This document shows, piece after piece, positions 1 through 58,998 of a DNA stretch of 58,998 nucleotides. The stretch is from positions 1 through 58,998 of IMG/VR virus record IMGVR_UViG_3300012206_000008, one strand, 5' to 3'. Each line of letters begins with the position of its first letter. Position 1 is the stretch's first letter. Below the pieces are notes generated by a model. The model was given only the letters and a program-made list of their open reading frames with translations, made no database searches and was not told where the DNA came from. This DNA comes from a virus. Lineage: Duplodnaviria > Caudoviricetes. The translations under genes and the position numbers were made by a program.

Positions 1-522
1 GCACAAGTGACCGCACAGGCGGCCATTGATGGCACATCGGGCATTATTGAGGTGGTAGACACAGACAACACCCTCAAAGACTTATCCAGTGGACTGATGG
101 AAGCCTCGGCATTGCTCACACGCTACGGGGTGCAAGGGACGATTTTCGAGGGAGAGACTCTGACAAGTGGCTATGCACAGGGGCAACTCGTCACCTTCAC
201 TCTTCCATCCTATGGCTTGAACAGTGCGCAGATGCTCATAGAAGAGCTAACCGTTTCTGACCAAATAGACGGGTACAACCTGTACTATCATATCAAAGCG
301 GTGCTTGGGCCGTCTGATACGTCTTGGGTGCAATTCTTTGGCTCACTGTTCAGACCGAACCAGCCTGGCAACAGCATCAATGTGAGTAGCACATCAACTG
401 TGACATTGCTCGTGGCCTTGACGGCGACCATTACGCCGACTATCACACTCACACCCACAGCTATCATGTGTCCTTTACCGTCAAGCTCGTTATTTCCGTC
501 GAGTACGTTGTACCCATGTTGA
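1..522 (+). CDS. Tail/baseplate hub protein, C-terminal part (5' partial)
   Basis: Frame open from window edge; Thr/Ser-rich; first gene of a coupled run leading to the tailspike. Confidence 0.6.
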   Translation, partial: AQVTAQAAIDGTSGIIEVVDTDNTLKDLSSGLMEASALLTRYGVQGTIFEGETLTSGYAQGQLVTFTLPSYGLNSAQMLIEELTVSDQIDGYNLYYHIKAVLGPSDTSWVQFFGSLFRPNQPGNSINVSSTSTVTLLVALTATITPTITLTPTAIMCPLPSSSLFPSSTLYPC

Positions 523-533
523 GGAGGTAGTGC

Positions 534-920
534 ATGTCCATTGCGATGACGGTGACTAACAACGGTCATAATATGTTTCGCAGTAGCACGAGCGGGAACG
601 CAAACCCGAAGTTTTTCTATGTGGCTATTGGGTCAGGCACAACGGCCCCTACGGTGACAGATACGCAATTACAAGCAGAAACATTTAGGAAGGCCATTAC
701 TAGTTACGTCAATGGGGCTTCAGTGGGCGAGATACTCATTAGCTGTTATCTTGCACCATCAGATGCAATAGGGGCCAATATACAGGAAATAGGCGTGTTC
801 GCAGATTCATTTGCATCAAGTACGCCCAATAGCGGGACACTCTTTGCACGGGCTTTATGGTCGCACCCAACGAAGACCGCAACCGAATCCATCATTTTGC
901 AACTAGACGCTATCTTCTAA
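534..920 (+). CDS. Tail-collar/fibre-attachment protein
   Basis: Motif YVAIGSGTTAPTVTDTQLQAE...IQEIGVF...LFARA typical of tail-collar proteins; GAGGAGG RBS. Confidence 0.7.
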   Translation: MSIAMTVTNNGHNMFRSSTSGNANPKFFYVAIGSGTTAPTVTDTQLQAETFRKAITSYVNGASVGEILISCYLAPSDAIGANIQEIGVFADSFASSTPNSGTLFARALWSHPTKTATESIILQLDAIF

Positions 921-939
921 ACAAGAAAGTGAGGAGACT

Positions 940-1536
940 ATGCCAATAGGGGGACACATTTATAGTAAGTTTGGTCCATTCGTGGCAAATTCTGCACCGC
1001 CTATTGATCAAACATTCTTGAACGCGGTCGAAGCCTTCTTATATCTCGTCAATTCGGGAGCGGTTGACCAGAATATCGGTTCGGACGCTAGCGGAGTGAC
1101 GTTTGCAAAGGCCACCAGTGCCTACGATAGCACGGTGGTCACGGGAACCACGGCAGGCACAGCCACGGTTTGGCAGTTCTTGCGTATCGGCAGTCTCGGC
1201 GGCCTCAATTCGGCTTACCTCCATTTTGTGGGCTACAAGAATGCAACGGGCACTGAACAAAAAATCACCTTGCCGGTGGCCTTTGGCTCGTATGCCTTGT
1301 ACCTTGCCGGTGGGATACCGCAATGTCACATCTGGAATGGTGGTGCTCAGGTGAACTCTCATGTGGACACGGCAAATGGGTTCCCGACGCCGCCAGGAGC
1401 CGGTGGGAGTTCATCTGGCAATAGTGCTTTCAATGCGTTCTCATTTGGGCAGTTGACGGCAGCTTTTAACCAGATAGGTTTGGGTATCTCGCAGAGTAGT
1501 ACGTATACCGGTGGGGTATTTCTTATCGGGGTTTAG
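940..1536 (+). CDS. Putative tail fibre/virion protein
   Basis: Gly/Thr-rich; GAGGAG RBS; tail module context. Confidence 0.55.
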   Translation: MPIGGHIYSKFGPFVANSAPPIDQTFLNAVEAFLYLVNSGAVDQNIGSDASGVTFAKATSAYDSTVVTGTTAGTATVWQFLRIGSLGGLNSAYLHFVGYKNATGTEQKITLPVAFGSYALYLAGGIPQCHIWNGGAQVNSHVDTANGFPTPPGAGGSSSGNSAFNAFSFGQLTAAFNQIGLGISQSSTYTGGVFLIGV

Positions 1537-1568
1537 TAGTACGCGAGATAGGAAGAAAGGTATCAATC

Positions 1569-1928
1569 ATGCCAGATAATTTTTTCGGCAAGATTTCCGT
1601 TGATGAAGCGGCTACACAAACGCCGGTCAACATCACCGTAGCCGCAGGCACAAGTGGTGGAACAACTCCAACGACAACGGGAACCTGTACCGCTAATGCA
1701 GATAACCTGGTGACTTTTGCGAGTGCGGTCAGGATTATCCAACTGCATAATCAATCGAACGTGAATGTCCCCTACGAACATGATATTGTGGCCTCGGCCA
1801 CATCTCCCTATCTTGCACCGGGCCAGTTAGCGTATATCGATGTGCATACGACTTCTCTGCATGTGTATCCAAGTCAAGCGTTGCCTATCAATGCGGCCAG
1901 TGGGCTTATTGTGAGGGGGTGGAACTAA
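1569..1928 (+). CDS. Small virion-associated protein
   Basis: AGAAAGG RBS; TAATG coupling to tailspike gene. Confidence 0.55.
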   Translation: MPDNFFGKISVDEAATQTPVNITVAAGTSGGTTPTTTGTCTANADNLVTFASAVRIIQLHNQSNVNVPYEHDIVASATSPYLAPGQLAYIDVHTTSLHVYPSQALPINAASGLIVRGWN

Positions 1929-3904
1929 TGTCTTTCATTTATACCCCACCACGCTCCGGCGCGGCTCTCTTGGTAGCAGCTTCTACTGCTTTGGTATCCT
2001 CCAAACTCAGGGCGGATTATGTCTGTACAGGGTCAAATGACGACGTGACCATCAATCTTGCACTTGCTGCTGTGTCGGCCACTGGTGGGACTGTTCGATT
2101 ATCAGAGGGGGCATACTCGACATCTGCCTCTCTGGTCATTTATAGCAATACCAGGCTCATTGTTGACCCAGGCGCAACCGTGACAAGTAGCAATACCAAT
2201 CTACTCAAGAATGCATCTACCATTCCAAGTCGAACCGTGACGGATGCGGTGACAACAGCCGCCTCTGCTACTGTTACCTCTGCTACTGCTAATTTTACAT
2301 CGGGTGATGTGGGGAAATATGTGGGTGTTGTGGGCGCGGGGCCCAATTATGGGTTGTCTACTGCACCAAGCTCCCTGTATGGGACTATCACCACGGTCAA
2401 CAGTTCCACAAGTATTACCGTCTCAGTGGTGGCTACTCTGACGACTTCGGGTTCCACATTAAATGTCTATCCTGCACGAGATACAAACATTGTGGTAGAA
2501 GGCGGAACGTGGAACAGGGGGAACGTGGATGCAATCTATCAGACGTTAAATTCGCACGGCTTTCTGTTCCGTCGGGTGGACACGTTACTCGTTTCTTCCC
2601 TGAAACACACGAGTACCGGAACGAACGGCTTAGGTGGAAGATATGCGGTCGCCATTGGAGACTGTACAAAAGTCGTCGCGGAAAAGTTAGACTTCTCTAC
2701 ATCGGGCGATGGTGTGCATTGCACTGGCCCCGGTCAGTACATCACTGTAAGGGACATAAAAGGTACAACGGGTGATGACCACGTAGCCTTTACTGGTATT
2801 GATGGACAGTCTCAGGTAGGTTCTTCTCTGGGGGACGTGAATGGCGGGTTTACCGATGTTCTGGTGGAGGATATCCAATCGAACGGCTCGTGGACTTCTC
2901 TGAAGATTACAGGGGGGATGACATCAGGCAACGTGGCCAACTCCATTTCACGCTTTAAGGCAAAAGACCTTTTCGGAAGTGTGGTGAATGGTTCAGTCAA
3001 TATCCTCGATTACGGGGGTGCGACGACATTTACCGGTGAAATAGAGAATGTCAATGTGGTCACAGGGACAAACTTTCCTCTCTGCAAGCTAGGGGCAACC
3101 AATGCTTCAGAAGTGGTGTTGAGGGGGTTCAAATGGCCGAATGTTGCTACCCCCACGAGCGGTGTCATTCAAATCACCCAGAACGTCACAAGTCTTCTCA
3201 TCAAGGATATGGAATTTCTGTACTCAGGTGCAACGGGCGGGCCGATTATTCTGTGCAGTACCACCTTTCTGCGACAGTTGGCTCTTGATGGCTTCTCTGC
3301 TCCTCTCCAACCTACGGGCACTCTTGACCTTGTGAAAGTCACCACGGCCAGTTGTATACTCAGCATCTTGCGTATCACTAATGTCTTTAAGAGTGGAAGT
3401 GCGGGTGGGGGCAACCTGATTAATTGCACGGCGGGAAGTTATAACATTAAGGCAGAAATAAGTGATGTGGTGAACTGGATTGGGGCACTCTTTACGACGA
3501 ATAGCGACAGCACCAATGTGTTGTACGTGACGGCATCGAACATCATCAGCATCGGGACGCTCTTTACGCTCCAGTGCCCGGCCACCCTTTTTTTGAATAA
3601 TGTCAGTCATACGCAGTCAAGCGGGAATGCGGTCAACGCGGCCTCTGCTGCTGCCACACCTGTGCGCGTGTACGGGAATAATGTCTCTCTCAGTAGTGGC
3701 ACGCTCTTTACGAGAAGTGCCTCGCAGGCACTTTCAGTGATGGGATTGACTCTCTCGACTGACCTGTCCATCCTCACACCAACTGACCAGGACATTGTGA
3801 ATAACTCCAACGGTGCCTTATCGTGTGGTGCTGGCCTGTGTATCTTCCACACTGGAGGAACTGGGAATGGCTGGAAGAATATCTATAGTGGGTTACTCTA
3901 TTAA
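1928..3904 (+). CDS. Tailspike/depolymerase, pectate-lyase-like beta-helix
   Basis: ADYVCTGSNDDVTINLAL...GGTVRLSEGAY N-terminus; DGVH...GDDHVAF beta-helix motifs; start at TAATG overlap. Confidence 0.75.
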   Translation: MSFIYTPPRSGAALLVAASTALVSSKLRADYVCTGSNDDVTINLALAAVSATGGTVRLSEGAYSTSASLVIYSNTRLIVDPGATVTSSNTNLLKNASTIPSRTVTDAVTTAASATVTSATANFTSGDVGKYVGVVGAGPNYGLSTAPSSLYGTITTVNSSTSITVSVVATLTTSGSTLNVYPARDTNIVVEGGTWNRGNVDAIYQTLNSHGFLFRRVDTLLVSSLKHTSTGTNGLGGRYAVAIGDCTKVVAEKLDFSTSGDGVHCTGPGQYITVRDIKGTTGDDHVAFTGIDGQSQVGSSLGDVNGGFTDVLVEDIQSNGSWTSLKITGGMTSGNVANSISRFKAKDLFGSVVNGSVNILDYGGATTFTGEIENVNVVTGTNFPLCKLGATNASEVVLRGFKWPNVATPTSGVIQITQNVTSLLIKDMEFLYSGATGGPIILCSTTFLRQLALDGFSAPLQPTGTLDLVKVTTASCILSILRITNVFKSGSAGGGNLINCTAGSYNIKAEISDVVNWIGALFTTNSDSTNVLYVTASNIISIGTLFTLQCPATLFLNNVSHTQSSGNAVNAASAAATPVRVYGNNVSLSSGTLFTRSASQALSVMGLTLSTDLSILTPTDQDIVNNSNGALSCGAGLCIFHTGGTGNGWKNIYSGLLY

Positions 3905-3931
3905 ATGGTGAGAAAGACAAGGAAATGACCT

Positions 3932-4294
3932 GTGGAGCAACCGTTAAACGAGCTTTTGCTGGCCAATATGCAACCAGTGATTCGACAGCTCGATAGACTA
4001 GAAGAGCGTACCCGTGATATCGTCACACGATCTGATTTGGAAGGATTGCGTAAAGAACTGATCTCACGGGACGCTCTTGAGCCTCATCTGAACGCACTCA
4101 AGGATCGTATTGTGAGGACGGACACCGATAGAGCCAATGATAAGGTGATCCTCGATAAACGGATAGACAAATTAGAAGCAGAGCAAGTCTCGAAACAAGA
4201 TAGAGTATGGATCCGTTTTGGTCAGATTCTTGCCTTCGCGGCGTTTCTCATTGCCATGTTTGATTTTTTGAGTCATATCAGGTTTGCTCCATAA
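3932..4294 (+). CDS. Coiled-coil protein with C-terminal TM helix (lysis-associated?)
   Basis: Charged heptads then hydrophobic ILAFAAFLIAMF. Confidence 0.55.
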   Translation: MEQPLNELLLANMQPVIRQLDRLEERTRDIVTRSDLEGLRKELISRDALEPHLNALKDRIVRTDTDRANDKVILDKRIDKLEAEQVSKQDRVWIRFGQILAFAAFLIAMFDFLSHIRFAP

Positions 4295-4617
4295 TGAAAG
4301 GAACGGTTATGCATATGACCCAGCTCTTAGCGAGTATCATTTTCTTCATAGTGTTCATTCAACTCTTTATTGTGCTGAGTATCTATCTGTGGGTGACAAT
4401 GAGGGACTTTCTGAAAGACAAAAAGAAACCATCTCCCAATCCATCTGAACAAGCTCGCGTGATTATGACACTCAACAGTGAGATGGATATCCTCAGAAGT
4501 CGAATTGATCGACAAGAAAAGATTATTGTGACTCTTCAAGAGGAAATGAAATCACGCGGGTTTGTCGTGACGATCAAAGACGAGCAGGTGATAGTGCAAG
4601 AAGCCGACCCAGCATAG
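4294..4617 (+). CDS. N-terminal TM plus coiled-coil protein
   Basis: Long hydrophobic N-terminal segment; coupled to previous gene. Confidence 0.55.
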   Translation: MKGTVMHMTQLLASIIFFIVFIQLFIVLSIYLWVTMRDFLKDKKKPSPNPSEQARVIMTLNSEMDILRSRIDRQEKIIVTLQEEMKSRGFVVTIKDEQVIVQEADPA

Positions 4618-4755
4618 CAAGCAAGCTCCATTTGCAATTGTTCATCTAATCAGGTACAATACTTGTAGATGTCCCGTTGGGGATAAACATATCATAGAAA
4701 TACACCTCCTATGAGGTTGTGTGGATAGTGGAAGATAGTGTGAGGAGGATACCTC

Positions 4756-5607
4756 TTGAGTGATCATCTCGTTTTACTTCCAAGTCATTTTTCGCCTGTT
4801 CAAGCCGTTGAGCCTGGCCATTCCAAGAGCCGTCATATTGCCGCGTCTCTGGCTAATATTCAACAGATTCTCTTACCGAACTCATGCGCCCATTTTCAAG
4901 CCCTTGTGAGTGATATCTATGCCCATTATACTGGCCAGCCTGATATCCCTGCAAATACTCTAGGGATGACACGCGATCAGGCACTAGACTACCTATCTGC
5001 TCTGAAACTCGCTGTTATCGACATGACGCCTCAATTGAATGATATTCACAGTTTTAAGCAAGAGCTCCAATGTGTCACGATTTCAGGCTTACCTGTCTTT
5101 TTGATGCTTGCAGATGAGGCTCAGTTGAAGCTAGGACAACCTGATGGTAGCGAGGGTGCTCCACTACACAATTGGCTTACAACATCCCCAGGGGCCGCTA
5201 CAAGCTTAATACGGGTAGGGTACAGCGATAGCGTAGCCAATGCGTACTACTACGATAGTCTCCTCTCACCAGCCTTTGACCAGCCCGTGGCAATTCCCTG
5301 GCAGAGTGTACAGGATAGTACTATTCTCTGCTGTCTTGCCGTGTTACCAGCATCGATAACAGTAGCACCACCTACTGACTTCCGCTACTTTGCCGGTGTT
5401 GATGCCAACGGTGCAATGCTCCCACCGAATGTCTGGCCAGTACCAGCACCACCAGCACCAACGCTTGATGTGGCAAGTGCTACGGTGAGTGCGCAGGCAT
5501 TCTTAGCAGCGTCTCAGCAGTTAGCGAGTGTGGCCGCAGGAATGAAGGTGAGTGCTGAGAGTTTGTTGAAAGTGTTGGGCAGTTCGGACAGCTCCGTGAA
5601 GGGTTAA
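4756..5607 (+). CDS. Degenerate C39-like peptidase-fold protein
   Basis: TTG start after GAGGAGG; aligns by eye with the peptidase domain of 6374-7987 but lacks its Cys/His. Confidence 0.45.
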   Translation: MSDHLVLLPSHFSPVQAVEPGHSKSRHIAASLANIQQILLPNSCAHFQALVSDIYAHYTGQPDIPANTLGMTRDQALDYLSALKLAVIDMTPQLNDIHSFKQELQCVTISGLPVFLMLADEAQLKLGQPDGSEGAPLHNWLTTSPGAATSLIRVGYSDSVANAYYYDSLLSPAFDQPVAIPWQSVQDSTILCCLAVLPASITVAPPTDFRYFAGVDANGAMLPPNVWPVPAPPAPTLDVASATVSAQAFLAASQQLASVAAGMKVSAESLLKVLGSSDSSVKG

Positions 5608-5610
5608 GAC

Positions 5611-6090
5611 ATGCCAAGCGACTTTGTAAAAGACTTAGTTGACCACAAGCAACGTGTTGCCAGTCATTTGCAATCTATCGCCAATGACTTGTTCAGGCGT
5701 GCTTTTATCCATGACAATTCTAAGTTTAGTCCTGAAGAGTTTGAGGCGTATGAAGAGGCATTCCCTGAATTACAGCACTATGCCTATGGTACTGAAGAGT
5801 TCAAAGCAGCATTACGCAAAATTAAACCGGCTATTCAGCATCACTATGCTCACAACGATCACCATCCTGAATACAGTGAAGCAGGTATCAATGGCATGAA
5901 CTTAGTCCAGATTATCGAAATGCTCTCTGATTGGATGGCCGCATCAGAGAGAAGTCAGACCAACTTTTTGCAAGGTCTTGAGATGAATAAAGAGCGGTTT
6001 CACATTGATGACCAGCTTTTTGAGGTTATCAAAAACACGGTCAAATGGTACGACCCTAACAAACTGGTTGTAGTTGACCCTGTTATCTGA
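5611..6090 (+). CDS. DUF5662-family HD-like protein
   Basis: HDNSKFSPEE, HHYAHNDHHPEY and IEMLSDWMAA motifs. Confidence 0.75.
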   Translation: MPSDFVKDLVDHKQRVASHLQSIANDLFRRAFIHDNSKFSPEEFEAYEEAFPELQHYAYGTEEFKAALRKIKPAIQHHYAHNDHHPEYSEAGINGMNLVQIIEMLSDWMAASERSQTNFLQGLEMNKERFHIDDQLFEVIKNTVKWYDPNKLVVVDPVI

Positions 6091-6114
6091 GATGGGGAAG
6101 AAAGGAAACAATCT

Positions 6115-6339
6115 ATGATTTGCCCACATTGCGGGAAAAGTTCAGAGGAACAGCAGGTCGCCAATAATCCTACTGTACTGAATGGCTGTAATCCTCTACC
6201 CGTCACTACCTCCATCAATCTGGATGTAAATGCGGCGGCTGTAGCTAACTACCCATTCATCACTACGGTCAATCATCTGGCAGTAGTCAACAATGTTGCG
6301 GGATGTAATCCGGTTTCAGGGACATTCATCCTGTTTTAG
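6115..6339 (+). CDS. Hypothetical protein with CxxC and internal GCNP repeat
   Basis: AAGGA RBS; MICPHCG; GCNP twice. Confidence 0.45.
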   Translation: MICPHCGKSSEEQQVANNPTVLNGCNPLPVTTSINLDVNAAAVANYPFITTVNHLAVVNNVAGCNPVSGTFILF

Positions 6340-6373
6340 CAACGTAGGGACGCGACCGAGAGGAGGTCAGAGA

Positions 6374-7987
6374 GTGAAATACTGCTTTATCGGGCTTGAG
6401 TCACGTCCCTGGTCACTTACTGACTTCACTATGGCTGCTCATACCATCCTACAAAATGGCTATGATACGGTTGTTTGGAAAGCCGGAGAGGGACAATCGA
6501 ACCTCTGGTACAGTGATACTGACTTCCATGCACGTCACACCCTCTTTCAACAAGCTGGATTGCACTCTATCCCCTACGTGTTTTTGTACGGCAATAGCCA
6601 GGGCTCTGATGTAGCCAGTGAGGCCAAGTTGTGCAATCACATCCTATCGTTGTCGGGGGAAATCTGCCTGGACATGGAAGCCGGTTTCGATGGGAAGCCT
6701 CAAGATGCCCATACGCTTGTGCAACTTCTCGACAAGGGGAAGATTATTCACATGAGCACCTGGGCAAACATCATTGACCATGCCTGGGTCGAGGTCCTGG
6801 CGGCACTCACACCCATTGCAACATCAGTCTGGCCGCAAGTGTACACCTCATATCTAGCAAGTGTGTGGCAAGCTCAGTATGCAAGTATCACACTCCCCAT
6901 TTATCCAACGTATGTACAGGCGACCATACCAAGCACTTTACCAGAGAGTTTCGGCTATTGGGAACTGGCGACTATTCAAGCACCAAAGGAAACAACTGTG
7001 AAACTCAATGGAAATGGCTGTGTCTGCGATACGACACGATGGTATCAGTTAGAGGATGGAGAGAGTCAAGACCTGTGTGGCCCTGGCTGCGTGATAGTGA
7101 CGGCTCTTTCCAATGAACCAAATAAGGGCAGGCTTGTGTACAATGGGGTACAAGTTGATGCTGAGTTTGTTGATAAGGCAACCGATGATATGGTGGACGC
7201 TTACGGCAAGGCACATGGCAATGCGTACAACCATATCAATTGGCCTGGCTCAAATGACAGTGACATGATTTGGTTTCTCAATTATGCTAGGGATAAATAC
7301 CAACGCACGCACTATCAGACTATCGGGAGTCCAACGCTTGACAAGATACGCAGAGCGGTACGAGCGGGCTATCCGGTGCTCTACAGTTGCAATGAGATTG
7401 ATATCCAGGAGAAACGTACAGGGGCACGTCCTCCCTATCCTTGGCACCTCTCAGCAGGTCACATCATAGCCGTAACTGGCATTGATAAGGATGGAGATTT
7501 CATCTGTTCTGACATTCTCAATAATGCTTTTCAGAACTATTGGCCTGTAACCTATATGGCTAGTAGCATTGCCCCTTCTCTCTCATGGGCGTGCATCATT
7601 AAGCTGCCCTTTTTAGCCGCTATCCCAAATGGAGACCCTACTACGTGGGTAGCTGGCTTCAATGCGCAGAACTTTGGAGGAGGACAACCGATGAATTGGG
7701 CAAGTCAAGGCCAACAGCAACAAGCACAAGATACATGGCTTATCACTGCCAAGTTTTTGCAATTGGCCTTTAATGAGACGGCATCCTATACAACGGGTAT
7801 TGCTCGTGCTTGGCAAGAGAGGTACATGAAGGGTAAGAACTACGGGCCACCTGTCTGCCCTGAACAGAATAGTGTCAATTGGGATACACCCCCTAAGCCT
7901 ATCAAGGTGCAATTGTTTGCCAGCGGAGTACGTGCTGAGTGGGATGGGAGTTGTCACTTTTTCGATAAGGACGGGCCTTTGACATGA
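6374..7987 (+). CDS. Putative endolysin: glycoside-hydrolase-like domain plus C39-like cysteine peptidase
   Basis: GTG at 6374 after AGGAGG; KAGEG/IPYVFLYG/CLDME resemble GH25-like motifs; DLCGP...GYPV...GHIIAVTG...SD fits papain-like triad. Confidence 0.65.
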   Translation: MKYCFIGLESRPWSLTDFTMAAHTILQNGYDTVVWKAGEGQSNLWYSDTDFHARHTLFQQAGLHSIPYVFLYGNSQGSDVASEAKLCNHILSLSGEICLDMEAGFDGKPQDAHTLVQLLDKGKIIHMSTWANIIDHAWVEVLAALTPIATSVWPQVYTSYLASVWQAQYASITLPIYPTYVQATIPSTLPESFGYWELATIQAPKETTVKLNGNGCVCDTTRWYQLEDGESQDLCGPGCVIVTALSNEPNKGRLVYNGVQVDAEFVDKATDDMVDAYGKAHGNAYNHINWPGSNDSDMIWFLNYARDKYQRTHYQTIGSPTLDKIRRAVRAGYPVLYSCNEIDIQEKRTGARPPYPWHLSAGHIIAVTGIDKDGDFICSDILNNAFQNYWPVTYMASSIAPSLSWACIIKLPFLAAIPNGDPTTWVAGFNAQNFGGGQPMNWASQGQQQQAQDTWLITAKFLQLAFNETASYTTGIARAWQERYMKGKNYGPPVCPEQNSVNWDTPPKPIKVQLFASGVRAEWDGSCHFFDKDGPLT

Positions 7988-8376
7988 GCACATCAACACA
8001 TCCATTCTTACTGCCTTTGACAAAGAGTGAGCCATGCTCAGAGCCAGAATGCCCAACTCTGTCAAGATATGCCATGAGCATTGACAATCACCCTTTCGAG
8101 GTGAAGTGTAAGCGTCACTTACCTGATGGCATTATCCAAGAATACTGGACACGGCGTATGTTGCTCGCAGCACAAGATGGTGATGAGAAGAAAGCGCGTG
8201 CGTTGCTTCGTCAGGTGACGCAACAAGCACGACTCAACGGCTATGAGCGATGTGCCTGTGTTGCGGATGTCAAAGAACAGGGAGCACACAACTCCTACTC
8301 GAACAAAGATATGGCACGCGGTGCTGAGGATATGGCTAAGCAGATAGCACGAACTATCAGATTGTCTATGGAGTAA
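7984..8376 (+). CDS. Hypothetical protein
   Basis: 4-nt overlap with previous gene. Confidence 0.5.
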   Translation: MSTSTHPFLLPLTKSEPCSEPECPTLSRYAMSIDNHPFEVKCKRHLPDGIIQEYWTRRMLLAAQDGDEKKARALLRQVTQQARLNGYERCACVADVKEQGAHNSYSNKDMARGAEDMAKQIARTIRLSME

Positions 8377-8382
8377 AAACCA

Positions 8383-8607
8383 ATGGAAGATACAACAACA
8401 CAGCAAGCAATCAAAAATCAACGGGTGGATATTGACCGATGCATCAAATACGGCAGGTTGTTGCTTGAGTCGGCTAATCGAGGTACAGGTGCAAGAGAAC
8501 TTGCACTCAGTTTCACTCATCTCCAAGAGGCCAAGATGTGGCTAGGGATGGCACTTGGGGAGCTTGGGCACAAATTGCCTGAAGAATATCGAGACGAAGC
8601 TAAATAA
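8383..8607 (+). CDS. Acb2/Tad1-like helical-hairpin protein (candidate signal sponge)
   Basis: RELALSFTHLQEAKMWL resembles the Tad1-type RExALAxTxLxEAxMW helix. Confidence 0.55.
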   Translation: MEDTTTQQAIKNQRVDIDRCIKYGRLLLESANRGTGARELALSFTHLQEAKMWLGMALGELGHKLPEEYRDEAK

Positions 8608-8652
8608 TACAATCAAGAGTTACGCAGGGAAGCGGTCATGTGGAGGTGTGGA

Positions 8653-9405
8653 ATGGTCAAACGTTTACTAGTGTCTCTTTTTGTTTGTATTGTCCTATCA
8701 CTGTTCGGGGTAAGAAGTGTCGATGCTCAACCGGCTACTACCAACTGTAGTGCAACTTGTCAGAGTTACTCCTACTGGGATGGGCAAACATACGGCGGTG
8801 CGGTCAGTTTCGTCGTCTCGCAACCTGGCTTCTACAACAGCACTGCTTACTTTGCTCGCTACTTGCGCTTAGGCAGTGGCTCACCTCGCCTATTCATTGG
8901 TGAGGTGGTCAACAAGGGGACAGGCGGCCCATATTGCGCAGGATGGTCACAAGCGTTCTTCATGTATAGCTGGAATACCAGCGGTGGACTCGATTTTCAT
9001 CAGTGCTTCACCCTGAACTCTGGCGATACGAACCAACGAGTCGACATTCAGGCTTATTACGACAACAATACCTGTGGCACGGGTGGGCAATACGTCACCA
9101 TCAATAGCGTGACTAATCACTTCGCGAAGTGCGTAGGTAGCACCTCCAACTACAACCGCATGGAACTCCATGAGGAGATACAGGACAATGTGAGTGGACA
9201 TCAAGTGTGGGGGGTGTACTGGGTCAATAGCAAGTACTTTGCGAGCAATGGGACGTATAGCTACCAAAGTCGAGGGGTAGATACGAACTATGCCAATAAT
9301 CCGCCACAGATGTATTGGTACATTGTGCCAAACAGTAACAACTTAGGCGGAGAGATGCATTCTTGCGATTACGACGGAAGCTACACCTGTACGATAGGCG
9401 GCTAG
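8653..9405 (+). CDS. Secreted Cys-rich protein, paralog A
   Basis: GGAGG RBS; signal peptide; clear paralog at 16697-17476. Confidence 0.7.
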   Translation: MVKRLLVSLFVCIVLSLFGVRSVDAQPATTNCSATCQSYSYWDGQTYGGAVSFVVSQPGFYNSTAYFARYLRLGSGSPRLFIGEVVNKGTGGPYCAGWSQAFFMYSWNTSGGLDFHQCFTLNSGDTNQRVDIQAYYDNNTCGTGGQYVTINSVTNHFAKCVGSTSNYNRMELHEEIQDNVSGHQVWGVYWVNSKYFASNGTYSYQSRGVDTNYANNPPQMYWYIVPNSNNLGGEMHSCDYDGSYTCTIGG

Positions 9406-9417
9406 ACGAGTGAGAGG

Positions 9418-9681
9418 GTGGGAACGATGCGAGCAGTGAAGAAAGATGAGTTTACCGGACAACTCCGTCCAGTTGAGTTTCTACGCATTATTCCCACTGA
9501 CTCCGGCTACCTTCTCGCCCCTACTCGCGTTTCTCAGACCGGAGACCTCATCCATCGTGAGCAAACACCCCGTGCTTTGCCGTCATTGCCGGACTTTTCT
9601 TTTGCAGATTTCTCAACTCACGAATATTGCACATGCTGGCTGACTCAAAACGAGCCTTGCACCCACGCCAACAAACCATAA
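9418..9681 (+). CDS. Hypothetical protein
   Basis: Fills operon gap; GAGAGGG upstream. Confidence 0.4.
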   Translation: MGTMRAVKKDEFTGQLRPVEFLRIIPTDSGYLLAPTRVSQTGDLIHREQTPRALPSLPDFSFADFSTHEYCTCWLTQNEPCTHANKP

Positions 9682-9699
9682 CAGAAAGGAATGCTATTC

Positions 9700-10269
9700 A
9701 TGTCACTACCGACTATCACCACTTTTCAGCAATTGTTCGTCCTTCTTCTCTCCCCTCTTGTCTTGGCATTCATAGGCGATACTACGGCCGCTATCCTGAA
9801 ACAAGACGGCTTCGATAAGTACTCACCAATCTGGAATGAACTCATAGCATGGGCGGTAGTACTTGTGTTCGCTCTGCTCAGCGTAGTTGCAGACAATCAA
9901 TTCAACGGCGGGCTCAATGCCGTGGCTGATGCGACCATAGCAGCCTTCTCGCTCCTTGCTAGTGGCAGCTTGAAGAGCCTCAAGTACTGGTTGATCTTCA
10001 CGGGATGGGTACAGGCAGCGACAAATTTTGTCCAGGCACCTGCGCAAATTGCTCCACAGGCACCCGTTGCGCCACCTGATCCGGTTGTTGAGGCCTGGCA
10101 GCAAGCCATTGATAAATCCGTTGTACCAATCTCACAGACAAAGAGCACCAACGCGGTATCACCAAGTCCGTTGTCATTGCCGAGCAAGCCACAACCGAAG
10201 CCAATAACGTTGATGTCGACACAGCCTAATCCGATAACGCCAGCAACAGACGAGGACCATTCAGGGTGA
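9700..10269 (+). CDS. Holin-like membrane protein
   Basis: About three hydrophobic segments plus Pro-rich tail; AGAAAGGA RBS; near lysin. Confidence 0.55.
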   Translation: MSLPTITTFQQLFVLLLSPLVLAFIGDTTAAILKQDGFDKYSPIWNELIAWAVVLVFALLSVVADNQFNGGLNAVADATIAAFSLLASGSLKSLKYWLIFTGWVQAATNFVQAPAQIAPQAPVAPPDPVVEAWQQAIDKSVVPISQTKSTNAVSPSPLSLPSKPQPKPITLMSTQPNPITPATDEDHSG

Positions 10270-10496
10270 AGTACTACCTGTGCCAAAAGCGCGCAGAGTC
10301 GCAATGTCCTGATTGCGGGCACTGGACATGTTGGGAGGACAGGCGAGACTTCCCTCCGAACTTCGATGACCATGTGTGCTATCCCTGCGTCGGGAAGCGC
10401 AACGACGCGATGGTAGCCCATTGGCGGGATATGTATGCACAGGGGGAGACGTTGAATGAGATGCAATTACGATGGATTGGAGTACAACCGACATGA
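10266..10496 (+). CDS. Small Zn-finger protein
   Basis: CxxC motifs; GTGA coupling. Confidence 0.5.
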   Translation: MKYYLCQKRAESQCPDCGHWTCWEDRRDFPPNFDDHVCYPCVGKRNDAMVAHWRDMYAQGETLNEMQLRWIGVQPT

Positions 10497-10846
10497 GCAA
10501 GACAAACATTTGCGAGCGATGTGGTGGGCAGAAAACGCTTTACATCGAGATAGAGCCGACTTATAACAATGGCTTCACCTCTGCTGTACGTGCAGAGCAT
10601 ACAAGTGGCACGGTCAGGATATGCCTGTGTCCTCCAAAGGCAAAGCATGATGGCAATCTCGACAAAGATGGTAAGGTTCGTGTTTGGTTCGATGACGATG
10701 TGCCATTTGAGGATGGGTGTGTCCACCTCGGTAATGAGTGGAGCGGTGGTATGAGCCTGTTTGCCAGTGAAGCCCTTTCCCTTCTTGATTGGTTGCAACA
10801 GAACAAGCGCGCACTAGAACGATTGCGAGATAGGACCGATGCTTGA
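10493..10846 (+). CDS. Hypothetical protein
   Basis: ATGA coupling. Confidence 0.5.
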   Translation: MSKTNICERCGGQKTLYIEIEPTYNNGFTSAVRAEHTSGTVRICLCPPKAKHDGNLDKDGKVRVWFDDDVPFEDGCVHLGNEWSGGMSLFASEALSLLDWLQQNKRALERLRDRTDA

Positions 10847-11045
10847 CCTATTACAAAGAGACAAGAACGCAACTGAGCAGATGCCAGCCATGCCTACTAC
10901 TGAAGAGGCCATAGCTGATTTGTACGCGCAGATACGCATCTTGCAACAAACACAATGGTCTATCATTATCACGGTATGCTTGCTCTTTCTGGTTGAAGTC
11001 GCGCAATTGTTTGCGATTTATGGTGTCATGGCTAGCGTGCGATGA
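10839..11045 (+). CDS. Small membrane protein
   Basis: C-terminal hydrophobic helix. Confidence 0.5.
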   Translation: MLDLLQRDKNATEQMPAMPTTEEAIADLYAQIRILQQTQWSIIITVCLLFLVEVAQLFAIYGVMASVR

Positions 11046-11143
11046 ACACAGATACACGCTGGCCGTTCGTGATGGTGTGGGTAGTGGGACAAATGGGGAG
11101 TAGGGGATGGTGAGAGGCCAAGAGAAGCCTGCTCCAATCAACA

Positions 11144-11170
11144 GAGTCCCTTGTTTTGTCAGGGACTCTT
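11144..11170. terminator. Hairpin between convergent operons
   Basis: AGAGTCCCT...AGGGACTCT inverted repeat. Confidence 0.55.
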
Positions 11171-11181
11171 GCCTCATCTGT

Positions 11182-11460
11182 CTATCTTGCGGCTGGATCA
11201 CCTTTGGTGTAGCCTTTTGCCATCTCTTCGTATTCTTCAAACAGCACGCGCTTGGAATCACGCTCTTGTGCCTGCTCAGCTAGCTCCTCCTGCCAGCCTT
11301 GCACAAACTTCGCACGAGCTTCGCCAAGCAGACCGACACTCTCGGTTTCTTGCTCTGCTGTAGTTTTATCGAACCATTCGTATCCTCTTGCAGCTAAAGA
11401 GCCTGCGAGATATGGGTCTCTCTGTACGATTTGCCGCCAATCAATCTGATGTTTGGCCAT
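11182..11460 (-). CDS. Hypothetical protein (transfer-operon distal gene)
   Basis: AGAAAGGA RBS. Confidence 0.6.
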   Translation of the reverse strand: MAKHQIDWRQIVQRDPYLAGSLAARGYEWFDKTTAEQETESVGLLGEARAKFVQGWQEELAEQAQERDSKRVLFEEYEEMAKGYTKGDPAAR

Positions 11461-11480
11461 GATAGTCTATCCTTTCTATC

Positions 11481-11696
11481 CTATCCAAACAAGTGTGACC
11501 AAAATCCGCCCCTCGGCTCGTGCGTGAACTGCGAGCGGAGTTCGTTGGCTTGTTCAGCCAGTGCATTCCATTGCTGTTCATTATCCGAGGCTTCAATCAT
11601 CTCGATGCGGATATCGAGGTAGTCGTCATACGCCTGTTGTTGTTCGAGGCAAGGCTCTTGTTCAGATGAGCCACTTAACCAATTCCAAAATCCCAC
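11481..11696 (-). CDS. Small acidic protein with MGFW N-terminus
   Basis: AGAAAGGA RBS; aromatic termini. Confidence 0.6.
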   Translation of the reverse strand: MGFWNWLSGSSEQEPCLEQQQAYDDYLDIRIEMIEASDNEQQWNALAEQANELRSQFTHEPRGGFWSHLFG

Positions 11697-11726
11697 GATA
11701 GTGTGTCCTTTCTGTATTATCCGATT

Positions 11727-11927
11727 TCAGAAGCCGTTTCGTTTCGCTGCCTTGTCATATGCTTTCGACAAAGCCCGCGTCATCTGCTCATTGGACAGTT
11801 TCGAGGTGTCCAGGTGAAGCAAGCGATTCAGTTGCTCCACCAAGAGTGGATCGGTGATTACTGTGTCTTCCTGTTCAGTCTGTGCGCTTGTTTCCTGTGC
11901 GTCTTGTTTCTTGCTCCAAAATCCCAT
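11727..11927 (-). CDS. Small protein with MGFW N-terminus
   Basis: AGAAAGGA RBS. Confidence 0.6.
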   Translation of the reverse strand: MGFWSKKQDAQETSAQTEQEDTVITDPLLVEQLNRLLHLDTSKLSNEQMTRALSKAYDKAAKRNGF

Positions 11928-11945
11928 GGTGTATGTCCTTTCTTG

Positions 11946-12995
11946 CTATGCGGTTTGTTGTTCTAATCGAAACGCTTTACGGATATCACTGATATAGGCG
12001 ACTGAAATGGATTGTCCTCTTTCACTCGCCTTACGCTGTATCTCACTAATCGTCATCTCTGAGCTTTCAGTCAGACACATACGAACGAAGGCCCCTTTAT
12101 CAAAATCTTGTAGGGCTTTAGGTGCTTCTTTCGCTACGACTTTCAGCGAAGGGACTGAAACGGTCTGCTCTGGTATCCGGCGGATGACTTTTGATTGTTC
12201 CTCTAAGGTCACTTTCACTACTGAAACCTCTTGAACAAACCCCTGATAGACCTCCTGTAACCTCTGTTCGGTCAGAGCTTCCATCCCCACTAACCGATTA
12301 TCTAACGCTGTTTGTGCTTGACTCAATTGCATCGAAACTTCACGGCGCATCTCGCGCATCTGGCTAGTCGTTGTTTGTTCGAGACGGGCTACAGCCTGCC
12401 CCATTTGCTCGTGCATCAAAGCTATGCGGCTCATTGCCTCGGTAAACGCTCTATTCGTTTCGGCTAGGGCGACCTTCGGTGAAATGGTACCCGAAAAACG
12501 CTTATGCTTCGTGCAGGAGAGGGCAATATAACCAATACTTGCCACGGTTCGCAAGAAGAACAAAGGCCACAAGACCCATGGGTTTATTTGGGTTTCAGTC
12601 AAGCCCGCTATGGAGCTCCCAAATTGCAAGAGGAGCATAGCACCCCCAACGAATGCTAAGAGTGCTGAGAGAATACCGTAGAACCATGCTTTGAGAATAT
12701 CACCCTCTTCTCTTGCATCCAGCGAACACACGAGAACAGGGCCGACCGAAACCTCCATAGCTACACCTTGGGCGATAGACCACCAGAGCGAAAGTTCGGC
12801 GTTGTGTGCAAGGAGCTGCCCTCTCTGCAAAAAGTCAATAGCTGATATGATGATCCCGGCTGCGAGCAGGGGTTCGCTCGTTTTGGCAAAAAAGCGAAAG
12901 ATGAAGGATGTTACGACATCATACCAGTTCAGCCCATTGATATCTTTTCCGAATTGCTTCCAGGTGTAGCGTTCTGATTTATTGGTTATCTGCAT
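11946..12995 (-). CDS. Multi-TM, coiled-coil protein with C-terminal HTH-like end (Spd/DUF2637-like architecture)
   Basis: About four TM segments, long coiled coil, MTISEIQRKASERGQSISVAYISDIRK end; start placed at MQITNK. Confidence 0.55.
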   Translation of the reverse strand: MQITNKSERYTWKQFGKDINGLNWYDVVTSFIFRFFAKTSEPLLAAGIIISAIDFLQRGQLLAHNAELSLWWSIAQGVAMEVSVGPVLVCSLDAREEGDILKAWFYGILSALLAFVGGAMLLLQFGSSIAGLTETQINPWVLWPLFFLRTVASIGYIALSCTKHKRFSGTISPKVALAETNRAFTEAMSRIALMHEQMGQAVARLEQTTTSQMREMRREVSMQLSQAQTALDNRLVGMEALTEQRLQEVYQGFVQEVSVVKVTLEEQSKVIRRIPEQTVSVPSLKVVAKEAPKALQDFDKGAFVRMCLTESSEMTISEIQRKASERGQSISVAYISDIRKAFRLEQQTA

Positions 12996-13008
12996 AGCTT
13001 TTCGCTTT

Positions 13009-13791
13009 CTACTTTTCAGGATGTTTATTAGACTTCTGAGAGTTACACTTTCGGCAAGCGGGGACACAGTTCTCTTTGGTTGTACCGGCTCCATGTCCGA
13101 TAGGGATATAGTGCTCAAGGGCTTCAAATCGAGTACTTTGACAGTAGGCACAAAGAAATTTGAAGGATTGGAGCGTTTGTACCCATTCTGCTACCGTTAA
13201 CGTAGCTGGCTCACCTGCTTGTTTAGCACGATATTTCTGGGAGCGAACGCGAAGGATTTCATGTGCATAGCGACCTTTACATTCTGCACATACCTCGTAA
13301 TGCATGTCAGTCATAGGGCGTGTCCGACAAATCAAGCAAACCATTGGCTTTGGTGCCGATATCACTGGTAATTGTGGAATAACTTTTATAGGTGTCGTCT
13401 GTACTATCGCAAGTTTTTTTGAGTGGAATGCTACAGGTAAAGTGGTTGTCAATGCACAAAGAACTAGCACAGGAGCCAGCCCCACCATAAGAGGATCAAT
13501 GGTGAAAAGTTGATGTGAATATTCTGCCAACTTCCCTAATTGCTCAAAATGTTGAGCATAGACGCTGCCTAACCACCAACTCATACCAACCCATAAGAAC
13601 ATAGCCAACCAAAGACAAAAACGTGTAATCTTATCCTCACAGAAGCGTAAAGCAATTTGAAGGATAATCACGAAAGTCACAAATGCTATAGCAGGAACAA
13701 TACCTATGAAGTAAGCAACATGAACCGTGATATTGAGCAGAATAGGGGCACATATTAGAAAACACCCCCCATACATCCATATGTTTCTCAT
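13009..13791 (-). CDS. Membrane-anchored HNH endonuclease
   Basis: N-terminal TM helices; CAYC...EHYIP...NCVPACRKCNSQK; GGGAG RBS. Confidence 0.75.
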   Translation of the reverse strand: MRNIWMYGGCFLICAPILLNITVHVAYFIGIVPAIAFVTFVIILQIALRFCEDKITRFCLWLAMFLWVGMSWWLGSVYAQHFEQLGKLAEYSHQLFTIDPLMVGLAPVLVLCALTTTLPVAFHSKKLAIVQTTPIKVIPQLPVISAPKPMVCLICRTRPMTDMHYEVCAECKGRYAHEILRVRSQKYRAKQAGEPATLTVAEWVQTLQSFKFLCAYCQSTRFEALEHYIPIGHGAGTTKENCVPACRKCNSQKSNKHPEK

Positions 13792-13804
13792 TTTACAATT
13801 CTCC

Positions 13805-15241
13805 CTAGAATAACTCTGCAATAATTTCACTGAGTTCATGAGCCGCTTTTTTATAAGGTGCCCCACCTTGTTTTGTCGTCACTCCCCAAACCTCTTCAAT
13901 AATTTTCGAGGTGGGTGTTTTTTCTCTGAGCAATTCTCGTACACGGGTCGCACGTGCCGAAATTGGTCTTTCTATCGGGATTTCCACGGAATCCGTGGTG
14001 GAATCCGTGGAAAAAGCTGCAAAATCTGGCATTTCTGTCCGTGAGAAATCCGTGGTTTTGACGTGGGGATAAATCGTCAATAATTCTTCAAGAGCATCAT
14101 TCGATGCATAAGGTACCCGAATCAGTGATGCCTGTGGGGTTGCTTGACTTCTGAGCATCACCAGCCCTTTGCCTAGTCCACCGTCGTCTACCGTCCCCTT
14201 CACATCTAAGAGAACACGCGCCGATGTCGCATCACCACCGACATAGAACGCCGTGCGAAAACAATCCCTGACCGCTCCCGTTCCACCCACTGTTTTGACC
14301 AGCCAATCTTGCGCAGCACTCACCAGGTACAAGCCCACTTTGCGACCTTCTCGCAACAAATCTGCCATGTATTCCGGCGCCTCTGGAATACGCTTCACTA
14401 TCGCTGGGAGTTCATCAATTGCTAGGAAGATGGGATCACCCATGGGTTCCATATCACGCCGTCTCTCTAATCGAGATGGCAATTCTTTGAGAGCCAACCA
14501 GGACAACACATCCTTAATAGCTGGATACATGATAGCCGGTTCCATCATGAGTCTTCTCGCAATAGGTCGCCAGTCTTCATCACTCTCAACATCGACTGGC
14601 GTATAGTGTGGATCGGCCAGGATGACACGCGCACCAACACACAGCAATTGTGGCAGTAAGAGCCTCATCAAATTACTTTTCCCACCTCCAGTGGCTCCTG
14701 CTAAGGCTACATGACACAAAGCTTTGACAGGGACGGTTACACGTTCGCCACCAGGGCCGAGAGCTAGCAAGATTTGTTGCTGGGAGGGTCGCCAATCATC
14801 AAGGATATCGGCAAAGTCGCACGGGCCAGGAAGAGCAAGCCGAGGTGATGGTAATCCTTTGGGTTGCTCAGACTCAACCACCTGCGCAGGCTCTACAGCT
14901 TTGATGTTATAGCGGTATTGCTCGCGAGGGTGTGCCGCCTCAACCTGACGTGCAGATGCGTGATAAATGCCTTTGAACGTGCGTATGATGACCACATCGC
15001 CTTTATGAACGACTGTGGCACTATTGAAGACATGCACGGCTAGACTCACCACCAGCAACACGGCGGCTATCTCAAAGAGGATCATGAAGATGTAGAGAGA
15101 CACAAACAAGAATTGACCAAAGGCGTTGACTTGCTCAGGATGGTTCTTATTCATCCACCACAGCACATAGCCCATAGTCATCACCAGGACAATCAATCCG
15201 GCAAGAGCTAGGTACATGAGAAATGGTACAGCCTTTTTCAT
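13805..15241 (-). CDS. FtsK/SpoIIIE-family ATPase (TraB-like DNA translocase)
   Basis: Two N-terminal TM; Walker A GATGGGKS; Walker B FLAIDE; REGRKVGLYLVSAAQ; helical wHTH-like C-terminus. Confidence 0.8.
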   Translation of the reverse strand: MKKAVPFLMYLALAGLIVLVMTMGYVLWWMNKNHPEQVNAFGQFLFVSLYIFMILFEIAAVLLVVSLAVHVFNSATVVHKGDVVIIRTFKGIYHASARQVEAAHPREQYRYNIKAVEPAQVVESEQPKGLPSPRLALPGPCDFADILDDWRPSQQQILLALGPGGERVTVPVKALCHVALAGATGGGKSNLMRLLLPQLLCVGARVILADPHYTPVDVESDEDWRPIARRLMMEPAIMYPAIKDVLSWLALKELPSRLERRRDMEPMGDPIFLAIDELPAIVKRIPEAPEYMADLLREGRKVGLYLVSAAQDWLVKTVGGTGAVRDCFRTAFYVGGDATSARVLLDVKGTVDDGGLGKGLVMLRSQATPQASLIRVPYASNDALEELLTIYPHVKTTDFSRTEMPDFAAFSTDSTTDSVEIPIERPISARATRVRELLREKTPTSKIIEEVWGVTTKQGGAPYKKAAHELSEIIAELF

Positions 15242-15462
15242 ATCGATACCCCAAGTGTGGCATACGCCATCTGTGTCTTTTGAGAGGTCATCACCAACAC
15301 TATCACTTGCCTCGACATCCACCAGAACCCAACGAAAACGGCGATGGTGAGAGCACCCACAAACGCAAAAACAAACCCGACACCCACCAATAAAGAGATG
15401 AGTATCCTCAATCCAATTAATGCGCTCGCATCGTAGTGTGTTAAAATTTCTGTGTTCGACAT
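15238..15462 (-). CDS. Small membrane protein
   Basis: Hydrophobic; ATGA-coupled to the ATPase. Confidence 0.6.
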   Translation of the reverse strand: MSNTEILTHYDASALIGLRILISLLVGVGFVFAFVGALTIAVFVGFWWMSRQVIVLVMTSQKTQMAYATLGVSI

Positions 15463-15517
15463 GATGAACTTCTTTCATCCGGTTCGAGTATGGGCACCCG
15501 ACACGTGCCCATTTGTT

Positions 15518-15742
15518 TTACTCTTCGTCTACAGGACGAAACCTTAACAAACTATCGAGTTCAGATTTTTTATAAAACACATTCCGAGTAATCCCACGCT
15601 TGTACTTGGTCAGTCTGCCCTCTTCACCATACCTCTCAAGCGTCCGACGTGTTACCCCCAGGTACCGACACGCTTCATCTGGCGTGAGATACTCATCTGT
15701 ATCTTGTTTTGTCACTTTTGCCTCTTTCTTTTTTGTTGTCAT
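15518..15742 (-). CDS. Excisionase-like HTH DNA-binding protein
   Basis: YLTPDEACRYLGVTRRTLERY...FYKKSELD. Confidence 0.8.
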   Translation of the reverse strand: MTTKKKEAKVTKQDTDEYLTPDEACRYLGVTRRTLERYGEEGRLTKYKRGITRNVFYKKSELDSLLRFRPVDEE

Positions 15743-15743
15743 T

Positions 15744-15800
15744 GTGTTATAATATGCATATAACACGTTACTATTATACATTATACGACATGAATGTCAA
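15744..15800 (-). promoter_or_regulatory. Leftward sigma70-type promoter with GTGTTATA/TATAACAC palindrome
   Basis: Minus strand TTGACA-16-TATAAT; inverted repeat just upstream of the HTH gene. Confidence 0.55.
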
Positions 15801-15850
15801 GGGTCAAACGTTCCAATTTAAAAACTCGTTTGAATTTAGAGGAGAAACAG

Positions 15851-16477
15851 ATGTACTTTGTCTATGAACTGCTGGATCAAGAAACCCCGTTTTATGTTGG
15901 TCTCACGACTGACCCTGAAAGGCGCATCTATGACCATGTGTATGCATGGAACAAAACAAAGAAAAAAGGAGTCTATCTTCAAAACATGTTCTCACTTGGG
16001 AGAAAGCCCACGTTGAGAATTATTGAAGAGGTTGAAGAAAAAGCCCTTGGACAACAACGAGAAACATACTGGATAGAGACCTATACTGAGCAAGGAATTG
16101 CTCTGACCAATATTGTTCATGTTGAAGCGAAAAAACAAACACCCAAACCGAAAAAAGAGAAAAGAGTCAAGCAAGTCAGGAAGCCGAGAATGAGGAAGAT
16201 GCTCATACAAGAGGTACCACCACCTCCCGTCAAGCCTCTCTTTTATCAATGGCTGAAGTTCAATGTTCTTGATGAATTGTGGAAAATCTTTCTTGGCAAA
16301 AATGACCCTGATTTGCTTCTTCAAGAAGAAATGCTCACATTGGTCAATCAATTCGTTGAAGAGATTCAGACAAAACGAGAGTTGAGAGAAAAGGAAAAGC
16401 GGCATCTTGAAATTTGGCATTCCTGTTTTGTTTGGCAGTTAACGCACCCTGATGTCGGCCCAGCATTCTCAGGTTAA
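15851..16477 (+). CDS. GIY-YIG endonuclease
   Basis: FVYELL...FYVGLTTDPERRIYDH...RETYWI...LTN. Confidence 0.75.
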   Translation: MYFVYELLDQETPFYVGLTTDPERRIYDHVYAWNKTKKKGVYLQNMFSLGRKPTLRIIEEVEEKALGQQRETYWIETYTEQGIALTNIVHVEAKKQTPKPKKEKRVKQVRKPRMRKMLIQEVPPPPVKPLFYQWLKFNVLDELWKIFLGKNDPDLLLQEEMLTLVNQFVEEIQTKRELREKEKRHLEIWHSCFVWQLTHPDVGPAFSG

Positions 16478-16572
16478 TCTTGACCTCGAAACGAGCGAAT
16501 CACGCTTTGCACAGCGATATCGGGAAGCTCTCATACAGAAAGAGTCATAGCACAGCGAAAAACGCACGCTTG

Positions 16573-16609
16573 CACAAAGTCCCTGTCATCTGGCAGGGGT
16601 ACTTTTGTG
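16573..16609 (+). terminator. Putative intrinsic terminator
   Basis: CACAAAGTCCCTG...CAGGGGTACTTTTGTG. Confidence 0.5.
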
Positions 16610-16696
16610 TCTCCTCGCGTCTTGTGTTACAATAGCAATACAGCCCTCTTGGTGGGCTAAGATACCGGTGGAAAAGTGGAAGTGAGGTTTTATGTA

Positions 16697-17476
16697 ATGC
16701 GACGTGTTTTCATTGTTGTGTTGTTTGTATTCAGTCTTCTGTTAGTGTCTGTCCTCTTTGTGCCTACACAAGCAGCCCATGCAACAAACTGTAGCTCCTC
16801 TTGTATCGCCTATAGTTACTGGGATGGGCCTACCTATGGCGGTGCGACTATCACGACGGTTTCTGACCCTACGCTCACGAATACAAATGCATATTGGGCG
16901 AGATATCTGAGAATGGGGAATGGCACGCCTAGGCTTTTTGTGGGTATGGTAGTAAATAAAGGGAACGGTGATGGCTCACTATTGTGCAATAACGGTATCC
17001 ATTCATTGCAGTACTTTGTCTATGTATGGGGAAGCTCGTCGAGTGCTCATAAATGCTGGACAGCCCAATCTAGCGAATACAATCAGCTCGTAGGGCTTAC
17101 AGCTAAACCTGACTCTAGATGCACCCCCGAATTAGATGTATCCTTAGAGATACCAGCTACTAATAGTCTCTATGAAGTATGCTCTACTAACGGCGGTAGC
17201 AATCCTAACCTGTACAATAGAATGGAGTTTGATGAAATTCTCGCAGATAATCCGCCAACTAATCAACATGAAGTCTGGGGGGTTGACTGGATAGATAACG
17301 GGTATGAGTCAATAAATGGCACGATAACGTATCAAAATAGAGTAGTTGATGGGTATAGTAACCCACAGCCACCACAAGAGTTCTGGGTAACTGACCCGAT
17401 GAATGGGAACTTTGGAGGTGACATGCAATCGTGCGTGTACCAAGCATTCGTTTTTCACTGTAACATTGGTAGTTGA
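16697..17476 (+). CDS. Secreted Cys-rich protein, paralog B
   Basis: Signal peptide ending AHA; shares YSYWDG-TYGG, YNRME, VWGV-W and GG-M-SC-Y with 8653-9405. Confidence 0.7.
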   Translation: MRRVFIVVLFVFSLLLVSVLFVPTQAAHATNCSSSCIAYSYWDGPTYGGATITTVSDPTLTNTNAYWARYLRMGNGTPRLFVGMVVNKGNGDGSLLCNNGIHSLQYFVYVWGSSSSAHKCWTAQSSEYNQLVGLTAKPDSRCTPELDVSLEIPATNSLYEVCSTNGGSNPNLYNRMEFDEILADNPPTNQHEVWGVDWIDNGYESINGTITYQNRVVDGYSNPQPPQEFWVTDPMNGNFGGDMQSCVYQAFVFHCNIGS

Positions 17477-17546
17477 CCCATAGGTAATCTATCCACAGCC
17501 AGAGGGCGTAATCAAAAGCAAGAGAACAAAATGGAGATTGCGCCCT

Positions 17547-17792
17547 ATGAATTGCCAAGAGTTTGAAGAACTTTCAGGGGCCTATGCACTGGACGCCATA
17601 ACCCCTGCCGAACGTCAGGAAGCCGACGAGCATCTTGCCACATGCCTCAAATGTACCTTGTTGCTGAGTGAATTACGCGAAGTGGTCTCTCTCCTCCCCC
17701 TTACTGTACCACAAGTTAACCCATCACCCACTCTCAAAGAGCGTATTTTTGCTGTGATAGCAGCGATAAAGCATCTCTTTGGAGAGCCATAA
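17547..17792 (+). CDS. Stand-alone zf-HC2 (ZAS) anti-sigma domain
   Basis: MNCQEFEELSGAYALDA...HLATCLKC (HxxxCxxC)...PSPTLKERI; no TM segment. Confidence 0.8.
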   Translation: MNCQEFEELSGAYALDAITPAERQEADEHLATCLKCTLLLSELREVVSLLPLTVPQVNPSPTLKERIFAVIAAIKHLFGEP

Positions 17793-17920
17793 CAGGACTA
17801 CTTTTGTGCTGTCCTTCTATCCCATCCACTTGTCATATGCCCTACATTCTGCTACTATATTCACGAAGTTCTATCTTTATTTCTTCGGGATTTTCAGCAT
17901 ATTTTCAGGGAGGAACCGCT

Positions 17921-18604
17921 ATGAGACTCGTCTCTTTGCAAGAACTTTGCCGCATATTTCAGGTTGACCCAGCCACGTTACGCAACTGGATACGCCGTGC
18001 TAACATCAAAGTCGAGATTGACCCTGTGGATAATCGCAAAAAGAGCATCGCACAGAGTGACGCGGTGAGACTCGCACGATTGCATGGTCACATGTTACCA
18101 TCAAGTCACGTGGCATACCTAGCACAATCATCACAGGATTACCGTGAGGACGTTGAAATGGAGTCAGAGGTATATCGGGATATCTCTGACAAAATAGAGG
18201 CTGTAGCGATGAAATTAAACGAATTAGAAAAGAAACATGCTGCCCTTCAGACTCACCTCGATACCATCACCACAAAACTTGACACCCTAGCTGCATCGTT
18301 GCCTATGCCAAAGCGTGACACATTGTCACAAGTTGCGCCCACACGCGCGCCTGAGACACCTGCGCACGTTCCACCTAGGTCTATCACGATGCGTGACTTT
18401 GCAAAAGCGCATGGACTGACAAGGGACTGGTTAGAGCCAAGGATAGAGAGAGGAGAATTGTCGGCGTTGATTGTGCCGTTTCGCAATGGGAAACAGTACT
18501 GGTTTAGCCCTGAGCACAAGCAAGAGGTGATAGCGTATCTGCGTCAACATGGGGTGAAGTATGGAGAGTGTGATGAGCAGGGGTGTGCTTGCCATGTCTC
18601 GTGA
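17921..18604 (+). CDS. HTH plus coiled-coil plus second HTH DNA-binding protein
   Basis: SLQELCRIFQVDPATLRNWIRR; central coiled coil; GGGAGG RBS. Confidence 0.65.
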   Translation: MRLVSLQELCRIFQVDPATLRNWIRRANIKVEIDPVDNRKKSIAQSDAVRLARLHGHMLPSSHVAYLAQSSQDYREDVEMESEVYRDISDKIEAVAMKLNELEKKHAALQTHLDTITTKLDTLAASLPMPKRDTLSQVAPTRAPETPAHVPPRSITMRDFAKAHGLTRDWLEPRIERGELSALIVPFRNGKQYWFSPEHKQEVIAYLRQHGVKYGECDEQGCACHVS

Positions 18605-18711
18605 GATGTGCGATACTGAGCGTATCCCGTCTTGGCGGATGGGGAGGTTTCTTTGGCTAGATGCACCGAGTGACGAAGAGAGACCGCCTGTGAGGATGGT
18701 GAGCACATCTT

Positions 18712-18921
18712 TTACAGGCGGTTTCTCTTCTCTGTCTCTTCTCGCTTCAACTTCTCTTCGCACTGGCCACACACCAACATCGGGACATGCCTTTCATATC
18801 GCTTGCGTGGCCTGAGCATATGGCACCATGCCGTAACACCGCACCACACACACTGGCACATGCGCACACGGTAGTAGGGCAATTGCTCGCGACGATTGCG
18901 AGGTGTCCCAGCTCGCGGCAT
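18712..18921 (-). CDS. Hypothetical Zn-finger protein
   Basis: Two CxxC motifs. Confidence 0.35.
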   Translation of the reverse strand: MPRAGTPRNRREQLPYYRVRMCQCVWCGVTAWCHMLRPRKRYERHVPMLVCGQCEEKLKREETEKRNRL

Positions 18922-19060
18922 GACTCAACCTTGCCTCGCTTCCTTCTTTCTGCTATACTGTTCTTGCTGGCAAGTGGCCAGCACTCTTGCAACAAACGAA
19001 CTACCAAAGACAAAATTTTTCGCTGACAACCCCGGAGAGACCGGGGTTGTTCTGCGTCCA

Positions 19061-19384
19061 CTACTTTCTTCTCGGTGGGCGTCCACGATTGCCGCCGCGT
19101 ATCATAGCTATCTGATGGTCTCCTGCTTCCATGAGTTGTTTTTTCGTGTCAAGAACGTAGTGAGAGAGGCAAGCAGCAACGTAGCTTTCTCCATACAATT
19201 CTTCCAGTTGAGTCAACAGAGTCGCGACCATCGCTACACCTTCTTCTCGCGTCGCTTGGTCAAATTCCATCAGCACGGTAAGTCCAACGCCATCAGGGTC
19301 ACGTTTGGCCGTGACGGTAAATCCACTGGTACCGCCGTGCATAGTCGTCTTGTTTTCGTTCGTGATGAGTGTTGTAATGGTCAT
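19061..19384 (-). CDS. Hypothetical protein
   Basis: ATGA coupling in leftward operon. Confidence 0.55.
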   Translation of the reverse strand: MTITTLITNENKTTMHGGTSGFTVTAKRDPDGVGLTVLMEFDQATREEGVAMVATLLTQLEELYGESYVAACLSHYVLDTKKQLMEAGDHQIAMIRGGNRGRPPRRK

Positions 19385-19596
19385 GCGGTTTTCCTCTCTT
19401 CTAGCAAAACTTCGTCAACATTGCAATATATCGCACCGGTAGTACATCCATCCAGCACTACGCATATCCTACCACGTGCGAGTTGCACATCGAGCGGCGT
19501 CCCTTGCCAGATATGCCCGTGCCCTTGTGGTGTCGTGCAACGGAGGTGTGGTGTATCATCCTGGACACCAGCCCAGGCATAGCGGATATTCGTCAT
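19381..19596 (-). CDS. Hypothetical protein
   Basis: ATGA coupling. Confidence 0.5.
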   Translation of the reverse strand: MTNIRYAWAGVQDDTPHLRCTTPQGHGHIWQGTPLDVQLARGRICVVLDGCTTGAIYCNVDEVLLEERKTA

Positions 19597-20006
19597 GAGG
19601 CTGCCTCGCTTTCCTGATAGACCGGATAGTCCCCACGTGGGTCTATTGTCCCGAAGTACTTCGTTCGTGTCTTCATACCATCTCGATAGAAGCCTTTCCA
19701 ATATCCGTGACTACTTTGATGGATACCCATCGGGACCCCATCGATTAAGTGACGTTGACCGCGCACCTTGAGCGGCTTCTCTGCTGTTTCAGTGATGGTC
19801 CATTCAGGCACAAACCAGTTCCAAGCTTGCTTGATAGACTCCCATTCTTCCGCTGTGAGAAATGTCTGCGTGAGCCGTTTGTGTGTGAGTGTAGCAACAA
19901 TGGCAAAGCCCTGCTCACCTTTGTGGATACGCTTGATGGTGGTCTCGACATAGCGCGTCTCGCGGCTTATTTGCGCTATGAGCGTTTCAGCCTGGTGTTG
20001 GGTCAT
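19593..20006 (-). CDS. Hypothetical protein
   Basis: ATGA coupling. Confidence 0.55.
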   Translation of the reverse strand: MTQHQAETLIAQISRETRYVETTIKRIHKGEQGFAIVATLTHKRLTQTFLTAEEWESIKQAWNWFVPEWTITETAEKPLKVRGQRHLIDGVPMGIHQSSHGYWKGFYRDGMKTRTKYFGTIDPRGDYPVYQESEAAS

Positions 20007-20662
20007 GCTGCCTCGCTTTCCAGATAGGCGAGAAGTTGCCTACCAAGTTCATAGGTATATGCTGGTGGAATCGCTTGCGTCAATTCCTCTTGAGTCATCC
20101 AATTTATTTGCATGGCTTCACATCCTGCCTCAAATGAGACAATGCCAGGACGCACACGCCCATCCTTGCGTGTTGTCCCTCTCAGAGAAGAATCCCAGAT
20201 GGAATGTCCATGCACGCTAATACAGCCTTTCCCATGACGACAGTGCCCTGGTGCAAAGAGCAGCACATTCGATTCAAAAAGCCGATGACGCTGGACACCA
20301 AGCCCGAACATGGAACCGCAGAGCGTGATAGAACCTGGCAATTCTGAGCGAGCACCATCGACATTTTCGATGATAAATGGCTTGCCTGTGGCTTGTAGAC
20401 GTTCGCGAATAGCAGGTATCAACTTTGCATGATGTTCTTTGCCGGTACTATTCAGTTCGGTGTATCCCTGGCAAACTGGGCTAGCATGGTAACAATCGAA
20501 GCCCGCTAGAGGAAAGGTGAGGGCATCGGCTACATGAAACTCATAGGGATACCGCGGCATCGGTGCCAGGTCAACACCGACAACCTCAAAGCCCGCTTGT
20601 GCATAACCCTGAGCACTTCCTCCACTTCCCGCGAACAAATCAAGCATACGGTATTTCTTCAT
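20003..20662 (-). CDS. C5 cytosine DNA methyltransferase-like protein
   Basis: LDLFAGSGG, ASPVCQ, IIENV, QRHRLFE motifs. Confidence 0.85.
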   Translation of the reverse strand: MKKYRMLDLFAGSGGSAQGYAQAGFEVVGVDLAPMPRYPYEFHVADALTFPLAGFDCYHASPVCQGYTELNSTGKEHHAKLIPAIRERLQATGKPFIIENVDGARSELPGSITLCGSMFGLGVQRHRLFESNVLLFAPGHCRHGKGCISVHGHSIWDSSLRGTTRKDGRVRPGIVSFEAGCEAMQINWMTQEELTQAIPPAYTYELGRQLLAYLESEAA

Positions 20663-20931
20663 GATTGCACCTTCTTTGCTTTGCCATAGTCCCGCAAGAA
20701 CGCCGTGATGGTATCGCTGTACACCTTATCATCGGCACTCTCCCGAAAGTACTTCAACGTCGCGACAATGCGCTTCTCCTCATACCCTCGTACCAGCCAA
20801 TCGAGAACAAGCACCGCAAGTTCACCTCGACGACTGACCGTATAGGGATGCATGGCTGTTATGAGAGAGTGTTTCTCGTGGACGGCCTTCGCGTACTCGG
20901 CTAATGCTTGGGTCGCTCCTTGTTGGTTCAT
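20659..20931 (-). CDS. Hypothetical protein
   Basis: ATGA coupling. Confidence 0.55.
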   Translation of the reverse strand: MNQQGATQALAEYAKAVHEKHSLITAMHPYTVSRRGELAVLVLDWLVRGYEEKRIVATLKYFRESADDKVYSDTITAFLRDYGKAKKVQS

Positions 20932-21035
20932 GCCTTTTCATCTCCTTCCCACAAGCTCACAACTCTCATCACCACAATCCCCAGCACCACTGGAGCGAGC
21001 AAACACACTGACAATATCCACTCATTCAGGCTCAT
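20928..21035 (-). CDS. 35-aa membrane peptide
   Basis: MSLNEWILSVCLLAPVVLGIVVMRVVSLW; coupled on both sides; not in ORF track. Confidence 0.5.
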   Translation of the reverse strand: MSLNEWILSVCLLAPVVLGIVVMRVVSLWEGDEKA

Positions 21036-21244
21036 GCGCTCACCTCACTTCCCTCATCAGGCGCGCCCTTCCTCTCACGTGCCACAAACTCACGTACACG
21101 CGTGCGCAGCCACGTATCAATCTCGCGTGCATCAGCAAGGTGACACGCCACCTGCCAGAGCATCTCTTGGTCGCGTCCGTAAAACACATGTGGCCTGGTT
21201 CGCTCATCAGCAAAGAGCGTTTCGTTCTTGTGATTGGGTTTCAT
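21032..21244 (-). CDS. Hypothetical protein
   Basis: ATGA coupling. Confidence 0.5.
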   Translation of the reverse strand: MKPNHKNETLFADERTRPHVFYGRDQEMLWQVACHLADAREIDTWLRTRVREFVARERKGAPDEGSEVSA

Positions 21245-21621
21245 GCTTCACTCTCACTCTCCATCAAAACGGCTTGCATCGCTCGCTCATGCCACCTCTC
21301 ATCAATCCTCTTCATTGCACGCAACAACATCCCTATCATCGCCTCATCTCCCATCATGATGACTGTGCGCCACTGAGCAGCACCACCGACAAGCGTATGT
21401 CTGCCCGTCGGGATGATCGGCCAGGAATATCTAAATGCTAAGGAAAGGAGCAAGCCACGATGCTCGCACGAGGCGCACCAGTGGTTGCCGAGTGCGTCTA
21501 CCATGACCGCGATGTCTCGACAACCAGAGCAGGCACACGGGAACCTTTCGATGTACTGCTGTAAAGCGGATTTCTCTTGTATATCAGTGTCTATAGGAAA
21601 CGGTTCTTTTCTCATAGCCAT
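21241..21621 (-). CDS. Hypothetical Zn-binding protein
   Basis: CxxC pairs; operon context. Confidence 0.55.
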   Translation of the reverse strand: MAMRKEPFPIDTDIQEKSALQQYIERFPCACSGCRDIAVMVDALGNHWCASCEHRGLLLSLAFRYSWPIIPTGRHTLVGGAAQWRTVIMMGDEAMIGMLLRAMKRIDERWHERAMQAVLMESESEA

Positions 21622-21625
21622 TTTG

Positions 21626-22042
21626 CTATACCCTCACCTTCACTGACTTCAGTCTAGAGTTGTCAACAATGTCAACCTTAACTGCAATCTGTTCTTGACT
21701 ATAGACAACATAGCATTCATCACTGTTTGTCTTGACCATACCTTGTGTGATCGCGCTTCTCATCCACTTAGGAACATTGGGGTGAAACCGCCTGGCATCG
21801 GAGCGAGGATATGGCTTATTGCGTGTATCACGTACCCAGGCTAGACCTTCTTGAGTGATTTCATCATCGGGCTTTTCCCAGAGGTAGTTAACAAGCTCGT
21901 TATAACAAGGCGAACAGAGCGTAATATTCGGCACATCTCTATTTGTAACAGTCCATCCATAGAAGGTATATCCACAGTGGTCACATTCAAATGGAGCAAT
22001 GGTACTTCGATGCTTCGTTTCCTTGCCTATTCCATTTTTCAT
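21626..22042 (-). CDS. Hypothetical Zn-finger protein
   Basis: CDHC/CSPC; TAATG coupling to prim-pol. Confidence 0.55.
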   Translation of the reverse strand: MKNGIGKETKHRSTIAPFECDHCGYTFYGWTVTNRDVPNITLCSPCYNELVNYLWEKPDDEITQEGLAWVRDTRNKPYPRSDARRFHPNVPKWMRSAITQGMVKTNSDECYVVYSQEQIAVKVDIVDNSRLKSVKVRV

Positions 22043-24771
22043 TATGCGCTTACCTCCGGTCTATAATGCTTTGAACAATAAGGGACACCAGTAGGGGTGT
22101 AGTACTCGACTTCTGCCTTACAGACTGAACAGAGTCCAGGGTCATCGGTTTGCGGGGTATGCGGTATTTGCGGGGTTAGTTTTCCACCACCCTCTATATG
22201 AAAAATCTCTATACTTCCTTCCTTTTTGTTAGTATCTAACTCTTCTGATTTTTCACACATGCGTAGGGATAAATTAGATACCGCATACCCCGCATACCCC
22301 GCAACTTTAAAAGTTGCTACTTTGGAATGACTTTCAATACCTTGAACAATGCGTAAGTTTTGCAAACCGTAAGGCGTGCCATTCTTCTTAGAAAGCGCAC
22401 GCCCTAGTTTTCGTGAGAGCGATTTATCTTCTTTGAGGAACATTGATCCTAGAGGTTCAGGAAGAACTTCAGCTAAATCCTTATGAGCATTGAGCTTTTC
22501 AATCAACTCTGAGGTTTTATATTCTTTGTCCCCTAGAATGTTTTGCCAAGTTTCTAAGAAAATAGCCCAAGCATTCCCATCAACATCGGCTTCTTTGTGC
22601 AATTCTGTGATATTTTCAAGAAAGCCGTCTATCCCTGCATAGGAAAGGATTCCCCCAATAACTTCAACCCATCTTGAAAAAGTTGCCAACTTCGCGAGCT
22701 TTTTAGTTGGTTGCGGCTGCCCAGCTTCAAACCATCCTCTAGCGATAATCAGTAGTGCTGAAATGATTTTCCCTCGATTCTCAAGAACAGCCTGATCAAG
22801 ATCAGGATATTTGAAATCTTCTCGTGTCCAAGGGTCGGATATCTGGCTAATGAGGCGGATACGATAGCTCCGGCGTGGTATATCCCCGCCTAACTGGATA
22901 TTATTTCCGTTGGCTATCCAGACGGCACGTTGCGGTACCGTCACATTTTTTGAGAAGCCTAAGACGCGGCTTTTGTGATAATCAGAAGTCAAAACTTTCG
23001 CGAGGATAGGGGATCGTAAGACACCCTCAATATTATCAACTGTAATCAGAGATGCCCCTTCCATGAGTAAAGCGGTAATCCGCTTATCCCATTCTTCATC
23101 ACTGCTTGTTTGTGTGATTGCGGCAGAAGACTTGCCGGTTGCTATCAGAGCAATCATATCTGTAAGCAGTCCTTTTCCCGTTCCTTGTTTTGTTGCATCA
23201 ATGAGAGCAAGAGGCACATGTTTGAACATTTGACGTGTCACTGTGCTAAGCAGCAATCCAACGGTATTAGCATGGTCAGCACGTCCCTCGAAAGGAAAAT
23301 CTTGAATGAATCCGGTGATGAATGCTGCTGCTGCTTTGACTTCCTCGTGTGTAGGATGGGGTGGAATGAGATCGAGGTTGAGACCCTCTTGAGGCATATA
23401 ATAAATACCTGTAGCTTGATCATAACCTGGGGTATCTAGCACCGTTCCATTAGGCCGAATGATGGGTGTTTGCACTAAAGCTTCAAGTGGGGGGAAAGGC
23501 CATTCATCAGGCTTCATAGCGAGAATATCTTGTACTGCATCTTTCGGAGGGGAAACGGCAACTTGGATAAATTCTCCATTTTTTTCTTTCAATCGGTAGT
23601 AGTTGGCAGCATTGGTCAAAACATGACGAAGTTCAGGCTCTCCCATATCCATGATGATCGGGGTGTGTTTTTCATCTCGCCCAATTCGCTTGATTTGAGC
23701 CGATTGAATGAAAAGCATAGGGTTCTGCTTTTCTGCCAGGGTTAAAGCTTGAAGTGATTCATGTGCCGTATTTCTGAGTTGATCCCCAATAAAGATGGTT
23801 GGTAAAGAGGTCTCATCAACAGAAGGAAGAGGGATCTCTGGTTTGTGTCCATTTGCGTTTGTATGAGAAGTCTTTTCCTGTTCGGTGGGGATGTAGATCG
23901 GTTCTTTGACAGGTACAAAACGCGGTTCTCTCGTACCGGCTTCAAGGGCACCGCGTAGGGTATCTTCAATCTCTTTTTCATCTAATCCGGTTCGGAGAGA
24001 TGCATCATAGAGAGCATTTTCAGCAGTAGAGCGTCCAAGTGCATTGCCTCCTACAAGTTGCCCCATCTTGAATGCTGAGAGGTTTAATTGAGTATTGCGT
24101 CCCCCTTGTGGGGTTGTTGCCAGTTCTCTACATTCATTTTCTAAGGCACCTAAACCATAGGGAGTATCACCTGAAGTGGTATGCTGATATCGTGGTTGGT
24201 TGTGAGGGATAGGATTTTTAGCTTTAGCACGCTTTTCTTGAACTTCCTCATACAAGGCAGTTATTTCAGATTGACGTTGCTCTAGTGTGGTAGGGGTATC
24301 AGGAAAATGTCTCCCTGTTATGGTAAAGTATCGTTTGCAGTCGTAAGCCTCGATACGATCATCCCTATCCGCTTTGATATCTGCGTTGATGTTCTCAGGA
24401 AGTGATCCGCGTACCCATATATGTAAGCCTTTCCCACTAGGGGAATATTCGGTATAGGAGTTTAATTTGCGTATGACGTATAAAGCCCATTCAGAAACGT
24501 TACCTTGTTCATCTACACAGTGATCAAGGTCAACACCACTAATCCCTTGCTCTTTGATAAATTCACGGCCTAACCCTTTGAGTAATTGCCTATGTGTTCG
24601 CAAATACTTAACGGCTTGTTCATAGGTAGCCCATGTATCGGGATTGTCTGCTTCCGCTCCGGTTCCTTTTCCGATCTCAAGAGGTTTTTTGTTCTGATCA
24701 TAACCAACCCATTGTTTTCCTGGTTTCAATTCCTCTAACGCTGGTAAAGATTTTTTTGCTACGGTGGACAT
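22042..24771 (-). CDS. Primase-polymerase fused to helicase-like P-loop domain (replication protein)
   Basis: GVDLDHC...YTEYSPSGKGLHI...YFTITG (NrS-1-like prim-pol); GGRNTQLN; Walker A GTGKG; GAGGAGG RBS. Confidence 0.85.
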   Translation of the reverse strand: MSTVAKKSLPALEELKPGKQWVGYDQNKKPLEIGKGTGAEADNPDTWATYEQAVKYLRTHRQLLKGLGREFIKEQGISGVDLDHCVDEQGNVSEWALYVIRKLNSYTEYSPSGKGLHIWVRGSLPENINADIKADRDDRIEAYDCKRYFTITGRHFPDTPTTLEQRQSEITALYEEVQEKRAKAKNPIPHNQPRYQHTTSGDTPYGLGALENECRELATTPQGGRNTQLNLSAFKMGQLVGGNALGRSTAENALYDASLRTGLDEKEIEDTLRGALEAGTREPRFVPVKEPIYIPTEQEKTSHTNANGHKPEIPLPSVDETSLPTIFIGDQLRNTAHESLQALTLAEKQNPMLFIQSAQIKRIGRDEKHTPIIMDMGEPELRHVLTNAANYYRLKEKNGEFIQVAVSPPKDAVQDILAMKPDEWPFPPLEALVQTPIIRPNGTVLDTPGYDQATGIYYMPQEGLNLDLIPPHPTHEEVKAAAAFITGFIQDFPFEGRADHANTVGLLLSTVTRQMFKHVPLALIDATKQGTGKGLLTDMIALIATGKSSAAITQTSSDEEWDKRITALLMEGASLITVDNIEGVLRSPILAKVLTSDYHKSRVLGFSKNVTVPQRAVWIANGNNIQLGGDIPRRSYRIRLISQISDPWTREDFKYPDLDQAVLENRGKIISALLIIARGWFEAGQPQPTKKLAKLATFSRWVEVIGGILSYAGIDGFLENITELHKEADVDGNAWAIFLETWQNILGDKEYKTSELIEKLNAHKDLAEVLPEPLGSMFLKEDKSLSRKLGRALSKKNGTPYGLQNLRIVQGIESHSKVATFKVAGYAGYAVSNLSLRMCEKSEELDTNKKEGSIEIFHIEGGGKLTPQIPHTPQTDDPGLCSVCKAEVEYYTPTGVPYCSKHYRPEVSA
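22151..22303. repeat. Inverted iteron clusters around an AT-rich core (putative origin)
   Basis: TGCGG(GG)TA-type units at 22151-22176 and inverted units at 22278-22303. Confidence 0.6.
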
Positions 24772-24813
24772 ATCTATCCTCCTCTTCCATCAGCCACCCA
24801 TCTTGATCATACC

Positions 24814-24928
24814 TTGTGTTCTTAGGCAACACATGATAGAATATAGACAAGGTGGCTTTAGCTACTCAGGGTTATTGCTCTCGATAGTCGGCAAAACTTT
24901 TAAGAAGCAGTAACCCGAACGCCCTTTT
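24814..24928 (+). ncRNA. Putative antisense RNA to the prim-pol leader, with promoter
   Basis: TTGTGT-17-TAGAAT with extended TG; stem GGGTTATTGCT/AGCAGTAACCC; T-run. Confidence 0.4.
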
Positions 24929-25164
24929 TATGCGTATATTTTATATGGGTTTGGCGGTTTCGGCTTTCTCTGTAACTTATCGACAATATCCTGCTCGGTC
25001 AACTCGTTGACCCGATGTACCGGCGCAATATAGCGAAAATGCGTTTTTCTGGTGTTTGGACTCCATTGCGCAGCGTACAAGTACCTGCCCCCTTTTCCAT
25101 GGGTCTGTAGATGTGGTGTCCATCCATATTTCTTGAGTATGGCTTCAACTTGCGGCAAGTCCAT
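24928..25164 (-). CDS. Hypothetical protein
   Basis: AGGAGG RBS; upstream TTGACA promoter near 25230. Confidence 0.55.
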   Translation of the reverse strand: MDLPQVEAILKKYGWTPHLQTHGKGGRYLYAAQWSPNTRKTHFRYIAPVHRVNELTEQDIVDKLQRKPKPPNPYKIYA

Positions 25165-25295
25165 AGCCCTCCTTTGCTCTTCTGTACTTCTCTTCTCTAT
25201 TATATAACAATTGTACAAGGTATGTCAAGTCATATCATTCTATCTACTTGTATCAAGTTGCCCACACACGCGAAACCGTCCAGGGCAAGACGGCG

Positions 25296-25436
25296 TTACC
25301 GTTCGTCCTTGTTACACAAGAGGCGTAGTACAGCCTGGGACATCTCGACCAGGTAGGAGAGTGCCAGCCCGATGAAGGACACGCCGAGGGTAGCAGCAAG
25401 GGCGAGGGCAAGCGCGAGGGTGATAAGTCGTGTCAT
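25296..25436 (-). CDS. 46-aa membrane peptide
   Basis: MTRLITLALALALAATLGVSFIGLAL; ATGA coupling; not in ORF track. Confidence 0.5.
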   Translation of the reverse strand: MTRLITLALALALAATLGVSFIGLALSYLVEMSQAVLRLLCNKDER

Positions 25437-25705
25437 CGTTGTCTGACGTTAGCCGCTCGTGCCATATTGTGCAAGACCTCATCTGGCGTGATGACTCGGC
25501 CTTTGAGGGTCATCTGAGAGTGGAAGTCGTTTTCAGTAATCATGGTAGAAGCCTCGTACATGAGACGCAAGGAGTCACGCAGCTCCACCAGATTGTTGAT
25601 GAGGATTTGCAGGTCCGCACTGTCTTGATATCGACGTTGGTGTTGACAAAAGCGTATGGACTCGTTGAGCGTGGTGATGGATTTCAGGAGTTGTTTCTCT
25701 GTCAT
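25433..25705 (-). CDS. Hypothetical protein
   Basis: Coupled to dUTPase; GAGGAG RBS. Confidence 0.55.
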   Translation of the reverse strand: MTEKQLLKSITTLNESIRFCQHQRRYQDSADLQILINNLVELRDSLRLMYEASTMITENDFHSQMTLKGRVITPDEVLHNMARAANVRQR

Positions 25706-26145
25706 GATTGCTCCTCTTTCAATCCAGTTGACCCTAGTCCATTTGTGCCACGCTCTGACGTTGAGAGACGGTCAACTTCTTCAAACTGCGCATGTATCAC
25801 AGGGCAGACAACCATCTGCGCTATTTTCTGGCCTTTGTTAATGCGTATCCACTCATCACTGAGATTGATGAGGATGACATAGATCTGACCCCTATAACCA
25901 GCATCAATAGTACCTGGGGTATTGAGCACAGTGAACCCTTTGTCGAGGGCTAATCCACTCTTGGGCCTGATTTGTAGCTCGAAGCCTGGTGGCACTTCGG
26001 CACTCAGACCAGTCGGGATAGCACGTCGAGCGTTTGGGAGCAACATACAGGGTGCATTGGCGTACAAGTCTGCACCGCTATCCGTTGGGTGCTCATACTT
26101 TGGCATGAGTGCGTCGCTATTGAGACGTTTGATTTTGATGTGCAT
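25702..26145 (-). CDS. dut: Trimeric dUTPase
   Basis: SGADL, RPKSGLA, GTIDAGYRG, KIAQM, RGTNGLGSTG motifs. Confidence 0.95.
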   Translation of the reverse strand: MHIKIKRLNSDALMPKYEHPTDSGADLYANAPCMLLPNARRAIPTGLSAEVPPGFELQIRPKSGLALDKGFTVLNTPGTIDAGYRGQIYVILINLSDEWIRINKGQKIAQMVVCPVIHAQFEEVDRLSTSERGTNGLGSTGLKEEQS

Positions 26146-26296
26146 ATTTCTTTAGTTTCTTCTTTCGTGTACGTCGAGTAGAGTATGAGCGTTTCGTACA
26201 GCAAAACTTCTCGTGCTTCTCTGTATCCCTGTACTCGTGGTGTGGCTGCTATCCCTCTGTTTGCCAGCTTGCATGATGTGTGTAGGCTGGCACCTC

Positions 26297-26614
26297 TTAT
26301 GCCGCTCGCTGCTTTAACCTCAATTGCGTCAAGATGTCCTCATCACAAATTGTTTTGATGTATGTGCCCTGTCTCGTTCGTCCTAGATAGCCTGCTGGCG
26401 TAATATAGGTGAACTCGCGGTCGAGAATGGCCTGTGCCACATGGATATCTGGTACAGGGGTCACGCGCACAAGTGGCACACCGTAGATGGTATTGTGTCC
26501 CTTATTGATGTGGAAGCCCTGAATGGTGACAGGTATCCATACTCGCGCTGACGGTACGAAGAGCTCACAGTACGATTGTGCTAAGTAGGCAGTTTGGAGT
26601 TGGTCAAGGGTCAT
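26297..26614 (-). CDS. Hypothetical protein
   Basis: AGGAGG RBS; ATGA coupling. Confidence 0.55.
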   Translation of the reverse strand: MTLDQLQTAYLAQSYCELFVPSARVWIPVTIQGFHINKGHNTIYGVPLVRVTPVPDIHVAQAILDREFTYITPAGYLGRTRQGTYIKTICDEDILTQLRLKQRAA

Positions 26615-26814
26615 GGGTTGCCTCCTTCAATGGTATAGGTACAGCCGAGGGGAAGATGGATAATCGCTACACGAGTTGGCTTCAGTCGGCTATCAACGGT
26701 CAGGACAGGACCATGTGGCTCATTTTTGTGCCAGTAGGTGATGAACCAGCGTTTCATGGGCCATTCCTGAGTTGGGGGACGATGAAAGCGACGGGTGATG
26801 AGGTTAGTGGTCAT
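26611..26814 (-). CDS. Hypothetical protein
   Basis: AAGGAG RBS before MTTNL. Confidence 0.5.
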   Translation of the reverse strand: MTTNLITRRFHRPPTQEWPMKRWFITYWHKNEPHGPVLTVDSRLKPTRVAIIHLPLGCTYTIEGGNP

Positions 26815-27028
26815 GATGGTATCTCCTTGTGTGGCTAGAACCTGTCCCAGACACGCTTGTGCCATGTGTAGTCCATGGCATCGAGACGTTGCTCCAAGAG
26901 GAAGCACATCTTGTTGAAAATGCGCACGCGGCCAGGGGAAGCATTGCGTGTAGAGCAGTCCACTGAAGCGCCATTCTCGCATGAGAAAGTCAATCTCGTC
27001 GTGGTCTACGGGTTGGGTGAAGTTTGGG

Positions 27029-27361
27029 TCAAGTTGCTGAGGTATTTTGTGCCTCGCTTCCTGCTCTGGGGTTGAGCAACTTATCAAGCGTCCTGCGATG
27101 AATGCGGTAGACTTGATAGTGCCCTTTGTGTGGCAGCGTAATGGCATCAAGAATGCCTTGTCTAATCCATCTGCGTACAGATGAAACATCACACCGCAAG
27201 ATAGCGGCTACTTCGGTCACAGTCAGCAAGTCGGATTCAGGTTCTGTGTTTGGTGTGTTCAGATTTCCATCCAACCACCGAGGAAAGTAGACGGATGCTA
27301 CAGGGGTACCTGATGTGGTTTCGCGGGCTATCCCGATGTACATACTTTTGTGGTCAGTCAT
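27029..27361 (-). CDS. Excisionase-like HTH protein
   Basis: LLTVTEVAAILRCDVSSVRRWIRQG...YRIHRRTLDKLL. Confidence 0.8.
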   Translation of the reverse strand: MTDHKSMYIGIARETTSGTPVASVYFPRWLDGNLNTPNTEPESDLLTVTEVAAILRCDVSSVRRWIRQGILDAITLPHKGHYQVYRIHRRTLDKLLNPRAGSEAQNTSAT

Positions 27362-27560
27362 ACTGTTTCACCTTCCTTGTTGGATACATCACGCGGTACA
27401 GCACACACATGGCAATCGCTCGGCGTGTCGTCTCTGCGTAACGCCTCTGTCCACACCAGGGAGCAAGCTGAGCGAGGTACTGCCGTTCGGTGATGTATCC
27501 CTCGACATAGGCGTGGAGTGCTTGTGAGGGTGTGATGGAGGTAGGAGTAGTTATTCCCAT
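27354..27560 (-). CDS. Hypothetical protein
   Basis: Overlap-coupled. Confidence 0.45.
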   Translation of the reverse strand: MGITTPTSITPSQALHAYVEGYITERQYLAQLAPWCGQRRYAETTRRAIAMCVLYRVMYPTRKVKQYD

Positions 27561-28045
27561 GGATCATCCCCAAAGAAATATTTTGCCCATTCAAAATGGC
27601 ACCCTGCTGCCTTTGCTGCGAACATATCCTCTTCCCTATCACCTACCATCAGCGTCTCTTCCGGCTTTGCATCGAAGGTCTGCATAGCCTCACGAAGCAT
27701 GCCAGGAGCGGGTTTACGCCGTGGGTCATCGTAGCGATATTGCTCTAATGGGGCAGTAGGCATATTACAGCAGATGTTGATCCCTCCAAGCGGGATACGT
27801 GCTTCTTGGCACATGCGTGTAATTTCAGCAACGATATCTTTTTCCTGCATGTATCCAAACGCAACGCCCCCTTGGTTACTCGCAATTGCAACACGTGCCC
27901 CTTGCTCATAGAGACTATGCAACTTGATGAGGCGGTGAGGAAGCCACTTCCAATCATCGGCGGTCTTGCGAAAGGTCGCACCTGATTTGGTTTCAACGAG
28001 CGTCCCATCTACGTCGAATATGCACAACTTGTAGAGCTTATCCAT
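27551..28045 (-). CDS. HAD-IIIA phosphatase (PNKP 3'-phosphatase/GmhB-like)
   Basis: FDVDGTL, ASNQGG, RRKPAPGM, MVGD...D motifs. Confidence 0.88.
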   Translation of the reverse strand: MDKLYKLCIFDVDGTLVETKSGATFRKTADDWKWLPHRLIKLHSLYEQGARVAIASNQGGVAFGYMQEKDIVAEITRMCQEARIPLGGINICCNMPTAPLEQYRYDDPRRKPAPGMLREAMQTFDAKPEETLMVGDREEDMFAAKAAGCHFEWAKYFFGDDPWE

Positions 28046-28062
28046 TTGTTCCCTCTCTGTTG

Positions 28063-28272
28063 CTATGCGTACTGCTTACCATCATTAGGCGAAACTTCAG
28101 GCTCTACTTGTAGCTTCTGAAATTGCTCTGCAACTATCGTGAGGAGTTTTTGTACCTCTTCCAAGTCGCCTCTATAGGTGATGTAGGCATTCTCACCGGC
28201 TTCTTTGAAGCCACCAATGGATATGCGTAATGCCATGGGGTCATCTTTTTTCTTCGTTACGAGTATTTTCAT
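28063..28272 (-). CDS. Hypothetical protein
   Basis: ATGA coupling. Confidence 0.55.
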   Translation of the reverse strand: MKILVTKKKDDPMALRISIGGFKEAGENAYITYRGDLEEVQKLLTIVAEQFQKLQVEPEVSPNDGKQYA

Positions 28273-28535
28273 GCTGCATATCTTTCTGCTACATAGGCCG
28301 CCTCAAGTTTATCCATTGTGCGCCAGAAATCATGCTCTATCTGCTCATCAAAAGGAGAGACAGCTAATGCTGTGCCACATACCACACAGCCTGGGTCTAT
28401 CCATGTGCTCGGCACGGATAACAGGCGTATCACAATATCCGTAGGCTTTGTTATGGGGACGTAGCATGTTTCGTGATACAAGGTTAGTCGAGGGGCTTGG
28501 AGGTGGATGACTTCGATAATATCAATTAACGTCAT
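28269..28535 (-). CDS. Hypothetical protein
   Basis: ATGA coupling. Confidence 0.5.
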   Translation of the reverse strand: MTLIDIIEVIHLQAPRLTLYHETCYVPITKPTDIVIRLLSVPSTWIDPGCVVCGTALAVSPFDEQIEHDFWRTMDKLEAAYVAERYAA

Positions 28536-28738
28536 ACTGTCCCTGCCTTTTCTCGCTGCTCACGGGCGCTCTCCCAACCTTCTAACAAGATTTCTATTAC
28601 CTGGTCAGTGAGACGGATGAACTGCGCTCCTGTCATGGTTTGTACTGCGATAGTGAGGACAAGTTGGAGACGGTCGTCATTCTCGCGTGCCATGTCCAGG
28701 ACGATTTTCGCGATGTGCTGATACTCTTGCTCGCTCAT
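28532..28738 (-). CDS. Hypothetical protein
   Basis: ATGA coupling. Confidence 0.5.
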   Translation of the reverse strand: MSEQEYQHIAKIVLDMARENDDRLQLVLTIAVQTMTGAQFIRLTDQVIEILLEGWESAREQREKAGTV

Positions 28739-28992
28739 GCCGCTTTCTCTCTTTCCACATCACTGCACATGGCACACACGACCTGCATGGTCATCACCCA
28801 CGCACGCAATTCTAGCCAAGCTTGCCGGTACGCAGCAATGGCCTGTATGGCTTCCCAGTGGGCTTGTATGGTTTCACGGGATGAATGCCGCCCATCATGG
28901 TAGGGGTTGTCACGGTCGGCTTGCTCACAGGCAAGGTAACGGGCTATGGCAGCATGTCTAGCTTCTCTGAAACAGGTAATATCTTCTGACAT
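28735..28992 (-). CDS. Hypothetical protein
   Basis: GAGGAG RBS; coupling. Confidence 0.5.
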   Translation of the reverse strand: MSEDITCFREARHAAIARYLACEQADRDNPYHDGRHSSRETIQAHWEAIQAIAAYRQAWLELRAWVMTMQVVCAMCSDVEREKAA

Positions 28993-29174
28993 GGGGGTAT
29001 TTTCTCCTCACTTCCAACTTCCCTGTTGCTTTGTGTGACTTGCTCTAACTCTGTTCTCACCAACCGAGCTAAAACGGTTTGCATCGTCTCGTGAGTAAGA
29101 GCAGCAATAATCTTGAGTTGCTGACGAGTTTCATCAGACGCTCGCAGCATCGGCTTCTTTTGTTCTGTGTCCAT
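28944..29174 (-). CDS. Ribbon-helix-helix-like regulator, probably leaderless
   Basis: MLRASDETRQQLKIIAALTHETMQTVLARLV; TTGAAA-17-TACTAT ends 6 nt before ATG. Confidence 0.55.
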   Translation of the reverse strand: MDTEQKKPMLRASDETRQQLKIIAALTHETMQTVLARLVRTELEQVTQSNREVGSEEKIPPCQKILPVSEKLDMLP

Positions 29175-29318
29175 GTATACATAGTACCATACGTATACAG
29201 AGTTTTCAATCCTTGCTTGGGTAGTACCTCCGTATCGTTGTGTTTGAATGTATACCTGAGATGCATTATACTATCTTGTGGATTTTTATATTTTTGCAAA
29301 GTAGAGGAGAGGAAGAAT

Positions 29319-29654
29319 ATGAGCGAACAATCGAGCATGAGTTTTCTTGGGACTCGCCCAGCATTGACACAACGCACATCACCTACCTGGGGTGAAACCC
29401 CGCTACCAGAGGCAAGTGTAGAGCCAACGAGTGGCATAACCGTCGGCCAGGTAGTACACTTTGTGCCTGTTCATGCTATGACTACCGCTTGCGAACATGC
29501 CACGATAGAAGAAGTATGGCAAGCGGCTAACGGGATTGTCAGTCTGCGCTTTGCCGATGGGCAGGTGCTTCATCGGATAGGCTATAGTGCTGAGATGCTA
29601 GGTAACTCGTGGCACTTCAACAACCAATGTGAACTGGGCACAGAAGCCTCGTGA
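29319..29654 (+). CDS. Hypothetical protein
   Basis: GAGGA RBS; TVGQVVHFV motif. Confidence 0.55.
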   Translation: MSEQSSMSFLGTRPALTQRTSPTWGETPLPEASVEPTSGITVGQVVHFVPVHAMTTACEHATIEEVWQAANGIVSLRFADGQVLHRIGYSAEMLGNSWHFNNQCELGTEAS

Positions 29655-29683
29655 TGCTCCCCCATGGACATGCGCCTGATGGC

Positions 29684-29783
29684 TTGACCCTTTTGCCACA
29701 TGCGCTATACTGGAAATAGGCCAGCAGCCCCTATCAACAACTTGGAGATCAACATCAACTACATACTGCTGGCTTCTCTTTTT
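29684..29783 (+). ncRNA. Small RNA unit 1: promoter plus stem-closed 38-nt loop
   Basis: TTGACC-16-TATACT; GCCAGCAG 29720-29727 pairs with CTGCTGGC 29766-29773; T-rich tail. Confidence 0.55.
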
Positions 29784-29786
29784 GCC

Positions 29787-29903
29787 TTGACACTTCCCTA
29801 TCTGTGACATACACTAAGCCTGGCGGCCAGTGGCACTACATATCACGTACTACACAACGATGCACGAGGCTTTTTTCCTTGCCACTGGCAAGCCCCCCCG
29901 TTT
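29787..29903 (+). ncRNA. Small RNA unit 2: promoter plus stem-closed 44-nt loop
   Basis: TTGACA-17-TACACT; GCCAGTGGCA 29826-29835 pairs with TGCCACTGGC 29880-29889. Confidence 0.55.
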
Positions 29904-29988
29904 GCTTGACACTTCCCACTACAACGACGTACACTAGAAACAGGCCAGCAGCAACGAGATGGATTCTCGCGAGTGGAGGGAAATTGCT

Positions 29989-30242
29989 GGTTTCAAAAAC
30001 CATAGACATTTCTCCCATTACCGTTTTTGAGGGGCTGTGGGAGAATAGGTCTATGGATGGGATGAGAACCAAGTTTCATCCATTCAGTACCGTGAGTTAC
30101 ACGGGAACTGGCAGGACTTGAGTCCTGTAAAACGCCTGATTGAGAGAGCGTAAGACGGGGTGACAACCTCGCAGTTTTCGTTGATGCAGGAACCGGCCAT
30201 CGTTTATGGCTTGTCCATAAACGGGTAAGTACCGGATAACGG
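29989..30242 (+). mobile_element. IS607/TnpB-derived non-autonomous remnant (right end/omegaRNA scaffold at about 30086-30242)
   Basis: TACCGTGAGTTACACGGGAA...ACGCCTG...GAG...GTAAGAC...TCGTTGATGCAGGAACC...TTTATGGCTTGTCCATAAA..GGGTAAGT...AACGG resembles recalled tnpB-element right ends; CCATAGA/TCTATGG motifs on the left; left boundary uncertain. Confidence 0.55.
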
Positions 30243-30281
30243 AAATTGCTGGAAGGTTCTCCTTGTGATTGTCTTGTCATG

Positions 30282-30334
30282 ACAAAGGAAGCTCGCTTGA
30301 TGATTGATGTGATCAAGCGAGCTTCCTTTGTTTT
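30282..30334 (+). terminator. Strong intrinsic terminator
   Basis: ACAAAGGAAGCTCGCTTGAT/ATCAAGCGAGCTTCCTTTGT perfect 20-bp inverted repeat then TTT. Confidence 0.75.
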
Positions 30335-30545
30335 CGCACTCTTCCCCCACTATTGCTAATGGATTTCTCTGTCTTCCCCTCAATTGGTACAAAAATATGG
30401 GAAAATAGCTATCATGTTGTGTTATACTTCTAAAGTATGCCTCTACCTCCAAGCATTCAGTTTTTGTTTAGTGTGTGTTTGATAATGCATTTTTGTACAG
30501 ATAAACTTTTTCCAAGGAAGAATATAGTATTGAAAGGTCAATACA

Positions 30546-30944
30546 ATGCCCACACAACCCGTCGTTTTGATTGTTGATGACCAGGCGGATATCCGAGAGA
30601 TGTTGTCAGTGGCTCTCCATATGTGGGGTTACAGGGTACTCACGGCGAGCAATGGTGACACCGCGTTGGGAATTATCGTGAATGATAGGCCGGATGTGAT
30701 CCTCTTGGATAGTTTGATGACTCCCATGAGCGGAGAAGCCTTCATCAAACAACTGTCAGTTCATGAGCGTACAATCCCTATTATTGTGATGACCGCTCTC
30801 ACTGATCGGAAAACACTTGATCGCATGTGGTCATTGGGAGTGAAACAAGTGGTCACGAAGCCATTTCGTTTGGCGGCTTTGCAAGAGCATCTCTTGTCTG
30901 TCAAAGCGGCTATGTACTCTTTATCGTCATGCGTATATAGATAA
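30546..30944 (+). CDS. Single-domain response regulator (CheY-like receiver)
   Basis: VLIVDDQ, PDVILLD (phospho-Asp), IIVMTA, VTKPF. Confidence 0.9.
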   Translation: MPTQPVVLIVDDQADIREMLSVALHMWGYRVLTASNGDTALGIIVNDRPDVILLDSLMTPMSGEAFIKQLSVHERTIPIIVMTALTDRKTLDRMWSLGVKQVVTKPFRLAALQEHLLSVKAAMYSLSSCVYR

Positions 30945-31076
30945 GTGTGTATTTAGTTGTACATGCGGATGTGGATAAGTGGTGCTAGATGTGGAAAACT
31001 TAACCGGAATGGGGAGAACTCCATAGGAGAAACACGGTTTTGTTGAGATTTCTCCATGGGGCTTACGGTATGACTC

Positions 31077-31190
31077 TGCTATACTACCACAAGCAGAAAA
31101 AGCCGCAGATGGTTGGGGTGAAGTCGATGTGAAGTGTGGCACTGCGGACGAAAAACGGCTGGGAGGATTCATTCCCCCAGCCGCTTTTGT
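31077..31190 (+). ncRNA. Putative small RNA with terminator
   Basis: Extended -10 TGCTATACT; CCGCAG/CTGCGG stem; CGGCTGGG/CCCAGCCG terminator plus TTTT. Confidence 0.45.
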
Positions 31191-31301
31191 GTGCTTCAAC
31201 CGCCCCACTGTCTACTTATCCCCACAAGCACATTTCAATTATGCCTTGCTTAGTGGTTCGAGGGATAGGGGCTTAGGTACTTAATCTGTAGTACTTGTAG
31301 G

Positions 31302-31520
31302 CTACTCTATCTCTTTTAATGTCAATTCTAGATTTGTAGCCACAGTATGTATAGCCACTTGCATGGCTTCCCATCGTGTTGCTGCTAGGGCATACTCATA
31401 GCCCGATTGGGCATTCAGGCTTTCTGCACAGAGTTTACGGGCAGCTCGCATGCGCCCATAGTAGTAGTGGTTGAGACGGTTGAGGACTTCCAGGATGGTG
31501 CTTGTGCTGATTTCATTCAA
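31302..31520 (-). CDS. Hypothetical protein
   Basis: Coupled, end of leftward operon. Confidence 0.5.
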   Translation of the reverse strand: MNEISTSTILEVLNRLNHYYYGRMRAARKLCAESLNAQSGYEYALAATRWEAMQVAIHTVATNLELTLKEIE

Positions 31521-31780
31521 CCTAACAACCTCGTTTCATCTTCGATTGGATAGACTACGCTACCATCAACAACCGTGCGAATGACATCTTGAACAAACGG
31601 AATATCCTGATGCTCGATGAAAATGCACAGACAGGGGTGCCATCCCTCTTTGATGAAAGAGTGTGGAGGTCTTTCGATGTATCGCTCGCCTTTGCCATGA
31701 CAGCGTGAGCAATCAGGATAGGGAGCATATTTGGCCTTTGGGTATTTAGCTTTCAATTCATCGGATAGCTCGCTCATCAC
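31517..31780 (-). CDS. Hypothetical Zn-finger protein
   Basis: CSRCHGKG...CLC. Confidence 0.5.
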   Translation of the reverse strand: MMSELSDELKAKYPKAKYAPYPDCSRCHGKGERYIERPPHSFIKEGWHPCLCIFIEHQDIPFVQDVIRTVVDGSVVYPIEDETRLLG

Positions 31781-32037
31781 TCAACCTCTTTCCATTCTTT
31801 CCGCACAATTTGCATTTCATTTTCGATGTTCTCGGAACGTTCTGCTAGTGTATCGCGAAATTGTTTCCATGAAGCCTGAAAGTCTTCACATGCCGCATTA
31901 GCCACATGGACAAAGCTCCAATTGCAAAAGACATGATAGTTGTGGATAAGCAATTGTTGCTCCCTGACTTGCTGCTCTAACGTCTCTATACGCCGTATCA
32001 GGCTCATAGTGTCTAGCGGTGGGTATTGCTCGCTCAT
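31777..32037 (-). CDS. Hypothetical coiled-coil protein
   Basis: ATGA coupling. Confidence 0.5.
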   Translation of the reverse strand: MSEQYPPLDTMSLIRRIETLEQQVREQQLLIHNYHVFCNWSFVHVANAACEDFQASWKQFRDTLAERSENIENEMQIVRKEWKEVE

Positions 32038-32249
32038 TGTAGTTTTCCTCTGCATCCTGGACAAACTGAGAGCGGGTCAGCATCAGGCGCAATGCGGTAT
32101 TCATAGGTCAGTGTCCGCTCATAATTGACGGTCGTGGTTAGTTCTTGTAGAGGTATTCCTTGAGGAAGACTGGTACGCTTAAACCTCCATATGCTCCGTC
32201 GATAGAGAGGAGTGCCACAATTGGCACATCTGCCTAGTTCATCGCTCAT
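32034..32249 (-). CDS. Zn-ribbon protein
   Basis: CANCG...CPGC. Confidence 0.5.
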   Translation of the reverse strand: MSDELGRCANCGTPLYRRSIWRFKRTSLPQGIPLQELTTTVNYERTLTYEYRIAPDADPLSVCPGCRGKLQ

Positions 32250-32754
32250 TGTACTTGTTCCATATCTTCCAGGCTTCCGGTACTAGCTCTGCATTTTCGT
32301 AGAGGTTTCCAATAATCTCGACACCGAGTACATCGGGATTAGAGCGGATCGCCTCACTGATCTTTTGCAAGTCAGAAATGTCCCATCCTACTACAAAGGT
32401 TTCGGTCACGGTGGTGATATCGCTTTCCTTGACACCTTCTGGCAAGTGTAGCCATGGCTCATTCCCAAACTTGCTAAAGTCATTGCCGGCAAAGTACCCA
32501 CGCCTAATGATATCACCTTCAAAAATCAATTTGTTATCCTTGTCCTTCAAGGTGGTGTATTGCATCAATGCCATATTTTTTGCCACGATGAAATAGAAGT
32601 ACTTCCCATTGACAATCTCCATCTTGTGCTTGTATTGCTGGAAAGTTTCATCGTCGTCATGCATCTCGACATACACCAGATGCTCAAAGGGATAGGCGTT
32701 CTGGTACATATGTCCATATTCGATATCCCAGGCGCGGAATTTTGTCTCTTTCAT
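32239..32754 (-). CDS. YopX-family protein
   Basis: KFRAWD...LMQYTTLKDKDNKLIFEGDII...EIIGNLYEN. Confidence 0.88.
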   Translation of the reverse strand: MKETKFRAWDIEYGHMYQNAYPFEHLVYVEMHDDDETFQQYKHKMEIVNGKYFYFIVAKNMALMQYTTLKDKDNKLIFEGDIIRRGYFAGNDFSKFGNEPWLHLPEGVKESDITTVTETFVVGWDISDLQKISEAIRSNPDVLGVEIIGNLYENAELVPEAWKIWNKYNER

Positions 32755-33086
32755 GATGCTTTCTCTCTGAGCGTAGCTTTCTCTCTCAGCAATTGTATCA
32801 CTTCATCGATTTGATGTGGCTTCCAGATATAGACTTCTACCCCTGGACATGTTGAGAGGGTAGCAATCCAGGTTTTTTGTTCTGGACGTAACCGGCCTTT
32901 TTCTGTTTTGAGTTCTGCCATGATACATCTTCCAGGTTTGGTCATCACTAAATCAACAAATCCTCTTTGGCATCGTCGGCTATCAAAAGTGTGATAAACG
33001 AGATAGCCTAGCAGTTCAGCGGCTTGGATGATTGTAGATTGAAAGTCTCGCTCACTTACTGATTGGTACAGCATCTTCTTGCTCAT
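32751..33086 (-). CDS. VRR-NUC domain nuclease
   Basis: SERDFQ...GFVDLVM...AELKTEKGRLRPEQKTW. Confidence 0.85.
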   Translation of the reverse strand: MSKKMLYQSVSERDFQSTIIQAAELLGYLVYHTFDSRRCQRGFVDLVMTKPGRCIMAELKTEKGRLRPEQKTWIATLSTCPGVEVYIWKPHQIDEVIQLLREKATLREKAS

Positions 33087-33104
33087 GATAGCCTCTCTTT
33101 GGCG

Positions 33105-33434
33105 TCAGAATGCTTCTGGTACGTCCTCTTTCTGCATACTCTGCCGATTGTACTGTATCGCAGAAACTTGCTCTGTGGTGGGCAACACAACTGGCATTTT
33201 CACCGTGTTCTGGGTGATATATCCAGATATTCTATGCTCCTCGACAAAGGGACAGGCATAAATTTCTCTCCCCTGAAGCACTTCTCGATGCATAGGAACT
33301 TGGTGTTCAGGGCAAAGCGAGCCGATGTAGTGGTGGTATCCTTGCCAGTGCTGACGTTCTATCTCACGTCCTTTGTGAAGCCAATGCCAGTACCATTGTT
33401 CAAGGTCTGCCGTGTCTATCTCAATTCGTCCCAT
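33105..33434 (-). CDS. Hypothetical protein
   Basis: GAGGG RBS; operon context. Confidence 0.5.
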   Translation of the reverse strand: MGRIEIDTADLEQWYWHWLHKGREIERQHWQGYHHYIGSLCPEHQVPMHREVLQGREIYACPFVEEHRISGYITQNTVKMPVVLPTTEQVSAIQYNRQSMQKEDVPEAF

Positions 33435-33619
33435 GCTGTACCCTCTTTTTCTGTATCTATCAGCGTTTCTAGCACTTCTTGTCCATGTCTCGCCGCTTCA
33501 ACGTAGGTATCACCATGAGTACAGGGCATGAGCACCCCGCGAGACTGCCATTGCGGCAAGGTGACGACGTAGCAGTGGTCTGCTTCGGAGTATTCAATGA
33601 GCATAGTGTATTTGAGCAC
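33416..33619 (-). CDS. HicB-like antitoxin (N-terminal domain only)
   Basis: YTMLIEYSEADHCYVVTLP...THGDTYVEAARHGQEVLE. Confidence 0.75.
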   Translation of the reverse strand: MLKYTMLIEYSEADHCYVVTLPQWQSRGVLMPCTHGDTYVEAARHGQEVLETLIDTEKEGTAWDELR

Positions 33620-33621
33620 GG

Positions 33622-34014
33622 CTAATCCTCAATTCTTGTTGGCATCATAGCTACATCGGCATGCCTGCGCAACTTAATCAGGCGCACAATCCCGAATATG
33701 CCGAACTGTGACCACAGTTCCCGCACGCGCTTATCGAACTGAATACCATGCTCGCGTTCCAATTGGAGCAACAAGATGGCGTTGGTGTTCGCCCACACGT
33801 GACCTGTACGACGGTCAAGGTCAGCTTTTGCTTGTGCGGTTTCGTCTGTCAGTGGGATATCAGGCTGTGTGTGGATGATAGGCTCTTGTGAAGAGGGTGG
33901 GTCAATCCAGAGATTGTTGACGGCTTTTTCGAGGCGTTTAAGCAGGTAGCCTAATCCAATCAGGGTCAGGGACAAGCACAATAAGAAGATGAGTATTTCT
34001 CTTTCAGTGGACAT
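33622..34014 (-). CDS. Membrane-anchored hypothetical protein
   Basis: N-terminal TM; GAGG RBS. Confidence 0.55.
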   Translation of the reverse strand: MSTEREILIFLLCLSLTLIGLGYLLKRLEKAVNNLWIDPPSSQEPIIHTQPDIPLTDETAQAKADLDRRTGHVWANTNAILLLQLEREHGIQFDKRVRELWSQFGIFGIVRLIKLRRHADVAMMPTRIED

Positions 34015-34122
34015 ATTTCCCTCACAACGACGTAACACCCGCACAATGATGGACGTATTTCTCTGCATTGTACCACAGCAATTCGTACAACAAAAAGGCT
34101 GGGTATCTGACCAGCCTTGCCA

Positions 34123-34410
34123 CTACTCTTCTTGCAACTTATGGGCATATGTCCTTTCTATTGTATTGGCTACCACTTGCAATGTCGCATTTCTTTTTGC
34201 GCATTCAGGGTATATCTCGCGTCGATTGAGGTTGCCTCGTAGTTGCTCGACCAGCGTCTCGACTCGGCCTTTGCGTATGGCATCACTGAGCAAGTGAGCC
34301 ACGAAATCATAGTCCAGAGACAACAACCGTATGAGATTGCTGTCCTGGACTGCTTTCAGGTTGGTGGCTATCTGGCGGTAGCGAGCCGCCAGGGAGGAGA
34401 GAGAGGTCAT
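34123..34410 (-). CDS. Hypothetical protein
   Basis: ATGA coupling. Confidence 0.5.
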   Translation of the reverse strand: MTSLSSLAARYRQIATNLKAVQDSNLIRLLSLDYDFVAHLLSDAIRKGRVETLVEQLRGNLNRREIYPECAKRNATLQVVANTIERTYAHKLQEE

Positions 34411-35309
34411 GCGATCATCTCTTCCTCTTTTGGCATATCACGCTCAAAGTACGATGGCACGCTCTGAAGGGAGAGCCAGGCCGCTTCTAACTCAGCTTTC
34501 TGATTGGCTTCTTGCTCTTTCCTGATGACTATCGCACACTCTCGGCAGGCATTCAGGCGATGGTCAAGCGTGCCCCACTCGCAATAGGAGCAACAGGGCT
34601 TCTGGCACCGTGGGCATTGTTTGCTCGTATGCTTGCCACAAGTACAGCGTGGCAAGCCGAGATACTTTGCAATATAATCCAGTTGATGAGATTGAATAGA
34701 CTCATCACTATACGCACCGTCTCGGCAATACGAAGGGACTGCATGGAAGATGATATTTTCCCAGGTGTAGCCCTCTTGATGGACACGTGCCTTGAGAGAA
34801 GCGAGACGCTTGCTTAATGCCTCTTGACGTGCGCTATGACATTGCTCCGCATAGGCTTCGATGGAAGAGGGTGTGAGGATGGATGGAGGTTCAACCTGCT
34901 CAGCACTCGGTTGGGCGCACAAGGAAGCCTCAACCGTGGCAACAGGCTCTTGCTCAGAGGCTTTGCGTGTATCTTCCTGCTTTGCGATAGTGAGGAAGTA
35001 GGCGTTGGCTTCCTCACTATTCATCTTCTTGTTCTCAGTTGAGTTGACGAGGTTCAAGAACATGTTTTGCGCCTCAACCTGCTCAACCGTGGAAGCCTCT
35101 TGCATCTTCTCAATAACGGGCTGTTGTGGTAACGGCAGGTCAGCAATCTGTGCTTGTTTGCTACGTGTGCGTGGGTTCATCGCATCAGCAGCACGCTTGG
35201 CACTGCCATACGACTTGAAATTGCGACGAACAATCTTGCCTTGCTCGTCGATAATGCTGTAGCGATAGGTCGCGCCGTCGGTCGTGGTGGTCTGGACTGT
35301 ATAGGTCAT
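34407..35309 (-). CDS. Early protein with Cys-rich Zn-binding region
   Basis: AAGGAG RBS; first gene after consensus leftward promoter. Confidence 0.6.
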   Translation of the reverse strand: MTYTVQTTTTDGATYRYSIIDEQGKIVRRNFKSYGSAKRAADAMNPRTRSKQAQIADLPLPQQPVIEKMQEASTVEQVEAQNMFLNLVNSTENKKMNSEEANAYFLTIAKQEDTRKASEQEPVATVEASLCAQPSAEQVEPPSILTPSSIEAYAEQCHSARQEALSKRLASLKARVHQEGYTWENIIFHAVPSYCRDGAYSDESIQSHQLDYIAKYLGLPRCTCGKHTSKQCPRCQKPCCSYCEWGTLDHRLNACRECAIVIRKEQEANQKAELEAAWLSLQSVPSYFERDMPKEEEMIA

Positions 35310-35367
35310 GGGTGTTCTCCTTCGTGAGTGTTTGGTTGGATGGGCCACTTGCTCATCTCTTGGTTTT

Positions 35368-35396
35368 ATTATACCATTGCTTTATGGTATTGTCAA
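35368..35396 (-). promoter_or_regulatory. Leftward promoter with operator O1
   Basis: Perfect TTGACA-17-TATAAT on minus strand; ATACCATTGCTTTATGGTAT at 35371-35390. Confidence 0.85.
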
Positions 35397-35731
35397 GAGA
35401 TTTGAACACCAATATTTACCATATCGGCACGGTTTTCATTTTGTGTTGCTTTGTTCGTTCTTTTATAGTGACCACGGTAACGTTTGATGAACTCGACACG
35501 CCAGCGATAGTACTGGTGGGCACTGCCGATATTTTTCCCTGGTACAGCTTCCAACCATTTTTGACGGATAAGGTCAGGAAGAAGTTTGGTATTTACTTCT
35601 AATATATCCGCAGCTTCACGCGGGGTGAGTAAGTCAAAGGCGGTGTGCCCTAACTCTGCAATTAGTTCAAATTTATGGCTCTCTAAGAGCGTTTTTGCTC
35701 TCTCAACAGGTTTGTGTTTATTCTTTGTCAT
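35393..35731 (-). CDS. HTH regulator, candidate repressor
   Basis: LLTPREAADILEVNTKLLPDLIRQKWL; lies between operators; AGAAAGG RBS. Confidence 0.65.
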   Translation of the reverse strand: MTKNKHKPVERAKTLLESHKFELIAELGHTAFDLLTPREAADILEVNTKLLPDLIRQKWLEAVPGKNIGSAHQYYRWRVEFIKRYRGHYKRTNKATQNENRADMVNIGVQIS

Positions 35732-35770
35732 GATTTTGCCTTTCTTGATGGATACATAATTTTCTCTCTT

Positions 35771-35799
35771 AGAATACCATAAAGGCATGTTTTTTGCAA
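35771..35799 (-). promoter_or_regulatory. Regulator-gene promoter with operator O2
   Basis: TTGCAA-17-TATTCT on minus strand; ATACCATAAAGGCATGTTTT. Confidence 0.65.
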
Positions 35800-35824
35800 G
35801 AGGCAAAAACTCAGATAAAATTGC

Positions 35825-35853
35825 TTGACTTTTCCATTGCTTTATGGTATTAT
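35825..35853 (+). promoter_or_regulatory. Rightward promoter with operator O3
   Basis: TTGACT-17-TATTAT; TTTCCATTGCTTTATGGTAT. Confidence 0.8.
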
Positions 35854-36144
35854 GATATCAGTGAAACAAACAAAGCACTTGTACCTGAACAATCTAGCCA
35901 ACCGGACAGCCAAGCAAAGCCTCTCAGTCATTGACTGATACAGAGGATAGCCTGATAAGCGTACAAAGGAAGGCACACACAGTCAGACAAGCAGACAGAG
36001 AGGTGTAAGTCCTCTCCTGACTCTTGACCGCGAGTGCGTGGTCAAACAAAAAAGAAACCTCCCTCGCAATGAGAGAGGCCAGTGTACCGCCAGGGCCAGG
36101 AACGTTCACCGCTTCACCCTGGCGGCGTAGGAAGGAAGCATATC

Positions 36145-36543
36145 ATGGCAAAGCAAGTAACACAAGTAGTCATTCTCGAAAGAGATTTCATTGTTCGTAC
36201 CGGCAAGAGCCTGTATCGTACCCTCTCAAGCGATGGGGTCACGAAGTACTACACCATCCTTGACCCAAAGGGGGGGCAGGACTTCTGTGAGTGCAAAGGG
36301 AACGCTGAGTATCATGTGTGGTGTCGGCACCTTAAGGCATGTGCCGCCTTTGAGATGCGCCTCTCCCTTGCCGACGGTGCATTCACCCCAGCTCATGCCG
36401 AGATGGTGAAAGAGGCGCATCGCCTGTATGATGGACGCAACGAGATGGACGCGGCGTATACCGAGCGGTTCAAGCGCCAGGTTAAGAGCGGTGCCGAGGA
36501 AGCTGCTGACAGTGATTTCAGATGGTCATTTGAATCATGGTGA
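36145..36543 (+). CDS. SWIM zinc-finger protein
   Basis: CECKG...WCRHL (CxC-n-CxH). Confidence 0.7.
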   Translation: MAKQVTQVVILERDFIVRTGKSLYRTLSSDGVTKYYTILDPKGGQDFCECKGNAEYHVWCRHLKACAAFEMRLSLADGAFTPAHAEMVKEAHRLYDGRNEMDAAYTERFKRQVKSGAEEAADSDFRWSFESW

Positions 36544-36749
36544 AAGACTTTGTGGGTAATTTGTGGGAGATGGACAACCTTCTCCCGCATTGGGAGGATG
36601 ACAATCATATCGATTGTGCCTACTGTTACCGGACCGAGCATGGTGAGTTTCCGCCTGTGATGCCAGCGAATGTGTGTAGTGTGCATCTGGCATGGTTGGA
36701 AGCCAGATATCGTGAATTGTTGATAGAGCGGAAACGCGAAGAAAGATAG
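36537..36749 (+). CDS. Hypothetical protein
   Basis: CAYC...CSVH. Confidence 0.5.
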   Translation: MVKDFVGNLWEMDNLLPHWEDDNHIDCAYCYRTEHGEFPPVMPANVCSVHLAWLEARYRELLIERKREER

Positions 36750-36760
36750 GAGAAACATTT

Positions 36761-37318
36761 ATGGCAATAACACAGCAAGTCACCTCTGAATTGTCCATTA
36801 AGCGGGTGGCTGCTTACTTCAAGCAGTCACACAAAGACACCGCGATTAGCGTCCAGCGTGTTGAGGATGAGTTTCTCATCTCAGATCGCTTCATTGCGGT
36901 CAAGGTGCCTGCCCATCCTGACCTGTTTCCCTATGTCCACTTTGAGGCCAGTTGGGAACGTGCTAGTTTTGCCGCAAAAGAGATGGTGAGTACTGAGGGT
37001 GGCCCTGATATTGCTCGCCTTTGGGATATACATTGTGAGGATGACATCAAGCAAACCCTCACCATGACGCACTACCTCTTTGAGATAGCCGGTGTACGTA
37101 ACAAGTCAGGGAAGTTGCATCGCAAGCTGACTCTCTCTGAGCTGAATGTTCAGACACGGGAGACCCTGATTGACAAGAAGTTCTGTGATTTGCTCAGTCC
37201 TGATATTGATGAGTGCGAGGGCTTTCTCTTTGAGCAAGGAGAAAAGGATACGCCGGTTCTGGTATCGGCGCGAAATGGGAGAGTTGCCCTGTTCATGCCG
37301 ATGGCGAATAAACGATAG
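36761..37318 (+). CDS. Hypothetical protein
   Basis: AGGAG RBS. Confidence 0.6.
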   Translation: MAITQQVTSELSIKRVAAYFKQSHKDTAISVQRVEDEFLISDRFIAVKVPAHPDLFPYVHFEASWERASFAAKEMVSTEGGPDIARLWDIHCEDDIKQTLTMTHYLFEIAGVRNKSGKLHRKLTLSELNVQTRETLIDKKFCDLLSPDIDECEGFLFEQGEKDTPVLVSARNGRVALFMPMANKR

Positions 37319-37357
37319 TCGTTTTGTAGTTGGGGCTTCGGCCCCAGGAGGTTTAGT

Positions 37358-37942
37358 ATGGCATTCAATCCTGTTGAACATTTATCCAAGTTGCAAAATA
37401 AAGAGTATCTTGAAATTAAATGGCGAATTGCCTGGTTTCGAGATAAATATCCGCAGGGAAGTATCGAAACGACCTTGTTGCATATTGACCTGGAAAAACA
37501 GATAGCCGTCTTCAAGGCCACTGTCAAAGATACTGAGGGCGGTATTGGTGAGGGTCATGGTTCTGAGACGGTCAAAGACTTTCGTGATTTTATTGAGAAA
37601 GCTGAAACCAAGGCCATTGGTCGCGCCTTAGCAGTTTTAGGGTATGGAACTCAATTTGCACCTGAGATTGAAGAGGGTGAACGGATTGCCGATAGTCCTG
37701 TCGAGCGAAAGGGATTGAAACACCTCATAGCACCCTCTGAAGTCGATGCTATCCGCACTGCCTGGGCTTCTGCCTACAACATCGCCTCTGAGCAAGTCAT
37801 GGCACGCTGGGCCAAGTACAAGCCCTATGCGCTGGGCTCACAGATAGCCGATAGCGACCTAACGACGGCGCATCTGGCAAAGATGAGTGCTGATATTGAC
37901 AAACAAAAAGCCACGAGCAGCAATGGAGCAAGCGGCAAGTAG
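37358..37942 (+). CDS. Rad52/Sak-like single-strand annealing protein
   Basis: YLEIKWRIAWFR...AVFKATV...GHGSE...EKAETKAIGRALA; AGGAGG RBS. Confidence 0.75.
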   Translation: MAFNPVEHLSKLQNKEYLEIKWRIAWFRDKYPQGSIETTLLHIDLEKQIAVFKATVKDTEGGIGEGHGSETVKDFRDFIEKAETKAIGRALAVLGYGTQFAPEIEEGERIADSPVERKGLKHLIAPSEVDAIRTAWASAYNIASEQVMARWAKYKPYALGSQIADSDLTTAHLAKMSADIDKQKATSSNGASGK

Positions 37943-37994
37943 TCGAGAGGGTGTCATCCGCGAGGGTGGCACCTTTCCAAGAAAGGATACCCCT

Positions 37995-38213
37995 ATGTGG
38001 GGATGGCAATCATTAGACCGTCAAACGTTGGCATGGTATGAACCATACGAAAATGGCCTAGGCACGAAGGGCTGGGTTTCTGATGCCATTGCACCAGGCT
38101 TGTTCTTTGGAGTAGCAAAGCTCCACAAAACAGAAGAAGAAGCGGCGCAACGAGTTCAGGCTTTCTATCAATCGTACCTCAAATTGCAAGCAAGAAAGGA
38201 TAACCTCCAATGA
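37995..38213 (+). CDS. Hypothetical protein
   Basis: GAAAGGA RBS. Confidence 0.5.
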   Translation: MWGWQSLDRQTLAWYEPYENGLGTKGWVSDAIAPGLFFGVAKLHKTEEEAAQRVQAFYQSYLKLQARKDNLQ

Positions 38214-38527
38214 CCCTCCAACAACGAGTACAGGCAGGAATCGCCCTGCTTGACGCACACAAGCCCGATTGGCGTGAGCATGTGTGGATTGATGGGCTGG
38301 ATATGGGCAGCAACACCGATGGGCTTCTAGAGCAAGTGTATGGCAATTGGACAAATGGCATAAGGATACTTGGCTTGAGGACGGCGCAAGGCTATGAATA
38401 TGGCTTCGATATTGCCTCTGCCGAAGGTACGTCGGAAGTCAACAAGAGGGAGTGGCACAAGTTGACCGAGGCTTGGAAACAAGCTATCAATTTTGTGCCA
38501 TTCCATGAAAAAGTGAGTGAGGAATGA
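38210..38527 (+). CDS. Hypothetical protein
   Basis: ATGA coupling. Confidence 0.55.
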   Translation: MTLQQRVQAGIALLDAHKPDWREHVWIDGLDMGSNTDGLLEQVYGNWTNGIRILGLRTAQGYEYGFDIASAEGTSEVNKREWHKLTEAWKQAINFVPFHEKVSEE

Positions 38528-38808
38528 GCAATCTTCTCGATTGGTTCGGAAACGAAATACCAGAGCCAATAAAACCAGATTCGACGAGTCCGAACCCATG
38601 CGTGAATCTGTACGGCCCTGGCCCTGATGAAGCACAATGCAAGGATTGCACGCAGATAGCGGGCATTTGCAAAGCAAAAACCTATTACAAATGCCGCTTG
38701 CGTGAGAACACTCATGGCAAAGCGACCGACCACAAACTTCGTTGGTCAGCGTGCGCTAAATTCGTCAAGCGTGAAGGAAACATTCCGCTTTATGACGGAA
38801 GAGGCTAA
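38524..38808 (+). CDS. Cys-rich hypothetical protein
   Basis: CKDC...YYKC...WSAC. Confidence 0.55.
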   Translation: MSNLLDWFGNEIPEPIKPDSTSPNPCVNLYGPGPDEAQCKDCTQIAGICKAKTYYKCRLRENTHGKATDHKLRWSACAKFVKREGNIPLYDGRG

Positions 38809-38897
38809 TGTTTCTGGCAGTCTTGCCGATTCATACAGTATGCCCACTGAAAGGCATACACAACCAAAGTCAACTGTAGAAAGGTTCTTAATCAATC

Positions 38898-39392
38898 ATG
38901 AAAAACCCACGTAATCGCATCCTAACCGCCGTCCTGGCAGGAGCATTCCTCGCCCTGGTCATCGTCGCTCTCGTCTCGTTTGTGCCCGTCAGTGCTCATA
39001 TGATAGGTGGTACACCCAAGCCTGTACAGAATTGCCACTACCTTATCGGTGGGGCCTCACATCAACCGTGTGTCCACCAGCCCACGCTTCACCCTCTCAG
39101 CTTCACCGGTCTGGATTGCTTCAATGGCACCTGCCGTGCTTACCTGTCAAATAGCATCCTGATACCTGCTGGCAATTGGACGCTTTCTCTTGAGTGTGTT
39201 TACCCCGCAGCAGGATACCCCGACCAATACGATGTTTCGTACATCTGGAAACACAACGTCCAGTTGCCGCTTGAGATGCATGCTGCCCTCGTGTGCGATG
39301 GGAAGTATCACAGTGAGCCGTTCCACTTCAAGTTCTCACATCCGGTACAACTGATGACTAGCCGTCCGGTGTATGCCTTAGTCACGTTCTAG
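38898..39392 (+). CDS. Secreted hypothetical protein
   Basis: Signal peptide; paired Cys; GAAA-loop hairpin downstream. Confidence 0.6.
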   Translation: MKNPRNRILTAVLAGAFLALVIVALVSFVPVSAHMIGGTPKPVQNCHYLIGGASHQPCVHQPTLHPLSFTGLDCFNGTCRAYLSNSILIPAGNWTLSLECVYPAAGYPDQYDVSYIWKHNVQLPLEMHAALVCDGKYHSEPFHFKFSHPVQLMTSRPVYALVTF

Positions 39393-39444
39393 GTAAAAGT
39401 GAGGGATAGGTGAAAGCCTATCCCTCAGAAAGAAAAGAGAAACC

Positions 39445-39648
39445 ATGAAAAAACTGACGTTTTCCCCCAGAGAGACCTCTGGCAAAATCACCCAGAGAAC
39501 GGTCATAGAGAGCAAACTGTACGATTTTATCGCTGGTGATTTTGACACGGCTACATTCCACTATGGCAGTGGTGAACAGGTCGCGTTGGTCTGTGTCGAT
39601 GGTGTGGTGAAACGGCTTGATTGCCAGAAGGAAGGAAAGTCATCATGA
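39445..39648 (+). CDS. Hypothetical protein
   Basis: Operon context. Confidence 0.5.
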   Translation: MKKLTFSPRETSGKITQRTVIESKLYDFIAGDFDTATFHYGSGEQVALVCVDGVVKRLDCQKEGKSS

Positions 39649-39857
39649 AAGTCCGATTTGAACTCAAATGGAATGACATGTGGATAGGTGCGTATTGGAC
39701 AGCGCAATGGAGTCACGAGGTGGAAGCTCATGTCTGGCATGTTTGGATATGTTTCCTCCCTTGCTTGCCTCTCCATATCCAGGTGCTTCCCGTTGCTCAG
39801 CATACAATCAAATCATGGTTGAGTCCGTCTCAGAAAGGGAAATCATCATCATGCTAA
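39645..39857 (+). CDS. Trp-rich hypothetical protein
   Basis: DMWIGAYW...ICFLPCLP; ATGA coupling. Confidence 0.55.
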   Translation: MKVRFELKWNDMWIGAYWTAQWSHEVEAHVWHVWICFLPCLPLHIQVLPVAQHTIKSWLSPSQKGKSSSC

Positions 39858-40213
39858 AAATCTGTAGTGAATGTTTTAGTCTGCACGAGACGGGCCAGCC
39901 CTGTCCGCCACTCGTGCAGTGTGAGATATGCGCCACGATGTACCGCGAGGGCAAGGGGTGCCTGGTCTGCGTGCTCATGAATAATCACCAGCCGTCGGCT
40001 AGCCTCATCTTCAAGAAATTGCAAGAGAGGGCCATGAAGCAACGCGAGGAAGCATTGGAGGATGAAGTAGACGACCTGATAGCACAAGTGGAGTGTGTAC
40101 GTGTGCCTGAACCGGAGCCGGAGTCACACGAAGAACGGCATGATTGCGGATGTGAAGCGTGCAAGCGTGCGAGGTTTGATGCGTGGCAAATGCAGAGATG
40201 GGAAGGAAGGTGA
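39851..40213 (+). CDS. Cys-rich hypothetical protein
   Basis: Multiple CxxC. Confidence 0.5.
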   Translation: MLKICSECFSLHETGQPCPPLVQCEICATMYREGKGCLVCVLMNNHQPSASLIFKKLQERAMKQREEALEDEVDDLIAQVECVRVPEPEPESHEERHDCGCEACKRARFDAWQMQRWEGR

Positions 40214-40216
40214 AGC

Positions 40217-40423
40217 ATGAGCAATCTCTCTGCCCTTGCAAGTCACATCCGCCATGTTGCTGAACGGCTCGCCGGTGAAGTGACCGCGTACCAGGTGGTC
40301 GGCACACCTCTCAATCGTGACAATGCACGCGCGTGCATCGCACGGCTACGCAGTCTCGCCGATGAGGTTGAACAGGGTATCAATGAGCGTGAGCAAGCCA
40401 TGGGAAGGCAAGGTGAAGCATGA
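40217..40423 (+). CDS. Hypothetical protein
   Basis: AAGGTGA RBS. Confidence 0.5.
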   Translation: MSNLSALASHIRHVAERLAGEVTAYQVVGTPLNRDNARACIARLRSLADEVEQGINEREQAMGRQGEA

Positions 40424-40608
40424 AAAAAGACACTCTTGAGACTCTCATCTCCAATCTAGACGGTATCATAGCTACGCTTGAACAGGCTGTGGTTCTCGGT
40501 GGTCGCTCCAAGAAAGAACGAGAAGCCACCGAACTCTTGATACTGGCTCGGTTGAAATTGGTAGAAGAGCTTGAAACGAAAGGCAGATGGCATGACCATC
40601 TACGTTGA
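40420..40608 (+). CDS. Hypothetical protein
   Basis: ATGA coupling. Confidence 0.45.
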   Translation: MKKDTLETLISNLDGIIATLEQAVVLGGRSKKEREATELLILARLKLVEELETKGRWHDHLR

Positions 40609-40888
40609 TACCCTCTTCACCATGCCACCTCGAACTGCACAGGCGCGCAAGTTTGGAAATCAGTGGTCACATATGACCTGTGACGGCAATATTGAGGAAT
40701 TACATCGCATGGCAGAAAAAATTGGCTTAAAGCGTTCCTACTTTCAAGACCACGCTCAGTGGTACCTGAAACACTATGACCTCACTCCAAGCAAACGAGC
40801 ATTAGCCGTAGCACATGGGGCTATTGAGGTTGATATGGTGACACATATCCGCGAGATGAGTCGTCGCGAGAAGGCAGGTGAGCCATGA
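40592..40888 (+). CDS. DUF4031 protein
   Basis: MTIYVD...WSHM...EELHRMAEKIGLKRSYFQ...HYDL...RALAVAHGA. Confidence 0.85.
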   Translation: MTIYVDTLFTMPPRTAQARKFGNQWSHMTCDGNIEELHRMAEKIGLKRSYFQDHAQWYLKHYDLTPSKRALAVAHGAIEVDMVTHIREMSRREKAGEP

Positions 40889-41517
40889 CGCAAATAGACA
40901 CCACCATGTTGAGTACGTCGCAACTCAAAGAGCGAGGGTGGACACCTGCTCTTATCACTACATTTCTCGGTCATCCTGATGTTCTCAAGCCGAATCCGTA
41001 CTATCGCTCATCGCCTCCCTGGCGTCTCTATGATGTGAGCCGTGTGGAACAAGCCGAACAAACCGAGGAATGGCAACAAGCGCAAGCATCTGCGACTATC
41101 CGCTCAATTCGTGGCAAGATGGTCGCGGCACGTCAAGCCACCAAGTTGAGAGCACAAGCTGAGTTGTTGCCTATTGCAGTGATACGAGTGCCTCTCACCA
41201 CAGTGGTACGGCGGGCTATTGCGTCCTACAATGCTTTCCATGCAGAGATGCTCTGGGAGCGCGGCCATGACTATGAGCCTGCGAGCGAGCAGAGTGATAC
41301 GGCATTCTTAGAGCGGATTAGCGTGAATTTCATCAGGCATGAACTCACCGAGTACGATACGCATCTAGAAGAGTTAGCAGGTCGCGTAGGCGTGAGTATA
41401 GCCCAAATCGTGATACGACGGCGTGTCTATGATGAGATAGCACGTATCTATCCCGAATATGCCGATGAATGCCAACGGCAGATACAGTATCGTTCTTTGG
41501 AAGCAGGTGCCGCGTGA
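40885..41517 (+). CDS. Hypothetical protein
   Basis: LKERGWT...NPYY...RLY; VNFIRHELTEYD; ATGA coupling. Confidence 0.65.
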   Translation: MTQIDTTMLSTSQLKERGWTPALITTFLGHPDVLKPNPYYRSSPPWRLYDVSRVEQAEQTEEWQQAQASATIRSIRGKMVAARQATKLRAQAELLPIAVIRVPLTTVVRRAIASYNAFHAEMLWERGHDYEPASEQSDTAFLERISVNFIRHELTEYDTHLEELAGRVGVSIAQIVIRRRVYDEIARIYPEYADECQRQIQYRSLEAGAA

Positions 41518-41732
41518 TACAATTTCAGTCTGCACCGAAACCCACCCCTCGCTTCATCTACGATGCTTTGTACAGTCTGAATACAAGGCTCATTCTCTCG
41601 GCCTATGAAGACGATACGACACGAGCGGCTCTCATGAGCAAAGCAGAGCAGGAATGTGATGCGAAGTTGGCTGAGTGGGGCCTGTGCTGCGAATTGAGCA
41701 GGGATGGGTATGTGGTCAAAATGAAGCTTTGA
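41514..41732 (+). CDS. Hypothetical protein
   Basis: GTGA coupling. Confidence 0.45.
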   Translation: MIQFQSAPKPTPRFIYDALYSLNTRLILSAYEDDTTRAALMSKAEQECDAKLAEWGLCCELSRDGYVVKMKL

Positions 41733-41816
41733 TGGCTATGCTATACTGTGAGTATCGGTATCGCTATTACCTTGATAACATGCTACCTATTTTGTCTCTC
41801 TGCGAGATAGGTAGGA

Positions 41817-41858
41817 CAAAAAACGCCAGGAGTTCTCTTTCACTCCTGGCGTTTTTTG
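41817..41858. terminator. Bidirectional terminator
   Basis: CAAAAAACGCCAGGAG/CTCCTGGCGTTTTTTG perfect inverted repeat between convergent genes. Confidence 0.8.
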
Positions 41859-41930
41859 TGGGCTTCTCTGTTACACAAGACTAGGCTGTCTTCTTCTTTT
41901 TGTGCGAATGTCAAAGCTCTACATGAGCCA

Positions 41931-42479
41931 CTAGCTTTGATGTTTCTTGAGATACTTTATCAGGAGTTTCACCCTTTGAGAGTCTTTCTCAATGTTTCCC
42001 AACACTTGATTGCACGTGGTACAGAGCAATTGACGCACCTTACCTGTCTCATGGTCATGGTCAACAGATAGGGACTTTGGTTGCTGAGTATAGTGGTCAA
42101 TCACGGTTTCTTCCTGCTTACACACAGCACACACATAGCCTTGCTGAAAGAGCATGATGTTGTAGTCTTCCAGAGTGAGACCATAATTGTTGCGTAGGTT
42201 CCTCTCACGTATCTTCTCTGCATCATAAGTGGACTTCAAGCGCTTCTTGTGACACGCTTTACATCTCGCTCTGTTCGCCTTATATTCCTGAACAGAGACG
42301 CACGCTAAGCATCCTAAACAGCGTCTTTGTCCATTGAGGACAGGTGGGAGAGAGTGTTCACATTGCATGCAGATAGGGGAGATGCATACGCCATTGCCGC
42401 CAAAGTGAGCTAACAATTTCTCTTCATTGCACAGTTTACACGTCTTGAATCGGTAAGGCTTGAGGGAGGCAATCATCAT
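41931..42479 (-). CDS. Endonuclease VII-domain protein
   Basis: YGLTLEDY...CAVC...VDHDHETGKVRQLLCTTCN. Confidence 0.85.
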   Translation of the reverse strand: MMIASLKPYRFKTCKLCNEEKLLAHFGGNGVCISPICMQCEHSLPPVLNGQRRCLGCLACVSVQEYKANRARCKACHKKRLKSTYDAEKIRERNLRNNYGLTLEDYNIMLFQQGYVCAVCKQEETVIDHYTQQPKSLSVDHDHETGKVRQLLCTTCNQVLGNIEKDSQRVKLLIKYLKKHQS

Positions 42480-42739
42480 GAGGCATTCCTCACCATCTCA
42501 TAGCACACTCTCCCCCCCTTATCCCTCCTGTCTTTCGCTCGTATCGCCCCTGACCTGCGCATCAAGCCTAAGTGATAGCTTGCCATCCGTCCCGAAATGC
42601 CACAGTGTTCTATGATATCTCCCGTGCTGATGGTACCCGATGCGCGCACCATGCACCATATCTGTATTCTCGTGGGGTCTGATAATACCGCATGCCACTT
42701 GGCTTCCTGGCATGCCTCTGCATATGTGGGAATGTTCAT
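42476..42739 (-). CDS. ArsR-like winged-helix regulator
   Basis: LSDPTRIQI...ASYHLGLMRRSGAI; GAGGAGG RBS. Confidence 0.75.
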   Translation of the reverse strand: MNIPTYAEACQEAKWHAVLSDPTRIQIWCMVRASGTISTGDIIEHCGISGRMASYHLGLMRRSGAIRAKDRRDKGGRVCYEMVRNAS

Positions 42740-42995
42740 CACGTCGTCCCTCCTCCTCACTTGCCACCTCATGAACATCTTTGTGTGTATTATACACCAA
42801 TATGTGTGTGTGTGCCAACATTCTGCTTGCATGCTCGCGCCGTTTGGCTCTACACTGAGAAGAGATGGGCTGTCTCACGTGCAATGTGGAGGATGGTGGT
42901 TGGTGTGTATCGGTTGAGATGGCTCATCGCCCAAACCGTCACGCAACTTCTTCATCAACTTAAAGAAAGCAACTTCGCGCATCAGGACAAGAGAA

Positions 42996-43436
42996 ATGGC
43001 AAGAGGAACAAAACCATCCGATATTAACGCTGCTGTCCGGTCTAAGCAAGCTTTGGAATTGCGCAAGCAGGGAGCTACGTTAGAAGAGATTGCGCACTCC
43101 TGCGGATATCAAGATAAATCAGGGGCATGGCGTGCCATTAAGCGGGAGCTTGACCGCCTTCCTGCTCCCGCTGTGGATGAATGGCGAAAAGTCCAGTTGT
43201 CGCGTCTTGAGCAGATGCATTCTGAGTGTTGGCTTCTGGCTATGGACCGCAAAAACAAGGGAAGACTTTTCGCCATGGATAGATTGCTGATGGTCAATCA
43301 AGCTATCAACAAGCTCCTTGGATTGGATATTGCTAAAGATGGCAATATTGCCCTGGCACAAACCATTATTCGAGAAGTCCCGCCTGGTTACTTGTCACCA
43401 CCGCCAGAACTCACCACGGAGGCACAGCCAAGTTGA
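42996..43436 (+). CDS. Terminase small subunit
   Basis: ALELRKQGATLEEIA HTH; KLLGLD; directly upstream of TerL. Confidence 0.75.
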   Translation: MARGTKPSDINAAVRSKQALELRKQGATLEEIAHSCGYQDKSGAWRAIKRELDRLPAPAVDEWRKVQLSRLEQMHSECWLLAMDRKNKGRLFAMDRLLMVNQAINKLLGLDIAKDGNIALAQTIIREVPPGYLSPPPELTTEAQPS

Positions 43437-44785
43437 TGACGACCACTCTTCATGGACGGCAAGAGGTCGTTATTCAGGCCCCTGAGCTCAGAGGCGCAGC
43501 ATTAGAACTTGGCAGATGTCGAGATTTAGAGTGCTTGCTTGATGGGCCAGCAGGGACCGGAAAAAGTTATGGGGCCTTATTTAAGGTGAACATGATGTTA
43601 ACCTTGTATCCTGGCTCTAAATGGCTACTTGCTCGTAAAACCAATACCGCGCTTGCTGGCTCTGCCGTGGCAACCTATCGTGAATTGCTTCATCCATCTG
43701 AAAATGTCCGGTTCTTTGGTGGGAATAAAATCAAACCGGCAGCATTTGAGTACCCCAATGGGAGCCAACTTATCGTCAATGGGCTTGACAAGCCTGACAA
43801 GGTGAAAAGTTGGGAGTTTGACGGTGCGATGATTAATGAATGTAGCGAGTGTTCGCTTGAAGATATTGAATTTGTTCGCTCTCGACTTCGCCACGGCAAA
43901 GGCCCCTATCATCAGTTAATCATGGACACCAATCCTGATGCTCCCACTCATTGGTTAAATGTTCGCTGCAATGAGGGTATCACCACCAGATTGCTCAGTC
44001 GTCACGAAGACAATCCTCGCCTCTACGATACGAAAACCAATGACTGGACGCAAGAGGGACGGCGGTATATCTTTGAGGTGTTAGGTGGGCTGACAGGTGT
44101 CAGGCTTGCACGATTGCGCTATGGTGTGTGGGCCGCTAGCGAGGGCAGTGTGTACCAAGACTCCTGGGATAGGAATAGAAATGTGATAGACCGCTTTCCT
44201 CTTCCTGCTACCTGGGAAAGGTACTTATGCATCGATTTCGGGTTCGTGAATCCCTTTGTCTGTGGCTGGTGGGCAAGAGACCCCGATGGGCGGCTTATCT
44301 GCTATCGTGAGATATACCTGACCCAAAAATTAGTTGAAGACCATGCCAAAGATATCAAGCGGCTTTCCCGTTGGGGTCAAGACGGAGGCGACCCTCTCCC
44401 ACGAGAGATTATCTGCGACCATGACGCAGAAGGCCGCCAGACGCTCGAAAGACACTTAGGGTTAATCACGCGCCCAGCCTATAAAGCGGTATCTGAAGGT
44501 ATCCAGGCTGTAGCGGCAGTCTTGAAACCTGCTGGTGATGGACGACCACGCCTTATGTATTTCAGAGATGCGCTTGTTGAACGTGATAGGGACTTGGCGG
44601 CTAGGAAGAAGCCCACTTGCACGGTTGAGGAATATGATACGTATATTTGGAGGCAAGGCCCGAATGTAACCGTCAAAGATGAGCCGAACAAGGAAGATGA
44701 CCATGGAATGGATATGTCAAGATATATCGTAGCACGCTTTTCTTTGCGCCCAACCGACGTTCGGTATTCATCGCGGATATACTGA
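43436..44785 (+). CDS. terL: Terminase large subunit
   Basis: Walker A GPAGTGKS; DTNP; IDFGF; DDHGMDMSRY nuclease motif. Confidence 0.92.
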   Translation: MTTTLHGRQEVVIQAPELRGAALELGRCRDLECLLDGPAGTGKSYGALFKVNMMLTLYPGSKWLLARKTNTALAGSAVATYRELLHPSENVRFFGGNKIKPAAFEYPNGSQLIVNGLDKPDKVKSWEFDGAMINECSECSLEDIEFVRSRLRHGKGPYHQLIMDTNPDAPTHWLNVRCNEGITTRLLSRHEDNPRLYDTKTNDWTQEGRRYIFEVLGGLTGVRLARLRYGVWAASEGSVYQDSWDRNRNVIDRFPLPATWERYLCIDFGFVNPFVCGWWARDPDGRLICYREIYLTQKLVEDHAKDIKRLSRWGQDGGDPLPREIICDHDAEGRQTLERHLGLITRPAYKAVSEGIQAVAAVLKPAGDGRPRLMYFRDALVERDRDLAARKKPTCTVEEYDTYIWRQGPNVTVKDEPNKEDDHGMDMSRYIVARFSLRPTDVRYSSRIY

Positions 44786-44851
44786 GAGTGTATCGGCATT
44801 GCACTGGCGCGCACGAGCGAGGATAACGAGGCAAGGGAGGAAGGAGGAGCA

Positions 44852-45181
44852 ATGAGGGTAATCAAGTTTCATGCTGTCCACAAAGCCACCGGTCAACGCT
44901 ACATTGTCGTGAGTATGGACTTCACGAAGACAGGTATCTATGCGCTCTTCTTACTCGATATGCACGAATGTGTGAAGCTGACCACAACCCGGGTTGATGA
45001 ATACAGTGTTCTGCAATTCACGGGCTTACATGATAAATCAGGACAAGAGATATATGGAGGGGACAAAGTGCAAGGGAGAGATGGAGTGGGCATCGTGCGA
45101 TGGATCGGTGATGGATGGCGAGTTGACTTGGGCGAGGGTTGGATGAGATTGTCTGAGGATATCTGGGAGGTGGTGAGATGA
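44852..45181 (+). CDS. YopX-like protein
   Basis: LQFTGLHDKSGQEIYGGD. Confidence 0.7.
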   Translation: MRVIKFHAVHKATGQRYIVVSMDFTKTGIYALFLLDMHECVKLTTTRVDEYSVLQFTGLHDKSGQEIYGGDKVQGRDGVGIVRWIGDGWRVDLGEGWMRLSEDIWEVVR

Positions 45182-46656
45182 CGCAAACCATGCAACCGCC
45201 AACAACACAGGCTTTACCTGTCTATGAGATTACTGAGCAGGATAAGAAACGATTGCAAGCTATCGCGAGTGCCTGGCAGGCGTACGACGGTCTCTTAGAC
45301 CCACCACTGCAAAAAATGCCGGATGGCACCGACCCCAACGTCATGTCAAATAGAATGGGCCCCATTGTCGATAGAGGCATAGACTTCTTATTCGGCAAAG
45401 AATTAGAGATATCCGTTGAAGAAGACGCACCCAAAGAAGCACAAGACTTCTTGAATGAGATATGGGGGCGTAAAGAAGCCCGTATTCCACTCTTGCAAGA
45501 TTTAGCCATGAATGGAGCCATGGCTGGGCGTGCCTTCCTGCGCATTGTGCCTACACCTGATGGCTCGTTTCGCCTGGTGGTGGTTGACCCTGCTACCGTG
45601 TTTGCGGCTACCGCACCACAAGACTGCGAGACCGTGCAGTTGTATTGCATTGAATACGCAACCACTGAGAAACGCAACGGCAAACCGGTTCAGGTGTACT
45701 ACCGTGAAGAGATGAGCCGTATTGACCTAGATGAAGGTGCTGAGCCTGCGATGCAGGACACCGATGCCACATGGCAAATCCAGCACTGGACGCGTGAAGG
45801 TGAGCGGGGGCAGTGGCAAGCAGCAGGGGAGCCTATTGAGTGGCCTTATCCGTTTGCTCCCTTGTTCTCCTGTAAAAACTTGCCCAGACCTAACGACTTT
45901 TGGGGCAAGCCAGATATCACCCCTGACTTGATAGGCGTGAATAAGTCACTCAACCTCACGCAGTCCTGTATCAACCTGGTGAATATTCTGTATGGCCATC
46001 CTATCCTGTATGCGACAGGAACGGGAGAGCAGGTCATTGACATTAAACCTGGGAAGATTATCGGGTTGCCACTCGGAGAGAGTAAGATTGTAGCGGTTCC
46101 CATTGCCTCTGACATGGCGAATGCACTGGCCTTTACGGCAAACTTGCGCTCAGATATTGATGAGCAGTCCGCGACTCCTGGTGTCGCGACAGGGCGCATT
46201 AGTGACTTGCCGAGGGGCAACATGTCAGGCATTGCTATTGAGTTATTGTTTATGCCATTGCTCCTCAAAAGTGAAAAGAAAAGATGTTTGTACGGCAATC
46301 TTTTGATAGAAGTTAGTAAAGCTTTGTTAGTTCTCAACAAGATGAGTGAAGATATCGACATCACACTTGCTTGGCAGAACCCACTTCCACACGATGATTT
46401 GCAAAGTGCTCAGTACGCTGTAGCTCTTAAGGGGCTTTCTGTCTCGGATACGACGCTTTTGAGGAACTTAGGTTTTGACCCTGAAGAGGAGGCTGCTCTC
46501 AGTGCCGAAGAGGATGCGAAAAAGATGACTTTATATAGCCAAGGGAGAGGTTTTCCACCATCTCCCCCGACTAATCAGGCCCCTCCTGAGCAGCCACAAG
46601 CACAAGCACCACAATCACCCTTCATTGGTCGGGATAATCAGGGAGGACAGCCATGA
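45178..46656 (+). CDS. Portal protein (SPP1 gp6-like)
   Basis: IVDRGIDFLFGK; SGIAIEL; W-NPLP; position after terminase. Confidence 0.85.
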   Translation: MTQTMQPPTTQALPVYEITEQDKKRLQAIASAWQAYDGLLDPPLQKMPDGTDPNVMSNRMGPIVDRGIDFLFGKELEISVEEDAPKEAQDFLNEIWGRKEARIPLLQDLAMNGAMAGRAFLRIVPTPDGSFRLVVVDPATVFAATAPQDCETVQLYCIEYATTEKRNGKPVQVYYREEMSRIDLDEGAEPAMQDTDATWQIQHWTREGERGQWQAAGEPIEWPYPFAPLFSCKNLPRPNDFWGKPDITPDLIGVNKSLNLTQSCINLVNILYGHPILYATGTGEQVIDIKPGKIIGLPLGESKIVAVPIASDMANALAFTANLRSDIDEQSATPGVATGRISDLPRGNMSGIAIELLFMPLLLKSEKKRCLYGNLLIEVSKALLVLNKMSEDIDITLAWQNPLPHDDLQSAQYAVALKGLSVSDTTLLRNLGFDPEEEAALSAEEDAKKMTLYSQGRGFPPSPPTNQAPPEQPQAQAPQSPFIGRDNQGGQP

Positions 46657-47717
46657 GTCAGGGACGATTACAGCAAGTCGTAAAAGACTATCGGCAAGCC
46701 CTCAAGCAACGTGAAGCTGAAGCCTCGCAGGCTTTAGAGCAAGCCTATGCGCAAGTCCTTGCACAGATACAGCCTCATCTTGACAAGCTCTACCTCCTTA
46801 TTGCCGAGCGAAAAGCCAACGGCGAGGAGGCCACACCGGCTTTGTTGTATGAACAACGTCGCTTAGAGACCCTGAAACTCTTCATCACACACGCTATCTC
46901 CCATTTTGGTGCATTAAGTCATATGACCGTTTCGCAACTGCAACACGAAGCCGTTACCCTTGGTCAAGAGGCGGCACAAGCCTTGATGCAAGCCACTGTA
47001 CCCAAAGGCGTGTCGTTCTCGTTTGGTGTTCCTGACCCATCAGCTATAGCAAGCATTCTCGGTGCGACACAAGCCGGTTCACCTCTTGCCGACCTCTTCA
47101 ATGGCTTTGGGCAAGAAGCGGCTAAACTCACGAGTGAGGCTCTCATACGTGGGTTGACCTTGGGCAATAATCCCAGGCAAATCGCACGGGATGTTCAGCA
47201 GGCATTAGGGGTATCACGCAATCGGGCTTTGGTCATATCACGCGACCAATCCAATCGTGCATACCGGTCTGCATCCCTCGAAAATTATCGGGCAAATGAA
47301 GCGTCTCTGAGTGGATATCGTCGACAAGCTGACCTCTCAGCTAGAACGTGTGCCGCTTGCCTGGCACTTGATGGCAAGGAGTACCGCTTGGATGAAGACC
47401 CTGAACTTCACACGTGTGACCGGTGTGTGATGGTTCCCATCACGAAGTCTTGGGAGGACATTTTATCAGGTTTGGGCATAGATACCTCAGATATACCGGA
47501 GACGAGTGTGAGTGTGAGTGAGCGAGAAACGGGTCAGGATTGGTTGGCAAACCAAGATGAGGCGACACAGCGTCAAGTCCTGGGTAATGCGGGTTATGAG
47601 TTGTATGCGTCGGGGGACGCAAATTTGCAAGACTTTGCACAGACCTCACATGACCCTGATTGGGGGCCACAATTGGCCGTGAGACCGGTCAAAGAATTAG
47701 CGAAAGGCAAATCATGA
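46653..47717 (+). CDS. Minor head (MuF/SPP1 gp7-like) protein
   Basis: RTCAACLALDG...HTCDRCVMVP. Confidence 0.8.
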   Translation: MSQGRLQQVVKDYRQALKQREAEASQALEQAYAQVLAQIQPHLDKLYLLIAERKANGEEATPALLYEQRRLETLKLFITHAISHFGALSHMTVSQLQHEAVTLGQEAAQALMQATVPKGVSFSFGVPDPSAIASILGATQAGSPLADLFNGFGQEAAKLTSEALIRGLTLGNNPRQIARDVQQALGVSRNRALVISRDQSNRAYRSASLENYRANEASLSGYRRQADLSARTCAACLALDGKEYRLDEDPELHTCDRCVMVPITKSWEDILSGLGIDTSDIPETSVSVSERETGQDWLANQDEATQRQVLGNAGYELYASGDANLQDFAQTSHDPDWGPQLAVRPVKELAKGKS

Positions 47718-48004
47718 TTACTCAAGAGCAAGCGGAACACGCGTTTTATGCACACTACTTACAACCACAGTCCTCTTCCAAGCCTGAAATACGTCATGTG
47801 CAATTCGAGCAAGTTGACACGGCTACGATAGAGCTTGATGACGATATCGGCCCGTTTGACTTGCAAGAGCAGGGATGGAAATGCACCTTCGAGATACGCT
47901 ATAGACGATTGCATTTAGGTGAATGGACGGGAGACTATTCTGAGTGGCGAAAAAAGACATGCTACATCGTTGAGCCAGAGCCAGGGCCATATGTGCTTGA
48001 TTGA
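47714..48004 (+). CDS. Hypothetical protein
   Basis: ATGA coupling. Confidence 0.5.
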   Translation: MITQEQAEHAFYAHYLQPQSSSKPEIRHVQFEQVDTATIELDDDIGPFDLQEQGWKCTFEIRYRRLHLGEWTGDYSEWRKKTCYIVEPEPGPYVLD

Positions 48005-48104
48005 AGACAAGAAAGGAAGCATCTCACGATGGGATACATACAAATTGGCATCTGTCCAGAACATGACCTATGCACAGTTTCAGGCATTGAAAGGCAAATG
48101 AACC

Positions 48105-48383
48105 ATGATAACAAATCAAGGCTACGATATCATCAAGCAGCATCTCGCCGAACAAGCCATTGCCTTTGTGGAGTCCATGTGGGAGATTGTCAAAGGCTTT
48201 GCAGACACCGACCCCTATGTTTACAACGACAATAGCGGCATGATGGAATGCCTGTATTGCTTTGACTCGTATGGATGGGCACCAACTGACAAGCATACGA
48301 AAACGCATGATGCGGATTGCTTGTGGCTACAGGCTCATAATCTTGTTGAACAGGCACAAGAACGGGAGAAAGAACCATCATGA
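48105..48383 (+). CDS. Hypothetical protein
   Basis: CLYC...HDADC. Confidence 0.5.
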   Translation: MITNQGYDIIKQHLAEQAIAFVESMWEIVKGFADTDPYVYNDNSGMMECLYCFDSYGWAPTDKHTKTHDADCLWLQAHNLVEQAQEREKEPS

Positions 48384-48550
48384 AAGCACTCCTCGCACCC
48401 ACCTTCATCGTCGCCTTCTTCATTCTCGTGCGAGCGGGCGACTTGGCTTTTACGTATGGCCTTGCACGAGAGTATATCAGAGCCATTCTGTATGCTCTCG
48501 CTGCCATATTAGCTTTAGTTGTGGTTATCCTGGCCTTATTGGCCGTGTGA
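48380..48550 (+). CDS. Small two-TM membrane protein
   Basis: MKALLAPTFIVAFFILV...ILALLAV; not in ORF track. Confidence 0.5.
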   Translation: MKALLAPTFIVAFFILVRAGDLAFTYGLAREYIRAILYALAAILALVVVILALLAV

Positions 48551-48565
48551 GAAAGGAGACTCGCG

Positions 48566-48850
48566 ATGACTTCTGAGCAACTCGGTTCCTTGTTGGGGCC
48601 AAAGATGCTGAGAGCTCTGGCAATAAGCTTGACCTCTGCTGGACGAGCGAGACTAGACAAAGAAGCCCGATATGAGCAAGAGATACTCAAAGTGATGTGT
48701 GTGCTTCCTGGCAAGTATCGATACGCGCAGGTAGAGGCCGCTATCAATGCGTCAGGGACGTGGCCAGAGGACATTTATGAATGCCTTGCTGCGAACAATC
48801 AGACTTTTGCGCTAGTACGATTCTATGAGGCTCTGAACGGGCCACAATGA
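48566..48850 (+). CDS. Hypothetical protein
   Basis: AAGGAG RBS. Confidence 0.55.
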   Translation: MTSEQLGSLLGPKMLRALAISLTSAGRARLDKEARYEQEILKVMCVLPGKYRYAQVEAAINASGTWPEDIYECLAANNQTFALVRFYEALNGPQ

Positions 48851-49143
48851 GAAAGGAAACTATGAATAAACAAGAACTCATTGAATTGCTCGCAGACAAA
48901 GAACATGATAGTTGGGCACGCTGGCAATCGTATCTCTTTTCTCGGTGTCCATTCACCCTAGAAGGAGATGCAATTATTCCGCGTGAACTGGTACAACGCT
49001 GGAAAAGACAAATAAATACTCCTTATGCAGAACTATCCGAGCAAGAGAAGCAATCAGACAGGAATGAAGTGGCTCATATCGTGCCTCTCATCGACACGTA
49101 CGTGTCTTGGCTCAGAAAGGAGACCAATGACCAAACCACCTGA
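48847..49143 (+). CDS. Hypothetical protein (EHDSW...YAELSEQEKQSDR motif)
   Basis: Motif reminiscent of RyR-repeat-like phage proteins. Confidence 0.55.
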   Translation: MRKETMNKQELIELLADKEHDSWARWQSYLFSRCPFTLEGDAIIPRELVQRWKRQINTPYAELSEQEKQSDRNEVAHIVPLIDTYVSWLRKETNDQTT

Positions 49144-49357
49144 ACCCAATCCGCGCAAATGTCACACGGAAGATGCCATGCGACGTGCCTTAGCCCGTTT
49201 TGCCGCGTTGCGTGACCATCTCAACTTGCTACGTGACGACGATGACCCTGTAGCACTGCTTGAAGATGCCATTGAGGAAGTGTTGCAACGACGGCAAACC
49301 ATGCAAGAGCATCTGGCGTATATGCAGATGCAAGTGGTGAAGATGGCACGGCAATAA
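49127..49357 (+). CDS. Hypothetical protein
   Basis: AAAGGAG RBS. Confidence 0.5.
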   Translation: MTKPPEPNPRKCHTEDAMRRALARFAALRDHLNLLRDDDDPVALLEDAIEEVLQRRQTMQEHLAYMQMQVVKMARQ

Positions 49358-49368
49358 GGAGGTGCATT

Positions 49369-49968
49369 ATCAAATACTGGCTAGACTCTGAATTTCTGGA
49401 TACCGGAGACAAGATAGACTTGGTATCTATCGGGATTGTGTGTGAGGATGGACGTGAACTGTATGCTCAGTCTTGCGAGTTTGACTACAGACAAGCATCC
49501 GCGTGGGTCAAAGAAAACGTGCTTCGTCATTTGCCGATGTGTCCTTGGGCACCTCCATCAGAAAAGGAGATACCTGGGCTTTATCGTGCTGATAGAGCCT
49601 ATCACAAAAAGTATGGTGGGCAATGCATAGACCAGCAACGCGGACTCATTCATAATTGTCCTTGGCGTACACGTGAGCAATTGAAGCGTGATATCCTCTC
49701 ATTTATGGATGTTGAGGCATATGGCAAGCCTGAACTGTATGGGTGGTGTGCGAGTTACGATTTTGTCGCTCTCTGTCAGCTCTTTGGAACCATGATGGAC
49801 TTGCCTGCTGGCTATCCGCACTATATTTGCGACTTGCAACAGACATTAGACGAACGAGGCATTCTCGACAATATGTTACCCAAGCAAGAAAGCGGTATCC
49901 ATAATGCTCTTGAAGACGCAAGACACACCAAGCGATTGTGGGAATGGTTGAGGGAACAGCATGAGTAA
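49369..49968 (+). CDS. DEDDh 3'-5' exoribonuclease (Rv2179c/DUF5051-like)
   Basis: YWLDSEF...LVSIGIVCEDGRELY; ASYDFV; HNALEDARH; needs an ATC/ATT start. Confidence 0.8.
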   Translation: MKYWLDSEFLDTGDKIDLVSIGIVCEDGRELYAQSCEFDYRQASAWVKENVLRHLPMCPWAPPSEKEIPGLYRADRAYHKKYGGQCIDQQRGLIHNCPWRTREQLKRDILSFMDVEAYGKPELYGWCASYDFVALCQLFGTMMDLPAGYPHYICDLQQTLDERGILDNMLPKQESGIHNALEDARHTKRLWEWLREQHE

Positions 49969-50098
49969 ACTGGCTTTGCAAGCAGCTTCTTGCTTTACAA
50001 GTAAGCGCAAAAGTGGTACAATTGATCTAGAAATATTGTTGCCCCTGCGGGTACTGGAATACCCCAGAGGCCGGATACACCTGATTGGAGATGTACCA

Positions 50099-50728
50099 AT
50101 GGATACTGTATCACCTCATACACAAGATGACAATACTCCTAGGAAGCAATGCAAAGGCCCATGCAGTCGTTGGCTTCCCGCTACCCCTGAGTTCTTCAAA
50201 ATCCATTATAAGGCAAAAGATGGATTGGTAGCTAAGTGCAGAGAATGTAGAGACGTAATAAGGATATGTGGTGTATGTGGATCACAGAAGACGAGGAGAA
50301 TGGTGAGCGGAACAAGCCGTTCTGTATGTAAAGTATGTGAGCGGCGGCATGGTTATGAGTCATTCAAGCGTAAGGGGTCTCCGCCTACTACCGATGCCAT
50401 AAGAGCTATAAAGGCGCGGAATCGTAATAAGATAAGACCGAGTGGACTTAAAAATGCCAAAGTATGGAGACTAAGAACAGACTTTGGCCTTGAGGAAGCA
50501 GATTACTTACGTTTGTTAGAATCTCAGGACGGACATTGTGCTATCTGTCAAAAACAACTACTAAAGGGTGCCCATGTAGACCATGACCATGAAACTGGAG
50601 TGGTTCGAGGCATTTTATGTAATCGCTGTAACATCGGACTTGGATATTTCTCTGAAAGTCCTGAAAGTCTGAGAAATGCTGCGTTCTACATTGAGTCTTG
50701 GAAGGGGTATCCACATGAAACGCCGTGA
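50099..50728 (+). CDS. Endonuclease VII-type homing endonuclease
   Basis: CAIC...HVDHDHETGVVRGILCNRCNIGLG; own TG-TACAAT -10 box and hairpin upstream. Confidence 0.85.
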   Translation: MDTVSPHTQDDNTPRKQCKGPCSRWLPATPEFFKIHYKAKDGLVAKCRECRDVIRICGVCGSQKTRRMVSGTSRSVCKVCERRHGYESFKRKGSPPTTDAIRAIKARNRNKIRPSGLKNAKVWRLRTDFGLEEADYLRLLESQDGHCAICQKQLLKGAHVDHDHETGVVRGILCNRCNIGLGYFSESPESLRNAAFYIESWKGYPHETP

Positions 50729-50879
50729 TATTCATGAGTTTCAGCAAGTCCTCGATGACCGTGGTATCTCTGATGAGGAGATACCCGAACAAGAAGAGGG
50801 ATTACACAACGCATTAGCCGATGCTCAACATCTCAAAAAGGTGTGGGGGTATATCGTGCGAAATGATGCTTGGCAATAA
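50705..50879 (+). pseudogene. Displaced 3' fragment of the exoribonuclease gene
   Basis: GYPH...IHEFQQVLDDRGI...HNALADAQH matches the C-terminus of 49369-49968. Confidence 0.75.
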
Positions 50880-50964
50880 GGCGCTTGGTATTACATCTAT
50901 CTGTCTGTCCTATCACCATATCATCATATTGCATTGACAATATGAGAAGGAAGCAAGTATACTC

Positions 50965-51654
50965 ATGGGAGAAACACCCTCAACTGAAGGTGCAAGCGTG
51001 ACGCCGACACCGACAGCACCGCCCGCGACGGGCACATCGAACACGGCCCCAGGTAGCGCGACGCCACCAACGAAGCCGAGCGTAAGTATTGAGGACGCAT
51101 TAGCACGTATCGCGGAATTAGAACACGCGAACAAGAACGCCACGGAGGAACGCGACCGGCATCGCAAGAAACTCTCGACGTATGAAGAGGCGGAAAAGAA
51201 AGCACAAGACGCCCAACTCTCTGAGGTCGAACGTATCAAGAAGCAACACGCCGATTTGCAAGTCCAGCATGATACCTATGTTCGCACCATGCAAGAACGG
51301 CTTATCAAAGCAGAGATACAGTTGCAAGCCAGTAAGTTGCATGTGATTGACCCTGGCGACGCAGCCAAGCTTCTTGACTGGTCTGAGTTGGAATATGATG
51401 AGGATGGCATGCCCAAGAATGCAGATAAGCTCCTGGAAAAGTTGTTGAAAGCGAAGCCCTATCTGGCATTAGCCTCACAACAACAGACAGAGCCAACGCA
51501 GAACGGCACCACGCCAGCACAAAACCCAACGAGACCGAATACGCCTGCTCTTCCTGCGATGAACCCAGGACGGACAACCATTACCCCGCCTGGACAGGCA
51601 CCCGGTCAACATCCCTCGAAAATTGGATGGGGTGACGTGTATAAACGCCCGTAA
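50965..51654 (+). CDS. Capsid scaffolding protein
   Basis: Coiled coil, LLKAKPYL, Pro-rich tail; upstream of capsid gene. Confidence 0.8.
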   Translation: MGETPSTEGASVTPTPTAPPATGTSNTAPGSATPPTKPSVSIEDALARIAELEHANKNATEERDRHRKKLSTYEEAEKKAQDAQLSEVERIKKQHADLQVQHDTYVRTMQERLIKAEIQLQASKLHVIDPGDAAKLLDWSELEYDEDGMPKNADKLLEKLLKAKPYLALASQQQTEPTQNGTTPAQNPTRPNTPALPAMNPGRTTITPPGQAPGQHPSKIGWGDVYKRP

Positions 51655-51745
51655 TCCCAGATGAACTGAATATCTTTTGTACCTCTTGCTCAGCACCTAA
51701 ACACGGTTTGGATATTGAGCTAGCGGTAGTCAGGAGATCCACGCT

Positions 51746-52753
51746 ATGGCTATTGGAGCCGGAACGGTGACATTGGCGGATTACGCTCTCATGAGCAATA
51801 GCCCGCTTATTCAGAAGGTCACTTACTCTCTTATCTTGTATGCCAACGTCATACAAGATATCCCTCTTGTCGAAAAGAAAAGCCTTGTCGTCAATGGCGC
51901 AAGGTTTGAAGGCAACCTTCCCACGGTCAACTGGTCGCAGCTCAATGCTGAAGGCGTGACCACCAAAGGCACGCCCACTCCCTATCAGGAACAAGCCTAT
52001 ATTATCCGCAACTACATTGATGTGGACAAGTTTCTGGTGGAGGAAGAAAACGCCATCGTTGACCCTCGTGGCGTGCAAACCGACGCCTATCTCAAAGCCC
52101 TCACCTATGACCTCAACTACAAGTTCATCAAGAATGACCATATCACCGGTGATGTGAACTCGTTTGTTGGGATTCGCTCCCGTATCGATAATGGCAGTGT
52201 GTTTGGTGTGCGTTCAGAGAACAAGATTGATGCCGGGGGAGTTGACCTCTCACAAGGCGGTCTCACCCAAGCCACAGCCAACAAGTTCTTGGAGCAGCTT
52301 GACCAACTTCTCTGGAGCGTAGATAGCCCAACCGGTTCGGGTGTGGTCCTCTACATGAATGAGGTTATGCGCCGACGTTTCGCCTTTGCCATGAGAACGA
52401 TGGGGACAAGCGGTGGCTTGGCTATCACTCAGGACCAGTTCAATCGCACGATTGAAATGTATAAGGGTGCGGTCATTCGTGACCCAGGCTACAAAGCCGA
52501 CCAGTCCACGCGTATCATCACCACCACGGAAACCAACCTCGGTGCTGATGGTTCATCCAACTTCACCAGCATTTACGCCGTGAATTATGATACTGACCAC
52601 TTCTTCGGCTGGCAGTTCAACCCGCCCAATGTCCAAGACTTGGGTTTGATTTACAATGGTGCGATATATCGCACGCTTATTGACTGGGCCTGTGGACTCG
52701 TGAATACCTCAAACCGCTCTCTGGGTCGTTTGTACGACATTAAGATATCGTGA
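51746..52753 (+). CDS. Major capsid protein
   Basis: 335 aa after scaffold; LYMNE; TSIYAV motif. Confidence 0.85.
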   Translation: MAIGAGTVTLADYALMSNSPLIQKVTYSLILYANVIQDIPLVEKKSLVVNGARFEGNLPTVNWSQLNAEGVTTKGTPTPYQEQAYIIRNYIDVDKFLVEEENAIVDPRGVQTDAYLKALTYDLNYKFIKNDHITGDVNSFVGIRSRIDNGSVFGVRSENKIDAGGVDLSQGGLTQATANKFLEQLDQLLWSVDSPTGSGVVLYMNEVMRRRFAFAMRTMGTSGGLAITQDQFNRTIEMYKGAVIRDPGYKADQSTRIITTTETNLGADGSSNFTSIYAVNYDTDHFFGWQFNPPNVQDLGLIYNGAIYRTLIDWACGLVNTSNRSLGRLYDIKIS

Positions 52754-52771
52754 GTCTGAAAGGAGAATATC

Positions 52772-53146
52772 ATGCCAACTGATGCACTGCTGTCTTTTCA
52801 GGCATCTGTAACAAAAACGGCGACCTTCAATTCAACAGGCGTGGATTTGGTGACGGGAACGCCACGGCGCGGTCTGAAATGTCGAGTCATCTATAGTGCT
52901 GCGAGCACCTCAGCTGGTGCTGGCTCGCTTACCTTCCGTGTCACCGAGTCCAGTGATAACAGCACGTTCACCGGCATAATGCAGACCACAGAAAGCACAG
53001 TAACGCTCTCGACAACTGCCGTGAGTGGAGAGCTCTTTATTCCCTTCGAAACCAGTAAACGCTATGTTCGTTTGGAGTTATCCGCCATCTCTGGTACGGG
53101 AGCGACAGTGACGTACTTCGCAGACCCCGTCCTATCCAGGCCGTAA
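52772..53146 (+). CDS. Capsid decoration/cement protein
   Basis: VTESSDNSTF...KRYVRL. Confidence 0.65.
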   Translation: MPTDALLSFQASVTKTATFNSTGVDLVTGTPRRGLKCRVIYSAASTSAGAGSLTFRVTESSDNSTFTGIMQTTESTVTLSTTAVSGELFIPFETSKRYVRLELSAISGTGATVTYFADPVLSRP

Positions 53147-53175
53147 GTTGAGAGTGTGAGGAGAGGAGACACGCG

Positions 53176-53769
53176 ATGGCCAGAAGTACGATGTCAAGTC
53201 TGATATCGCGTGTTCGCTTGCTCATAAACGACGCTGCCGGGTCAAGTCAGATATTCTCTGATGATGACATTCAGAACGTTATGGATGAAGCGCGCATAGA
53301 CTACAAAAATCTTGCCCTGGTTGCTCGCCCGACCTTCACGGGGTCAACGATAGCTTACCTCGACTATTGGGCTGATGTCGGCGGCGGTTGGGAAGACGGC
53401 TATACCTTGAAGCAATACCTCATCACGACCGTCACGGCAAGCGTGTTAGAGCCGATTGCAGGTCACTGGCAGTTTTCGGCGAGTACCTTCCCGCCTGTGT
53501 TCATCAATGGGTCTCAGCATGATGTGTATCGCGCAGCCGCCGATTTGCTAGAACGATGGGCTGCCAAGTATGCCACGCGGTTCGATTTTGCATCGGATGG
53601 TCAGAGTTTCAAAGTCTCCCAAGCCTCTCAGCAGTTGTGTGCTCTTGCCACACAATATCGCAGGAAACAACGTCCAGGCTCACTCACTCTGATACGCTCA
53701 GACATGGCCGGTAAGTCAGGGAGGGTGTCTTTGGGGCCACAAGAGATAGACCGTATGGCTAGTGGCTGA
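53176..53769 (+). CDS. Head-tail adaptor
   Basis: RVRLLIND...FSDDDI...VYRAAADLLERWA. Confidence 0.7.
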   Translation: MARSTMSSLISRVRLLINDAAGSSQIFSDDDIQNVMDEARIDYKNLALVARPTFTGSTIAYLDYWADVGGGWEDGYTLKQYLITTVTASVLEPIAGHWQFSASTFPPVFINGSQHDVYRAAADLLERWAAKYATRFDFASDGQSFKVSQASQQLCALATQYRRKQRPGSLTLIRSDMAGKSGRVSLGPQEIDRMASG

Positions 53770-53782
53770 TGGGAGAGTGTGA

Positions 53783-54139
53783 GTGTTAAGTTCCGCAGAA
53801 ATCACGAGCATGACCTCAGTTGTGGTCAGCAGTCTTGATATAACCGTCACCATCCAACGCAAGACAACTGCACCTGATGGCTATGGGCATACCACCGAGA
53901 CATGGGTAACACAGAGCACGCCGAAGGTCAATATCATGAAGCCGTCTGCTACGCAGTTGCAAGCCTTTGCTGGCATTATCGGGTCACAGTGGGCTGCACT
54001 GATACGGTTTGCACTGACGACGGACATTCGTGAAGGAGACCATATCCTTTATCAAGGTCAAACGTGGCTTGTTCAACACATACTCAACGCTGAGTCGTAC
54101 ACGTTTGTTTTAGATGCCTTGATGACAGTGGTGGTCTGA
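53783..54139 (+). CDS. Head closure/stopper protein
   Basis: TIQRKTTAPDGYG...DIREGDHI. Confidence 0.7.
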   Translation: MLSSAEITSMTSVVVSSLDITVTIQRKTTAPDGYGHTTETWVTQSTPKVNIMKPSATQLQAFAGIIGSQWAALIRFALTTDIREGDHILYQGQTWLVQHILNAESYTFVLDALMTVVV

Positions 54140-54150
54140 GGTGAGATGAA

Positions 54151-54555
54151 ATGGCAACAAGTTTTAACCACTACGCACAGCTTGCTACCGCATTCCATGA
54201 GGCGTGTAAGCAGATTGTTATCAAAACTGCGCATGACTGCCAAGCTAACATCCAAGCTCATATTAGAGCGAACGGTCAAATAGATACAGGCTTTATGGTC
54301 AATTCAGTCTATACAGTCACAAGTGAGGGAAGCAGTTACTCAGGTGGAACGGATGCTTTGCCAGAGGTACAAGCGCCTGAGAATGATACAACGGCTTATG
54401 TTGGTGTAGCGGCTTCATACGGCTACTGGCAGAATTATGGCACAACGAGACTTCCAGCCCGCCCCTTTTTTGAGCCTGGAATAGAAGAGACTCGTGCCTC
54501 GTTCGAGGCAGCCTGTGCCGCTATCGAAGACAAGATGAGGCAAGCTGGGATATGA
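54151..54555 (+). CDS. HK97 gp10-like neck protein
   Basis: DTG...S...YG.WQNYGT...ARPFFEP. Confidence 0.8.
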   Translation: MATSFNHYAQLATAFHEACKQIVIKTAHDCQANIQAHIRANGQIDTGFMVNSVYTVTSEGSSYSGGTDALPEVQAPENDTTAYVGVAASYGYWQNYGTTRLPARPFFEPGIEETRASFEAACAAIEDKMRQAGI

Positions 54556-54971
54556 GTGAAGTCGCGCAATGTTTTCAATGGATTGTTTCCACTTGCCAAG
54601 CCGATACGACTCTTATGGCATCAGCCACGGGTGGTATTTGGACAGGCTTTGCCGACCAAGGAACGATTGCGCCTTACGTGCTCATTGTGCAACAAGCCTC
54701 TCCTGATGCCTTAACGATGCAAGGGGTTCGTTTGTTTGCGAGGTTGCTTTTGCAAATCAAGGGCATTTCACCAGCATCCCAATTTGCAACGCTGGTCACG
54801 GTCGCAAATCGTCTCGATGCGCTTTTCAAGGATAAGCGCAATGTGGCTCTCAGCCTCGGTGGGGTCTTGAGTTGTTACCGCGAGTCTAGCCTTGCCTACG
54901 ATGAAGTCTCGAATGGAGTTCATATCTCCCACCTTGGTGGGTTGTACCATATTGACTTGCAAGGCAGTTAA
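54552..54971 (+). CDS. Tail terminator
   Basis: Position before tail tube; APYVLI. Confidence 0.65.
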   Translation: MSEVAQCFQWIVSTCQADTTLMASATGGIWTGFADQGTIAPYVLIVQQASPDALTMQGVRLFARLLLQIKGISPASQFATLVTVANRLDALFKDKRNVALSLGGVLSCYRESSLAYDEVSNGVHISHLGGLYHIDLQGS

Positions 54972-55001
54972 GCCAGGGATAAGTGGAAGTGAGGGAAGAA
55001 A

Positions 55002-56015
55002 ATGACGTGGACAGCCGAGCGGACTACGATAAATCAGAAGTGCCAAATAGGGGCAGAAAGCACAAGTGCTTTAGGAACGTCAGTAGCGGCGTCAAAACTG
55101 GTAGAATGCCTGGACTTTCAATTCCAGATAAACGGCGACACCAACCTATACACTCCTACTGGAAGAAAATATCCTAACATTTTGGAAGAAAATACAGAAT
55201 GGATTGATATGACTCTCGGTGGAAACCTCGATTATAATGGTGTCCTCTATCCACTCGCTGGTGTGATGGGTTCAGCGTCACCAGTGGCTCATGGCTCATC
55301 TGCGACCGCGAAAGATTGGGTGTTCACGCCACCGGTGACGGGTAGTGTTGTGCCACAAACCTACAGCATTGAACAGGGTGATACGGTGCGTGCTCACAAG
55401 TTCGCTTATGGTCTCTTCACTGAGTTTGGGTATAAAGGCACACGTAAAGACTTCACCTGCTCAGGCAAGGGCATTGCACAACCTCTCAGTGACGGTATAA
55501 CGATGACCAGTTCGCCCACCGCTGTCGCCTTATCGCCTGTCGTTGCCAAACACGTCAATGTCTATCTCGACTCGACATCAGGCGGGCTAGGAACGACACT
55601 TCTCACTCGTGTTCTCTCCGTGGATTACCTCTTCACGGGTTTATATGGGCCATTGTGGGTACTCAACCGTGCCACGACGGGATGGACGGCACATGTCGAC
55701 CTCATGCCAAAGGCCACTCTCAAACTCAAATTGGAAGCCGATGCAAATGGGATGGCCTTGCTCTCCTACTTGCAAGCAGGTTCCACGCAGTTTGTGCGTG
55801 TGAGTGCGCAGGGTGTGCAGATAGCCGCTGATGGGCCAGGGGCGGTCAATGCGACCATTCAGCATGATATGGCTGTGAAGATAAACAAACCCACGGGAAC
55901 GTTTGCCGACGACCAGGGGGTGTTCGCTCTCGAATGGGAACTCGATATCATCGAAGACCAAACGTGGGGCAAAGCCCAGACATTAACCGTTACCAACCTT
56001 ATCACTGCTCTTTAG
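55002..56015 (+). CDS. Major tail tube protein
   Basis: QIGAES...GTSVAA N-terminus; position. Confidence 0.75.
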   Translation: MTWTAERTTINQKCQIGAESTSALGTSVAASKLVECLDFQFQINGDTNLYTPTGRKYPNILEENTEWIDMTLGGNLDYNGVLYPLAGVMGSASPVAHGSSATAKDWVFTPPVTGSVVPQTYSIEQGDTVRAHKFAYGLFTEFGYKGTRKDFTCSGKGIAQPLSDGITMTSSPTAVALSPVVAKHVNVYLDSTSGGLGTTLLTRVLSVDYLFTGLYGPLWVLNRATTGWTAHVDLMPKATLKLKLEADANGMALLSYLQAGSTQFVRVSAQGVQIAADGPGAVNATIQHDMAVKINKPTGTFADDQGVFALEWELDIIEDQTWGKAQTLTVTNLITAL

Positions 56016-56022
56016 AGGGATT

Positions 56023-56406
56023 ATGCCAGTTAGTTTAGCCAAGATAGCCAGTAATACCGCGAGTGTAACTCTTGCCGTGGGTGAGGATACCGTCACGATT
56101 GTGTACTACCCATCTCGTGTGACGGAAAGGACGTTCGCACAATTGCAAGCCTTTAGTCGCATGAATGAGGCCACGATGGGGTCAACGTTTGGGGACTTCA
56201 ATGAGATGCTTGCCAAGCTTATCAAAAGTTGGGATGTGTATGAAGACGAAGAGCAGCAGGTGATGTTTCCACTTGACGCAGAGCGGTTATCAGAATTGCC
56301 ACTCGTGTTTCGCTCTGAAATCATGCGGGCTATTATGGGGGATATTCGCCCGGAAGCCTTCGCGTCTCAGACCAGGACGAGGTTGACCCCGAACTCCTTG
56401 GGTTGA
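56023..56406 (+). CDS. Tail assembly chaperone (G)
   Basis: LIKSWDV motif; between tube and tape measure genes. Confidence 0.7.
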   Translation: MPVSLAKIASNTASVTLAVGEDTVTIVYYPSRVTERTFAQLQAFSRMNEATMGSTFGDFNEMLAKLIKSWDVYEDEEQQVMFPLDAERLSELPLVFRSEIMRAIMGDIRPEAFASQTRTRLTPNSLG

Positions 56407-56597
56407 GACGCTACTTAGCCATGGGCGGACAAATGGGCTTTTGCCCTGACTGGTACCTGGTCATACAAGCGGCCAAGTATTTAGGGGTGGCCCCCTGGGA
56501 GATGTTAGAGCAGTCGGTGTGGTGGCGTGATCGCGCATTCATTGCGATGACAGCCGAAATTCAGGCAAAGCAAATCGTCAAGGGAGGAGGTGGTTAG
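56349..56597 (+). CDS. Tail assembly chaperone extension (T), -1 frame
   Basis: -1 frame open from CCCGGAA at 56349; AAKYLGVAPWE. Confidence 0.6.
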   Translation, partial: PGSLRVSDQDEVDPELLGLRRYLAMGGQMGFCPDWYLVIQAAKYLGVAPWEMLEQSVWWRDRAFIAMTAEIQAKQIVKGGGG

Positions 56598-56598
56598 C

Positions 56599-58998
56599 AT
56601 TTCTATCACAGCAGCGCAACTTGTGGGAAAAGTGAGTATCGAGGGCGCGGATGAAGGGCAGACTAGCCTCAAAAATGTCGGACAGGCCGCCGATACGCTC
56701 GGCCAAAAGCTTGAGAGCGTCAAGCCCTTTGATGCTAGCAAAACGATAACGGATGTTGACGTAGCCGAAGCCAGGTTTACGCTTCTCCAAGAGAAGGTCA
56801 AACAGGCACAACAAGCCTTGCAAGAGATGCAAGATGCATCAGCACGTGGCGAGAAGGTGGAAGGCATCGAAAGCGCAGAGGCCAACCTGACCATCTTGCA
56901 AGCCAAAGCCCAAGAAGCGGGCGCGGCTATGTATGATTTATCCATCTCTGAATTAGCGGCAGACACGGCAGCAAAAGAGACGGCCTCTGCATCAGACCAA
57001 TTAGCATCACAAGAGAAAAAGGCTGGTGATGCTGCTCAGCAAAGTTCCGGCCAACATGAATCACTCGCGCGAAAGTTGCTCACCATTGGCTCTCAAATGG
57101 GGCAAACTATTTTCGGCTTCCAACAACTCTACCAGGGTGCAGTTGGCTTTGGGCAAGCCCTGCTTGGGCCAAATGCGGCTATGGAGCAAACCACCGTTGC
57201 CTTTGAGACGCTCTTGGGCAAGGGCAAAGCCACACAAGACTTCCTCAAACAAATGCAACAATTTGCGGCGGCGACTCCTTTCACCTTCCCTGAAGTGGCG
57301 ACCTCCGCTCAGCATATGCTCGCCTTTGGTTTCTCCGCCAAGCAAGTCTTGCCTTATCTCACCAATATTGGCGATGCCATGTCGGCCATGGGCAAAGGCT
57401 CAGCCAATATTGACCACATTGTCGAAGTATTCGGGCAAATGCACGCGGCGGGCAAGCTCAATGCTGGCGACATGATGCAACTTGCCTCTGAGGGTATCCC
57501 AGCATGGAAGTTCTTAGCCGATGCGATGGGCAAAACCGTTCCTGAAGTCCAGAAACTTTCCTCACAAGGTCTCATTCCTGCTGATAAGGCTATACAGGCT
57601 GTCTCCGATGGCATGCATAAGATGTTTGGTGGTGGGATGCAAGCTCAGGCGACGACCTTCAATGGCTTACTCTCTACCTTCCAGGATAACATTGGTATGG
57701 CGATGCGAGCCTTTACGGGGCCTCTCTTTGATATGGCAAAGAAGGGGCTAGAGACGCTAGGAAACCTGGTGTCCTCTCCGGCTTTCCAGCACTTTGCTAC
57801 CCAGATGGGGCAAAACGTTGGCAAGGTGCTTCTCAATGTAGGGGATATGCTCGTGAAGTATCTTCCCTCCTGGAAACAATTGGGAGACTTTTTCACCGTT
57901 GCCACATCCAAGGGCGGCATTCTTCAGGTAGGCATGCATGACCTGGGAGATATTCTCTCCAAAGTGATGAGTACGGTTACGACGCTCAGTGATGACCTCT
58001 GGAAGTTCGGTACCGGTATCCTTGACGCCGCGAACAAAAGTGGTGCCATTCAATCTGTCCTTAAAACCATTCATGATATTTTGCCCGATGTCGCCACGTT
58101 TTTTACTCGCGCTGGTGATGACCTCAATCAGAACTTGCTCCCACCTCTTGAGAAGCTGATTACCAATGTTGGCACCTCCATCAAAAACTTCGCGGACTGG
58201 TTGGATAAAAGCGGCATTCTTAAAACGGCTCTGAGCGACTTAGGTGACGCCACCAATACCCTTTCAGGCTATGCAGGGACATTAGTCGGGTGGGTCGCTG
58301 ACCTCGTGGGGTATTTCAACGACAATGCGCCAGCCGCCGAGGCTCTCAAAGCGGCTCTTTTGGGTGTTGGGTCGGCCATTGTGGCGATGAAAATTGTGGA
58401 TTTCGTGAATAACATCATTGATATGGGCAAGAACATTGTCGATGCTGCGGGAAAGTTTCTTGAGTTTGCCGGAGACATCAAGCAACAGGTGATGGATGCT
58501 CTGCATACGTTCTCGAACAAGGGACTCACTGAAGTCCAGGACGCACTTGGGAAAACGAGAGAGTCTTCAGAGGCGACCAAAGGCTCATTTGAGACGCTGG
58601 GTCCAGCCGCTCAAACGAGTGCGGGTGAAGTGGATATGGCCTCGGCGGATATGGAAAAAGACATGAAGGGTATTGGAGCCTCGGCGGATGGAGCGACCGC
58701 ACAAATTGAGACCATTGGGCCTGCGGCAATGACGGCTAAAGGCGAAGCGGATGCCGCGACGGCGGGAATTGAGGGTGATGCGGCGGCAGCCAAAACCAGC
58801 CTGGACACGGTAGGGCCATCGGCGATGATTGCCAAAGGGGAATCCGATGTGGCTATGGCAGGAGTCGAGGCGGATGCAGCGGCAGCCAAAGTGAGCATTG
58901 GCGGTCTCACCACTATGCTCGGCGGCCTGCTCTCTCTCATCAATATCGGGGAAAGCACCATTAAACAGGACCGCATGACGCCTGACCAGATTAAGCAA
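56599..58998 (+). CDS. Tape measure protein (3' partial)
   Basis: Frame ISITAAQLVGKVSIEG...MEQTTVAFETLLG...FAAATPF...QLASEGIP; appears open to window end; start ATT 56599 or GTG 56590. Confidence 0.88.
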   Translation, partial: MSITAAQLVGKVSIEGADEGQTSLKNVGQAADTLGQKLESVKPFDASKTITDVDVAEARFTLLQEKVKQAQQALQEMQDASARGEKVEGIESAEANLTILQAKAQEAGAAMYDLSISELAADTAAKETASASDQLASQEKKAGDAAQQSSGQHESLARKLLTIGSQMGQTIFGFQQLYQGAVGFGQALLGPNAAMEQTTVAFETLLGKGKATQDFLKQMQQFAAATPFTFPEVATSAQHMLAFGFSAKQVLPYLTNIGDAMSAMGKGSANIDHIVEVFGQMHAAGKLNAGDMMQLASEGIPAWKFLADAMGKTVPEVQKLSSQGLIPADKAIQAVSDGMHKMFGGGMQAQATTFNGLLSTFQDNIGMAMRAFTGPLFDMAKKGLETLGNLVSSPAFQHFATQMGQNVGKVLLNVGDMLVKYLPSWKQLGDFFTVATSKGGILQVGMHDLGDILSKVMSTVTTLSDDLWKFGTGILDAANKSGAIQSVLKTIHDILPDVATFFTRAGDDLNQNLLPPLEKLITNVGTSIKNFADWLDKSGILKTALSDLGDATNTLSGYAGTLVGWVADLVGYFNDNAPAAEALKAALLGVGSAIVAMKIVDFVNNIIDMGKNIVDAAGKFLEFAGDIKQQVMDALHTFSNKGLTEVQDALGKTRESSEATKGSFETLGPAAQTSAGEVDMASADMEKDMKGIGASADGATAQIETIGPAAMTAKGEADAATAGIEGDAAAAKTSLDTVGPSAMIAKGESDVAMAGVEADAAAAKVSIGGLTTMLGGLLSLINIGESTIKQDRMTPDQIKQ

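What the first reader, a model, noticed from the sequence alone, without database searches (positions are those of the whole stretch)
29906..30334. Orphan TnpB-type omegaRNA expressed by a phage with no visible TnpB
Seen: a TTGACA/TACACT promoter, then at 30086-30242 hairpins CCGTG/CACGG and GCAGGAC/GTCCTGT, CCTG...GAGAGC-GTAAGAC-hairpin-GCA-GTTTTC...CAGGAACC, a TTTATGG/CCATAAA hairpin and a terminal AACGG, then about 40 nt and a perfect 20-bp terminator. Established: TnpB omegaRNAs derive from IS200/605/607 right ends with the 3' flank as guide, and IS607 elements recombine at GG. The likeness to such right ends is from my recollection of the consensus. No tnpA/tnpB ORF is recognisable in the window. 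Inference: a domesticated guide-RNA gene (guide from 30243, AAATTGCTGGAAGGTTCTCC) that reprograms or titrates host TnpB/TldR, a TnpB analogue of RNA anti-CRISPRs or phage mini-arrays.
Basis: partly seen in the sequence, partly recalled or inferred. Interest (0 to 1): 0.88.

Follow-up and report, generated by a model that had tools for sequence, protein, structure and literature searches.

The report
Phage-borne TnpB guide RNA without TnpB
A soil phage carries, behind its own strong promoter, an intact copy of the guide-RNA scaffold that Ktedonobacteria transposons use to steer their TnpB nuclease, but no nuclease gene, so the RNA could only work with a host enzyme.

Summary
Window 30086-30242 belongs to a structured RNA family absent from Rfam. 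An exact-pattern scan of 185,579 species genomes found 40 stretches, all in Ktedonobacteria or Chloroflexia-labelled assemblies. All copies end at ...AACGG (window 30242) and diverge just after it.

- **TnpB link:** the upstream ORF is TnpB in 10 of 10 tested.
- **IS607 type:** a serine-recombinase gene precedes tnpB in 2 of 8 tested.
- **Structure:** covariation is strong, 91.6% of cells paired against 30-41% in slid controls.
- **Phage record:** 99% complete, with no TnpB, resolvase or reverse transcriptase.

TnpB-less copies with their own promoter boxes are common in host genomes: 18 of 41. One host copy is collinear with window 30001-30248. The closest relative (86%) sits in another phage-like contig with a different guide.

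No target for the guide was found, so 'weapon' or 'decoy' is not shown. Best reading: a tnpB-less IS607-type omegaRNA cassette lodged in a phage small-RNA unit, dependent on host TnpB in trans. Expression is untested.

The parts
29906..29935 (+). Promoter P3 (TTGACA-18-TACACT), third of three tandem promoters
   Evidence: shares CTTGACACTTCCC with the promoter at 29787
29942..29990 (+). Stem-loop of small-RNA unit 3 (5' arm AGGCCAGCAGC, 3' arm TTGCTGG), a paralogue of unit 1 at 29718-29785
   Evidence: direct repeat D1, 23 nt at 87% identity; sequence
29979..29990 (+). First copy of the 12-nt direct repeat GGAAATTGCTGG
   Evidence: The second copy, 30241-30252, spans the scaffold end and the first 10 nt of the guide.
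30001..30085 (+). Leader shared with a tnpB-less host copy (L078): -10-like box TGG+GAGAAT at 30038-30046 and hairpin 30060-30081
   Evidence: 70% identity over 251 aligned columns, collinear through the scaffold. L078 has TGG+TAGAAT at the same place. A separate soil contig matches 30001-30048 alone.
30086..30242 (+). omegaRNA scaffold of an IS607-type TnpB family, ending in AACGG
   Evidence: Model R1 gives 106.1 bits over model positions 1-133 of 133; the phage copy was one of the 24 sequences the model was built from.
30243..30262 (+). Presumed guide (the flank just after the scaffold)
   Evidence: All 41 host copies diverge right after AACGG. The length of about 20 nt is taken from what is known of TnpB, not measured here.
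30282..30331 (+). Terminator-like hairpin: perfect 20-bp stem, 10-nt loop, then TTTTCG
   Evidence: I1

Best explanation
Window 30086-30242 is a true member of a structured RNA family that forms the right end, and so the guide-RNA (omegaRNA) scaffold, of IS607-type tnpB elements. These elements are abundant in Ktedonobacteria, the likely host class of this phage.

In the phage it is a tnpB-less cassette of about 240 nt. From 30001 on it consists of a -10-like box, a leader hairpin and the scaffold, and it has no recognisable left end. It sits inside the third of three tandem, promoter-driven small-RNA units.

Transcription from P3 (29906), and perhaps from the cassette's own -10 box, would run through the scaffold and about 40 nt of flank to the 20-bp terminator. 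That would give an omegaRNA whose guide is 30243-30262. With no nuclease gene in the phage, the RNA can act only with a TnpB of the infected cell.

Most likely it behaves as the tnpB-less omegaRNA cassettes of the host genomes do, as a hitch-hiking non-autonomous element. Its guide equals its own flank, so a host TnpB loaded with it would cut copies of the site that lack the cassette and so favour its retention.

Shown: homology, covarying structure, absence of tnpB, promoter and terminator motifs. Inferred: transcription, loading on host TnpB, any cleavage.
For: - **Host distribution.** The pattern scan gave 40 stretches, all Ktedonobacteria or Chloroflexia-labelled assemblies. The 41 copies share the module and diverge after AACGG.
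- **TnpB link.** Upstream ORFs are TnpB in 10 of 10 tested. By tblastn, 14 of 41 copies have full tnpB upstream, 9 partial and 18 none.
- **IS607 type.** A resolvase-type TnpA lies upstream in 2 of 8 tested.
- **Structure.** 37 pairs, 91.6% of cells paired against 30-41% when slid; 19 pairs show changes on both sides; 0 of 500 shuffles reach the covariation score.
- **Phage copy.** It matches the whole model at 106 bits (built-in member). Against its nearest relative it has 22 differences, 13 of them in paired columns over 9 pairs; 8 of the 9 pairs stay standard in both and 3 are double changes.
- **TnpB-less host cassettes.** These carry promoter boxes. Host copy L078 is collinear with window 30001-30248.
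- **No enzymes in the phage.** No TnpB, OrfB_IS605, resolvase or RT; the record is 99% complete.
- **Likely host.** Portal homologues occur in 5 of 169 genomes of the class. The best, at 64% identity, is in G029, which also has 5 R1 hits.
- **Precedent.** PATE elements that encode omegaRNAs needing TnpB in trans are described (passages of 10.1101/2023.03.14.532601).
Against: - No left end is recognisable in the phage: alignment scores to host left ends lie within the shuffle range. It is therefore not a complete MITE and may be immobile.
- No phage variant with an empty site was seen, so insertion is inferred, not observed.
- The cassette is flanked by a 12-nt direct repeat. Host copies lack such a repeat, and IS607 chemistry does not explain it.
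- The nearest relatives are only 86% and 70% alike, so a long residence under selection in phages is equally possible.
- It lies behind one of the four best promoter matches of the window and before a strong terminator, as a used gene would.
- Nothing shows that the RNA is made or bound.
Confidence: 0.6

Rival explanations
1. Domesticated phage guide-RNA gene. The phage keeps and expresses the scaffold to arm host TnpB (or a TnpB-derived repressor) against a chosen DNA, either the host's or a rival phage's, as viral CRISPR mini-arrays do with host Cas proteins.
For: - A strong phage promoter and terminator frame it.
- The structure is kept, with compensatory changes against the nearest relative.
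- That relative lies in a second phage-like contig that shares three protein matches with this phage. It has the same rare extra hairpin and a different guide.
- No left end is present, so the copy looks fixed rather than mobile.
- The mini-array precedent is described in passages of PMC11656645.
Against: - The 20-nt guide has 2 hits with 2 mismatches in 169 class genomes, against 1 for the reversed control.
- It has no second site in the window beyond a 10-nt match.
- It has 0 hits in IMG/VR.
- The relative's guide is also at chance level, 2 hits against 3 for the control.
- In this family the guide is always just the flank.
- The true host and its rival phages may be missing from the collections.
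Confidence: 0.15
2. Decoy. The scaffold soaks up host TnpB (or TldR) and so blocks its RNA-guided activity, as single-repeat RNA anti-CRISPRs do with Cas proteins.
For: - The scaffold is intact and placed behind a strong promoter.
- Sampled genomes of the class hold from 0 to 116 copies of the family, so TnpB may be plentiful in some hosts.
- The Racr precedent is described in passages of PMC11656645.
Against: - TnpB is not known as an anti-phage defence, so the benefit of blocking it is unclear. This is my own knowledge; no paper on it was found.
- A decoy would not need the sharp, canonical scaffold end followed by a terminator 40 nt later.
- Nothing here tests binding.
Confidence: 0.1
3. 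Inert relic. A fragment of an IS607-type element, captured by illegitimate recombination, is read through by chance and has no effect on phage or element.
For: - No left end, no tnpA and no tnpB.
- A 12-nt direct repeat at its borders is as expected of microhomology-mediated capture.
- Five related phage records lack it.
Against: - The copy matches the model from position 1 to position 133 of 133.
- By my own reading, only the pair in A2 columns 136 and 170 (C and A) is truly broken in the phage copy. I attribute three of the five pairs the script flagged to misalignment by MAFFT around the extra hairpin, and a fourth (columns 98 and 104) to the variable hairpin.
- 8 of the 9 pairs that differ from the relative stay paired in both, which decay would not give.
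- The same arrangement was seen in the laid runs that cover it. In X8 one contig spans 29705-30600 with 0 differences, and X9 and X10 cover parts of it. Seven further runs held all the sampled words but may be the source of this record.
Confidence: 0.15

Closest known systems
omegaRNA (right-end guide RNA) of IS607-family TnpB elements, e.g. the CboIStron studied by Zedaveinyte et al. (10.1101/2023.11.20.567912, passages read)
   Same: - A structured scaffold at the transposon's right end, with the guide being the flank just outside.
- Linked to tnpB, and sometimes to a serine-recombinase tnpA.
- Ends in GG, with the left boundary in a run of G. This agrees with the strict GG requirement and TGGG motif reported there.
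   Different: The sequence family is a different one and has no Rfam match. In the phage there is no tnpB, no tnpA and no left end, and a phage promoter drives it.
PATE-like non-autonomous IS200/IS605 elements that encode omegaRNAs used by TnpB in trans (Meers et al., 10.1101/2023.03.14.532601, passages read)
   Same: No protein gene, and an omegaRNA that needs a TnpB encoded elsewhere. The host genomes here hold such cassettes in many copies.
   Different: Those are IS605-type, with hairpin ends, and lie in bacterial chromosomes. This one is IS607-type, lies in a phage, lacks a detectable left end and sits inside a phage small-RNA unit.
Viral CRISPR mini-arrays and single-repeat RNA anti-CRISPRs (review PMC11656645, passages read)
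   Same: A virus carries only the RNA part of a host RNA-guided system and depends on the host's protein.
   Different: Those belong to CRISPR-Cas, and for mini-arrays the spacers match related viruses. Here no target was found, and neither binding nor function was tested.
TldR (nuclease-dead TnpB) with its guide RNA, some encoded in prophages (10.1101/2023.11.30.569447; search listing and start of abstract only)
   Same: A TnpB-type guide RNA exapted outside a transposon, including on phage DNA.
   Different: TldR loci encode the protein beside the RNA. This phage encodes no TnpB-like protein.
RAGATH-18-derived RNAs of IS607 TnpBs (PMC11061315; search listing and start of abstract only)
   Same: Conserved RNAs downstream of IS607 tnpB genes that guide the nuclease.
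   Different: No Rfam family reached E <= 10 on 29400-30600 apart from 10 chance-level matches, none of them a RAGATH family. None reached E <= 0.01 on six loci with host or relative copies, apart from a group II intron.

Membership tests
IS607-type TnpB omegaRNA (right-end guide RNA) | Homology in sequence and structure to RNAs encoded just after tnpB | tested here: met
   The upstream ORF is TnpB in 10 of 10 tested. 23 of 41 copies have full or partial tnpB upstream. 91.6% of cells are paired against 30-41% when slid.
IS607-type TnpB omegaRNA (right-end guide RNA) | Sharp 3' boundary at the transposon end, with a variable flank as guide | tested here: met
   All 41 host copies, and the soil contigs, diverge right after AACGG, which is window 30242.
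IS607-type TnpB omegaRNA (right-end guide RNA) | A tnpB gene in the same element | tested here: not met
   No PF07282, no PF01385 and no tblastn match in the 99%-complete record. Hence an 'orphan' copy.
IS607-type TnpB omegaRNA (right-end guide RNA) | Serine-recombinase TnpA and GG at the crossover | tested here: inconclusive
   For the family: resolvase upstream in 2 of 8 tested, the right end is ...CGG, and the left boundary lies in a run of G in 15 of 15 MITE copies. In the phage: no resolvase; GG is present at 29989-90 and 30241-42, but no left end can be placed.
IS607-type TnpB omegaRNA (right-end guide RNA) | The RNA is made, is bound by TnpB and guides cleavage next to a TAM | not testable with these tools
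   No run on record as RNA holds the stretch.
MITE/PATE-type non-autonomous transposon | Both transposon ends present, no coding capacity, many copies | tested here: inconclusive
   The right end is present and there is no ORF with a family match. Host genomes hold many copies (116 R1 hits in G006). The phage copy is single and has no significant left end: scores of 24-25 against shuffle means of about 20 and maxima of 35-36.
Any Rfam family | Match at or above the gathering score | tested here: not met
   0 matches in the window. Only sub-threshold hairpin matches at E <= 10. None on the host copies.
Retron msr/msd, tRNA or tmRNA | Adjacent reverse transcriptase; tRNA-like fold | tested here: not met
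   No RVT_1 in the record. ARAGORN finds nothing.

The most novel reading that the evidence does not exclude
Phages and phage-like elements of Ktedonobacteria keep stand-alone, promoter-driven omegaRNA genes that load onto the host's many TnpB nucleases. The loaded nuclease would cut rival genomes, or cassette-free versions of the phage's own genome. That would be a TnpB counterpart of viral CRISPR mini-arrays, or an RNA-only gene drive in a phage population.
Probability: 0.2. Interest if true: 0.85.

Novelty: new variant of a known kind. Interest (0 to 1): 0.6.

Why it matters
TnpB guide RNAs are known as parts of transposons and, in bacteria, of protein-less PATE elements that borrow TnpB in trans. 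A structurally intact scaffold on a phage, without the nuclease and framed by a strong promoter and terminator, would be a virus carrying only the RNA half of this older RNA-guided system.

Four searches of the paper library found no such case described.

Whether it is selfish or used by the phage, it gives a concrete, testable case of trans-acting omegaRNA in phage-host conflict. It also defines a new omegaRNA family with more than a hundred copies in one Ktedonobacteria genome.

Tried and rejected
- **Known RNA families:** none.
- **Retron, tRNA or tmRNA:** no RT; ARAGORN finds nothing.
- **Reference phages:** no DNA match to 29680-30340.
- **Relatives through the two flanking proteins:** none in IMG/VR. 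The upstream ORF has one homologue, P0002, at 76% identity.
- **Related phages found by portal** (6 loci at 47-84% identity): no DNA similarity in 5 records, best E 0.09, and no R1 hit in 0 of 5.
- **Other IMG/VR contigs with the family pattern:** 0.
- **RNA evidence:** no RNA holder listed among 12 runs.
- **Empty-site variant of the phage:** none. The only joint seen, skipping 30110-30201 in one X8 contig, comes from another element. The 22-mer 30241-30262 has 0 hits in IMG/VR.
- **Guide targets:** chance level in 169 genomes, for the phage guide and for the relative's guide. In the window there is only the 10-nt match at 29981-29990.
- **tnpB remnants:** none in the window, L074 or L075. 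The only hit is an ORF of L031 that reads through the RNA module itself.
- **Left end in the phage:** not significant.
- **Integrases:** no tyrosine integrase and no resolvase.
- **Long hairpin 30000-30056:** considered as an RNA element and rejected. Its arms are not kept in L078, whereas the -10-like box inside it is.

Full report
**What is there**

The window is a whole IMG/VR virus record of 58,998 bases, estimated 99% complete. It is a tailed phage with a large terminase, an SPP1-type portal, a Mu-F-like protein and a major capsid protein.

Between a small plus-strand ORF (29319-29654) and a receiver-only response-regulator gene (30546-30944) lie three tandem sigma-70-type promoters, at 29684, 29787 and 29906. 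Each matches 10 of 12 consensus positions. TTGAC-N15-19-TAYACT occurs 4 times in the window against 0.21 expected, and 3 of the 4 are here.

Units 1 and 3 share 23 nt after the -10 box, and units 2 and 3 share CTTGACACTTCCC. The third unit runs on for about 400 nt to a perfect 20-bp hairpin followed by TTTTCG. It folds far better than shuffles, z -8.5, though the other strand also folds well, z -7.7.

**What 30086-30242 is**

No Rfam family matches. No tRNA or tmRNA is found, and there is no match in reference phages.

The lead came from laying contigs of four soil metagenomes on 29600-30600. Besides the phage's own contigs, three contigs of higher depth (about 7 to 22, against 3 for the phage) matched only 30085-30195, with 8 differences. 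At least a dozen short contigs matched only 30203-30242, or up to 30246. All ran on unlike the window before 30085 and after 30242. That is the behaviour of a multi-copy element with sharp ends.

A degenerate pattern from the conserved 3' part was scanned over one genome for each of 185,579 species. It gave 40 stretches, all in Ktedonospora formicarum, Ktedonobacter sp. or MAGs labelled Ktedonobacteraceae or Chloroflexia. The 41 copies share the module and all diverge directly after ...AACGG, which is window 30242.

- **Link to tnpB.** In 10 of 10 loci tested, the same-strand ORF of 372-529 aa that ends about 88 nt before AGGAACC, or overlaps it, carries OrfB_IS605, the Cas12f1-like TNB domain and, in 9 of the 10, HTH_OrfB_IS605. 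By tblastn over all 41 copies, 14 have full-length tnpB upstream, 9 have partial tnpB (several cut by the locus edge) and 18 have none.
- **IS607 type.** In 2 of 8 tested, the ORF before tnpB is a resolvase-type serine recombinase, which is the IS607 arrangement.
- **Limits of the homology.** BLAST of 29600-30600 against the 41 copies aligns only within 30086-30255.

**Structure**

On an alignment of 24 copies (the phage, its nearest relative and 22 host copies), the RNAalifold consensus has 37 pairs in 8 helices.

| Measure | This structure | Control |
|---|---|---|
| Cells forming standard pairs | 91.6% | 29.6-41.5% when the 3' partners are slid by 1-3 columns |
| Covariation score | 0.352 | at most 0.094 when slid |
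| Pairs with changes on both sides | 19 of 37 | 6-10 when slid |
| Shuffles reaching the paired percentage or the covariation score | 0 of 500 | not applicable |

The same structure could in principle be a DNA feature, but its place and polarity are those of omegaRNAs.

A covariance model built from this alignment (R1) finds one hit in the window: 30086-30242 on the plus strand, 106.1 bits, model positions 1-133 of 133. The phage copy was in the training set, so this shows completeness, not independent detection.

R1 finds 116 hits in K. formicarum, 5 in G062, 5 in G029, 3 weak ones in G107 and none in G154. Rfam has no family for the host copies either.

**No nuclease in the phage**

The record holds none of the following:
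- PF07282, PF01385 or RVT_1;
- resolvase or tyrosine integrase;
- any tblastn trace of eight family TnpBs.

**TnpB-less copies are ordinary in the hosts**

Two K. formicarum sub-families are short cassettes.
- **Sub-family A:** about 250 nt.
- **Sub-family B:** carries TTGCGT-N17-TATAAT a few bases before the scaffold.

In all 15 copies examined, the point on the left where copies stop being alike falls in a run of 3-5 G. The right end is ...CGG. This agrees with the strict GG requirement and TGGG motif reported for an IS607 TnpA (passages of 10.1101/2023.11.20.567912).

A search of 169 genomes of the class with 29680-30084 gave one clear match. In G062 (locus L078) a tnpB-less copy is collinear with window 30001-30248, with 176 of 251 aligned columns identical. 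Phage and L078 share:
- a -10-like box (TGG+GAGAAT at 30038-30046; TGG+TAGAAT in L078);
- a leader hairpin (30060-30081);
- the scaffold.

L078 also has a left end like sub-family B, with a score of 38 against a shuffle mean of 22 and maximum of 37. The phage has none, with scores of 24-25 inside the shuffle range.

**Nearest relative**

A 20-base stretch specific to the phage's extra hairpin found two metagenome contigs, L074 and L075. They match 30085-30245 at 86% identity.
- They too lack tnpB.
- They have -10-like boxes and a leader hairpin upstream, and a different sequence after AACGG.
- The module lies between an IS110-type transposase gene and a helicase-methylase gene.
- L075 encodes phage-type replication proteins: helicase-methylase, HNH endonuclease and a helicase of phrog_1967.
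- L075 shares three protein-level matches with this phage, at window 13018-13260, 19602-20006 and 4816-5370.

It is therefore probably a distantly related phage or other mobile element. This is not proven.

Between the two copies there are 22 differences, 13 of them in paired columns over 9 pairs. 8 of the 9 pairs remain standard pairs in both, and 3 are double changes.

**The guide and the repeat**

The presumed guide (30243-30262) has 2 hits with 2 mismatches in 169 genomes of the class, against 1 for the reversed control. It has no second site in the window within 5 mismatches, and GG plus the guide has 0 hits in IMG/VR. The relative's guide is likewise at chance level, 2 hits against 3 for the control.

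The one oddity is a 12-nt direct repeat at 29979-29990 and 30241-30252. The first 10 nt of the guide, preceded by GG, recur just before the cassette, where they form the 3' arm of unit 3's stem.

If the DNA between the repeats were removed, unit 3 would look like unit 1. The site would then read G-run plus the full guide, which is the canonical target of such an omegaRNA. Host copies show no such duplication, so it is not a regular product of transposition. I cannot explain it. An insertion between two tandem 10-mers, microhomology-mediated capture, or selection on RNA pairing are all possible.

**Host**

The family pattern was found only in Ktedonobacteria-type assemblies. Portal homologues occur in 5 of 169 genomes of the class, the best at 64% identity in G029, which also carries the RNA family on other contigs. 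The host is therefore likely a member of this class. This is inferred.

**Reading**

Homology to a TnpB omegaRNA scaffold is established, and so is the absence of tnpB. Transcription is inferred from motifs only, and no RNA run holds the stretch (see Tried and rejected).

Protein-less PATE elements whose omegaRNAs need TnpB in trans are already described in bacteria (passages of 10.1101/2023.03.14.532601). Such cassettes abound in the likely host class. The most economical reading is therefore a hitch-hiking, tnpB-less IS607-type cassette that has landed in, or been captured by, a phage small-RNA unit and relies on host TnpB.

The bolder readings have precedents only in CRISPR (PMC11656645) and no support from target searches here. 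These are a phage-used guide against host or rival DNA, or a TnpB decoy. They are not excluded, because the copy is old, intact, strongly framed and shared with a second phage-like element.

I found no paper describing an orphan omegaRNA on a phage. One preprint treats phage-borne tnpB itself (one passage). Supplements were closed and may bear on this.

Noticed in passing
window 29684-29993: Three tandem promoter-driven small units, each with a GCCAG-type 5' arm pairing with a CTGG-type 3' arm. Units 1 and 3 share 23 nt and units 2 and 3 share 13 nt. Their function is unknown, and they have no match in 169 class genomes beyond short chance-level hits.
   Followed up: partly
G006 (Ktedonospora formicarum), e.g. 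L020, L023, L039: At least 116 hits of the omegaRNA model in one genome. These include two tnpB-less cassette sub-families of about 250 nt; one of them carries a TTGCGT-N17-TATAAT promoter just before the scaffold.
   Followed up: partly
L074 about 4803-4818 (minus strand), 148 nt downstream of its scaffold end: The relative's guide has a 13-of-16 match preceded by GGGGG inside the downstream helicase-methylase gene. This mirrors the phage's partial self-match next to a G run. It may be chance, roughly 0.005-0.08 expected.
   Followed up: no
window 30110-30201 (run X8): One soil contig joins 30109 to 30202, a shorter natural variant of the scaffold that lacks the middle 92 nt.
   Followed up: no
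window 30001-30048: A separate soil contig matches only this stretch, which holds the -10-like box, at about 81% identity. The promoter box may be a module of its own.
   Followed up: no
window 30546-30944: A phage-encoded stand-alone response-regulator receiver domain (PF00072, E 5e-24), directly downstream of the RNA locus.
   Followed up: no
L050 6927-7004 and 7014-8000 (minus strand): A group II intron (Rfam RF00029, 50 bits), with its RT-maturase-HNH ORF, lies directly upstream of a tnpB of this family.
   Followed up: no
L075 3731-5179: An IS110-family transposase gene lies directly upstream of the tnpB-less scaffold in the closest relative. The insertion is absent from, or different in, sister contig L074.
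   Followed up: no

Follow-up and report, generated by a model that had tools for sequence, protein, structure and literature searches.

Short stretches of complementarity allow Cas9/Cas12-type effectors to bind and repress without cutting, as is the case for tracr-L and scaRNA, and Cascade acts likewise in CreTA. Gene-less PATE-like elements of the IS200/IS605 type often encode guide RNAs that are used in trans by TnpB of other copies, according to Meers et al. (PMC10055086). The IStron preprint of Zedaveinyte et al. (10.1101/2023.11.20.567912) states that a GG core is a strict requirement of the IS607 transposase, whose preferred sequence, TGGG, is also the TAM of TnpB; that IS607 has no inverted repeats, makes no target duplication and needs a left end of ∼40 bp; and that the construct bearing the guide RNA at the right end measures 221 bp.

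The locus considered here lies in a phage genome and carries two copies of a 12-nt repeat that together resemble a guide and its own target. The main value of our analysis is corrective, in that this apparent self-targeting guide is better read as the scar of an insertion. We estimate at about 0.7 the probability that a non-coding folded element without terminal inverted repeats, most likely a gene-less PATE-like derivative of IS607 or IS605, was inserted into the small-RNA gene unit 3, the two 12-mers being its junctions. The repeat family concerned, which folds strongly and stops sharply at a GG, is undescribed; its copy here occupies a small-RNA gene of the phage and is preceded by a promoter of the phage.

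The insert resembles PATE-like elements in being short, non-coding and multi-copy, in having hairpins near its ends and a sharp right end followed by a variable flank, and in carrying no nuclease gene. It differs from them in that no family copy adjoining a tnpB gene was found, that its end hairpins are dissimilar, that it is flanked by a 10-nt duplication, whereas they insert with none, and that it sits in a phage small-RNA gene. With IS607 and IStron elements, it has in common a GG at both junctions, a G-rich left motif (AGGG here, TGGG there), the lack of inverted repeats and a size that fits a left end of ∼40 bp plus a guide-RNA right end of ∼220 bp. Unlike those elements, it comes with neither a serine transposase nor TnpB, gives no group I intron signal and shows a duplication beyond the GG. 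Among the known kinds, the best fit is accordingly an element of IS607/IS605 type that has no genes but carries a guide-RNA scaffold, an assignment that we hold tentatively and at less than even odds.

The phage and its small-RNA locus

The DNA analysed, hereafter the window, spans an entire IMG/VR virus record of 58,998 bases, 99% complete by CheckV, which encodes a terminase, an SPP1-type portal, a Mu-F-like protein, a major head protein and a primase–polymerase. The named matches were too distant to identify the host, and a tRNA/tmRNA search returned none. On the minus strand (13009–15478), a protein with an HNH endonuclease domain adjoins a HerA/DUF87-like ATPase.

Three promoter-plus-hairpin units lie between a 111-aa gene that ends at 29654 and a receiver-domain gene at 30546–30944 (Table 1). 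The latter encodes a stand-alone response-regulator receiver domain of 132 aa, which is 73% identical in the related phage and ∼40% identical to its nearest cellular relatives. The receiver protein and this relative, 73% identical to it, were used as bait and led to L002, L003 and L004, three metagenome contigs from a related phage. The tandem units (29684–29990 and 30253–30331 in the window, 2700–2965 in L004) have the appearance of genes for small RNAs. The first 16 transcribed letters are common to units 1 and 3, both of which are conserved in the related phage, from which unit 2 (∼29776–29895) is missing. The fold from promoter 3 to the terminator hairpin (29936–30340) has an energy of −170.8 kcal/mol (z −10.0), and 0/100 shuffles were as stable.

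The stem of the unit-3 5′ hairpin keeps its pairing in L004, where the pair 29949–29986 changes from C–G to T–A and another C–G pair becomes T·G. The left repeat copy, which contributes the 3′ arm, is considered native because the stem is maintained through this one double change and one wobble. The complete identity of the unit-3 tail is found between phages that are otherwise ∼72% alike, and its sequence resembles an anti-Shine–Dalgarno seed; a site complementary to it was looked for elsewhere in the window and none was found.

Table 1. Features of the small-RNA locus and of the inserted element (window coordinates)
Feature	Position	Strand	Remarks
Promoter-like site 1 (unit 1)	29684–29711	+	10/12 consensus positions; unit 1 conserved in L004
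Promoter-like site 2 (unit 2)	29787–29815	+	Consensus site scan; whole unit missing from L004, which has two units only (by eye)
Promoter-like site 3 (unit 3; would read into insert)	29906–29935	+	10/12 consensus positions; conserved in L004
Unit-3 5′ hairpin	29942–29993	+	Minimum-free-energy fold; 5′ arm 29945–29950, 3′ arm 29985–29990 inside left repeat copy
Left 12-nt repeat copy	29979–29990	+	Aligns to the single copy in L004; native phage sequence or, on one reading, first 10 nt of element
Inserted structured element	29991–30242	+	Left edge ambiguous (29981 or 29991); right edge 30242 set by other family copies; absent from L002–L004
Conserved core of element family	30085–30195	+	93% match (8 differences/111 nt) in a contig of depth ∼21, versus ∼3 for the phage
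Terminal hairpin (30203–30225) and 17-nt tail ending in GG	30203–30242	+	From folds; several distinct short contigs stop at 30242
Right 12-nt repeat copy	30241–30252	+	GG of element end (2 nt), then 10 native flanking nt; its counterpart in L004 is the one copy to which the left repeat also aligns
Flank; would act as 16-nt guide in case the element gives rise to a guide RNA of TnpB type	30243–30258	+	Variable in other family copies
Unit-3 tail	30258–30275	+	Pyrimidine-rich, anti-Shine–Dalgarno-like; 18/18 identical in related phage
Terminator-like hairpin closing unit 3	30282–30331	+	20-nt perfect arms, then T-rich run; equivalent hairpin of different sequence in L004

The repeat pair and the empty site

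An exact search of the window found the 12-mer at the two places given by the earlier note on this DNA, both on the + strand, and nowhere else in the 58,998 bases. With up to one mismatch allowed, there are two matches as against 0.34 expected, and two or more arose in 5 of 100 shuffles; for the 10-mer contained in it, present at 29981–29990 and 30243–30252 only, the two matches compare with 0.18 expected (two or more in 1/100 shuffles). The motif GAGGG (29976–29980) stands directly 5′ of the left 10-mer, and with a transcription start near 29942, downstream of the third promoter-like site, position 29981 falls ∼40 nt into the transcript. The geometry that the earlier note had described, with the first 10 guide bases matching a site preceded by GAGGG at about +40 of the predicted start, is thus confirmed. 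The match covers 10 nt of the 16-nt flank that would serve as a guide; a second full match to this flank is absent from the window, and the next best, at 32632, has three mismatches.

Exact direct repeats of at least 12 nt with a spacing of at most 400 nt number 13 in the whole window, whereas 200 dinucleotide shuffles gave 1.2 on average and never more than 4; these repeats, 12–14 nt in length, are about ten times as frequent as in the shuffles. Since a 12-nt repeat pair is common in this phage, the case has to rest on the position of the pair. With that many pairs within 400 nt, a single one is unremarkable, and ours could be an unrelated repeat that arose by chance in a repeat-rich phage. 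The pair, however, coincides to the base with both edges of an insertion and with the boundary of a repeat family, and coincidence therefore appears scarcely credible.

The evidence for an insertion comes from the related phage. L002–L004 are collinear with the window on both sides, with 72% identity over 28572–29798 and 71% over 30258–30518 (stretches of 1,282 and 270 nt). They carry units 1 and 3; missing from them, besides unit 2, are the 262 nt between the repeats, so that the repeat copies form the exact edges of a 262-nt insertion relative to the related phage, the right copy spanning the sharp end of the repeat family described below. Separate alignments of the left and right copies lead to one and the same homologous site, which is single in the relative and runs directly into the conserved unit-3 tail. 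Empty-site alleles, which the earlier note had suggested looking for in related phages, therefore exist, each with one copy of the repeat in the same small-RNA gene. The alternative that the same note had offered, namely a duplication made upon insertion that kept the unit-3 stem, fits the empty site of L004, to which both copies correspond.

A deletion between short direct repeats would likewise leave exactly one copy, as seen here, and both repeat copies can pair with 29945–29950. The structured domain might thus be ancestral to unit 3 and have disappeared from the related phage, through either a deletion between the 12-nt repeats or an excision that left no scar; the one 5′ arm would then have had a choice of two 3′ arms, one in each repeat. 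The direction of change is not fixed by any outgroup. The portal protein, used as bait, yielded 60 related phage records, and small-RNA unit DNA was found in none of the 28 of them searched for it; because these distant relatives are devoid of the units, they do not set the direction, be it gain here or precise loss in the relative. The insert itself was found in 0 of the 50 records searched, which gave two chance-level matches of 14–17 nt only. This absence argues against an ancestral domain, as does the presence of the module elsewhere with unrelated flanks, where it ends inside the repeat zone. Moreover, the insert is 90–93% identical to copies elsewhere, as compared with ∼72% for the flanks between phages, which favours its gain after the split of the phages, in the lineage of the window. 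We consequently consider the loss of an ancestral domain quite unlikely.

At the start of the receiver gene, identity to L004 rises abruptly, from ∼72% on the left side to 95% over the 2,471 nt that follow (window 30532–33000, L004 3233–5701), while L002 and L003 stay at 76–79% in the same region; a recombination mosaic boundary lies ∼280 nt to the right of the insert.

The insert and its repeat family

The insert is 252–262 nt long, depending on the left edge, and folds on its own at −97 kcal/mol (z −6.0), with 0/200 shuffles as stable. Twelve soil-metagenome runs, none of them listed as RNA, hold the stretch wholly or partly; the eight that hold it fully all carry identical words. Contigs were examined from four of the runs, designated X9 to X12. 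Short contigs (98–406 nt) match 30203–30242 with 4–7 differences and then continue with unrelated letters: three contigs lose the match at 30242 in X9, three in X10, one in X11, where a further one ends at 30246, and one in X12. A sharp end of the conserved part followed by a copy-specific flank is thus seen in 4/4 runs examined, one contig stopping at 30246. The boundary at 30242/30243 between a conserved structured module and a variable flank, as drawn in the earlier note, is therefore real.

Family copies in other contigs match the insert at 82–93%. Positions 30085–30115 are identical across three versions, and a 416-nt contig from X12 matches 30034–30242 at 90% and carries yet another 3′ flank. 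The copy of depth ∼21, which lies on an 850-nt contig, where it falls below the match threshold, still forms the terminal hairpin, with changes on both arms as judged by eye. Read on the opposite strand, the flanks of the family copies have nothing in common by way of motif, in keeping with an element end beyond which the sequence varies. Three different 3′ flanks, from X9 and X11, carry a similar motif beyond 30242, ∼15 nt after the element end in two copies and ∼4 nt in the third; this hints that family copies may sit in a repeated target or array. No contig joining across the insert was seen in the four runs.

A conserved core, hairpins with structure-preserving changes and a sharp 3′ end would also suit a conserved non-coding RNA gene of the host, rather than a transposon, of which the phage had captured a copy, in which case the other contigs would represent the same gene in different soil organisms; the absence of both inverted repeats and a transposase points the same way. 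Such a capture is nonetheless unlikely. Many contigs of 98–159 nt contain the last 40 nt only, which is the effect that a multi-copy repeat has on assembly; the 3′ end has no terminator; and the flanks bear GG and the duplication. The lack of a matching Rfam family is weak evidence. At gathering thresholds, Rfam gave no match in the whole window, and at E ≤ 10 over 29500–30500 it gave 13 weak matches, mostly of microRNA models to the terminator hairpin. It was also silent at a genuine TnpA–TnpB element of a related phage (record G014, see below), so that the blank obtained here says little.

Relatives of the insert were also sought in sequence collections. There was no match in a phage collection (701-nt query) or a plasmid collection (262-nt query), pattern scans of IMG/VR with conserved stretches returned 0, and no IMG/VR relatives were obtained with neighbouring proteins as bait. 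An nhmmer search against 121 loci (1.2 Mb) gave no match. Neither 401 genomes of one phylum nor five other genomes contained it (0 in each set), but these were blind samples that carry no weight.

Substitutions between family copies lean to one codon phase (6/7), which could mean a coding remnant. A coding + frame was rejected, as it has three in-frame TGA codons and, when TGA is read as tryptophan, retrieves only three spurious repeat proteins among 1.84 billion. Pfam gave no match for the − frame or for the + frame with TGA as tryptophan, and the third frame (30031–30150, stop read as X) gave nothing among longer proteins. By these tests, the insert contains no recognisable gene.

Nature of the element and origin of the duplication

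Inverted termini are absent at any possible boundary, both by eye and in the inverted-repeat listing, and the hairpins near the two element ends (30000–30056 and 30203–30225) differ in sequence and size. GG is present at both junctions, at 29979–80 or 29989–90 on the left and at 30241–42 on the right. The GG that the earlier note had remarked beside the match hence recurs at the other end, and fits both the GG core of IS607-type elements and the TGGG TAM. A single left junction is known, which reads GAGGG or GCTGG, no other copy having matched the left end at 80% or more.

According to the preferred reading, an element of 252–262 nt, from a repeat family common in the same soil communities, would have landed in unit 3, at the place where the 3′ arm of the 5′ hairpin lies. 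The left repeat copy would then be the native 3′ arm, and the right copy would consist of the terminal GG of the element followed by the same 10 native letters in duplicate, with the 10-nt guide–target match as a by-product of the insertion. The right end may function as a guide-RNA scaffold read from phage promoter 3, of which only a TnpB coming from the host could make use.

The duplication itself is peculiar. In the native sequence, the duplicated 10-mer is bounded by the two left-hand GG dinucleotides, and 10 nt beyond the GG core are found on both sides of the insert, with one copy at the empty site. Since IS605 and IS607 make no target duplication, such elements leave these 10 letters unexplained. 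The arrangement suggests the involvement of two adjacent GG sites, whether in successive steps or through recombination between insertion alleles. One possible route is recombination between two insertion alleles located 10 bp apart; another is an imprecise excision that extended to the next GG, after which the element entered an empty copy anew. Alternatively, the 10-nt repeat may stem from a pre-existing tandem duplication, or from a duplication-making mechanism that would be new for elements without inverted repeats. A 10-nt duplication bounded by two GG could report an unrecognised insertion route or the repeated use of a hot spot.

The search for proteins that could mobilize or use the element was negative. 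In the 99%-complete phage record, the TnpB domains PF07282 and PF01385 (six frames, E ≤ 1), the tyrosine integrase domain PF00589 and the serine transposase/resolvase domain PF00239 were each found in 0/1, and no Y1 transposase partner was present in the phage.

Several other classes were considered. MITEs mobilized by DDE transposases share with the insert a small size, the lack of coding sequence, the occurrence in many copies and a direct duplication of ∼10 bp in the flanks; this class was discarded for want of terminal inverted repeats, in spite of the duplication. A group I intron or IStron was rejected as well, as Intron_gpI had no match at E ≤ 10 in 29500–30500 and the combination of a U ending the 5′ exon with a G ending the intron is impossible, the boundaries that restore the site giving the same letter at both positions. 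The attachment site of a temperate phage in a host RNA gene was discounted owing to the absence of an integrase gene (PF00589 and PF00239, as above). In a bridge-RNA-like reading, the right junction finds its pairing partner in 30172–30182, but a corresponding change was not apparent by eye in the loose ends of other copies.

The apparent guide–target match

The interpretation given in the earlier note holds in part: the scaffold/flank boundary, the GG junctions and the duplication offered as an alternative are supported, while the TnpB-sensing negative feedback loop is not. In such a loop, the first 10 bases of a TnpB guide RNA would pair beside a GG-ending TAM at +40, where a TnpB of the host would bind without cutting and thereby repress promoter 3. 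The boundary on which this scheme depends is real, the left copy is preceded by GAGGG, and TGGG is the motif of IS607-type TnpB. Some nuclease-dead relatives of TnpB use guides of 9–11 nt and repress by binding, as stated in the preprint 10.1101/2023.11.30.569447, and the ∼10-nt match beside a motif in a promoter-proximal region is reminiscent of TldR, as described there, and of partial-match CRISPR self-repression. In addition, a related phage of the clade carries TnpB genes, so that nucleases of this kind circulate in the system.

These resemblances are outweighed by the differences. Contrary to TldR and CRISPR self-repression, the phage has no effector gene, TnpB included, the match stems from the junction duplication, and neither conservation nor covariation shows selection. 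The match extends over part of the guide only and the empty site is single-copy, a simple duplication at an empty site being among the results that the earlier note had named as refuting the loop; as the insertion-associated duplication fully accounts for the 10-nt match, the latter is no evidence of a circuit. Furthermore, the locus is a single instance with the same words in all eight runs that hold the full stretch. We therefore regard the feedback loop as very unlikely.

A bolder scenario would assign two functions to the same RNA. An orphan guide-RNA module transcribed from a strong early phage promoter might recruit the TnpB of the host, its 16-nt flank directing the cutting of phage genomes with an empty site, and hence homing in co-infection, while the 10-nt match beside GAGGG would allow binding without cutting and damp promoter 3. 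Although we judge this scenario very improbable, it would, if true, mean that a virus has the transposon nuclease of its host serve two ends, gene drive and a rheostat for the virus itself. Should the family turn out to be linked to TnpB, the locus would represent a natural case of a virus-carried guide RNA without its nuclease.

TnpB loci in a related phage

The related phage of record G014, a complete genome of 61.5 kb with a portal 67% identical to that of the window, encodes a 491-aa TnpB/Cas12f-like protein (L120 463–1938; PF07282, PF01385 and HTH_OrfB). The gene directly precedes at least seven copies of a 37-nt repeat separated by ∼33-nt spacers (L120 ∼1960–2370), an arrangement that amounts to a compact CRISPR-like locus on a phage. 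The insert has no nucleotide likeness to the TnpA–TnpB element of this phage. That element, a full IS200/IS605-type element on the minus strand (L122 1372–3029), consists of a gene for a 150-aa Y1 transposase overlapping one for a 401-aa TnpB, with a hairpin just 3′ of the stop codon.
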